Shown here: positions 1 to 64,000 of the stretch, one piece after another | Position numbering within the stretch: position 1 is the first letter of the stretch | How the letters are laid out: each line of letters starts with the position of its first letter | NCBI GenBank assembly: GCA_002104945.1 | Contig: MCFH01000010.1 | Span: 558,001-622,000, forward strand | DNA length: 64,000 bases | DNA from: Piromyces finnis finn | Taxonomy: Eukaryota > Fungi > Neocallimastigomycota | Reading direction: 5' to 3' | Notes under the pieces: model-generated | The model's database searches: none | The model's input: the letters and a program-made list of their open reading frames with translations, nothing else | What the model was told of the DNA's origin: nothing | Position numbers and translations under genes: made by a program

Positions 1-2085
1 AAGCGTTAAAGAGGTTCAAGCGTTTCTTGGGTTAGCTAATTATTATAGAAGATTCATTGCCGGTTTTGCTGAGATCGCACAACCACTGAATGCGTTACTT
101 AAGAAGGATGTTAAATTCTGCTTCTCTCATCAGTGTGAAAATTCTTTTAGTTTAATCAAATCCAAATTTGCTTCTTCCCCTGTTCTTGCATACCCGAATC
201 GTGATATACCTTTCATAGTTGAAACGGATGCAAGTAATTTCGCTATAGGAGCAATCCTTTCACAAACGAATCCAAAAGACAAGTCGGTTCATCCAGTGGC
301 ATTTTTCTCTAGATCGCTTAGTTCTTCTGAAAGGAACTATCCGATCTACGATAAAGAACTTTTAGCAATTGTAGCTGCTTTAGAAACTTGGCGACATCTA
401 CTCAAAGGAACTACTCAGCCTTTCAAGATTTTCTCGGATCATAGAAATTTGCTCTACCAGAAGAAACCCGAAAAAATGACTCAAAGATTAGTTCGTTGGT
501 CTCTGTTCCTTGCCGAGTTTAACTTTATCATCGTTTATCGGTCGGGTTCTGCTAATGGTAAACCTGACGCTTTATCTAGAAGACCAGATTACTTAGAAAA
601 TTTTAAGTATAACAATGACATTCCAAATTCCGTCCTTAGACCCGAAAACTTTTGTGCCATGGTTCTGGATAACAATCCCCTTATGGATAAAATCATTTCA
701 AATAGCAAAGATGATAAATTTTACTTTGAAGTATGCAAATATTTAGAAACTCAAATTCCCCCAGTCCCTCATTCGCAAATCGAAAACTTTAAAATTCAAG
801 ATGGTGTATTATTATTCAATAATAGGATCTATGTCCCCCAAGATTGTCGTTTGGAAGTTCTTAAAATTTGCCATGACTCACCCTCCGCTGGACACTTCGG
901 ATTAAAGAAAACTACTTCCCTTATTGTTCGTGACTTTTGGTGGCCTTATCTCTCAGTCGATGTCAAAGAATATGTTAGGTCTTGCGAAATATGTTGCCGA
1001 TCAAAGGATTCTCGACACAAACCCTATGGATTTCTCTCCCCTTTGGAAATTGCTGAACGTCCTTGGTCTTCCTTATCTATGGACTTTATTACGGATCTCC
1101 CACCTTCCCAAAAGTATACTTGCATTCTTGTAGTCACCGATAGATTAACTAAATTATGCCACTTCATTCCTTTTGAGAACATCCCTTCTGCCTCCGATAC
1201 TGCTGATGCTTTCATGATCAACGTTTTTCGTCTCCATGGATTACCAAATGAAATTCTTTCGGATAGAGGTACTCAATTTACCTCTAAATTCTGGAATTCA
1301 ATTTGCAAATCTTTTGATATAAACCTAAAATTTTCTTCTTCCTACCATCACCAAACTAACGGGCTGACGGAGAGGGTAAACTCCGTTGTAGAACAATACC
1401 TAAGGTGTTACTCAAATTATAAAGGCTCTAACTGGTACAAGTTCTTACATCTTGCTGAATTTAGTTACAATAATGCCGTTCAAGAATCTACCAAAACTTC
1501 ACCATTTTTTGCTAACTATGGCTATAATCCAAAACATTCTCCAATTTTACCAAGTCGTACCGAGATACCAACTGCGGATGAATTCACAAGAAATTTCAAA
1601 GAAATAATTAAAACTCTTAAAGATAACTTGAAGAAATCCATTAATCAACAAGAAAAATTCGCAAACAAACACAGAAGTAAAGCCCCTGAACTCAAGGTAA
1701 ATGATAAAGTATGGATCAACAGTTCTTTAATAATGCGTAATGGTAATAAGAAGTTAAAACCTAGAAAACTTGGTCCGTACAAAATAATTGAAAAAATTTC
1801 TCCAGTTTCTTTCAAATTGGAGTTACCAAAAGAAATTCGCATTCATCCAGTCATCCACGTTTCAGAATTGGAACCCTACCATGAAGACAAGTTCAATAGA
1901 AAGCAACCGCCACCTCCGCCGGTTATTGTGGATAATAAGGAAGAATTTGAAGTCGAAGAGATATTGGATAAAAGAAGATATTATGGTAAAGTCCAATATC
2001 TAATTAAATGGAAAGGATACCCAATATCTGAAGCATCTTGGGAGCCAGAAACAAATTTGAATTGTCCAGAACTACTTAAGGAATT
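1..2085 (+). mobile_element. Element B: 3' part of a Ty3/gypsy chromovirus. It starts left of the window and its 3' end is interrupted by the element A LTR.
   Basis: Pol reading frame from position 2. The sequence switches to the A-family LTR (TGTAACGAATC) at 2086, and no 3' UTR, PPT or LTR of B follows. Confidence 0.9.
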
Positions 2086-2107
2086 TGTAACGAATCATAG
2101 AAATTAG
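2..2107 (+). CDS. pol: Pol of element B (RT connection, RNase H, integrase, chromodomain), 5'-partial. The last six codons (VTNHRN) and the stop are read from the A LTR.
   Basis: Frame is open from base 2 ([18 protein letters not shown]). Motifs: RNase [20 protein letters not shown], integrase HHCC (CHDSPSAGH...CEIC), D-D-E core (SDRGTQF, ERVN), GPY, chromodomain [25 protein letters not shown]. Confidence 0.93.
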
Positions 2108-2494
2108 TAACCTGTCTTAGTGGTTAGTAACTAAGACCTTGGTTTGAACTACTCGAGTTCGAAACCTCATTAATATCTTTTTTTTAATTATTAAAATATT
2201 TTATAACGAAATTTTACCAAAGAAGATAATTTCTGATTGGCTTAAAAAATTAAGTTGTAAAATTTTTATAAATTTACTTTTAAAAACATTTATATAAATA
2301 CGAGTGAAATTTCTCAAAAAATTATTTGGAATTCGAGTTTTTATTAACAAAGAAATTTTATAATAAAAATAAAATTATTAAACACTAACCTGTTATAATT
2401 TTGTTAAGTGTTCAATAATAAAATTTTTATTTGCTTTTATTATTTTCCTTTTTATATATTTGTGTTTTTATTTATTGAACATTAGTTCTTTACA
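2086..2494 (+). repeat. A-family LTR copy 1 (5' LTR), 409 bp
   Basis: Starts TGTAACGAA and ends TTCTTTACA (8/9 inverted termini). Matches 5036-5444 (reverse) and 8219-8559 with no difference seen by eye. Confidence 0.95.
2291..2298 (+). promoter_or_regulatory. Putative TATA box of the A LTR
   Basis: TATATAAA about 40 nt upstream of the inferred transcript 5' end at 2335. Weak on its own in AT-rich DNA. Confidence 0.4.
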
Positions 2495-2504
2495 ATAAAA
2501 ACTC
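2495..2504 (+). promoter_or_regulatory. Self-priming-type primer binding site of element A
   Basis: ATAAAAACTC directly after the LTR is the exact complement of GAGTTTTTAT at 2335-2344 inside the LTR. No TGG tRNA-type PBS is present. Confidence 0.75.
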
Positions 2505-3196
2505 CTAAAATATATAATAACACCTTAGTGTTTAAAAAAGGAAGAATTTTTAATTTATTAAAAAATTAAGTAAGTCAGTGAAGCTTATTTTAACAATAAG
2601 GGTACTGAAAACAAAAGTAAAACCCACAGTTATTATAAGGGGAGCGCCAGGACGCTTAATTTAATAATAAAGAAAAAATTCATTTTCTAATAAAACGTTT
2701 TCTACTTTTAATAAATAAAATTAAATTTTATTTATTATTTTTGAAAAAATATTAAAATAACAAAGAAGTTAGGATTCAATACCTCCCTTAGCGTGGATAG
2801 TTGGACACCTATACGTAATACTTTGTTGTTTAGATATTATTAATAATCGGGGAATTAAACCTATTTTTTTTCTTTCCGCTTAATTAAGTAAGTGACAATA
2901 AAGAAACTAATACCGTTAATTCCTTTTATTGAAAATTTTCATTTCCAATATTAACAATTGATAATATCTACGTTATCAACAAAGAGCTACAAGGGACCTA
3001 GTATTGAATACTAATAAAATTAAATATTTGATGGTCCAATACTATTTAATTTGACTCTTTGTCTATATTTAAAATATTTTAATCAATAAATAATAATAAA
3101 GATTTAATTTTTTTTTTCTTTCTTAATTTCTTCAAACATAACTTTATCTTATTTACATAATTTTTATTTTCAAACAATTATATTTTTTTAATTTTA

Positions 3197-5062
3197 ATGG
3201 AAGGACAAATATTTGATAACGCCTCACTAAAAGACGGTTTCGCAGGAGACAGAAAATATCTCAAAGGTTTCTTAGCCAAAATAGAACTTGTTTTTCTCCT
3301 TTATCCCGAAAGATATCAAGATGAAGAGAGCAAGGTTATCTACCTGATTTCTCGCCTTTATGGAAATGCATTAAATTGGGCCGCTACGCTTATTGACAAC
3401 CATGATCCATGTCTGACCAACTACCAAGCATTCAAGGAAAGACTAAAGGCATTCTACGGGAACAATGATGCAGTCTACGTAGCCAATCAAATGCTACGTA
3501 CTCTCAAGCAACATCGTTTGGGCGGCATCAGAGGATACATCCTTGAATTTAACAAATACTCTGATGAATCTAACTGGAATGAAGAGGCTAAGATGGATGC
3601 TTTTATCGCTGGGCTCAACCAAGAAGTTGCAATGAAGATATTAGAGATGTTCCCAGGACCAAGAGATTTGTTTTCCCTCCAAACTATTGCAGCTAGAATA
3701 GACTCCAGACTTGCTACCAGGGGATTATTTTTTGACAAAAATACTAAGGGACCAAGTTCTAATTCCAGCAATGGCTCCAGAAAGGCTTCCACAAATCTAA
3801 AAGAACATCCCAAGAAGAAAAGATACTTTGGTCCGTTATCCAAGGAAGAAAAAGAAAGAAGAAGTAAGGAAAACTTATGTGTCTATTGTGGATCTCCAAG
3901 ACACCAACTGAAAGATTGTCATAAGAGAAGAAATAAAAACTCAGCATTCGAATCTTTAGTTTCTCTACAAAATAATTCTACCAATTCCAAGAAAAATCAA
4001 CAAGATAGGGTAACCTCAAATTTTAAATTATCGTTTGAACTAGACACAAAAATTCTTATAGACTCCGGTTCTACACTTAATCTAATAGATGTCGACTATT
4101 GCAACGATCACAATATTCCCTACCACTATGAAGAAGATTTACCCAACGTATTCGGTATTGGTGGTAGCCAAAAACTGTTCGGAGTTACTCCACTTCTTAA
4201 TCTTCGCTACATGGATCACCTATGCCGTACTGTCTTTTACGTTACTGATCTACCTGTATATCCTTGTATTCTAGGTCTACGTTGGCTTAAGGAACATAAT
4301 CCAAGTATTGACTTTGAAAATAATAAATTATCCTTTGGTTCTTCATATTGCTTGGATCATTGTATGACTCTCCCTTCGAATGTTCCCGAATTCCATCAGG
4401 AAACTTCTGTTTTTTCTACTGATTGCAATAACTCTTCTTCCGTTTCTTTGCCTATTTTTATTGACAAACCTAAATCTTCTTTTTCAAATTCTAAGTTATC
4501 TCATTCTCGTAATCCCAAAGAAAATCGTTCTAAATCTGTCTTAATTAACAATGAATCTGTTAACGATCCTTTATCACAAGAGACTTGTACTGTCATGGCT
4601 TCTAATATATCTCTTTCTAAAGTTGATTCTTGTTCACCAAAAAACTCTTTTAAAGACTCAAATCCTACTACTAAACTTCCGAAGGAATTAGAATCATATA
4701 TGGACGTCTTTAGCGAATCTTCTGCTGCTCAATTACCACCTCATCGTCCTTATGATTGCCAAATAAACCTAATCGAAAATGCCAAGCTATTTTATGGACC
4801 AATCTACCCACTAACAGACGAAGAAACAAGAGTTTTGAAGGATTATATCGATGAAAACCTCAAAAAGGGTTTCATTAGGAAATCCAAATCTCCTGCTGGT
4901 GCGCCTGTACTTTTCGTTCCTAAAAAGAATGGTGAACTCCGTCTTTGTCAAGATTATAGGGAACTCAACAAAATTACCATTAGAGATTCCTATCCTCTAC
5001 CTCTGATTCAAGATATGCTAGAGCATCTTGGTAAATGTAAAGAACTAATGTTCAATAAATAA
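3197..5062 (+). CDS. gag-pol: Element A Gag-protease-RT N-terminus (native to 5035; last residues CKELMFNK* come from the inverted LTR)
   Basis: CCHC knuckle [14 protein letters not shown], protease ILIDSGS, RT start LPPHRPYDC...[13 protein letters not shown]...[11 protein letters not shown]. It ends at HLGK where the inverted LTR begins. Confidence 0.93.
5031..5035 (+). other. 5-bp target-site duplication GTAAA; partner TTTAC at 8214-8218 in inverted orientation
   Basis: GTAAA abuts the CA end of LTR copy 2 and TTTAC abuts the TG end of LTR copy 3. A 5-bp TSD is typical of Ty3/gypsy integrases. Confidence 0.88.
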
Positions 5063-5444
5063 AAACACAAATATATAAAAAGGAAAATAATAAAAGCAAA
5101 TAAAAATTTTATTATTGAACACTTAACAAAATTATAACAGGTTAGTGTTTAATAATTTTATTTTTATTATAAAATTTCTTTGTTAATAAAAACTCGAATT
5201 CCAAATAATTTTTTGAGAAATTTCACTCGTATTTATATAAATGTTTTTAAAAGTAAATTTATAAAAATTTTACAACTTAATTTTTTAAGCCAATCAGAAA
5301 TTATCTTCTTTGGTAAAATTTCGTTATAAAATATTTTAATAATTAAAAAAAAGATATTAATGAGGTTTCGAACTCGAGTAGTTCAAACCAAGGTCTTAGT
5401 TACTAACCACTAAGACAGGTTACTAATTTCTATGATTCGTTACA
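5036..5444 (-). repeat. A-family LTR copy 2 (original 3' LTR, inverted), 409 bp
   Basis: Reverse complement of 2086-2494, preceded on the minus strand by the PPT. Confidence 0.95.
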
Positions 5445-5447
5445 TGG

Positions 5448-5456
5448 TCCTCCTCC
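5448..5456 (-). promoter_or_regulatory. Polypurine tract of element A
   Basis: Minus strand GGAGGAGGA, 3 nt before the TG of LTR copy 2. Confidence 0.8.
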
Positions 5457-5542
5457 AGGATTCGGATACCAGACGAATCAACTAAATTTATTTGTTACTT
5501 TATTATAAAAGAGATAATTGAAACGAGTGAATACATTTTGAA

Positions 5543-5584
<42 letters not shown>

Positions 5585-5687
5585 TGAATATTAAATTATA
5601 AATATATTTTTTCATTTTCTATTTTCTATTTTCTATTCTCTTTTTCTCTTATCAATTACTAATTTTTTTTTAAATTAATAACTATTA

Positions 5688-8231
5688 CTAATGTGAATTA
5701 TTAAAGTTTTTAATTAGTTCATCGCAGTTTAAATTACTTTCAGGTTCCCAAGATGCTTCTGAAAGCGGATAACCTTTCCATTTTATTAGATATTGAATCT
5801 TCCCATAATGCTTTCTTTTATCAAGTATTTCTTCTACTTCGTATTCTTCTTCTTCATTTACTATTATAGGTGGAGGTGGATCTTTGATTCTTCCAAAACT
5901 ATCTTCATAATACGGTTCTAGGTTTGAAACATGAACAATTGGGTAAATCTTCAGCGATTTTGGTAATTCTAATTTATAAGTGAGATTAGAGATTTTACTA
6001 ATTATCCTAAACGGGCCAAGTTTCCTAGGATTAAATTTTTTATTTCCTTTATGAATTATCAAGGAGCTATCCAACCATACTTTGTCACCAGTCTTGAATG
6101 TCGGAGGTTCTTGTCTATACTTGTCGGCATATTTCTTTTGAACTTGGATGGCCTTCTTTAAGTTTTCTTTTAGTTTCTCCATTAGGTCTTCAAAGTCTCT
6201 TGTAAACTCTTCAGCTCTTGGAACATTCGTTTGGTCAGGAATTACCGGAGAGTATTTTGGGTGATAACCATAATTTAGGAAGAATGGTGAGAATTTTGTT
6301 GAGTCTTGAACAGCATTATTGTAACTGAATTCTGCCAATGGAAGAAAGTTGATCCAGTTTGTTCCTTTATAATTAGAAAAGCATCTTAAATATTGTTCAA
6401 CAACGGAGTTTACCCTCTCCGTTTGGCCATTGGATTGATGATGATATGGTGAAGAATATTTAACATTGACGTCCAAAGATTGACAAATAGATTTCCAAAA
6501 TTTCGAAGTGAATTGCGCGCCTCTATCGGAAATAATTTCAGAGGGGAGACCGTGAATTTTGAAAATATAATTCAAAAAAGCAAAAGCAGTATCAGAAGCA
6601 GAAGGAATACCTTTAAAGGGAATGAGGTGGCACATTTTAGTAAGGCGGTCAACTACAACAAGAATAGTGTTAAATCCATCCGAAGGAGGGAGGTCAGTAA
6701 TGAAATCCATAGAAATAGAAGCCCAAGGATGGTCACTAATCTCAAGGGGTTGAAGTAAACCATATGGTTTATGACGAGAAGGCTTGGAGCGGCAACAAAT
6801 CTCGCAAGATCGGATATAATTCTTAACATCAATAGAAATGGATGGCCACCAAAAGTCACGAGAGATCAAAGAAATAGTTTTGCGGATACCAAAATGACCG
6901 GCAGAGGGGGAATCATGACAGAGTTTCAAAACGGAGGGACGGCATTTTAAAGGGACATAGATTCTACTATCAAAAAGAAGAAAACTATTACTAAGGGAGA
7001 ATTTATTACTTTGTGGATGTGGAGCTGGGAGATTCTTATTTTCAAGAAAATTGCAAATGTCAATGTAAAAAGAGTCGTTCACATATTCAGATAATATTTC
7101 ATCATTAAGAGAAGAAATGGAACAAATCAAAGCGCAGAAATTCTCAGGGCGTAAAACCGAAAAAGGAGCATCAGAAGGAAGAGAGGAATCCATATAATCA
7201 GGTCTTCGTGAAAGCGCATCAGGTTTACCATTAGATGAACCAGAGCGGTAGAGAATTTTAAAGTTAAATTCGGAAAGGAAAAGGGCCCAACGAACAAGAC
7301 GTTGTGACATTTTTTCCGGTTTCTTTTGATATAGTAAGTTTCGATGATCTGAATAAATAGTAAACGGGGTTAAAGCACCTTTGAGAAAATGTCGCCAAGT
7401 TTCAAGAGCATTAACAATAGCTAAAAGTTCTTTATCGTATATAGGATAGTTTCTTTCAGCGGAAGTAAGAGATCTTGAATAGAAAGCGACAGGATGGATC
7501 ATTTTATCATCAGGAGATTTTTGAGACAGAACTGCTCCTATAGCAAAGTTGCTAGAGTCGGTTTCAACAATAAAGGGAAGATCACGATTTGGGTGAGACA
7601 GGATGGGAGCAGATGAAATTAATGATTTAATGGTATTAAATGCATCAAGAGCTTCAGAGGAAAAATCAAATTTAACGTTTTTACGAAGTAGTCTGTGAAG
7701 GGGTTGTGCAACTTTGGCAAAATTAGGAATAAACCGACGATAGTAGTTGGCTAGGCCAATAAAAGATTGAACTTCCTTGACACTGGACGGAACTGGCCAA
7801 TTAATAATAGCAGAAACTTTATTGGGGTCCATATGTATACCTTCAGAGGATATCCGATGACCAAGGAAATCAATAGAGGAAACAAAGAATTCACACTTTT
7901 CAAGCTTAGCATAAAGACCAGCATTTCTTAAGCGATCCAGGACTTCGATAACGTGCTTAATGTGGGATTTATGGTTTTCAGAAAAAATAATTAAATCGTC
8001 AATATATGAATAAACAAAAATCCCTAGAATATTTTCCAGAACATCATTGATAAAATGCTGAAAAACAGCCGGGGCGTTTTTCAGTCCGAATGGCATTACC
8101 AGGTATTCAAAGTGGCCGAATTTGCAGGTGAAAGCTGTTTTATATTCATCACCCTTTTTGATTCGGACCAAATTATATGCTGATCGTAAATCCAATTTTG
8201 AGAAGATTTTCGCTTTACTGTAACGAATCAT
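5688..8231 (-). CDS. pol: Element A RT core-RNase H-integrase-chromodomain half (inverted); ATG supplied by the antisense LTR end
   Basis: [25 protein letters not shown], RNase H ETDSSNFAIG, HHCC, DDE, GPF and chromodomain, with no stops. The first codons ATG ATT CGT TAC are the reverse complement of LTR 8219-8231. Confidence 0.93.
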   Translation of the reverse strand: MIRYSKAKIFSKLDLRSAYNLVRIKKGDEYKTAFTCKFGHFEYLVMPFGLKNAPAVFQHFINDVLENILGIFVYSYIDDLIIFSENHKSHIKHVIEVLDRLRNAGLYAKLEKCEFFVSSIDFLGHRISSEGIHMDPNKVSAIINWPVPSSVKEVQSFIGLANYYRRFIPNFAKVAQPLHRLLRKNVKFDFSSEALDAFNTIKSLISSAPILSHPNRDLPFIVETDSSNFAIGAVLSQKSPDDKMIHPVAFYSRSLTSAERNYPIYDKELLAIVNALETWRHFLKGALTPFTIYSDHRNLLYQKKPEKMSQRLVRWALFLSEFNFKILYRSGSSNGKPDALSRRPDYMDSSLPSDAPFSVLRPENFCALICSISSLNDEILSEYVNDSFYIDICNFLENKNLPAPHPQSNKFSLSNSFLLFDSRIYVPLKCRPSVLKLCHDSPSAGHFGIRKTISLISRDFWWPSISIDVKNYIRSCEICCRSKPSRHKPYGLLQPLEISDHPWASISMDFITDLPPSDGFNTILVVVDRLTKMCHLIPFKGIPSASDTAFAFLNYIFKIHGLPSEIISDRGAQFTSKFWKSICQSLDVNVKYSSPYHHQSNGQTERVNSVVEQYLRCFSNYKGTNWINFLPLAEFSYNNAVQDSTKFSPFFLNYGYHPKYSPVIPDQTNVPRAEEFTRDFEDLMEKLKENLKKAIQVQKKYADKYRQEPPTFKTGDKVWLDSSLIIHKGNKKFNPRKLGPFRIISKISNLTYKLELPKSLKIYPIVHVSNLEPYYEDSFGRIKDPPPPIIVNEEEEYEVEEILDKRKHYGKIQYLIKWKGYPLSEASWEPESNLNCDELIKNFNNSH

Positions 8232-8559
8232 AGAAATTAGTAACCTGTCTTAGTGGTTAGTAACTAAGACCTTGGTTTGAACTACTCGAGTTCGAAACCT
8301 CATTAATATCTTTTTTTTAATTATTAAAATATTTTATAACGAAATTTTACCAAAGAAGATAATTTCTGATTGGCTTAAAAAATTAAGTTGTAAAATTTTT
8401 ATAAATTTACTTTTAAAAACATTTATATAAATACGAGTGAAATTTCTCAAAAAATTATTTGGAATTCGAGTTTTTATTAACAAAGAAATTTTATAATAAA
8501 AATAAAATTATTAAACACTAACCTGTTATAATTTTGTTAAGTGTTCAATAATAAAATTT
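8219..8559 (+). repeat. A-family LTR copy 3, 3'-truncated (341 of 409 bp)
   Basis: Matches 2086 onward up to ...TTCAATAATAAAATTT, then breaks off into C-derived sequence. Confidence 0.93.
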
Positions 8560-8564
8560 GAAGA

Positions 8565-8678
8565 ACGGTTGCCATCAAAACCGTTCTTCAAATCAGCAGA
8601 GTTATCCATAAAAAAAATTAGAAGTAAGCAAATAAACGAGGCACTGAGGTAGCGATCTTTTTCTTAGAGTGTTTTTAT
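8565..8678 (-). pseudogene. Truncated start of a second C unit (PBS, 5' UTR, first ~15 gag codons)
   Basis: Same sequence as 13698-13812 apart from one A-run length; encodes [15 protein letters not shown] and then ends. Confidence 0.88.
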
Positions 8679-9059
8679 TGTAACGAAATATTATAATAAT
8701 AAACACACACACTCTAATGTATCAAATATATGTATTTTTTTTTTAATAATGTTTATTTATTAAATTTATTATTATAATACGACTAACTCGCTAGGTCAGT
8801 GTATTATCAAACTAAAGACGAAACAAAAAAAAAAAACTAATTTTTATTAATTATTAATAAAAACACTAAAGAACTATTTTATCTTTCTTATTCTCTCTTT
8901 TATACATGAAAATTATTTTTTTTTTTTTTTTTTAATACAATTTGATAAGTGAATTAATTACTTAATGATTGGTTATAAAAATATAATTATGAAATTTTCA
9001 TTAATCTAACCTTAATGATTTTCTAGTCTAACCCTTATCATTAGATATACCTCATTACA
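8679..9059 (-). repeat. C-family LTR (3' LTR of unit 1 and 5' LTR of unit 2), 381 bp
   Basis: Minus strand TGTAATGAGG...TTTCGTTACA. Differs from 13813-14200 only in three homopolymer lengths. Confidence 0.95.
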
Positions 9060-9061
9060 AG

Positions 9062-9071
9062 CTCCTCCTCT
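9062..9071 (-). promoter_or_regulatory. Polypurine tract of element C
   Basis: Minus strand AGAGGAGGAG, 2 nt before the LTR TG. Confidence 0.8.
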
Positions 9072-9104
9072 AAATTCGGATTCCAGACGAATTTATAAGC
9101 TAAT

Positions 9105-9144
<40 letters not shown>

Positions 9145-9170
9145 AGGCAGTTGACTTCATATGAGAATTA

Positions 9171-9473
9171 AAAGGTGTGGTACAATGGTCGAGTAGTTGG
9201 CAATGAACTAGAAGGTTGTGGGTTCGAAGTCGGGGTTGGTAGAGTAACTTTGATGTAAGGCGGGTTGGCGCCAAGACTAAAGTATGTCCAACAAGTACTA
9301 GAGGTTTCATAGGCAAGGTTCCAATATGGCCGTTTGATAGTACTTGTTCTTGGTACGCTTGTAAGTCCAGTAAATCCCTATGGGAGCTTCGCCAAAACGG
9401 TATCGGTTAAGTTTATTCTAAAAATTAATATCCCTCATTTGTGTCTAAAAATTAATGAAAATTAGTTAATTTT
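9171..9473 (+). ncRNA. Putative Pol III-type (tRNA-headed) structured RNA, antisense within the 3' UTR of C; family unidentified
   Basis: A box TGGTACAATGG (9178-9188) and B box GGTTCGAAGTC (9221-9231) at tRNA spacing. Perfect 11-bp stem 9290-9300/9338-9348. First T4 at 9470, T60 at 9485. GC-richer than the flanks. Confidence 0.4.
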
Positions 9474-9482
9474 ATTATTATT

Positions 9483-9542
<60 letters not shown>

Positions 9543-9547
<5 letters not shown>

Positions 9548-12500
9548 GGGTCTTGTTGAATTCTCTTAGCTTTGCTGGACAGTTCAGATTTTCTTCGGGT
9601 TCCCATGAGGCTTCTGAAATAGGATATCCTTTCCATTTGATCAAGTACTGAGTTTTGTTATAGCGTCTTCTTTTGTCCAGAATTTCTTCTACTTCGTATT
9701 CCTCCTCTTCGTTTATAATGACAGGTGGTGGAGGTTGAACTTTTCGGTTTGTACTTTTCCCTTCGAAGTAAGGCTCGAGAGATGATTTATGGAATACCGG
9801 ATCAATCTTCATGTTACCAGGGAGTTTCAATTTAAATGAGACTTCTGATATTTGTTGTTCAATTTCATAGGGACCGAGTTTCCGAGGGGTGAATTTTTTA
9901 TTTCCCTTAACTAAATTATTATTGATTAACCATACCTTTTCTCCTGGTTTGAATGACGGGCCTGGTTGTCTATGTCTATTGGCGAAATGTTCTTGTTTCT
10001 TTTGGGCTTCCGAAAGGTTTTTCTTGAGGGTGCTGATAATTTCTTTTAATTCTTTTGTGTATTCTTCAGCTCTTGGAACTTCACTTGTTGTTGGAATTGT
10101 TGGATTAAAATTAGGATGGAAACCATAGTTCAAGAAGAAGGGTGTTTGTTTTGCAGATTCTTGAACTGAATTATTGTAACTAAATTCAGCTAGGCTTAAG
10201 TATTCGATCCAGTTAGTGCCTTTGTAATTTGAGAAGCAGCGTAGATATTGTTCTACAACGGAGTTCACTCTCTCCGTCTGGCCATTGGATTGGTGGTGAT
10301 AAGCAGAAGAGTATTTCAAATCAATCTTGAGGGTAGCAAAGAATTTCTTCCAAAACTTTGAAGTGAACTGAGAACCTTGGTCGAGAACAATGTCGGAGGG
10401 GCATCCATGAAGTTTGAAGACGTTGTTAATGAAAGCTTCGGCAGCACGTTCAGCAGTGGGAACTTTTTCAAGAGGGATAAAGTGAGCCATTTTTGTCAAT
10501 CGATCAATGACAACGAAGATACAGGTAAATCCACGAGAAGAGGGGAGGTCAGTGATAAAATCCATAGCAATGGAAGACCAGGGACGTTCACCTAAAGGAA
10601 GAGTGGATAATAACCCGTAAGGTTTATGTCTAGAGGATTTCGAACGACAGCAGACCTCACAAGAACGGACATAGTCCTTAACATCCTGATACATTTTGGG
10701 CCACCAGTAGTTACGGGAAATCAAGGATAAAGTTTTTGAAATACCAAAATGGCCGGCAGCAGGGGAGTCATGACAAGAAGACAGAATTTCAACTCGGCAA
10801 TCATTAGGAACATAGATTTTATCTTGGAAAAGGAGGACGTTGTTACTAAGTTTGTAGTCAGAAGAACAATTATCATTGAGAAGTTGATTAGAAGTCTCAA
10901 TGAAGAATTTGTCAAGTTTACAAGAGAGAGCAATTTTTTCAAGAAGAGAAGAAGGAGTGGATGAAGCAAAGCAGGAGCTGAAATTTTCGGGACGAAAGAC
11001 AGAGTTATTAGAATCGGAATTGCAAGAGTGATCAAGATAGTCAGGTCTTCTTGACAAGGCATCGGTTTTCCCGTTCGAGGAACCAGGGCGATATTCAATG
11101 ACAAAATCGAATTCAGCAAGGAAAAGGGACCATCTAATTAATCTCTGAGTCATCTTCTCCGGTTTCTTCTGAAAAAGGAGGTTTCTGTGGTCTGATATAA
11201 TTTTGAAAGGATGATTCGCACCTTTCAAAAAATGTCTCCACACTTCTAAGGACGCGACGATAGCCAAAAGTTCTTTATCATAGATAGGGTAGTTCTTCTC
11301 CGGGTTTGTAAGGGATCTAGAAAAGAACGCAACAGGGTGAAGAATATTGTCGGACTTGTTGACTTGAGACAATACAGCACCTATGGCGAAGTTACTTGCA
11401 TCGGTTTCGACAACGAAAGGTAGGTCAACATCAGGATATGCAAGGATAGGCTGACTAATAAAATGCTTAACCAAAGCATCAAAAGCATCTTGAGCGGTAT
11501 CGTTCCAAACGAAGGCGGTGTTCTTCTTGCAAAGTTGGTGGAGTGGGTGAGCAATCTTAGCAAAGCCAGGAATAAATCTACGATAATAGTTGGCTAAGCC
11601 TAGGAAAGATTGTAGTTCATGGACCGATTTAGGAGTCGGCCATTCCGCAATGGCTTTCACCTTATTAGGGTCCATTCCGATACCAGAGGCAGAGATTCTA
11701 TGACCAAGGAAGTCAAGACAAGGAGAGTCGAATAGACATTTTTCAAGTTTAGCGTACAGTCCGGCTTCTTCGAGTCTACGAAGGACTTCATTGACGTGTT
11801 CATGATGTTCGGCTATATTATCAGAAAAAATGATAATATCGTCAATATACGAAAAGACGAATTTACCGATAATGCCTTCAAGAACGTCGTTAATAAAATG
11901 TTGGAAGACTGCAGGAGCGTTCTTGAGACCGAAAGGCATTACCAGATATTCGAAATGGCCAAATTGACAGGTGAAGGCGGTCTTATATTCATCGCCTTCT
12001 TTGATTCTTACCAAGTTATAGGCGGATCGAAGATCTAACTTCGAGAACACCTTAGCTTTTCCTAGATGATCCAACATGTCTTGGATCAATGGGAGAGGGT
12101 ACGAGTTCCTAATGGTGATTTCGTTCAAGCGGCGGTAGTCGATACACATACGAAGTTCTCCACTCTTCTTCGGGACAAACAGAACGGGAGCACCAGCTGG
12201 CGATTTGGATTTGCGGATAAACCCCTTTTTTAAATTTTCATTAATGGTTTCTTCTAATACCTTTGATTCTTTCTCAGTAAGTCGGTAGATTGGACCATAA
12301 AACAAGTTGCTATTTGGTCTCAGGTTGATCTCACAGTCGTACGGGCGATGAGGAGGGAGTTTATCAGCGAGCCTTTCCTCGAACACTTTGGAGTGTTGAG
12401 AGTAGTGAATTGGAATTTGGGGTGACTCAACTTCAGGTTCTTCTAAACAAGTGAATACATTGAAAGGGTATTCAGGTGTATTTCCAACTGACATTTCGTC

Positions 12501-13742
12501 CTTCGATTGGTCTTCGAGTTCAGAAGTGGTAGAGCTAGCAGATTCTTTCCTTAAGCAATTTTCCTTACAGTATTCAGAATGATAGGAAACGTCCTTACTA
12601 GCAAAATTGATTGTCGGATTGTGAAGGGCCAGCCAATCAGAGCCAAGAATACAACAGTAAGAAGGCAATTCTACGACGTAAAATTGTAACTGGCATGAGT
12701 GATTCATGTGTTCCACAGTTATAGGCCAAGTCTGGCCGATAATCTTTTGGTGACCTCCGATACCTATAATTTGTGGGCATTTTACTTTGGTAATTATAGG
12801 GATCTCATGGGCCTTAACAAAGGCGTGGTCTATCAAACAGAATTGTGAACCACTATCTAAGAGAACTTTAGTTCCGACAGATTTGTATGGAAGAACAACA
12901 TCAACATCGATAACAGTTTGAGGTAAAGAGGAGTTATCCGAAAGTCGAGTGGATTTTTCTTGTTCATTCAAAACATGGACCCCAGCATTATTAGTATGGT
13001 TTTCCTTTTTGGTTCTAATAGGGCATTCAGATAATCGGTGACCAGGTTTACCACAATATAAGCAGAGATTCTCTTTCATTCGGCGGCTACGTTCTTCACT
13101 TGAAATGGGGCCAAAATTATTTTCCTTCTTGGGCTGAGTGGATTTACTTGTAGATCTTTCTGAGGAGCGGGATTGGAAGCTTTGTTTAGAACGGAAACTT
13201 CTATTGGATCTTCTGTTTATTTCCTCTTGGTGGCATGCCAATCTACTTCCTATACGACTGGCTATTGTTTGTAAGTTTATCAAGGTAGAAGGGCCAGGAA
13301 ACATCTGAAGGATATGGGTGGCGATTCTATCGTCCAACCCATCAACAAAAGCATCCATCTTGGCTTGTTCATTCCAAGTGGATTCATCAGCATAGTAGTT
13401 AAATTCCTTGATATACTCTTGAGTATTGGATAGGCCACGTTGTTTGATCTTCTTGAGCTTTTGGTTGGCAGTATAGACCATATCCTGAAAACCAAAAGCA
13501 GCCTTCAGCTTTCCAACAAAGGCGCCATAATCCTGTAAGCAAGGATCATGGTTGTTAATCAAGGTAGCAGCCCAATTCATTGCATCCCCGTAGAGGCGAC
13601 TAACGACGTAGAAGACCTTTTCTCCATCGTCCCTTCCTATTTCAGGATGGATCATAAAGATCATGTCCATTTTGGCTAAGAATCCCTTCAGGTAGCGACG
13701 GTTGCCATCAAAACCGTTCTTCAAATCAGCAGAGTTATCCAT
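9543..13742 (-). CDS. gag-pol: Element C Gag-Pol polyprotein (1399 aa, single frame)
   Basis: [18 protein letters not shown], protease LLDSGS, RT YIDD, RNase H, integrase HHCC/DDE/GPY, chromodomain [25 protein letters not shown]; uninterrupted. Confidence 0.96.
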
Positions 13743-13801
13743 AAAAAAAAATTAGAAGTAAGCAAATAAACGAGGCACTGAGGTAGCGATCTTTTTCTTA
13801 G

Positions 13802-13812
13802 AGTGTTTTTAT
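13802..13812 (-). promoter_or_regulatory. Self-priming-type primer binding site of element C
   Basis: Minus strand ATAAAAACACT after the 5' LTR is complementary to AGTGTTTTTAT (14006->13996) inside the LTR. Confidence 0.75.
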
Positions 13813-14200
13813 TGTAACGAAATATTATAATAATAAACACACACACTCTAATGTATCAAATATATGTATTTTTTTTAATAATGTTTATTTATTAAATTTA
13901 TTATTATAATACGACTAACTCGCTAGGTCAGTGTATTATCAAACTAAAGACGAAACAAAAAAAAAAAAAAAAAAACTAATTTTTATTAATTATTAATAAA
14001 AACACTAAAGAACTATTTTATCTTTCTTATTCTCTCTTTTATACATGAAAATTATTTTTTTTTTTTTTTTTTTTAATACAATTTGATAAGTGAATTAATT
14101 ACTTAATGATTGGTTATAAAAATATAATTATGAAATTTTCATTAATCTAACCTTAATGATTTTCTAGTCTAACCCTTATCATTAGATATACCTCATTACA
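13813..14200 (-). repeat. C-family 5' LTR, 388 bp
   Basis: TG...CA termini; direct repeat of 8679-9059. Confidence 0.95.
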
Positions 14201-14241
14201 GTTGGCAGTTTGATTAACGGAAGTTTGCCCTCTTCCATAAC

Positions 14242-15171
14242 CTAGTTTTTTGTATAATATGTAGAGTTCATGTGTGGGCAAAATCTGGCAATATGACCTG
14301 GTTCATGGCAGAAATAACAGGTCTTTATGTGTAAGTTCTGCATTCCGTTAATCAAATCATTCATTTCATCATTTTGATTATTAATGCTAGTAGTTAATCT
14401 TGTATTATTATTAGAATTTGATATATTAGAATATTGTGTACTAGCACCATTATTCATACTATTATAGCTTTTACTATAATTAACATTATTACCATTATTA
14501 TTACTATTATTATTAACATTATTATTTACTTTAATATTATGTGGAGGATTGTAATTATTGTAATTATTCGAATATCTAGGCCTACTATAAGTATAATTCG
14601 AATTATTATAATTGTTATTATTAGTACGACGGTAGTTCATAGACGAAGTACTAGCTCTAAGATTTGGACCATTATGAATTTCATAATATCTTTCAGCAAT
14701 CCCCATAGCATCTTCAATTGATTTTGGATCTGCGAATGCAACCTTTTCATAAACATCATCTTGTGCAACTAGAGCGAATTCATAGTCATACACAGAAATC
14801 TTGTCTTTGAATTCATCTGGCAGATCATCATAAAGCTTCATAAACTTTTTATCAAATTCTAATACATTTTCATTAACTTCAATTTTTAACATTTTTAATT
14901 TCCTAAATTTGGCAGCTTTATCATTGTTTGAATGATATTTCTTCATAAGTATTACTTTACATTCATTAAGAGATAAGTCTCTATTTACTTTTCTCCTATG
15001 TTCCAGAATCGCTTTGGTAGCTTCTTCACGCGTACTAGCCAAAATATAACGGTAGATATCTTCATTAGCTACCTTTTCTATAGCTAACCAATTTTCTAAA
15101 AGATCCACCCAGGTATCTACATCTTGGTTAGTTCCTCCAATTGTTGGAAGTGGAATTTTAAATTCACCCAT
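14242..15171 (-). CDS. gag: Gag of element D (309 aa; capsid-like region, Asn-rich linker, CCHC knuckle)
   Basis: C-terminal CYFCHEPGHIARFC; lies about 0.8 kb downstream of a tRNA PBS; not similar by eye to the A or C Gag. Confidence 0.8.
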   Translation of the reverse strand: MGEFKIPLPTIGGTNQDVDTWVDLLENWLAIEKVANEDIYRYILASTREEATKAILEHRRKVNRDLSLNECKVILMKKYHSNNDKAAKFRKLKMLKIEVNENVLEFDKKFMKLYDDLPDEFKDKISVYDYEFALVAQDDVYEKVAFADPKSIEDAMGIAERYYEIHNGPNLRASTSSMNYRRTNNNNYNNSNYTYSRPRYSNNYNNYNPPHNIKVNNNVNNNSNNNGNNVNYSKSYNSMNNGASTQYSNISNSNNNTRLTTSINNQNDEMNDLINGMQNLHIKTCYFCHEPGHIARFCPHMNSTYYTKN

Positions 15172-15987
15172 TATTGAATTGAAAATAGAATAAATAATTA
15201 ATTGGTAATATTATATGAAATAAAAAAAAAATAAAATAAAAATAAATGTAATTCTTAATTATAAGATTAAAATAATGTAAATAATACAATATTTTAATTC
15301 TCTTTAAATAAAATAAAATAAAATAAAATAATTAAAATAGTTAGAATTAAAATAAGTAAGAAGATACAATATTTTAATTCACTTAGATAATGATAATTAT
15401 AAAATAATTAGAATTAAAATAAGTAAGAGAATACAATATTTTAATTCACTTAAAATAATATGAAAATTTCTTTAAAATAAAACTCACTATAACTAATATA
15501 GTTGGTAGTAAGCTTAATCAGATATTATAAAATAAGTAAAAATATTATAAAATATGTAATAATAATTCTTAAATATAAAATTCTTTATATATAATATAAT
15601 GTTATATAGTAATATAACATAAAACTTTTCAAACTATTGAATAAAAATAAAATAAATAATCTACCAACTAATAAACATATATGAATAAAAGATTAATCGT
15701 TTTTATTCTGGTCCGATTTCCCCAGTTTCTCTTATTCAATTATATAAAAATAATAAAATTGTATTAATAATAATATTCTTGTGGATATTAGAATATAACT
15801 TGACTAAAGTAAATACTCTAAATTTCACAAAATACAAAGGTAAAATAAAGAAAATAAAAATAACAATTAATTCAATTCAATAATATCGCGTTTATTTTCC
15901 ACTTAATAATAAAACACTCAAACTAAATAATTAAATTCACCTATATTATAGATTTAATTAACTAATATTAATATCTTTTATTCTACA

Positions 15988-16005
15988 ACCTCACACTTCG
16001 CACCA
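15988..16005 (-). promoter_or_regulatory. tRNA primer binding site of element D
   Basis: Minus strand TGGTGCGAAGTGTGAGGT, 3 nt after a CA end. Its complement ...CCTCACACTTCGCACCA reads as a tRNA 3' end (last 9 nt as in yeast tRNA-Phe). Confidence 0.78.
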
Positions 16006-16008
16006 ATT

Positions 16009-16461
16009 TGATATAAGTTTCTTTTATGTTGTAGTAATTTAATATTAGTTTATTTATAATTTATTATATTAGGTGAAAAATATTTTATTACTATTAACTT
16101 CTCTCTTATTAATAATTTCACTTATAATATTTTCTTATTAATTATTAAAGCTCTTCTCTTTTTCTAATTATTAATTATTTTTACATGAATATTTTTATAT
16201 TATAAAATTCCTATAATATAATTGAATATCAATTATATAATGTAATGTATTCATAATATATGAATAATAATTAAATAGGATATAGTATAATATATTTTAC
16301 ATTTTATATGAAATATTACTATATAAGGAAAGGTAATGTAATACAAATAAGTATTACAATAAAATTAATACTAATATATAATATTAATATTTAAGAATAT
16401 AATGAAATATGTACATGAATTCTATAACTAATATATAAATAATGTATTATAATATATATCA
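16009..16461 (-). repeat. Probable 5' LTR of element D
   Basis: Inner end fixed by CA next to the PBS. Outer end chosen as the best inverted terminus (TGATATA); alternatives near 16231, 16584 and 16665 cannot be excluded. Confidence 0.45.
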
Positions 16462-18034
16462 ATTATTATATTATTATTATGAAATATTATATATAAATTT
16501 TAAAGATGAAATTGAATATTTTAAATAATAAAAATTATTTTAAATATTGGCTAATATGTAGCTAGACATATTAATTTCATATCATTATTGATACGGGTTA
16601 ATTTTATGTAGAAAGAATTTAATATGTGTTTTATTATTAACTTTATTGATTACGTTTCAATATCACCATTCTGTCATTGTTAACTATTAAACTTCAACTG
16701 AAAAACAAAAAGCCTCTTTAATAATAATTATTCCTTAGTCTATTTATACTAATGAGACTTACTTAATAATTAGTTGTCCAATTATAAAGCTGGAGTTATA
16801 TGAATTATACATTTACATTATTTTTTTTTTACATTACAAATATTTACATTCATTTTACATTCATTTGTATTACATTCTTATACATTGTAGAAATAATTAA
16901 TATTATAATAAAGCTTATATAAATTTAATATTAGGAAAAATTTACTACTATGTTCAAATCACATATAATTTTTATATCATTATTATAGAAAAAGAAAAAT
17001 TGTCAAAATTACCTTTAAATAATGTAGGTAATTATACAAGGTGTAAAAAGTGGGTGAAAATAAAATGTTCAAATTATTAATGTATTATTAATATTTATAA
17101 TTATTTACTTTATTATTTAAGATAAGAAAAAAAGTATTTTATTTTATAATTAAGCTTTAAAAAAAAAAGCTTAATAATGTTTTTATTAAAATCAAAATAT
17201 TTCAAATAGAAAGAATTATTACTGAGTTTAATAAAGAGGTATTCACAATCAATAGTAATTTATGACAGGTATTATAATTTGATTTTTATATATAATAAAA
17301 ATTAATGAAACCAAATTTGTAATAATTAATTAAAATAATTCAATTAACTTTTTAAAAAAAATATAAAATATACACAGTTATATATAACTGAGTGAATACA
17401 CTTTAAATTGATGTAAGCGTTTTAAAAAGCAGTACATAAAAAGTAAATATTAGTAAAAGTAACAGAAAAATTATTATTATAAAAATTAAGGTATAAGCAA
17501 TTTATATTTTATTAAAAATAAATAAGAAAATTAATTTATTATACATCAATCCTAACCCATATAATAATCTAACCTATTTATTCTTTTTTTCAGAGCTACA
17601 CCATCTAATATTTTAATTATAGATTAAAATATTAATATTATAACATTGTCTATTATACAACAGCATGAAATCATAATGATTTTCTTGACTATATAATGAA
17701 AATAATAATAAAACTTTTTTTAAAAATAATATTTAAAAAATTTTAGTACTTAAACTTTTATAAATATTACAAAAATATATGTTTTTTAGAACTGTCTTAT
17801 AAAAACAAATAAGAGTATGTAAAGCTTACTATAAAACATAAAACAAGTATTGATAAATATTAAAATATGTTATTAATAGGATTTTCCATAATGACCTAAA
17901 ATTTTACAGAAAAGAAACTTATAAAATAAAATAACTTTTATGAAGCATTTAATGCCTCAAACTATATTGAAGAAAGTAGAAATGTTTATTTCAGATTAAT
18001 ATTTTAAGTGAAAATAATTTCTATGCTTTTATTT

Positions 18035-18086
18035 ATAATAATAATAATAATAATACTAATACTAATACTAATACTAATACTAATAC

Positions 18087-18139
<53 letters not shown>

Positions 18140-18140
18140 G
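18035..18140. repeat. Compound microsatellite (AAT)n-(ACTAAT)n-(AAT)n
   Basis: Directly visible. Confidence 0.9.
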
Positions 18141-19276
18141 TGATAATACTAATAATGATGATAAAGAAACTGTTAATAATAGTGTATTAAAAAGAAAAAC
18201 AGTAGATAATAATAAAAACGTGAATCAAATATAATGTAATAACTTTTATTAGTAGTAATGCTAAAGAAAGAAAAAAAGTTGAATAGAATTTAAAACTTTT
18301 ATTACTAAGTGAGCAAAGAGTAAATACTTTTTTTATTTTTTCTTAAACTATGAAAATCTTTATTTAATTTAAAAATTCAAAAATCATTAAGGAAGGGATA
18401 ATAATAAATAGACTTATTGAGTTGAATTTTAAAATGGTTATTGTTAAGTGAGATTATTTAAATAGAAAACTTGATTTGAATCATTTAAAAATATTATTAT
18501 TGCTTTTTTAAGGATGTGACAATCACTATTATTAATAAATTTAATAAAAATGGAATATTTTAATTCTTTAAAGTGCCTTTCAACTGCATCTATAGCATAA
18601 TTAAATATATATATATATATATATATATTTTAATATTTATTTTCAGGGTAAGAAGAATTAACAATAGTATTTAGTATTTAGTTAGTTTAAAAATAAAAAA
18701 TTATTTAATCTATATTTTTATAAAATATATAAATAATCTATAAGAAAAAAGTAATCGTTTAGGATCAAAATTTAGATTTTGAAAACATTTTTTTTTTTTT
18801 TTTTGGTTAAAGTTTAGGAAAAGTATTTAAAATTTAGTTAGGAAAGGAAAGAAAAAAAAAAAAACTATTTCATAAACATAAACCTTTAATAATTAATTTA
18901 TTCATTGATGATTATATGTTTATATACTTAAAAATAATAATCATGCATTTTGGTTGGTATTATCATTTCTTTATAGTACAATTGTTTTTAATTACTAAAT
19001 AAATAATTTTTGTTAAAAAAGATGTCAAAATTTTATTTTAAAGAAAAGAGTAAAAAAAAAAAAAAAGACTATTTTTGTACTCTTATAAATTTAGTTTAAA
19101 AGATGTAAAATAAATACCTATATTCTATTAATTAGAGTATCATAATAAGTAAAAAAAATAATACTATTCTTTTATATTGTTATATTAATAAATAGTAGAA
19201 AAAAATATTATAGAGCTTTTTGTTTATAATTTATAATTTATATTGCATTATCTATATTTAATATATGGAAAAGATA

Positions 19277-19440
19277 TTTAATCCATAAAACACTTACAAA
19301 ATAATATTATATTGATAATGCAATTCCTTTTTGCTTTAAATTTACTCTCATCTATTAATGTTTAATCCGTAAAACACATACAAAATAATATTATATTGAT
19401 AATGAAATTCCTTTTTGCTTTAAATTTACTCTCATCTATT
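19277..19440. repeat. 84-bp-period tandem duplication
   Basis: ATCCRTAAAACAC...TTTACTCTCATCTATT occurs twice (19281 and 19365) with about three substitutions. Confidence 0.85.
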
Positions 19441-19720
19441 GAAATAATTGTAGTTAGAATGATAACTTTTATAGTTCATCTATAGCAACGAAATTAGTAA
19501 TTTTATTATTAAAAATTGAAATTTGAAAATGGAAATATAATAGTTTGTTTTTATGTATTGATAATTTTTTTTTATTAATATTCTTTTAAGCTATTCTGAT
19601 TATTTTTTTTTTAAAAAAATAAACTTATGGGTTCAATTGTATCAGTTGTATAATGCATAGTTAATCAACGAAATCGGTGTATTTCTTTATAAATAAAAAT
19701 GTCAATATTTCTTTACTTTT

Positions 19721-19760
<40 letters not shown>

Positions 19761-19963
19761 AGAAAATAATATTATAATACACAAAATATAAATAAATGAT
19801 TTATTTTATATAAAAGTAATAAAATAATTTTTTTCTTTTCTTCTTCTTTTTTTTTTTTATTATATAAAAGATTATAATGTAGAAAAATTGATTATAGCTA
19901 TATTAGATTTCTTCATCTTGGAATAATAATACTGTTTGAAGTGGAACACTAAAGGAATTTCCT

Positions 19964-20068
<105 letters not shown>

Positions 20069-22540
20069 TATGACTGTTAAGAAAAAGAATAGAATATTAG
20101 TTTTTTTTTATTTTAATTACTAAGCATAAATAAAGACATTCTTTTTAAAAAGGTAGTGTCTTGTGTATGATAATATATACGTATGTTATACCTATAATTA
20201 CGCGTATATATATAATTAATAATGGATATATAAATAGTTTTTTGATAAAGAGAATAAATTATTTTGATATTAAATATAATTATGTATATTAAATTACTAT
20301 TATATATATGTATTGCTTTTTTTTTTTTTTTTTTTTTTTACTTTAGACTTCCTATTTAATTAAACAGTTTATTCTACTATTTTAAAATCACTATTTTCCT
20401 TATTTATGACATAGGATGATTAACTAGTATTATAAAGATGAAGATAATAGATTTTTAATACCTTCTTTACATAAATATTGTTTTTAAATTCTTATTTATT
20501 TTTAACATTTAGTATTAACTCTACATTATATAAAGTTTTTCCTTTTCTTCTTCGTCTTCTTAATGTTAGATTATTTTTTTTTTTACTTTTGTTATATTTA
20601 TAATATAAATAATAAAAATTCATAGTATTATTAATAGTACATTGCATTATAGTTGGTTTTAATAAATAATAAACAACAAAAGACTAAAGAATAATTTCAT
20701 AATAAATTACAAAAGAAAAAAAATATTATTTAGTCTAGTATAAGACTATTAAAATATCCTTTTAAAAATATTTTTTTCCTTTTTATAATTTTTATTAATA
20801 GTCATTATAAAATTACTAAACTATTAAAACAAAAAATGTAAACCCTCAATAAATAGTTGAACAGCGAAAAAAAAATAATTAAATCCCTCATTCTTCATGG
20901 AGAATTATTTTCAATATTAGTAAATTATATTAAACTTTATTTATTGTTAAAATTTATATAATCGACTTAATCCATCTTTTTCTAATAATTATATAGTTAA
21001 GATTTTATTAATTTATATGTAATAACTATATTCTTTTCTATTTAATAAAGTTTATTATTTACTTTTATTTTCCTTAATTAAATTTTATAATAAAAATAAA
21101 AGTAATTTCTTTTTTAAAATAAAATAGAAAAGAAATTAATATTGTCATACTGATAGAAATAAGTTTTATTTAATAAAATGAACATAAATTCAGTAATAAT
21201 AAAAGTTGCTATAAAAATACTATATATATTTTAAAAAGTATGTTGATTGATTAATATATATTTAATGATATATATAATTAAAAAATAGTACAACTAATTT
21301 AGTATTAAAGAAAGACATCTTGAAGTAAAAAATACAATTCATTTATAAGTGTGTTCATTATAATAATTGTTCAATATTTAAAATAAAGAAAATATATACT
21401 TTAATAATATTCAATATAACTTGTATGTTTAATAATAATTATTTATTATATTAGTAATTTATTCTTTAATTAAAATAAAATTATTGTCTTTCCCTTAAAA
21501 AAATAATATAACAAAGCGGTAATAATATTGTATATATTCTTTTTTATTAAGCTTATTATTTTATTAGGTAATTATGAAACTTTTAAAGTATTTTTTTTTA
21601 TAGTTTAGTGAGACTTCAAGTAATATACAGACATTTTAAGAACAACTATACTATACAAATAACAAACTAATATCCATTTATAGAAATATTCATTTTTTTC
21701 TCTCTCGTTGCTTTTAATTCTGTATTTATGTATATATATTATAATATATATATTAATAGTATTTTATTATATTATGTTTCATTTTAATAAAGATTGTTTT
21801 ATATTCCATTAAAAATAATTTTTTTTTACTTATATTTATATATTAATAATACGAACTATTCATATATATTCAAAATATATGTAATGCTTTATAATATTAT
21901 TATTCGTTATTAAAAATGTGTTAATCTTTTTATTTATAACGAATCAGAATCATGCCGCTTATTATCTTTTTTATTCATTAAATAGTAAGTAAAAAAATTA
22001 TTATTATTATAATTACTAATTATTATAACATACATTTTCTTATATTAAAATTATGCATTATAAATGTAATGCTTTGCTTTAATTTATAAATTTATATCCT
22101 ATTACAAAATTTGCTTGTTTTTCTTTTAAAAATAGTATTTAATAAAGTTTTAATTACTCGGAAAATTTATATTTCCATTTAATTGAAACAAATATTATAT
22201 TATTACAAATAAGGTTTTTAATTCTTTTTGTCTAATTAAATATAAATCTTATTTATTAATATTATATAAAATAATAATATTCTAACAAAAAATTTCTATA
22301 TTTATGAAATGTATTAAATTTATATTAGATAAAATTTTTATTTTCCTATTTTCCTTTAATTTTTCATTCTATGTGAATTTTTTATAAAACATTTGTATAT
22401 AAAATGCCAACCAATAATATTTAATAATAAATAAGATTATAAATAGTTATATTAAATTATAAATAATATAATATTCTATAATATATATTTCTCACCATTC
22501 TAATTTATCATTCTAATTTATCGGTAGTGCTTGATAAAGT

Positions 22541-22830
<290 letters not shown>

Positions 22831-25449
22831 ATAAATATATATTGAAAAAAGCATATTTAAAAATAATATATGTTAATGAATGATTAAAAGAATTAATAAT
22901 GCTATATATTGCTTAAAATAAAAAAAAAAGTCATTATTATATGGCAATTTTTTGGGATGTAATTAAAATATTTTTAATATTTACATTGAAAACTAAAGAG
23001 AATAGGATTAATTATTTGTATTTATTTAATTGGATTATTTATTTATTTATTTATTTTTTAATCATTCAAATAGAATAAAAAATAAAATGGAAAATAATTG
23101 AGAAAAACTTCCATTTTTTTTAATTATAATGTTAGATTCAAATTTTTAATTTTCTATTAAAAATCAAATTATTAAATTGGATAAAAATTAATTAGTTTTG
23201 TTTCATATTGAAAAATCATTTGTTATTCATTTATTATTATTCTTTAAGCATTAATAGAAATGTATTATTTTATTTATTAATATATGAATAGATAATTTAT
23301 TTTTGTATATTAAATTTGTTGACAATATTTCCAAAAAGAGTTTTTTTTTTTGTAACTTTTCCATGTTTTACTGATTAACATTTTTTAAAACAAAAAATAT
23401 ATATAAAAACAAATTATTTGGATGATTCATTATTAATTAATACTAATTTATAATTGGTGACTTTGTTTCAAAAAAAAAAAAAATTTTTTTTTCAAAGATG
23501 ATCAATAATTTATATATTAAATAATTTTATAATTGTTCATTATTAAAAAAAAAAGTATAATAGTTATAGAAAAATAGTTTCTTTATTGAAAACCTTAAAG
23601 AAATATAAAAAGAATGAGATTTTATTGTGGTCGGATTGAGTTTTATTATGAAACTTAGTAATAGGGATATCGGATTATTCTTATAATTGCTCCTTTTTAA
23701 TTTTTAAATATTAAAAAAGAAAAAGTTCTATAATAAGCCAAATATAAAAAGTTATTTTATAAGTTTTTAGTCTATCTATTGAATTCTAATAATTATAGAA
23801 ATCATGGTTTATCATAAATAATTCTGGTAACAAGGAAAAGATTTTATGTTGAATCATCCAGCTTTTACCAATAAAATTTTTTTCCAATAAAGGTTTCATC
23901 ATGTACCGTTGATAATATGAGTCATATGGCAAATTATTTTGATCCTAAGCCATGAAAAACATACATTTTAATATTATATTCTTTTTTACTTTTTAAAAGA
24001 TTTTACTATTATTATTATTATTACTATTACTATTTTTAATATTAGTAATGGCTTTGAATAATGCTTTTTTTTTTCTTTTTTTAAAAAAAATTTATGAATA
24101 TATTAATTTTAAAATTTTTAATCAATATCAAAGACCGAATTATTCTTTAATATTATTATTTAATTTATTCTATGGTTATTCATTATTAAATAATAAATTA
24201 TATTCATAAAACAGTAAGTGATGTAATAATGAAACTAATATATTGAATATAAAATTAATATATATCTTTTAGTATTTGATTCTGTCACATTTGAGAAAAA
24301 TAACAATCATTGGAAGTAACAATAGTATATTAGAGATTTTACCTTTTTAATTCTTTTTTTTTTTTTTTTAATTTAAAGAGTAAATTAATTAATATATTAA
24401 TAATATAACCAATAAAATTAAAAGAAAAATCTTCTAACTAGTTTCAATACTTAAGTAAACAATGGTTACATTTTATCTTAATATTAATAAATATTATTCA
24501 TATAAATGAATATGAAAATAAATATGAATAATATATTGAATGAAACAAAATTATTTTATTGCTTCTATTTTATATTATAATTAATGTTGAATATATTTTT
24601 TTGTGATATTATAATGTTGAAAATCATTTTCATTTTATTATAATTTTTTTTTTTAAAAATCTTGAAACACTTTGAAATTAATGGAATTTTTAGAGTTTAA
24701 AATAAATTAGTTTTTAAAAATAATAAAGAAAACAAAAAAGCCAGAAAGCTTATACTATTTACATTTAAATAATAAACAATAAATAAGATATATAAGTTTT
24801 TTTTTTTTAATTTTAAATGATTTTTTTTGTATTATATATATAATGTTAATATATATTATTTTATTATTTCTTACTTTTAAAAAATATATTTTATATCTTT
24901 AAAAAAAAAAACAACATTCTTTATTTTTGTTTTCATATGATAGTTAACCTAATATAGTTTTTATAGAAGAAAAATTTTATCTTTTGTATTAACTAATATA
25001 TAATATTTAATTTTAAAAATAATTCAGAATTATATTATCCACAATATATACTATATATTATAGTATAATCATTTTTTATTCTAATAGATTTTATAATAGT
25101 TAACTTGTTTCTTTTTTAATATACATAAATAAATTAAAAAGAAAAGCTTAAATCATTGATACAATTAATAAATATGGTTAAATTAAAACTTTTATATTAA
25201 AGACAGAAAATATTTTAAAACTCTTTTTCTTAAACACAAATCAAGAATAATAGTAATATTTTGTTTTAATTTTTATTATAATGAAAATAGTTGCGATGAT
25301 TAAAATAGAAAAACTTTTTAGATTATTCCATTTTTTCTTTAATAAAATTATCATATTGTATAAGCCTAGAATGGTCTAGCATCTAGGATAAAAACTGAAA
25401 ATAATAAATTAAGAAGAGAGTTAATTAGGTTAACAAATTTATTATCTAT

Positions 25450-25451
<2 letters not shown>

Positions 25452-25509
<58 letters not shown>

Positions 25510-25510
25510 A
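25452..25510. repeat. (AAAT)n microsatellite
   Basis: Directly visible. Confidence 0.9.
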
Positions 25511-28500
25511 AAATATGTTTCATATTTTATTTTTTATGTATTCCATTTCATATTTTATAAAGATGAGGAAAAAGCTATTTAATGGTAAAAAATTATGACT
25601 GAGAAGTCATGTGATATGACCAATTACTATTGAATAATTCATATTGTGTAAAGGAATAGAACTTTTATTCATCAAAATTGTAATTGTATTTTAATTTAAT
25701 TTTTTTTTTTTTTTTTGATTAAGGCTATCATAATATAAATAATATATTGTATAAGGTAGCATATCATTTTTTTTTGTTTTACTCAGCATAAAATTTATAT
25801 ATTATATTTATTTACTTTTCCAAATTTGTCATGATAACCAAGTATGATTAGAAACTTTAAATTTTTTTTAATATTTAGTATCCACAAAATATAATTTATA
25901 TTTTATATTAAAAAATAATTTTTATTATTAAGAAAATTGAATATATATATATATATATAAAAGAATTCCAATGAGAAAACCTATATTATATGTTGACTAT
26001 ATGACTAAGTATATATCATTTTTAATCAACACTTCCTATATGATTCGTGTTATATGGTAATGATAATATGAATTAAATGGTATAGTCGTAGTTTTTTATA
26101 AAAGGAACTTACATTTAGAGTAATTTAAATATATATATTTATTTTTTTTTAAGATTTAAAATTGTAAAAAATAAAATAATAATGTTAATATTATTTAATT
26201 GCTAAAACAATAGCAGTATTATAATGACTTTAACATTCAATTTTTTGATTTAGATATAAACTAATTAAATATTATAAAATAAACTTTTTTTTTTTTAATT
26301 AAATGATGAAATATATTCATCTATTGTTGAACTCTAATTATTAATATGTTTAATTATTTTTAGGTGATTGTGATTGTGAATATATTATAAAGGAATAAAT
26401 TTTAATATGCAATATAATTGAATAAATATATAATGCAATATATGAAATAGTTGTTATATACATATTTTTTAAATATGCTTAAATCAAGTAAACTAATTAT
26501 AATAAAATGTTGCAAAATTAGTAAATGACCTATTTGTTGTGAAAGAAGTTTAAAGGCTAATTATTAGTTTAAAAATGGAAAAAAAAATTATTATTCATTT
26601 TTTTTTTTGATATTATTTTATATTAAAATAGATCATATTTTAATGATGTGATGTAAAGGAGGTATATGAAAAAATAGTATATATCATATTTCATCATAAA
26701 TTTACCAATAATGATCTTTTTATATTGGCTCTAAAAATATTTATTAATATAATAGGAATACTATTAAAAATCCTCTTTTTAAGAAAAATTGTGATTATTA
26801 ATGAAAGTATGAATAGGGAACCCCAATAAAGTTAATATTTAATTTTAATCATCCGTTATATATGAATAAATAAAGATGATATATAGAAATTTTGGTACTT
26901 AATATAATGAAGAAAATGAATAAGTAACAACCATAAAAAACGGCTTATTATATATTTATAAAGTATAATAAAACATTAATAATTATTACGGCGAATAACT
27001 ATAGAAGGGATTAAATTTCTATATAGACTTTTTGATTATTTATAAAAAATTGTCATTATACAGAAAAAAAATATATATTAAAATACCATTATTATATATA
27101 GTATGCTATTTAAAACATTTATAATCTTCTTCAATTGGATTAACATGATTAAAGTATTTTAAAAATAACAATACATAATAAAATAATATAAAGTGAAAAA
27201 GATCCTCATTTATGAATGTATTTTTTTTTTTTACAAAATTTTTTAAATTTTTTGTTTCAATATGGGATGACAAACCCCTCAATAAAAAATTTTCACTAAA
27301 TTTATTATTTGGAAATTGTATCACCAACATTTTTAAATTAAATATAAAATTAATATTCAAGATAAATTAACTTTTTTTCTTGTTATATATAAAACATGGA
27401 GATTTAGAATATTATTCTTCCATTATAAATTAATAATTTAAATATTACTGCCGTTTTATATATATAATATATAATTTTTTTTTGTTTGAATATATAATTA
27501 CATTTTTTTTATATTGTTAATTTTTATTAGGAGATGAAATAATGGTCTACATTAAAATATAATTTAAAAAAAAAAAAGATGATGGATTTTTTATTTGAGG
27601 ATTGTAATTTGAAAAAGAATTGAAATATAAAAAAGAAAAACTCTTTCTCTTTTTATTATTATTATTATAGTATATATAGAAGATTTAAATGTATATTGAC
27701 ATTTGACATAAGAAAAACATAATAAAAAAAATACAGTTTATAAAGCTTATAAATAATATATTTTAATGATAAAATTTTGTGATTTTCCGTTTATTTATAT
27801 TTAACAATATATTTATATAAAAATAAAATATGATAATTTAAATTATTCCTCATACAATATATAAATAAATATATAAATATATACTATTATGAAATATAAA
27901 TAAGTTATTGATTGTAAATAGGATTATAATTATATTATATTTGTTATTGATAGTCTTAAATATTTGGGGTAACAAATTATTAACATTTAACATTTGTTTC
28001 TGTGTAATGCTAATCTCATTTCATTTTTTTTATGGAAAATTTTTTTTCCAAGCCTTATTATATCCTTATTTTAAAAATCACTATTATGATATTTGTCTAT
28101 TGTATATATATTTATTCTTTTTTTAAAAAAGAAAAACAATTAACTAATATTATAAAAATAAGAATAATACTACTTTTAATAGAATGGTGACGATAATAAT
28201 GCAGATGATAGTGATAAAAATAATAATATTAACAATAAACATTTATACATTTTATTAATATTATTCCATTATAATAGTAATCTTTTCTGAATGTTTTAGA
28301 ATTCTTTTTTTTTTTAATATAAATTAATAAATAATAAATAGGAGTTTTTGGCTATTTTTAATTCCAATTTAATATAATAAATTGTTAATAAATTTAACAA
28401 CTTTATTGTTTAATATATTATCCATAACATCTATATTAATATTACTCAAGGCATTAATTTTTTAATTAATTTAAATGTTCATTCAGAAATAAATTAATTT

Positions 28501-30523
28501 TATGAAGTAATAAAAATAATAATAAACAATGATGAGATATTTTACATATTTTTACAATTATATTTATATATTAAAGGATAAAAAATTATATTAAAATTAA
28601 TACTATTATTAAAAATTATAATCAATAAAGTTTAAGTGGAGTATTAACTATTTAAATTTTAATATAATAAAATTTTTTTCTATTAATAAAACTTCATTAG
28701 TATAGATATTAAATTGATATTCTGTGTATTATATTATTAAACTGTGACAATAATATATAATAAATCGTATTAATAGAATGAAATAATAATAGTAATAATG
28801 AAATTAAATAGAAAATTATAATTTATATTAAAAAAAAAAAAGTTTATCATTATAAGAATAAAAGGAGCAACAGAATTTTCGTAATAATAATGGTATAGTA
28901 AAATGGAAGTTTTCCCACGGATGATAAGTAAATATACTTTAAAATTTCATTATATTTTATATAATAGTAGCTTACAATCTTTCCCTTACTACTTATATTA
29001 AGTCTCTTCTATATATATTCTATTATTGTGTTTATAATACCATTATTAAAGTTTTTTTTACAAAGTTTTATCCTACTTTTTTTTTTTTACCATAAAAAAT
29101 AGAAAAGATAATCATAATTTAAAATAATAATATAATAATAAAAATTAAAGAGATCATCTAATTGTGGTGAATATTTGAAACATATTTACCACATGAATAT
29201 AATAATGTTTGATATATATATTATTTTTTTGAGCAATATAATATTACAATTTATTTTACATTAAATTTTCATAATTATTATCAAATTGGATACAATCTGT
29301 AACATAAATATATATCAACTCATTAATTAAATTAAATAAATTTATAATTAATATAGTTTGATTTTCATTAAATTAAATAGGATACAAAAAATAAAGTTTA
29401 TATTAATTCTATTTTGTTTTTAAATTTTAATATTTAAAATAAAAATGTATATATATTAATCATGTTAATTCAAATATATTTTATCCTATTTTTAATAAAA
29501 TTTAATGAAAAAAATTTTAATAGATTATTTTATCATCATTATTCATTATTATCAATGGTTAAATGAATAATTGATTTGGCTAAAACTAATGCTTATTTAT
29601 TATGAATAATATTATTTAATGTGATAAATTGGCAAAACAATTATTCACAATGTGGTCCGAAATAATTTATATTTCATTCTAAATACTACATGTTTTTTTT
29701 TTTTAATATCAAAATAAAGTTATCAATATCTATTGTATGAAAATATTATTAAAACAATAAGCAATAAAACTTCTTTTACTTCAAATCCAATTAATAGTTG
29801 TATTAATTTATAGTATTTTGATTATATTGTTTAAAAAATAAATAAATGAATAACTCCAGTATAATTGCTTTAAAGTATTTTATATTTATATAAATATTCT
29901 ACTCATTTTTTTTTTAAAAAAAATGAATAGTATTATTAATACTTAAGTTATATTTAAATAAAATTCTATTTTATTATTTAGTTTTAAGTATTATTTAGTC
30001 TTAAGTCGGTCAATCATCATTAATAATACTATAAAGTTTTAATGAAAAAATTTGATTTATTAAAATTCAATACTTGTTTTAATTTTGTTACTATTATTAT
30101 TAATGTAAATTTAATTGATAATATAAAATGTTTAGTAGTTTTACCATTATTTATAATATATTAAATTTTATTATACTTTATTATATATATAATATAAAAC
30201 ATATGAAAATTTTTTATATGATAAACCTTTTTTTTTTGAATTAAAGTTTTTTTTCTATTAAAAAAATTAAATTAATTTTTTTAAATGAGGAAATAAATCA
30301 AACTTTATTATCTATTTTTTCCATTTTTAATTTATACTGTAATTGATATAAATTTATATATTGATCCAATATATATAAAATACTATTATAATAAATTATT
30401 CTTTATATTAACTTTTTTGGTAAAACATGTTTTTTTTCTGTTAATTAATAATTAATATATCTGCAGGACTCTTTAATTTATTTTTTAATATTCCATGGAG
30501 ATAATTTAATTTCCATCAACTTT

Positions 30524-30685
30524 TATTATTCTTGATAATAGTTGATTACTTTTTAATAATTTTTTATATAAAAATTGTATTATTCTTGATAATAGTTGAT
30601 TACTTTTTAATAATTTTTTATATAAAAATTGTATTATTCTTGATAATAGTTGATTACTTTTTAATAATTTTTTATATAAAAATTG
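30524..30685. repeat. 54-bp unit x3 perfect tandem repeat
   Basis: TATTATTCTTGATAATAGTTGATTACTTTTTAATAATTTTTTATATAAAAATTG three times. Confidence 0.92.
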
Positions 30686-32309
30686 TAAAGGATAACGTTG
30701 TTATTATGCTTATGCTACACAATAGTATATATTATTAAAAGTATAAGATATATTAAATTAGGTGAAAGTTAAAAAAAAATCCAAGAAATCCTTCATAAAA
30801 ATGATATGAAAACAAAATAAATTTGATATTTGCACAAAAATTGCATTTTATTTTTATTCTATTTAATTAAATTATATTATTTTTAATAACATTTACTAAG
30901 AATAAAGTTAACTTTTTTAATTATGACATAATTTAAAGGTATTATAAAGAAAGTTAGAAGAGATAAACCATATTATATTGTTTTATATTATTATAAAACA
31001 TAACTATGAAATGAATATACTTTTAATATAACTATTTTTATTATTTATTAAAGCGTATAACTTTTAATAAATATTTAATATAATAAAAAGCAATGATATA
31101 TATTTTTAAATATTCTTCTTTTTATTATGTTATATATTGTATTAAATAAAATTTTAAATTTAACTCTATTAAAATTTTAAATATAATAAAAAAAACTTCT
31201 TTATAAAAGCGAATTCTTATTATTGGTAATAAGATTTTTTTATAATACAAAGTTAAAAATGATAATAGTTGACCAAATTAAAAGATTAATTAAAGTTAAT
31301 ATAATATATTAAATAATACATTTAAGTGATCATTTATATAAATATAGTATATTATAGTATATTCCGTGTTTTACATGGAAATTTATCCAAGAATTAAAAA
31401 TTTATAATATATGAAAAAATCCATAAATATAAATTAAATATTGAACATTCTTAAACTAAAAAAATATATCATTCATTATATTAAAATATATTATGATATT
31501 ATATATATTTATAATAAACTTAAATATAAAAAGAAAAGATTACTAAATTAAACTTTAATTTTTTTATTTTGAAAAAATTATCTTTTTTTTTATATAAAAT
31601 TATTTATAATTATATTGTTATTTAATAGTTCATGAATTATATTTTATTATAATATATATAATTAGATTATCATCCTAGTATTTTACTTAAACTTTTTTAT
31701 TAAAAATATGAAAATATACTTTTTAAACAAAATATAACTGTCAATCTTTTAATATTTTGTAAATTGTAATTTGAATTATTTAAAACCATTTCATAATATT
31801 TTTAAATTTATTGTTGTTATTTTTATTTTTTCCAAAATAAAGAATTTCAAAATTCATGTCACACAAACTATATTTATATTAAGATTTAATTTTATGAATT
31901 TCAAATATATTAAATGAAGACATTTTTCAATATAAATTAAGATTATTAATATTTTCAATAACCATTTTTTAATAAAGATTATCAAAATTAAAATTTTAAT
32001 TTTTACTATAAATAGTAACAATCATAGTATTATAAATATAAAATATCTAAGGATAAAAACTTTATTAATTAACCGAGAAATTTCTAAATATTTAATTTAA
32101 TTAGCAATTAATATTTTTTATAATTAATAAAGTTATTTATTATTTAGTATAAATTTCTAATATAAAATTCAATATATCCTAAATTATTAATTATTATCTA
32201 TAAACAAACAAACAAACAAAAAAAAATATGCGGTTGAATATTAAACTTGTAAATATTTATTAATTATTATATAAAAAATAAATAGGATACTAATAAAATG
32301 TAGCTACAG

Positions 32310-32364
<55 letters not shown>
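32310..32364. repeat. (AAAT)n microsatellite
   Basis: Directly visible. Confidence 0.9.
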
Positions 32365-35300
32365 AAATATTTACATAGATTAGAGAATATATAGAAATAT
32401 ATAGTTTATATATATTTTTTAAACGGTATTGAATGATAACTAATAATATATTTATCAATAAAAATCAATAAAAAGGATAATTTTAATAAAATAATTCATC
32501 GTTCCTTTTTTTTTAGTAAGAAAAGAATATTATGAAAGGTGAATAAATTATTTTCAATAGATATTCAAATATTCATAAATTTTATTTTTGAAAGTGATAG
32601 TTTTTTTTTATTGATTAGTTTATATGCCGCAAATTTTGATTATCCAAATATAGTAAATTAGAAAATTGATTACGGCATTTTTTTATTTAAAAAAATAAAC
32701 AATTTTATGAATAAAAAAATATCAACAATAGAAAAATTATATTAAAAATTAATTTAAATAAAAAAACTTTGTGTAATATTTAATATTCTATTATAAAAAT
32801 CTCAAAAATTAATAAAAAGATAGAATATATATTTTATATGGAAAACCGTTATTATTAAATTTATTTTTTAAATATAAAAACGGTTGTTAAAATTGAGAGA
32901 TCAATAATTATCTATTTATTGTTATTACCATTATTATTATTAATATTATTTTTGTAAAGGTTTAATGACCATGAATAAAGAAACTTTCTATTTTAATTAA
33001 TATATGATAATGGTTATAGAATGTATTTACTTTTTTTAATTTTTTTATAAAAGTTATTAGTCTTTATCATAAATATTTAAATATATATATAAAATAACTT
33101 TTTTTATTATTGTTGCAATAATTTTTTTTAAATGATTTTCATACTGTTATATAAACTTTTTTAAATTCATTTGTTTGAATTTAAAATGTTGTCACTGTTA
33201 CACAAACATTTATTATTATTTATAATAAATTGTAATATATTGCGTACTACCATAACATAATATATTAATAATATAATATATTATATACATATATTATCAT
33301 CAATATATTAACCTTAAATCTATTTTTTTGTTTTTGTTTTTGTTTTATTTGGTTATATTTGCAAAACATTTTCAAACAACATCATAAACATAAAACAAAT
33401 ATTAAATGGATCAACCAATTAGGCTATTATTAATACATACATTTGATATTTAGATGCTATATCATTCAGCATATTAGAAACATTTATTTAATTAAATTAT
33501 TCATTTTCTTATGATACAAAAGCAAAAAGAAATGATGTCAATTTTTTTTGAATTAAAAAGTACGGTTTATATTATTTTTGTATCAACAAGTTTAATTCTT
33601 TAAATTTAATTATGTATTAATTATATAAGTATTTTTTTTCTAATAGTAAAATATTAGTTAAAATTTAATATTTAATTATTTATAATCCTATTTTCTATTA
33701 TTGAAATTTTTCATTTTTAAATTTACCGTTGTTATGAATGTTGAAGTAGTTGCTTAATAATTGCAGTTATTTATACCTTTAAGATTTTTAATTAATAGGA
33801 AAAGTGAATTATTAAACAAATAGAATAAAATTTAATTAATTTAATTAAATTATATATGTAATATATTTTTAATATAATATTATTATATATGCGTTACAAC
33901 ATTACAATATAATAACATTTTATTAGATATATATTAATATATTAGTATATTTAGTATACCTTGATGGTGAGTTGTAGGTATTTTCAAAATATAATACTAT
34001 TAGAATGAAAATTTCATTAGAATAATTATTGATTACAGTTAATAACAAATATATTTTTAAATATTCAATATTGTTTTTGTTATAACCATTTATTATTTAT
34101 TTTATTTATAAAATAAAAGAAAGTCTTGTGACTTACTACACTAAATGGGTTAAATAAAACTGAAAGAAAATTTTAATATTGAGATTGAAATGCAACTTGT
34201 TAATTTATAAATATATTAATCATTATCAAATTAGTAATAATTAATAATTCAATTACAAACAAGGATAATAAACTTTATTTATTAATATTATATTAAAATA
34301 GTGAAAAAGAATTTTTAAAATAATAATTTATTAATGAGTTTATTTTTAGTAACCTACAATATAAATATATATATGTATTGTGTGACAAAAAACGAGTATT
34401 AATTTTTTTTTATTATAATATTATAAAAATAATGAAAAAAAGTAAAAATAATGAAACTATTCTATTTATTATTTATTTAATATAATATAGATTTAATATT
34501 TCCGTTTTTTATAAATATCTTTTTTTTTTTTTTTAATTTTTAATAAAAAAGTAAACAATGCATTTTTAAGTCATTATGCCACAAAACATTATTAAATGTA
34601 AAATAAATAAATAATAGATTTTTCTATATTTTATATTTTCTACATAGAATTCTAACAATATTAAATTAATATTTCTTTTAATAAAAATGGCAATAGAAAC
34701 ATTGATAGGAAGAGCCCAATATAAAAAAATGTTGTTTTATTATTGAGTATCATTATTAAATTTTTCACAGGCTATAAGTATATAGATGAAAAGAGAAATA
34801 AAAAAAACAAGCCAGTATTCAATATATTTAAGGGGTAAATACTTTTGTTACTTTTTTGAGATGAGTTGCACAATTAGTATTGATATTGAATGTACATGTG
34901 CTTTAGTGTTAAAAAAAAAAAGAATATACTATAATTCATTTAAAAAAAAAAAAAACAACATAAAAAAAAAGGGATTAATAAACTTTTTTTTTCTATGAAA
35001 TGTTTCATATTTTTATTATTATTATATTTTATTACATTAAGTTTAGGTCATATTTTTTATTGTAAATTAATACATTTATATAAAAAGTATTTTGAATAAT
35101 ATTAAAAGCATAAGATTCAAAGTTTTTGTTTATAAACTATTAATGATAAATAAACAAAAATAAAAAAAAAAGATAAAATTATAATTATTTAGTATTATTA
35201 AGAAATAACATCTTAATCTATAAAAATTAATTCCTATTAATCTTTTTAAAAATAATAAATAAATAAATAAACTAGATTCCAACATTTTATTAATTATTAA

Positions 35301-35892
35301 GATTTTATATATTATTTGTTTATAACAGACTCCATAGATTGACAAATTTAATAGAAACAAAAAAAAATTTTTTTTATTAAAAGTAGTATGATATTGATAT
35401 GATAATTTATTATTATTATATATAAAGAAACTTTTATTATTAGTTTCTTATTAATTTTCTTATTATGTTTTCCTTTAAATTAATTATATCAATCTTTTAT
35501 AAATTTAAAGCATTATTGTAATTAAAAGTTTTAGAATAGTGAATATCATTTCCCATTGATAAATTATCTATCTCATTAACTTTATTTTTGTTACATTATA
35601 TAGAAGAGGTATCATAGGTAAAAAAAAAATTTAATAGATTTATTCCCAATAATTTATTAATCTTTAATTATTTTGACCAGATAAAATACTATTCATTATA
35701 AAAAGTTCATGAAGACATATTAAATTGACTCATTATGGAATATATTAAAATCATTAATTTAAAACCTTTGTAATAAAATGTTTAATAATAATAGTATTAT
35801 ATCATATTAAATAGTAAATATTAAAAAGTTTTTTCTAATTTACAACTGTGGTATTTAGTAAATATTTAATTTTTAATTATTTTACTACTTCC

Positions 35893-35929
<37 letters not shown>

Positions 35930-37613
35930 TCTTTTCACTTTTAGTGCTTTTATTATATAAATTTTGAGTTTTAACTCTTCAATTTTATTTATATAAAATA
36001 AACTTTTTTATTCATAAAATTTAATTAATAGATATTTAATAATAAATATATAATAATCCCTAAAAAAAAATAGGCCATTTAATTATTTCATATATTAATA
36101 ATAAATTTGTAATATACATTAATTGTTTTATAATTTTAACCTCACTATTCCCATAATCGAGGTGTATTGAATATGTTTTACAGTTAAATAGGAAAAATAT
36201 TATTAACATTATATTAACATTTCCAAATTGGTAATATAAATAAATAAAATAGGTAACAAAAAAAAATATTAAAATTTAGTTAATATTTAAAATGAGAATT
36301 TTAAACTTTTAATATAAATTAATATTTGAATTAAGGAAATGAAATAGAGCTATTTCAATATATTATTAATATATCATCATTAAAAGTTTTGTGTTGAAAA
36401 CATTAATGGATAAACTTTAATTCTTATTAAAATCTATATTTTAGTTTGTTTTTGTATTTCTTTAACTCATTTATATTATACAATAGACTACAATATACAT
36501 ATCAATTTAAAATTTAATATAATCCGTTTTAATTTTTAAGTTGGAAAAACCAATTTAAATTTATATTAAGATTTGTATATTATAATATATTTCAATATAC
36601 TTTTATTAACACAATAACTAATAAATTAAATTATAAAACTAAACACGATTACACATAATTATTATGAAATTTTAAAAAAAATATTTAATATAATTTTATT
36701 TCATATATTTTTTAATCATTATTATTATAATTCTTTAGAAAATAAAGTAACCAAATTTTTTTTTAAAAATAAATTAATATAATTTTTTGATAATAAATTA
36801 AATAATAATTAATAATTTTATATCATTTATATATCATAAAATTACTACACATATATTAAAATATATTTAAATTATATTAAAGTAAAACTTTCTTTTCTAT
36901 CAAGAATTCTAAATGATCATACTATAATATATTATAGTTGATATAAACTATAGAAATTATCATTTTTCATCCTGAACTTTGTTTTTTACTATTATTTTAT
37001 TCTTTATATATTATGGATTGCTATTGTATTAGGATTATCATATTAATATATTAATGAATGGAATTTTTTATAAATAGTAAATATATTGTTAATTAAAATA
37101 ATCACATATTAATTTTATTATAAAATAAAGTTACCTATACAAAAAATATATTTTTTTAAAATTTATTGTTCAGCATCATAAAATTTTACCATTTTTATAT
37201 AGTTTATAATTATTTTTTTTTGGTATATAAATTTAACAAAAATCTCTTTTTTTTTTAAATTCATTTTTTTTATAGATTTAATTATTAGAATATTAAAATT
37301 ATTTCTAAGAATACTTTTTTAAAAAGAAATTTATCTTTTTCTTTTTATAAATTTATTTTAAAAATACATTAATATAGACATTATTTTTACAAAGAGTGAA
37401 AAAATTTTTTTTGATTTTCATAGTTTTTGTTGAAAATGATATTTTAATTAAAAAGTTTTTTCCCTTTATCACATAGATATATAAAGCAATAACAATATTA
37501 TATACAATTTTATATTACAAATTAAAAAAAGTCAATATAATTTATTCAACAACAATAATAAAAAAACTCATTTACTTTATAGAAATACATATTAATAGTT
37601 TGACTAATAAAAA

Positions 37614-38911
37614 ATGGCTGCTGTAACAGTACAAAGAAACGAAATAGAAGATTCAAATAAGGATAAGTTAACTACTTATACCTATACCATAACACAATCA
37701 TATTTCATAGATAGTTTATATGGTAAATATTTTAAACAATATTATAAAAAATAATAGTTTTATAAATTTTGTATATTAATATTTATTAATATAAAATATT
37801 ATTATTAGATATTGCATGTACCATATTAAACGAAAGTCCAATATGGAACAAACAATCCAATACCAGTCAAGAGAACCTTTGTTCTTTAAGAAGTTTTATT
37901 GTTAAAATAACTGAATCTTCAAATACAACTATTACTACTTTTCAAGTAGCTTTATATTATTTATTACAATTACATCAAAGGATAGAAAATATTAATGAGA
38001 CTACTAAGAAGCAAAAGTTATATACTGCTTTATGTGGTAGAAGAATGTTTTTAGCTGCTTTAATTATTGCGTCAAAATATGCTACTGATCGTGCTCTTTC
38101 ATCTGGAACATGGGCATCACACATTATTGGTCAAAACAATGGAATTAGAAATGTTAGTGAAGTTAATTCTATTCAACAAGAGTTTTTATCTATAATGGAG
38201 TATGAATTATTTATTGAACATGAAAACTTTAATCATTGGATGGACGAATTAAAAGAATATACTATATTAAAATATAAATATTTAAGTATCAATAACCAAA
38301 AACAAGTTCTTCAATGGAAAGCTCAACAATCTTATTGGTTTAAAAGACTTTCCATTGCTGCTAACATGAAGCGTTCAAAGATGAATATTTCCTCTAATAC
38401 CCAAACTACCTCATCTTCTTACATATTGACATCAACTCCAGTTCAAACTCCAGTTCAAACTCCAAATCAATCAACTAATATTGGAAATCCATTCTTAGTT
38501 TTATGTAACAAAACTACTTCATTACCTTCACCAACTTCCCCAATTTCCAAGAAATATGAAAACAATACTTCTGCTCCAATTAACACCCCATGTTCCCAAA
38601 CCATACCTTCAAAACAAAGTTTACCTGTTCAAATTAATACTAATTATCAAAGATATATACCAAGATATATAGTTAGTAATACCGTTACATTAACTCCATT
38701 ATCTAATATATCTACACCATTTGTTCTAAATAAGCAAAATAATGTTAATGTTTCTCAATATAATACTTATCAAAGAGTCACCAATTGTAATAATAAAAGA
38801 AGTCGTTCTTCTTCTTATGACAATTACCCAACAGAAAAGAAAATAAAATATAATAATCAAGTAATCCCTACTCCACCATCAAACTCTAGAATGTTTATTA
38901 ATATAAACTAA
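37614..38911 (+). CDS. PHO80/PCL-family cyclin, PCL5-like; join(37614..37722,37809..38911), about 403 aa
   Basis: Cyclin box LCGRRMFLAALIIASKYATDR...W; a GT-AG intron keeps the frame; Ser/Thr/Pro/Asn-rich C-terminal tail. Confidence 0.82.
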
Positions 38912-41900
38912 AAAAACTCCCTTTTCCTTTTTTTATAAAAAAAAAACATTAATATCATTTTACATTAATAATCAATATTCGCATTCATGGCTAAAAACAT
39001 ATCTTAATTACGCATATTTATTTATTTACTCAACAAAATTTTGAATTATAAACATCATTTTATTTAGTTTTTTTTAATTTTATTTTTTTTTTTTTAAAAT
39101 ATAAAGTAATCGTTATTACTTTATTATATCCAAAACAAATATTGTAAAAACAATTACATTATTTAACTAATTAAACGTAAAAAACATTTAAGCATAAATT
39201 AACAAATGAATAAAATAATTTAAGACTTTTAAAAAATAATGAGATAGAAATTGAAAATGTTTATATTTTTATTATTGTGTGTCTATAGAATCAATTGTTT
39301 TTTTATTTATTATAAATATACTAGAAATAGTGAAAGAACAAACAATATTATTATTGGTAATATTTTTTTTTTCTTTTAAAAGGATATGAGATAGTTTTTT
39401 TTTTTTAATCTCCCAAATTCATTTATTAATTGTATTATTAATGATTAACAATTTATTATTATTAATAATTTAATTAATGTATCGAAATAGATGAAAAAAA
39501 TTTTTTTTAATATATTAAATATATAGTATTCCTCATGTTTTACAATTACACAAATTTCAATCTTATTCCTTAGTATTATTGAAAAGGGAAATAAATTATT
39601 TTTTTTTTCTAATAATAATAAAATGTTTTATTTTTTTTCAATTTTCAAAATTCTTAAAACAAGTTAATGATTATTATTCTAATATATAAAAATACAATGA
39701 ATTTTTTATTTATTTAATTCTTTGTAACCTAGAGTATATTAATAATTAATATATACGTATTTAAAAAAAAAAAAGAAATTGTATGAAAGCTATAAACAAT
39801 AATAACAACCATAAATATAAATAGTAAATCATTTAATTTTTTTTTTTTTTAAAACTAGTATATATTGTAATGCTTTATGTATATAATATTTAAAAAATGT
39901 TTCATTTTTTGTTTTTAACAACAATACCATTTCAATAGTTTATATTATTATATATATATATTTTAAAAAAAAAATAAAAATAAAAGGATATTTAAATGGC
40001 ATTATCATATTTTATTAATTTTTCATTTTTTTCTTTTTAAAAAGTTGTATTTATTTATTTGTATATATCATTATATTCATTATATTATTATTATATTAAT
40101 ACCAAATAATATGAATAATATTTATAGATTTAATTTAAACAAAGAAAGTTATAATGAATCTTTATGAATTATAGTTATTATAACCAACTTTAAATAATAA
40201 AGTAGTTCTTCAAGAAAGATTTATATTAATTCATTTTATTAAGCTAATTTAGAATGAAAAAATATTAATTATTTATTTAAAATAAAATAAAAAAGACATT
40301 GTATTTTTTTTTTAAATAAATAAAGTTGAGTATTTTTTTAGCTTTAGCTTTAAAAATTTAATCTTATTTAGTTGAATTGATGGTTTAAATTTAACTATTC
40401 CTATTTAAATTATTAAATAAATTTAAAAGAAAATAAATTTAAAGTTTAGTTATAATTTTAGTTTTTTTTTTTTTTTTTCGTTATTAATCAATTTAGTATT
40501 AATAACAGTTAACAGTAAATAAATCTTTTTTACATTAATATATCTAATAATTATTGGTATATGAAATTTGGCTATTTTTTTTTTTTTCAGGATGGTAAAA
40601 TTATTATCACATCATGTTGATCAATGAAAGGGATGTTGACTCAATATGATTTTTGAGGAAATCTTTATAAATTATGATTAAGATTCTTTAATTCATATTT
40701 AATTAATATAAAGAAATGTTAATATATATTAAATTTAACCAAAATATGATAATTTCATTTATTGATTATGAATAGATTAAATTTTGGAAAATAATTATAA
40801 ATAAACTTTAATTAATTAATTTATTTTCATATTAAATTTTTGTTTAAATGTAAAGGTTTTAAAAGTTTTATATTGTTTTATGTTTAGCTATCTATTTTAC
40901 CATTTAATAATAATTTAAAATTAAGGAAGAAAAAAGAATTTCTAATATTTAATATTGCCTATTATATATAATTTTTTATAAATCAAAGGTAGGTTAATAA
41001 AGAATTTTTTTTAAACTTTTTTTTATTAAGGAAATATTTTTTTTTTATTTTCTATCCTGTTGCTAAGTAAAAAAATAATAAACATATATTATAGAATTAA
41101 TAAAGTTTATGGCTTATTTAATCCTAATTATTATAATTATTAATATAATTATTTTTTTTTGTTTAAAATACTTTTAGTTTTACAAAGTTACTCATATAAT
41201 ATAACCATCATTTTTCATATTATTTATATATTTATTAAAGTTTTAAATATTAAACTTATTTATATGAAAATGTTAAGATTTAAAACTAAAACGAACACAA
41301 TTGTATTAATTTAAATGTTTCACAGAAATTAAATTTACTATTTAAGGTAATAATCGAAATTTTTAATTTATAATGATAATGACAATTATTTTCTGTATTT
41401 GAAATCATTCTATTCAATTTATTGAAAAAGTAATTATAAAAAGAAAAATGTATTATATGATAATGATAATTATTAAAAATTTTATTTACTTAAATATATT
41501 TTTTATTACTATTAAACTATGTTGTTGGAATTATGTTAATGATGCTATAGTATAAGACCTATTTTTATTTTATGAATAATTTTATAAATTTTTTATACTA
41601 TAAAAAATATTATATTAATGAATAAATATATATATTTATAAATAAATCTATTATTAAAAATCAATGAATAATTTAAGTATAATAGAAAATTTGTTGAATT
41701 GTGTTTTTTTTTTTTTATATTAAAATATAAAATTTTTTATAATAATTTAAATATATTAATTTTTAAAACGTTTCCCATTTTTTTTATTCATTAATGAAAA
41801 TCAATTAAACAAATTTTGTTTCATTTTCCAATTAATTTGTTTAAAAAAGGTATAAAAAAAATGTTTTAAAATCATATAGTTTTTTTTCTTTTATAAATGA

Positions 41901-42586
41901 TGTTTCCATTGTATTAAAAAAAATGGAACCAATGAATTCATTTTATGATGATAATGTCAATGTTTTAAAATTTAATTTATTTTTATAGATGAATAATGAT
42001 TTTAGGCTGAAAAAAAAAAGATATTACTATTTTTAGGTTTATTTATTTTCATAATAATAATACTATTATTAATGTCTTAAAATGAACTATTGATAATTTA
42101 TATTTATTATGAATAATGATTTTAATAAGCATTCCTTTTTATTATAGTATTAAATAAAACTAATGAAAATAATAGTTGAACAGGTATGAAACATGTTTAT
42201 AGATTTTCTTATAATTATTCTAATTTTTTAAAAAAAAAAATTAGAAATTTATACATTTAATTAATATTATAAACATCATTTATTGAACCATTTCTTTAAA
42301 AAAGTTTAAGAATTAATAAATTTATATTTCTAAAACAATCTTGTAAAATAAAAATTATTTTGTTAAATTAATTAAAAAGAAATGAATGTTTTGAATATTT
42401 TAGGAAAGGAATGGATGTTAAAAATGCTTTTTTATATTTATTAAACAATATCAAAGTACTTTTAGATACTTATTTTAATAATGATTTATTTATATGAGAA
42501 AAAATATCATTAAGAATCCAATTTCTGTTAATTGTTTTTTATTTTAAAAATATTAAAATGAAAATTTGTCTATTTTTTATTTTAAA

Positions 42587-42694
42587 TTTGTTCAAAACTT
42601 TAAGAAAATGTTCTACAAATTCTTGATAATGTTTTAAAAATTTGTTCAAAACTTTAAGAAAATGTTCTACAAATTCTTGATAATGTTTTAAAAA
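42587..42694. repeat. 54-bp unit x2 tandem duplication
   Basis: TTTGTTCAAAACTTTAAGAAAATGTTCTACAAATTCTTGATAATGTTTTAAAAA at 42587 and 42641. Confidence 0.9.
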
Positions 42695-43143
42695 TATAAT
42701 TTTATGTATACATTAATATTTTAAATTTTAAATTCAATCTTTAATTAAAATTTTGAATTTACATAAATTTAATTAAATTTTTAATTAAAATTTTTAAATG
42801 AAATGTAAAATAGTACAGATAAAAAAAATATTCATCTATATTTTTTTTTTTATACAATAGTGGTTTTGTAGTATTATAAAAAGTTAATGAGGAATAATAT
42901 ATTTTTATTTTTAAATAAACTCAATATCATATATAATATACATAAATAACTATTTTATTACATAGTCATATACAATATATTCCTATCTTGATAATAAAAA
43001 TTTCTAATATGAAATATACTTGTAGTTTTTCAACTACTATCTAATTTTTTTTTATAATTATATCGTAACTTTTTATTCTTTTTTTTTTTTAGTTATCTTT
43101 TAGATTTTATATATAAAAATAACCAATTTATTACAAAGGAAAA

Positions 43144-46100
43144 ATGTTAACAAATAGCATTAAGAAAATTAATAAGTTAGATTTAAATAAAGAATATGAA
43201 AAGAAGGAAAGATTAAAAAAGTTTAATTTAAAACTTTTAACAAAAATAAATTTAAATTACCTACCAAGACACAATGAGCTTTGTCTTTCTTCGAAATTTA
43301 TTGCATGCCCTTTAAAAACTAATATATATAATACAAAATCTCGTTATTATAGATCCAATATACAAAAATCGAAAAAAAATATAAGTAATTTAATAGGCGT
43401 ACGGCGGGAGTATGATGATGTTTATAATGACGAGAAGAATATAAATTATGATGACGACGAAATTTACTCTTTAATAAATATTAATGATATTTATCATCAA
43501 AACACTACCAGTAACAAAAATTTAATACATAGTTTGAATAATGAATCAAATCAAGGATTAGCATATGATTTAAAATACAAGTATGGTATTAGTTTAAGTC
43601 ATAATGATCCTATTACTGCTGTAACAATGAGTGCATCCGTTATTGATTCTTGTTCTTATTTTATTTCATGTTCAAGAAGTAAAATAATTATATCCTTATT
43701 AAATGTAAATCACTTACAATTAATACATGAAGAAGAAATTGAAACTGGTTTTGGAGATGTTGATTGGGTAACAATTGATAAAAGTGATCAATGGATTGCT
43801 ATAGGAGTTAATAAAGATATATATGTAATTGAATGGAATACACTAAAAATTATAAAATTAGAAGGGCATAAAGAAAGGGTTACAAATGTATTGTTCTTTT
43901 ATACATTTGCAGATCCTTCATTAGACTATCAATCTTATTTATGCTTATTATCCCTTAGTGAAGATAGAACATTTATAAGTAAATTTCATTTTAGTAAATT
44001 AGAAAATATTTTTTAAATATTATATCTAAATGATTAATAATTAATTTTATAAATAATATTTACTAAATTGTTTTTACTTTCTTTTTTTTAATACTGTAAT
44101 GAAATTAATTTTCTATATTAAAAATTGTTCTTTTTTTTTTTTTCTTCTTCTAAATTTTATAATTTACACAATTATTGATATTAAATAGTTTGGGATTTTC
44201 AAAATGAATCATGTATTTATCAGTCAGAAATATTATCACCATTTCCTTTAACTAGTGCTGTTATAGATCAAAATAGATGTCGAGTGATTATTGGCGGTGT
44301 TGATGGACGTTTAAGATTCTTTGATTTAAATACTTTAAGAACTAAAATGATTTGTGAACCAAGATGTATTCATATTACTGATTTATCTAATTATTGGAAG
44401 GATACTGTGAACCAAGATCTAGATGATTTAGCAAAAAACCACAATAAAAATGAAGGAAAGGCTATAGATATTAATGTTGTAAGTAGTATTCCAAAATGGA
44501 GAATGAATATAAAAGATGATTTGTACACATCAAAAGAAAATAATTCTATAAAGAATGACGTCTATAGTATTGATTATGGTAACAAAAATGGAATTATAAA
44601 TTTACATTTTTTACCTCATACATTTTCATTTAAAAAAAATTCTCTTCATTCAAAATTTCAAATTAATGAAGAAATGCAAAATAATATTTATTCATTATCC
44701 CATGATAAAGTGAAAACAAAATCATCTTATCTTTTGATAGGTATGAGTCAAGGTATTGTTGTTTTAGATTCAGATAATTATAATATATTATATCACTATA
44801 ATCTTCATGAAATTCCACTCTGCCGATTTATTAATAAAGAAAATTCAAATCCAAATCAAGAGCCAGTAGAATATTCAATGGCATTGGTAGATGGATACCA
44901 TTTTTTCAATTTTTCAAATATAACATTAATGATATTAAGTCATCGTTTTAATCAAACAATAGATATTATAGAGTTATCACAGGGACAGGATACAGTAAAA
45001 AATGACCTTTTAAAATTTACAGAAGTAGAAGTTGATGAATTTTGTGAAGATTATTTAAATAATAAAATTGACTTTCAAGAATTAATTTATAAAGTAACAG
45101 AAAAAAATGTGAAAGGTTATTGGTCAAAAAATGTTTATAATGATATTATTGAAGAGTTTAATACAATGGGAATTACTACAATGGAACAAATAAAAGATCA
45201 TATAGAAGCTGATTTTAATCCTAAAATACCTAAATTCATTTTATCCTTTATAAAGTATTTCTTAGAAAGATTGAATGTAATGAAAAAAACATTCATTTCA
45301 GGATTAGATCATTTCTCTTCTAATCTTATATTACCTTCTGATACTATTAATTCAGTGGTCCCAACCTCATTGTATGCTTCAAAATCAGAAAAAATTGCAC
45401 CTGATTCTCCTTTAAAATGGGCATTTTTAGAAAATAAATTAAAGGATGGAAAAATAAAAAAGAAAACTACTATTGGAGGTTTAGGTATTTTAGATGTTAT
45501 GAATCAACCAATTACTTTTCGTTCTCATATAAAATCCTCCGGATATTCTTCCGTACCAACAAGTTTGGCTTATGCAAAGAATTTTTCCTCAAAGTCTAAA
45601 ACAAAAAAACTTGTGAAAAGACCTTCTACTACTTCAAAATCAATCGGGCAAAAAAGTTCTAAAGAAATTGGACAAGTCTGTAGGAGTCTTTCTTCCCTTT
45701 CTATGAAGTCTTCTAAATCTTTACCTGAAATTAAGTCAAAAGAATTTAATAAAAGACCATCATCCACAAATATGGAATTAAAAAGACCTGGATCAAGTCA
45801 AAGTATACTAAGTAATGAGAGTATGGATATCCCCAATGAATTCAAATCCTACGATCAATGTAAAGGTGTTTTTAAATATAGAATAAAATATAATCCGGAT
45901 TGTATACAACAAACTGGTTCACTTACCTCTGTAGTTTATAATTATAATGGTAATTATGTAGCATCAGCTTCCACAAACAGTTCAGTATGCATTTATAAAT
46001 ATAGGTACAAACCAAGATCATTAGAAAAAGATAAATCAAATTTATACGATTGGAATTGGAAATATTCAAGAGAATTAATTGGTCATAATAATACAATTAC

Positions 46101-47151
46101 AAATGTACGGTGGGGAGCAAAATGTAATAATGAAATGAGTAAACTTATGGGAGGGGAAACTCAATTGTTAATTACAAGCTCAAAAGATAATACTGCAAGA
46201 TTATGGTCATTAAATAAAACAGATCCTCTACTTGTATTCAAATTTATTCATGGTACTCCTAAAAGTCATCAACTTAATTCTAAAACTTTTCCTCATGGTT
46301 CTATATTTACATATGAAATAAAAGATGCTTCTCTCTTTTATCAAAATCATTTTATTGCCTTACTTCATCATAATAAACTTTATTTCTATCGTTATCTCAT
46401 TCAGAAACAAGAAGCAGGGTCAGTGAAACCTCATCAAAATAATAATAAATATAAAATTACTACATCATATACCACAGATGCGCAGTACTTTACTGCATTT
46501 TCTTGTATTAATAATAATTTATCTCATCTATTATTAACAGCCTCTTCAGATAAATCTGTAAAAAAAAAACAACTTTTTTTTATCTTTCTTAATTATTTTT
46601 TTTAAAAAAAACAAAATATATTTATTATTAATTTGTGAATAGATAAAAAATATTGTAATTAATTAATTAATTAATATTTAATTCATATATAATAATAAAT
46701 TTATAAATTATAGATTAATATTTATGACGCCAATGTAAATAAGAACATCCTTTGTATACCAAATGCATCAAAAGGAAAACCAATTCATTCAATTACTTTG
46801 GCCGATTATGATACCCCATGCTCAACATTCCATGATGGCTTTTTAACTTGTTCAATTAATGATTCTATACGATGGTGGGATATCCGTACTCAACATAATG
46901 TCAGAGTATTTGAAGGGCATTCGCATTCAAAATATCCATTAAGATGTTCTATATCTCCTTGTGGCCGGTATATTTCAAGTGGTAGCGAAGAAAATGGTTA
47001 TTATATTTGGGATGTAAGAACAAGCAATACTTTAGCAAAAGTATCCGGTGGTCATACAGATGCTGTTATGGATATTGCTTTTAATCCACGTTTTGCTGAA
47101 CTAGCAACTGCATCAATTGATGGAAAAGTTAGATTTTTTACTGAAAAATAA
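43144..47151 (+). CDS. WDR27: WD40-repeat protein WDR27; join(43144..43978,44189..46557,46714..47151)
   Basis: Spliced SEDRTFIIWDFQNESCIYQSEILSPFPL...GGVDGRL and C-terminal WDIRT...FEGH...SPCGRY...GHTDAV..IAFNP...LATASIDGK match my recollection of animal WDR27. GT-AG sites keep the frame. Confidence 0.82.
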
Positions 47152-47607
47152 TAATAATAATAATAAAAAAATTTTTTATTTTTTACTTTTCATCTTATTT
47201 TCATATAATTCCATGAAATAATGGAAAAATATCTACTACTTTTAATTTTTTGGATACCATAAATATATTTATAATTAAATTATATATATAATAATTATTA
47301 TTTGTTTTATTAATTTAAATTATTTTAAATTAAGATTATAGGTATTAAATAATATATTTTTATATATTCAATCAATAAAGTACATAATAATAGAAAAAAA
47401 ATAATAATTTTTATATAACTAAAAAAGATATATTTAAAAAATGAAACAAATATAAAAAAAGTATAAAAAAAGATAAATTTAAATAAATAATGATATTTAA
47501 TTAAAAATAAGAATAAAATTATCTATATATAGATAGATATAATATATATATTGTATTTTAAATGAAATGTCTATAAATATTTTAAGCATCAATTAACAAA
47601 TTTGCTT

Positions 47608-50060
47608 TTAAACTTCAAATTGGGATGTGCTAGTGTCATATTGGGAATTATCATATTGATTTGCTTCATTATTAGAATTATCATAAACTTTTTCAACGTG
47701 AGTAGAGATACAGTGAACAGTAGTAATTGATTCTGCGTTATTATATACTGGATAACCAAGAGGTGGATTAGCAGATTGAACAAATATATTACGTAGAATT
47801 ACCTAAAATTTGATTAAATTATAAAATAAATATTAAATAAATAACAGTTCATAAAATAATCTTTAAAAATTATAATTATATGTTATATTTACATCATTTG
47901 CTTGTATACTGTATCGTTCTATATTAATATTAATAATAATATTATTAAAAAATTTTTAATAAATGAATATGATTTATTAAAAAAATATTCTTTTTTTAAT
48001 TTTTTTAAATAATATAAATTTATCCATACCATCATCATCGTTAGTACAATAATAAAGCTCAAATACTAAGTTTGCCCAAGTACCCTATTATAAGTTAATT
48101 ATTAAATTTAAATTTAATTATATGATTACTATCGAATAATTCTCTAAATTATTATTACTTTTGGAATTTCCTGATTAATTTGAGCAAAATTAATTAAATT
48201 ACAGTTTCTTTTTAAGGTTTGAGAGTAGTAACAACCATCAGCACTATAAAGAGTAAAGAAATTTGGTACTTTTTCTTCTAATTTTCTTATCCAATTGGGT
48301 GTATTAGCCATATCAATACAATACTCTTTATCATACATAATTAATGTATTCTGTTATATATATAAATAAAATTAATTTTATATTTAATATATATTTAATA
48401 TATAAATTCTTATTAATATTTTCAAATATATTTACCATCATTCCATTATAGTCACTAATATTATTCATGATAGTTTCGTCATAAACAAACTTTAAAGAAA
48501 TTCTGAAACATTCAATAATTAATTCTTTAGCATCATCATATTCGTCAAGACAGAAAGATGATGTAGTTAGTGGGAATTTTCCAGAAAATATTTTAAAAAT
48601 TGAGTCCATTGTTAATACTATTATTATAATAATTTTTATATATTTTAAAATAGTTAATGAATTTAATTTAATATTAGTTTTTTTTTATTCCAATTTTTAG
48701 GTTTTAGGTGAAACATATTATACCATAATCGTTAACACATGAATAGAACATAACAGCTACACTTATAATATTATTTTTAATATCATTATCAAAAATATTA
48801 TATCTGTTGGTGACATGATCAAACCAACTCATTGGAAATTGTTTCCAATAAGTATTAAATAATTCCTTATTAGCATCAATTTTTAGCCAACTAATAAAGT
48901 TAGATACATTTATTTTATATGTTATTTAAATGAATAGTTATAAAATATATAAAATAAATTTATTTGATGTTTATTATTAGAAAATAAAAATTTACCTATC
49001 TATGATTTCTTTACTTATTAAGGATAATTTCCATATTAAAACTTTGAAAAATGTTGGATAAATTAAAGCAATTACTTCAGGGTTATCTAAAATTCCAACA
49101 ACCTTACTTTTTATATCTGTATAACATTTGCAGTATAGTGGTGTTTTTGGCTATTTTATATTCATTATACATATGTATTATTTAGAATTTTTAATAATTA
49201 TATATATATTAATTATATATTACAATATAAATATTATACAAGTTATGAATTATTTAAAAAAGTATTTACAATAATACTACTTCTTATAGGAAATTCAATA
49301 GTATTTGGAGAATTATTTGTTTTTTCAAATATTTCATCGATCTTTCTTGCTTCGACATTATGACATGAAGTTCCTTGTTTTTCCAATCCTTTGAAATTCT
49401 ATCATAATGTTACTGATGAATTAATTCTCTATATTTTTTTTATTTTATTTTTTAAACATTAAATATTTAATTCATTATAATTAAAAAAAATACTTACAAT
49501 AACACAATCTGAATATGAACTTTCTACAATTTGTATAAGTAATATTAGGGTATCATATCTACATAAATACATTTCTCCAGCTTTAGTAGAATATCTTCCT
49601 TTTGACATACCTTTATTTATAATTCTTTTTAAATTAAATGTAAAATCTTGATATATTAGTGCATCACTGTTAGAAGCAGAGGTATAATCTGTTTCAATAT
49701 CTTTTTTTTTTTTTTTTTTTTTTAAAATAGTTTAAAATTAATAAAATTTTTATAAATATATACTATAAAATAATAGTTTTTAAAAATTAATATATACCAA
49801 ACTTTGGCCATTGTCTAGCTGGTCTTGGATATCCAATAAAGAATATAGGTAAGCCAAATATTGGCACCATTGGTGAATTAAGAAAACTAGTAATAAGTAT
49901 TACTAGTAATAAGATTGGAGTATATAAGATAATAAATATTACAGCTAATGTTTGATACTTTACATGTTGTTTTTTATTTATCTGTTATATTTATAATGAA
50001 TAATGTATATTTATATATTAATAAATATTTTTAATATAACTATTAATATTTTTTCTTTCT

Positions 50061-50097
<37 letters not shown>

Positions 50098-52445
50098 ACT
50101 ATTGTACTTTACCATAAAACTATATATATAGTGACAAGCATACAAAAATTTATTTTTTATTTGTTGTGCAACTTGGAACAGATAAGTTATTCCCATTAAT
50201 ATCAAAAGAGGATTTGTAGTTTCCCACCATTTTTTTCCATTAAAAATAATATCTAAAATATAAAATACACAGGTATGCATTAATGTTGGTATTGGACATT
50301 GCCATAAAATACGTAAAAATCGACAACATAAAATCCAACTTCCTATGCCCCAATTTTCATTTATTTCATTATGTTTACGGTCAATAACATAAATAGATAT
50401 GAGAATAAGGACAAGGAATGGTATAAGGAAATATATGAATTTATATAAAAATGGAAATATTATTTCCATAACATAATTTTGAATTTGATAAATGTTATTT
50501 TTGTGAGGTCTGTATAATGGATTTTTGAATATATTAAAGAAGATTCGTTGTTGTTGAATATCTCGTACAAAACATATACAAAGCAAAAGTACAGAGGTTA
50601 AAATTAAAAATAGTGGTCTTATTTTTTCATTGTCAATTACTGTCCATAGAATATTTATAACAATTATAACAATAACAACTAAAATAGTTCTAAAAATAAT
50701 AATCCATATAGGTTGTTTAAAAAATTGATTTACTAAATGTTTTGACATTTTTGTGTAACAAATATCTATTGAGAATAATGATATTCCATTTAAATAACCC
50801 AATAAAATTGCAATACTAAATCCAATTTGTGTTTTAACAAAATCTCCAAATAAAAATGAAAAAAATATTGATATAATTCCAATACTGAAATATAGAAATA
50901 AACGATAATCTGAAGCTGCTGGTGATCCGCCTAATCCATGAACAACAACCTTTATTATGATAATATTATTTATAATATATATATAGAGAGAGTATATAAT
51001 TTTAAATTAATAAATAATGTAATGGTATATAATTTATAAAATGACTTTATACTTGTTCTAAGGTCCAACTATATAAAGTTCTTAATTGTGGTAAAACCCC
51101 AATTAACCATAATAATGGTAATGTGACAATAATTATATGAAAAATAATATTGGTATCTTTTAAAAATTCAAGATATTCCTAACAATTTAAAATTACAATA
51201 ATTATTATTATTGAATATTTAAACCTTTACCATTTTATTTTATAATAAATTATTAAGTTACATACTAATAACCATGAAATAAAATATAATAGTGAAACAT
51301 AAAATGTTCTTGTTAAACCATCCAATTGAAGGTCATCGTCTGTTTGAAAACTATTTTTTTTTTTAAAAGAAAGTATATTTATATTCATATATTTTTTTTT
51401 AAAAAATTTTCTTTCTATATTTTCATATATTTTAACTATCAACAATTTTAATGAATAGAATTATTATTATTATAAATATTTACATGCTTGTTTCAACTGG
51501 TGCTTTGCTTTATACATTTTTTTTAAATATATATAGAACATATTTTAATTAAATAGTGAATAATATTTTTAAAATAATCTTAAAATATTGATTAATTTTT
51601 AATACCTTGTTAAACTCCACTGAGTAATTAAAATTACTAAATATATATAACATATAATATCATATAATATTATATTAATATTATATAAATAATAAGATTT
51701 TATAAATTTTTTTAATTTTAAACAGTTGTAAATAATGACTATACTGTTGTTATCATACCAATCCAGCCAAGTGTATAAAGAATCCATTTCCCCACATCAT
51801 TTTTTATTCTTATGTCTATATTATCAATTGACAGAAAAACGCATGAATAGGATAATAATACACCTGAAATAATTGAATAGAGAAATATTTTTATTATTCC
51901 TTTATAAGGGAATAATATTGTAAATTGCTGCGCTAATGATGCTTTTTCATCTCCAAATAATGAATCTTCTTCGTCTATAATAATATCATCTTTTTTATTT
52001 TTTCTTCTATGAATAAATAAAGATATAATAAAAAATATAAATAATATTACAGTCCATATACCTAAGAATAATTGTTTTATTTTTTTGTTATAAAATAATA
52101 TATTTATTATAAAAAGAAAATGAATAAAAAAAATCTTAATAATCGTTGAGTATCTATTGAAATATAAAATAAAATTTTATTTTTCCTTATTAAATTTAAT
52201 AAATTAGGATATTTACAACCAGTAATAATTATTGAAATATCATAAATTTTTGGTATTCTATGTTTTTCATTTTTCCAGAATAAAGTTATAATTGATAATA
52301 CCCAAGGCATAATAAATAATATTAAAAAAATAAAATATAATCCAATGTTTCTAACATATATTGATACATCAAATCCACTTAAAGATCCAAACAGTCGTTT
52401 ATAAAATATTTTTTTCTTATATGAATTCATAATTGGAGCCACCAT
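47608..52445 (-). CDS. PCNX4: Pecanex-family multi-pass membrane protein, PCNX4-like (many introns; exon structure not fully resolved)
   Basis: N-terminus MVAPIMNSYKKKIFYKRL...LFIMPWVL resembles PCNX4. Last exon ILRNIFVQSANPPLGYP matches the pecanex C-terminal motif. Hydrophobic exons in between. Confidence 0.75.
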
Positions 52446-53226
52446 TTTTTATTAATGTTATTATAATTAAACTCTTATTCAAAAAATAAAAAATAAAAAA
52501 TAATTAAAATTTATATAATATTATTTTTTTTAAAATAAATAATTTGTTTAAAAAAACCCTTTTTACACAAAATTTTTTAAATTAATATTTAAAATTTTCG
52601 AATTTTATATATTATATAAATAAATAAACTCCGTCAAAATATTAAGCAATTTTATATTTTCTTTTCTTTTAATATTTTTTATTTCTTTTTTATTTATTTA
52701 TTTATCAATAATAAAACAAAATCCTTTTAAAAGTTTTATTAAATAAATAGAAATAACTAACTAATTAAACAAATTATATTAATTTTGTATCACTCATTAA
52801 TTATATAAATTATTTATTTAAATGGATATGTTATACTATAATATTAATAAATATTATATTTATTATTTTTAATATGAAGTAATAATATTTATCTTTAAAA
52901 TAAAAAAGAAAAGAAAATATAATATACATCTTATTAATAAATTGCTATGCACTATTCTATTTTATTTTTCTAATAAAAATATTGTTCTTATTTCACAAAG
53001 AGTGATTTAATATGATATACTTCATTTTTTAAATTTATAAATAAAGCTATTGAAATTATTTTTTTTACATTTTTGTTATTATATATTGAAAAAAAAAGAA
53101 AAATAGTTAAAATTTAATTGCTTTTAAACAAAATATGTGTAAAGATATAGAATAATAATTGAAGAGAATAAAAAATAATAAAGTTTTTGGCATATAGAAA
53201 AAGTGAACTAATTTGTATGATGTAAT

Positions 53227-56567
<3,341 letters not shown>

Positions 56568-57700
56568 TATTATATATTATATCTTTAACTATATATTTGA
56601 TTTTACTTTTTTTTTTTTTCTTTTCTTTTGTAATATATGATTAAATATAAGAAAATAGATTTTAATTTAATATTAGATATTCTATTCCTTTATTTCATTT
56701 TAATTATTTTCTATTTATAATTAAGAAATAATATATTTTGAACTAGTTGTTTTTTTAAAAAAAATAACAAAATCAAAAAAAAATTACTTTTTTAATTAAT
56801 TATGCGATTCTTTATTCTTCATTCATTATACTTATGATTTGATTTTGCTAGAGAATAAATAATTGTACAAAAACTTTATTATATTGTATTCTTTAACTAT
56901 CTTATTTTAAGCATAATTCAAATTTATAATAAAAAGAAAGCAGTTAATTATATATATATATATAATAAAAACCAAGTTAAAAAGTTTTTCAGTATATTAT
57001 AAATATAATTAATAATTAACTATAAATTTTCTGAGGAAGATCGAGGTCTTTTATATTTGATACTTATTTATATATATTAAGTATTAATTCTATTATATAA
57101 ATTTTTAACTAATGATATGCTTTATGTATAATTTTTAATTTTTATGAAAATAAAACAAGTAATTAATGAATATGAAAATCATATATTATATATTGATTTA
57201 ATAATTTTCCTATATATACCTCTCGTATTGTTCATTTTAAAAATAAAAATGTTACTTATTATAAATTAGAATCGTAATATTTATTAAAGATTTTATGTAT
57301 ATATAAATAAAATTAAATTAGGACCGAAGAAAACTTTAAAATTTTATTTTATTAAAGATATATGGATTTAATTTATTATAAAAAATAATAATAAAATACG
57401 GAATATTAATAAAGAAATGATAATATAGCGTAATAGCATTTAAAATAAAAAGAAATATTTTAACATTTATGAAATATAAAAAAAATAGTATGTTTGATAA
57501 AATTTTAAAAAATATTCATTATATTGATTATTAGTTTTTAATAAATCAAATATATATATATAAAACAACATAGTTTTAATAAAAATTACTCTATTATTAT
57601 CTATTTTATCGATTATTGTAAATACACGTGTTGAATCATCTGATCTGATATATAACTGTGGTTATTTCAAAATTAGATTCTTTGTATATTTCTTAAAATA

Positions 57701-58321
57701 ATGACTGAAATAAAATTTAAATCAAAATTTATTGATAAATATTTTAGAAAATATTTAAACATTGAAAATGAACCTATAACAGAAAACATGATACATGATA
57801 TAAAATATATATACGTAAGTACTACACATGCCTATTGTATTGCTTTTGGAAAAGAAACTCTACCAGAAATATTTGAATTTAATGATTGTGGGGATGAATG
57901 GTGGGCTTGTTGTATGAAAGATACAGATAAATTTAAAAGTTATAAAGATTTTTTAAAAATAGAAAACTATGAAAATAACAGTACACTTAAATTTATAAAT
58001 GATCCTGATGAATTATATTGTAGTGATAAAGATATGAAGAAATTTTATGATAATACTAAGACTTTTTGGGCAGAAGACAGTGATTATGATGAACTAAAAT
58101 ATGATGATAATGGTAATACTGGTTTTATATGCTCTGATGACTTAAAGTTCTTTAAAAATGCTGAAGTAGTTCGTTTAATGGATTGTGAAGTTGATATACA
58201 TAGCATTGGGTTTATTAATAATATGCCTAATTTAAAAGTTTTAGAAATTGGCAGGGTTACTTTATTTGATCATGAAGGAATAGATAAGCTCAATAGGTTA
58301 AGAAGATTATGCATTTGGTAA
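57701..58321 (+). CDS. Intronless 206-aa protein with C-terminal leucine-rich-repeat-like units; bacterial-like hypothetical protein
   Basis: Clean ATG-to-TAA ORF in otherwise stop-dense DNA. Repeats such as INNMPNLKVLEI and IDKLNRLRRLCI. Confidence 0.7.
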   Translation: MTEIKFKSKFIDKYFRKYLNIENEPITENMIHDIKYIYVSTTHAYCIAFGKETLPEIFEFNDCGDEWWACCMKDTDKFKSYKDFLKIENYENNSTLKFINDPDELYCSDKDMKKFYDNTKTFWAEDSDYDELKYDDNGNTGFICSDDLKFFKNAEVVRLMDCEVDIHSIGFINNMPNLKVLEIGRVTLFDHEGIDKLNRLRRLCIW

Positions 58322-58939
58322 CAGGAAATTATTATTATACATTATTTATTATTATTACAAAAATAATTTTTAAAGTTTAAATAAAGTAAAATAAAAAGCA
58401 CATAACAGTAACATTCATAAAATAATATATTAATATTATTTTATATCTTATTATTTTAACCTTCATCAAGTTTCATTATTTAATGAATATATTCTTTCAG
58501 CAAAAATTTTAGCATTTTAGATTTTTCACTAATTAAATAACTTTTTAAATCATTTTAATTAATAAATTATTAATATCTTTAATTATTATTTTAATATATT
58601 GTTGATTGGCAAATATTTAATTTTATTTCCTGATTAAAATTTAAAATTTACACCTAGATTAATTATTAAATTTTAAACAAAATAAAGAAAAACTTTAAAT
58701 ATAATTAAAATTACTAATTTTATTTAAATTATTAATACTATCATTAAATAAAATATTATATTCTTTCAATTACAATTTTTTAAATATATATTTTAAAAAG
58801 TAATTTTAATAAATATTCAATTTCATCTTTTATTTATTCACAAAAATAATTAGAGAAATATTATTTCAACTTTAAAAAATAACAAAAATTCTATCTCTGT
58901 ATATCATTAAACTAAAATAATATAAATAAATAAATAAAA

Positions 58940-60904
58940 ATGGATTTTATGCCAAAGATGCCTCAACCAAATAAGGGACCAGATCTTGGTATCCCAATTC
59001 CAGCCCTTTCACCAAAGGCTGTTCATATTAATGCTTCAGAGCATGAATTTGTTGAACCAAAAAAGATTATAACTGATGAATCACATATCAAACCATGGTT
59101 ATATTCAGAAGGTTATTGTAGACTTTTAAAATTTGTTCAACGTTTGAATATAAGTGTTAAAAATAGGAAAATTACAGATCCATGCAATGTATCCGAGGTA
59201 ATTACAATTTTTTTTTAAAAAACGAATTACATATTGAAAATACATTAATATAAAATAAAACCAATAAAATTATATAATAATTCATACCATATTTATGAAA
59301 ATATAATATTTGTTGTGATATTTTCTTTTTTAAATTATTAAAATTTATTACAAAAAATTATTTTATATTTTAGAATGTTCAAAAGACATTAGACTTGCTT
59401 AATGAAGTCGAAAATTGGATTAAAGAAATTCCTCCAATAGAAAGTCAATTTCAAAGATTTGGTAATAGAGCATTTAAAATCTGGATTGAACGCCTTGAAA
59501 CTGTAAATATTGGATATTTTAAAAAATAATAATATAAAAAATGTCAAAAAAAAAAAAAAAAAAAAAAAATAAAAAAAATAAATGAAAAAAAAAAGTAATA
59601 TTAATTTTCGAAAAAAAAAATAATAATTTTAATTAATAATAGCGCTCATATGATTTAATTAGTGATATGTTACCTGAAGAAATGAAAAATGCTACAATTG
59701 AAGTTACACCATACTTTACTGGGGGTTTTGGAAATGGAATTAGAATTGACTATGGTAGTGGTCATGAACTTAGTTTTGTTGCCTTTTTATGTTGTTTAGA
59801 TTTAATTGATTTCTACTCTGAAGAAGATTATGAAGCTATTGTACATAAAATTTTTGTAAAGTAAGTCAGCTTCATATATTATTTTATTATTCTTATTAAA
59901 AACAAATTTTTAATAAATATTATTTATTGACTAAAACTATATATTTTTATAAATAATTCGTAAAAATCATATAATATTAATAATAATTTTAAAAACATTC
60001 TATTCAATTAAATAAATATAAAGATATTTAGATATTGTTCGTAATATTCAATCAACATACTCTCTTGAGCCAGCTGGAAGTCATGGTGTATGGGGACTTG
60101 ATGATTTTCAATTTTTACCATACTACTTTGGAAGTTCTGAATTAGAAAGTAATTAATAATAATAATTTATTATATAAAAAATATACTTTTAATAAAATTG
60201 TTATAAATTAATAAATAATAGGTCATAAAAGAATTAAACCAAAATCTATTCTACAAAAAGACACTGTTGAATACTTTTCAAAGGACTATATGTATTTAGC
60301 TTGTATTCAATTTATATATAAAGTAATTTTTCTACTAATTTACAATATACTTAATTTATCTATATTTAAAGTAATCAAATTATAATTGATATTTATATAT
60401 ATTTTTAATAAATTAAATATAAAAGATGAAAAAGGGACCATTTTATGAACACTCACCAATGTTGTATGATATTTCGGGGGTTCAAAATTGGAGCAAAATT
60501 AATAGTGGAATGCTAAAGATGTTTGTTTGTGAAGGTATTTATCAATATAAATTACTTTTTAAACAAATGTTAAAATAAATTAAATTTAAATAAAATAAAA
60601 GTAAAGTATATTAAGTTTCATTACTTAAATGATTTGTTTATTTATAATAATATCTTTAGTTTTAAAGAAAGTACCAATTGTACAACACTTTTTATTTGGA
60701 TCATTAATCAACTTTAATGAAAGTGAAGAAAAACCTGTATTAGCTACTATGATAGGTGCATCTGCTTCAATAACGCCAACTTCTTCTTCAATTGGATCTA
60801 TTGGTATGGGCCCAGGTTTAGCTTCAACTACTACTGTTCTACCATCAACATCTTATTACAGTGGATATCGTTCAGTTGATCAGTTAAAAAATAGATTTAT
60901 ATAA
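58940..60904 (+). CDS. PTPA: Protein phosphatase 2A activator (PTPA/RRD family), 7 exons
   Basis: [65 protein letters not shown] and [13 protein letters not shown] across GT-AG introns. Confidence 0.93.
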
Positions 60905-61219
60905 ATTTGAAATAATTTATTGTATGTTTATGAAAAAAGAAAGAAAGAAAGAAAAAAAAAAAAAAAAAAAAAAGAAAAAAAAGAAATCAAAACAATCTAT
61001 ATACATATATATTTTAATATTTAGTTTATTTTTAATTATTGTCAATAATAAAAAATGATGATATTTTTTCTATTGCTTATAATAATACGTATTAATATAT
61101 AATAAATGGTATATTGAATCAATATTTTATTATTCCAATAAATATGTATTAATTCGGTGTATTAAAATTAATTTTTTTTTTAATTTAGAAGAAAAGCACT
61201 TTGTAATTTTTTCATTCTT

Positions 61220-61291
61220 TCATTCATAATTGTTTTTTGTTTTTCCATTTCAATTAAGACAACTTTAAGATCTTTTTCACATTGTTGCTTC

Positions 61292-61328
<37 letters not shown>

Positions 61329-64000
61329 TAAAAAAAAAAAAAAAAAAAAAATAATTTAATTATTATGATTATGATATGTTTCATTATTAATTATTAATTT
61401 TATAAAGAATGAAATAAATTTATAACATATTAATAGTTGTGTGTTTACTTCTTTTAATATTATGTTATGTGTATCTTGAAGTTGTTTTAACGCCACAATA
61501 GCTTCATTTTTCTCTTTTTCAACTTTAATATTTTCTAAATACTGATTCTATATTAAAATTTAAATAATTAATAAATTTATTTACGATTTTTAAAAAATTA
61601 ATTAATAATAGTGTATATATATACTTGTGATGATTCCTGTAGCTTTTTTATTTCTATATTTTTTTTATCAATTTCATTCTTACTGTCTTGCATGAACTTT
61701 TGTTCTTTATTCTTAAATACAGTTTTCAATTTAAGGATTTCATTCTCAATCATTTTAATACTTTCATTTCTTTCTTTTAATTTATTACACACCTCATTTA
61801 ATTCTTCTTTAAGATATTTACATTCTTCTTTATAATTTTGATTTTCATTCTTAATTTTAGTATACTGCTTTTCCAAAATATTTAACTATATTATGTTTTA
61901 TTATATATAAATAATGTAGGAAAAATCTTATTACTTATTCCTTTTTATTAATTAATAATGTATATATTAAATTTAATAATGATGAAAATTAATACCTCAG
62001 ATTGAAGTTCTTCATTATTTTTTATTTCTACTGATAATTGATGGCATACATCATCATATTTATCTTCAAATTCAGAACGTACATTTTGACTTTCTTTAAT
62101 CTATTATATTGAAATGTTAATATATATGTGTTTTTTGTTAACAATATATATTATAATATGATACAAAATTATTACTTTTGATTCAAGATTTTGTTTTAAA
62201 TTTCTGATTGTATCATTTTGATCATCAAGCATTTTTTCTTTAACTTTAAGTTTCTATTAAATTAAATTAATATAATATATTAATATGTTAATGTAACTGG
62301 CGATTAATATTTAATAATATAAACATATATATATTATACAATACATATTCTAGTGTTTCTTGCTCATTTTTACTTCTGTTTTTTATTTCTTGAATTGTTT
62401 CGTTTTTTTCTTTTAATTCTATGTTCTCTTTTTCAATATTTTTATATTTTTCTAATAGATTATTATATTTAAGTTCATAATTATTGTTACCATCATGAAT
62501 TAAGGATATCTATATAAATAAGCGTTAATATTAGAAATTTATAGTAATATTTATTAATTTAATAATAAATACCTTTTCAATCATATCCTTTGATATTTGC
62601 TTCTTCTCTTCAACAGTTTTTTTATGATTCAATTTTTCATTATCTAATTCTTTTTGAAGAACTTTTTTCTCTGCTTTAAGTTTATTATAGAATTTTAATT
62701 TCTCTTCCATAGAATATATTTTCCCCTTATAATAAAAATTAAATTATTTTGATAAATTTAATACTTCATATATATGAATATAACTTTTTATTATTATTTA
62801 TTTAAGGATTACTTCGTATATATTTAAACAAGCTTTATACTTATTTTCTGATTCTATCAACTCATTTTTTAATTTTTCATTACAAGTTTTTGTTTCATCT
62901 ATTACTTTACTTTGATTTACTATTTTTGTTTGATTTTCTTTTAATTGTTGGGTTTGAATTTTATATTGCTTAATTAATTCATCCAAAGTCATTTGAATTT
63001 CGGTAGATTTATTTTTTTCAGCTATATGAAAATGATGTATTATGTATTAAAAAGTTATTAAAATATTATAAATATTAATAATATGTTTTTTAATAATAAT
63101 TTTACCATTTAAAACAAATCTAAATTCGTCTTCTAATTCCTTATATGCTTTTCTTGATAATGATAATCTTTTTTCTATTTTTTCTAATTCATTTTGATAT
63201 CTATCTGAAAGCTCTTCTGAAATTGATTTAGAAATATCATCAATTTTATCTTCATATTCTCTATAATTTTAATTTATATATAAAATTAAATATTCGTATC
63301 CTTATTTTTTATAATATAATTAATTATATATTATAAACTATTTACTTTCTAATTTTTTTCTCTTTTTGATTAAATTCTTTTTCTTTTGTTGATATTGTTT
63401 CTTGTAGTTCAATTACTTTTTGCTGAAATTGTTTAATTGTAGTTTGATATATCTCAACTTCTTTATGAGTCTTATTTTTAAAATATAAAAGTGAATTATT
63501 AATACTTGATTTAAGAAATATGAATTAATAATTAATATAATCAATATTCTTTCAATACTAACATCAGTCATTTTACATTTATATTGTTCTTTTTCTTTTA
63601 AAAATTTTAAAGATAATTTTGCTTTTTCATTTAATGCTTCTCTTAATTTTTCTTCTACATTCTATTTATTAATATTTATTAATTTATTATTAAGTTAAAT
63701 TAAATATATATTATCATTTAATTAAATGTTTTTTATTTACTTTTATTTCATCATTATCTTTTTTTGAGTTATTTTCTTGAATTTGTTTTTTTAATACTTC
63801 AATTTCAAATTGTTGTTGATTATATTTAAATTCTTTCTTTTTCAGTTCTTCATTAATTTTTTTATTAACTAATTCTTTTTCTTGAATTTTAGATTCCATT
63901 AATATAATTTGATCTTTGATTTCCAAATAATCAGAATGAAATTCTTTCTCTTTTTCAATATTACTTTTCACCTTCATTAAATTTATTTGAATTATGTTAA
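61220..64000 (-). CDS. Multi-exon coiled-coil protein, 5'-partial, function unknown
   Basis: Successive K/E/Q-rich open segments separated by GT-AG introns; probable last exon ends ...GKTKNNYE*. The start lies beyond the window. Confidence 0.65.

What the first reader, a model, noticed from the sequence alone, without database searches (positions are those of the whole stretch)
2086..8559. Element A has the geometry of an inversion-type auto-integration circle fixed in the chromosome
Seen: LTR> - 5' half - GTAAA - <LTR - reverse(PPT, 3' half) - TTTAC - LTR>. The 5-bp duplication is inverted and touches the CA end of one LTR and the TG end of another. Re-inverting and removing the LTR restores one ~1454-aa ORF (HLGK-AKIFSK). 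All three LTRs look identical. Known: intramolecular integration of retroviral/Ty cDNA into the opposite strand gives inversion circles with these junctions, normally regarded as dead ends. Inference: such a circle recombined through its LTR with a genomic A LTR and became heritable. An alternative needs three steps: antisense insertion of a sister copy, collapse to a solo LTR, then inversion between inverted LTRs.
Basis: partly seen in the sequence, partly recalled or inferred. Interest (0 to 1): 0.85.

Follow-up and report, generated by a model that had tools for sequence, protein, structure and literature searches.

The report
Self-inserted, half-flipped fungal retrotransposon
In a gut fungus, a young jumping gene has half of its body flipped between three matching end-repeats, with a 5-letter duplication at both break points; it was likely hit by an insertion of its own kind and then rearranged, but a later deletion hides whether the attacker was a second copy or the same DNA molecule attacking itself.

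Summary
The structure is in the window: LTR> 5' half GTAAA <LTR <3' half TTTAC LTR>. One correction: LTR3 holds only 341 of 409 bp and ends at a repair scar, so there is no right boundary or outer target duplication. The element is a Ty3 chromovirus; a nearby host gene is 100% identical to a Piromyces finnis protein. All 4 runs laid hold the intact element with a single GTAAA, so the 5-bp duplication is real. The order matches an opened auto-integration inversion circle. But an antisense sister insertion makes the same two junctions, and one inversion across its 3.2-kb inverted repeat gives the identical product. That rival needs two steps, not three, the same number as the circle route. The deletion removed the part that might separate them. 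Odds: nesting plus inversion 0.45, rescued circle 0.40, assembly flip 0.12. The contigs could not phase the junctions, and none shown bridges the two self-insertion junctions. Two unchecked scan notes describe similar copies in other fungi. Five literature searches found no chromosomally fixed inversion circle.

The parts
1..2085 (+). 3' part of a different chromovirus (family C: RNase H, integrase, chromodomain), cut near the end of its ORF by element A; GAATT 2081-2085 is the likely outer target site
   Evidence: 67% protein identity to A; no further C-like 3' end in the window beyond the A and B paralogues
2086..2494 (+). LTR1 of element A, 409 bp, TG...CA
2494..2504 (+). Primer-binding site, 11 nt complementary to LTR1 2335-2345; predicted self-priming as in Tf1 (Tf1 mechanism recalled)
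   Evidence: no tRNA gene in the window
3197..5035 (+). 5' half of the polyprotein gene: Gag, protease motif (LIDSGST, seen by eye), start of RT; 613 codons; the frame runs on into LTR2 to a stop at 5062
5031..5035 (+). Target-site copy 1, GTAAA, at 48% of the intact-equivalent length of 6128 bp
5036..5444 (-). LTR2, inverted, identical to LTR1; its CA end faces the target site
5445..5459 (-). Polypurine tract in its native place before LTR2
5688..8213 (-). 3' half of the polyprotein gene: rest of RT, RNase H, integrase, SH3, chromodomain; 841 codons plus stop
8214..8218 (-). Target-site copy 2 (GTAAA on the minus strand), abutting the TG end of LTR3
8219..8559 (+). LTR3, first 341 of 409 nt, 100% identical
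8556..8593 (.). Deletion scar: 15-bp perfect inverted repeat (8556-8570 / 8579-8593) made of 4 nt shared with the LTR, a 5-nt templated insertion (8560-8564) and a native 6-bp repeat; snap-back end-joining signature
   Evidence: z -6.9; the junction is in an independent contig of run X1
8565..8678 (-). Start of a second tandem unit of family B (primer site, leader, first 15 Gag codons), cut by the scar
8679..9059 (-). Family B LTR shared between two tandem units (PPT before it, primer site after it)
9543..14200 (-). Full first unit of family B (open polyprotein frame of about 1400 aa, 5' LTR 13813-14200), inserted just past the Gag ORF of a fourth element (14242-15210)
   Evidence: 64% protein identity to A

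Best explanation
A copy of this Ty3 chromovirus carries a 5-bp duplication and inverted end-repeats in the middle of its own gene; most likely a second, near-identical copy integrated into it in the opposite direction and recombination across the resulting long inverted repeat then flipped the 3' half. Shown: the two precise LTR-end junctions, the 5-bp duplication, the intact family elsewhere in the organism, the truncated third LTR and its scar. Inferred, step 1: integrase put a sister cDNA antisense into GTAAA of a copy already sitting in element C, giving L A t <L <B <A <L t B L (A = 5' half, B = 3' half, t = target). Inferred, step 2: a crossover or template switch within the 3.2-kb inverted repeat (3' half plus LTR) gave L A t <L <B t' L A t B L. 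Inferred, step 3: a double-strand break repaired by snap-back end joining deleted everything after base 341 of the third LTR and fused it to a neighbouring tandem of family B. Steps 2 and 3 could be one complex repair. The remnant is split inside RT and would be dead as an autonomous element.
For: The route gives the window's order in 2 of 6 single inversions. Retroelements here land in other retroelements: A sits in the ORF of C, and B sits just past the Gag ORF of a fourth element. In 1 of 15 related loci (L004) an antisense LTR only 70.6% identical to the host's own LTR abuts Gag residue about 95 with the downstream frame still open, which points to an insertion by a second molecule. The family is young and has other copies: intact contigs in 4 of 4 runs, with other flanks at the LTR CA end in X6 and X7. 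The scar shows that a break was repaired here (model in passages of PMC5728401).
Against: Nothing observed separates this from the circle route; the products are identical in the enumeration. The route needs a hit in a same-family copy, which is a small target, whereas auto-integration is self-specific by nature. All three LTRs are identical, and both halves match the X1/X6 contigs at all but one base (3899), as one donor molecule would give. The un-inverted intermediate was not seen. L004 is a cousin insertion in another organism's short contig, and its far flank carries no matching duplication.
Confidence: 0.45

Rival explanations
1. Rescued auto-integration product. One cDNA attacked itself in the opposite-strand mode and made the circle L A t <L <B t'. 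The circle then entered the chromosome by homology at the LTR or 5' half of the A copy, or at a solo LTR, inside element C. The later deletion trimmed the right end.
For: Order and both junctions match in 3 of 8 crossovers. Inversion circles are common products: abundant for SISYPHUS (passages of PMC7197481), and auto-integrants were about 20% of MoMLV circles (passages of PMC3148978). Tf1-type elements enter pre-existing copies by homology: about 4% of wild-type Tf1 insertions (PMC11042837) and about 70% of Tf2 mobilisation (as cited in PMC8805722). The neighbouring family B is a tandem sharing an LTR, the product of such entry or of unequal exchange. LTRs are identical and the halves share one haplotype.
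Against: The Tf1 pathway uses single-stranded ends of linear cDNA, which a closed circle lacks. No outer duplication flanks the structure. No central PPT-like tract lies near the site: best matches 7 of 11 and 8 of 13 bases, whereas yeast auto-integration clusters near one; SISYPHUS sites are dispersed, so this point is weak. No precedent for a fixed circle turned up in searches.
Confidence: 0.4
2. Assembly flip or collapse. The genome holds an ordinary antisense nest or antisense solo LTR (L A t <L t B L), and the assembler turned the 3' half round between the inverted LTRs.
For: The only contig that carries the scar (X1 record 3, 396 nt, depth 8.4) runs scar - LTR - 20 nt of the PPT side, which is the adjacency of the un-flipped form. 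No joint for target-LTR3 was listed in 4 of 4 runs. A plain nest has the same junctions.
Against: Short-word contigs cannot phase a 341-bp repeat, and PPT-LTR words come from any intact copy; weak side branches are pruned in such graphs (recalled behaviour). The host gene's protein record lists a contig of 1.2 Mb, and the two B LTRs differ only in homopolymer lengths. Both suggest a long-read assembly, in which unique anchors 0.3-3.2 kb apart are normally spanned. The sequencing method was not established.
Confidence: 0.12

Closest known systems
Auto-integration inversion circles (MoMLV, HIV-1, Ty1, Arabidopsis SISYPHUS; passages of PMC7197481, PMC4751563, PMC3148978)
   Same: Precise LTR ends joined to both sides of one internal site, an inverted segment between the LTRs, native primer-site and PPT junctions kept.
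   Different: Those are extrachromosomal, have two LTRs and are described as suicide or dead-end products. This one lies in a chromosomal contig with a third, truncated LTR, and a single-molecule origin is not shown.
Nested LTR-retrotransposon insertions and complex or tandem LTR structures (passages of PMC11899658)
   Same: Element-in-element clusters, shared internal LTRs (family B here), later recombination and truncation.
   Different: The passages seen describe head-to-tail tandems and nests; here donor and target are the same family with identical LTRs and the internal half is inverted.
Integrase-independent, Rad52-dependent entry of Tf1/Tf2 cDNA at pre-existing copies (passages of PMC11042837, PMC8805722)
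   Same: Related element group (Tf2-like SH3 domain, predicted self-priming); homology-driven entry gives tandems like family B.
   Different: The substrate there is linear cDNA and the products are direct tandems, with no internal target duplication or inversion.
Ty3 chromoviruses of anaerobic gut fungi (P0001, P0002, Orpinomyces P0025)
   Same: Single Gag-Pol frame of about 1400-1450 aa ending in a chromodomain; 70-78% identity over the 3' half.
   Different: No protein above 78% identity was found; family A itself is known here only from the window and the contigs.

Membership tests
Inversion-type auto-integration product | LTR CA end and LTR TG end joined precisely to the two sides of one internal site | tested here: met
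Inversion-type auto-integration product | Short target duplication at both junctions, single in the intact element | tested here: met
   GTAAA twice in the window, once in intact contigs of 4 of 4 runs
Inversion-type auto-integration product | Segment between the LTRs inverted, with no loss of element sequence | tested here: met
   halves in frame, 1454 codons; orientation rests on the assembly alone
Inversion-type auto-integration product | Donor ends and target on the same DNA molecule | not testable with these tools
   a two-molecule route gives the same junctions and product
Inversion-type auto-integration product | Signature of re-entry (complete third LTR followed by the outer duplication or by an intact copy) | tested here: inconclusive
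   LTR3 is cut at 341 nt by a deletion scar
Inversion-type auto-integration product | Circular extrachromosomal form exists for this family | not testable with these tools
   no circle-enriched data; runs are contigs only
Antisense self-nest with later inversion | Same-family LTR ends on both sides of a duplicated internal site | tested here: met
Antisense self-nest with later inversion | Second set of internal sequence, or an un-inverted allele | tested here: inconclusive
   absent from the window, but that part would lie in the deleted stretch; no genome held
Ty3 chromovirus, Tf1-like | Gag - protease - RT - RNase H - integrase - chromodomain order between TG...CA LTRs | tested here: met
   Pfam Ty3_capsid, RVT_1, RT_RNaseH, rve, SH3_Tf2-1, Chromo; the protease of A had no Pfam hit and rests on a DSG motif seen by eye
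Ty3 chromovirus, Tf1-like | Primer site complementary to the element's own LTR (self-priming; feature recalled) | tested here: met
   11-nt match for A, 12-nt match for B; sequence match only, priming not tested
Snap-back SD-MMEJ junction (scar at 8560) | Inverted primer repeat, templated insertion and microhomology forming a longer new inverted repeat | tested here: met
   definition from passages of PMC5728401

The most novel reading that the evidence does not exclude
This is a retrotransposon suicide circle that came back: an inversion-type auto-integrant re-entered the chromosome by homology and became heritable. With the shared-LTR tandem next door, it would show that Tf1-like elements in gut fungi feed even their failed products back into TE clusters without integrase. 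Three-LTR elements with an inverted internal target duplication would then be a searchable fossil record of auto-integration in nature.
Probability: 0.4. Interest if true: 0.6.

Novelty: new variant of a known kind. Interest (0 to 1): 0.35.

Why it matters
Auto-integration circles are treated as dead ends. A fixed one would show a route back into the genome and give a signature (three LTRs, middle one inverted, 5-bp duplication on opposite strands) that can be counted across long-read assemblies. This single copy cannot prove it, because nesting plus one inversion yields the same sequence. The useful result is the test: the ratio of inverted to un-inverted antisense self-nests across genomes separates the two routes. 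If the nest route holds, the locus is an ordinary but very clean record of how young TE clusters rearrange and decay.

Tried and rejected
No whole genome is held, so other copies of family A could not be aligned or searched for the same structure. An exact 22-nt LTR pattern had 0 hits in metagenome contigs. The protein scan of viral contigs gave 0 relatives among 7 candidates. None of 15 related metagenome loci showed a same-family three-LTR inversion; they are 1.5-6.8 kb long, so this is weak. The two junction-specific ORFs and the B ORF are not in the protein collection by exact look-up (3 of 3 absent), which is uninformative because the open B frame is absent too. No RNA holder is on record; X1, X6, X7 and X8 are only guessed to be RNA, so nothing is claimed about expression. 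Holes in contig cover over the LTR are not used as evidence. The C-LTR1 junction remains untested by reads. No central PPT was found. Rfam gave 0 matches in 1-16000 and ARAGORN 0 genes. Rejected: chance match of the 5-mers; a three-step minimum for the rival route; LTR3 as a complete LTR. Garfinkel 2006 (PMC1676259) is not held and is known only as cited by others. Searches on gut-fungal retrotransposons gave nothing on this family.
Full report
OBSERVATION. Self-comparison of the window shows LTR1 at 2086-2494 (409 bp, TG...CA), an exact inverted copy at 5036-5444, and a direct copy at 8219-8559 that is exact but only 341 nt long. GTAAA (5031-5035) touches the CA end of LTR2, and its reverse complement TTTAC (8214-8218) touches the TG end of LTR3. 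The primer-site junction after LTR1 and the PPT junction before LTR2 are native. The plus-strand half ends [10 protein letters not shown] and the minus-strand half continues AKIFSKLDL; lengths add to 1454 codons. The contiguous RT stretch was matched in 24 of the top 31 protein hits (3 matched another stretch, 4 none) and in 9 of 15 loci. Two random 5-mers of the element are equal with P about 0.002.

WHAT THE ELEMENT IS. Pfam gives Ty3 capsid and Gag in the 5' half, and RT, RNase H, integrase, Tf2-like SH3 and chromodomain in the 3' half. An 11-nt primer site is complementary to LTR positions 250-260, as in self-priming Tf1-type elements (recalled). The best protein relatives are 76-78% identical, and one at 70% is from Orpinomyces. 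A host ORF at 37790-38908 is 100% identical to a Piromyces finnis protein, whose record lists a contig of 1.2 Mb; GC outside the elements is mostly 11-23%. The host is therefore an anaerobic gut fungus.

SURROUNDINGS. Element A interrupts the last codons of family C after GAATT. To the right, family B (minus strand) runs LTR - full frame - PPT - LTR - primer site - first Gag codons, which is a tandem sharing an LTR. Its second unit is fused to LTR3 at 8559/8560. That junction has 4 nt shared with the LTR, a 5-nt insertion copied from the nearby strand and a 15-bp perfect inverted repeat, where the native B sequence has only 6 bp. This fits snap-back synthesis-dependent end joining (passages of PMC5728401). 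The deletion removed the rest of LTR3, whatever followed it, the rest of C and the rest of the second B unit.

READ EVIDENCE. Eight runs hold the stretch, all as contigs; four were laid on 2495-8218. In 4 of 4 a contig joins 5030/5035 to 8218/8213 on opposite strands with 5 shared letters: the intact family exists with one GTAAA. The X1 and X6 contigs differ from the window at one base (3899, G in all four runs; the window reads Arg in the zinc knuckle). X4 and X7 carry further variants. X6 and X7 show other flanks at the LTR CA end, so other copies exist. One X1 contig (396 nt, depth 8.4) carries the scar, which confirms it independently. The same contig runs through the LTR into 20 nt of the PPT side. 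That is the adjacency of an un-flipped element and counts against the window's order, but such contigs cannot phase a 341-bp repeat and any intact copy supplies the PPT-LTR words. No piece shown bridges 5035/5036 and no target-LTR3 joint was listed; 513 pieces and 20 loose ends were not shown. The C-LTR1 junction was not tested by reads.

MECHANISM. A symbolic enumeration (L = LTR, A and B = halves, t = target) shows that the inversion circle L A t <L <B t' and an antisense nest L A t <L <B t' <A <L t B L have the same two non-native junctions. The window's order arises in 3 of 8 circle crossovers (5' LTR or 5' half of a full copy; solo LTR), in 2 of 6 single inversions of the nest, and in one pop-out-plus-inversion path. 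Circle entry into a full copy and nest inversion give the identical string. For nesting: both outer junctions visible here are insertions in or beside other elements' genes, and locus L004 has an antisense LTR 70.6% identical to the host's own, abutting Gag. For the circle: auto-integration is self-specific and frequent (passages of PMC7197481; PMC3148978), Tf1/Tf2 cDNA enters resident copies by homology (passages of PMC11042837; PMC8805722), and family B is a shared-LTR tandem. Against the circle: that pathway uses linear ends, no central PPT lies near the site, and no outer duplication survives. Rough rate arguments from my own knowledge put the two routes within an order of magnitude of each other. 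I give nesting plus inversion 0.45, the circle 0.40, an assembly flip 0.12. The preference is slight.

KNOWN AND NEW. Inversion circles are defined in passages of PMC4751563 and PMC7197481. Tandem and nested structures are treated in passages of PMC11899658. All seven papers were seen as keyword passages only, none in full, and no supplements were read. Garfinkel 2006 was not available. Searches (listings and abstract starts) showed no chromosomally fixed inversion circle; the library lacks most subscription papers, so absence from print is not established. Two earlier AI notes of this scan describe similar rearranged copies in other fungi; I could not check them. Look-ups by place and by sequence found nothing.

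VERDICT. A real and unusually clean self-insertion record in a young chromovirus, with an undecidable history at this one locus. New variant of a known kind; interest 0.35, rising to about 0.6 if circle re-entry were shown.

Noticed in passing
window 8565-14200 (-): Family B is a tandem sharing an LTR: PPT before and primer site plus Gag start after the LTR at 8679-9059. Its first unit has an open frame of about 1400 aa. The two B LTRs differ only in homopolymer lengths.
   Followed up: partly
window 8556-8593: Deletion junction with a 5-nt templated insertion that extends a native 6-bp inverted repeat to 15 bp; a snap-back end-joining signature in an early-diverging fungus; present in an independent contig (X1).
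   Followed up: yes
window 8231-5688 (-): An ATG inside the antisense strand of LTR3 is in frame with the 3' half (MIRYS-KAKIFSK...). A transcript from the B LTR could in principle encode a protein with a truncated RT and whole RNase H, integrase and chromodomain. Expression was not tested.
   Followed up: no
window 9140-9420: GC-richer island in the 3' UTR of B between two long T runs, with an A-box-like match at 9178. The B-box pattern did not match; Rfam and ARAGORN found nothing.
   Followed up: partly
window 3899: Private base in this copy (A; G in all four runs laid) that turns a zinc-knuckle Gly codon into Arg; the only difference from the X1 and X6 contigs.
   Followed up: partly
L004 57-568: Antisense LTR, 70.6% identical to the element's own 3' LTR, abutting Gag residue about 95 with the downstream frame open for 1341 codons; no matching duplication at its far end.
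   Followed up: partly
window 2149-2165: Two B-box-like motifs in opposite orientation near the start of the A LTR; meaning unknown.
   Followed up: no
window 14242-15210 (-): Gag-like ORF (Ty3 capsid hit, zinc knuckle) of a fourth element; B is inserted about 40 bp past its stop.
   Followed up: no
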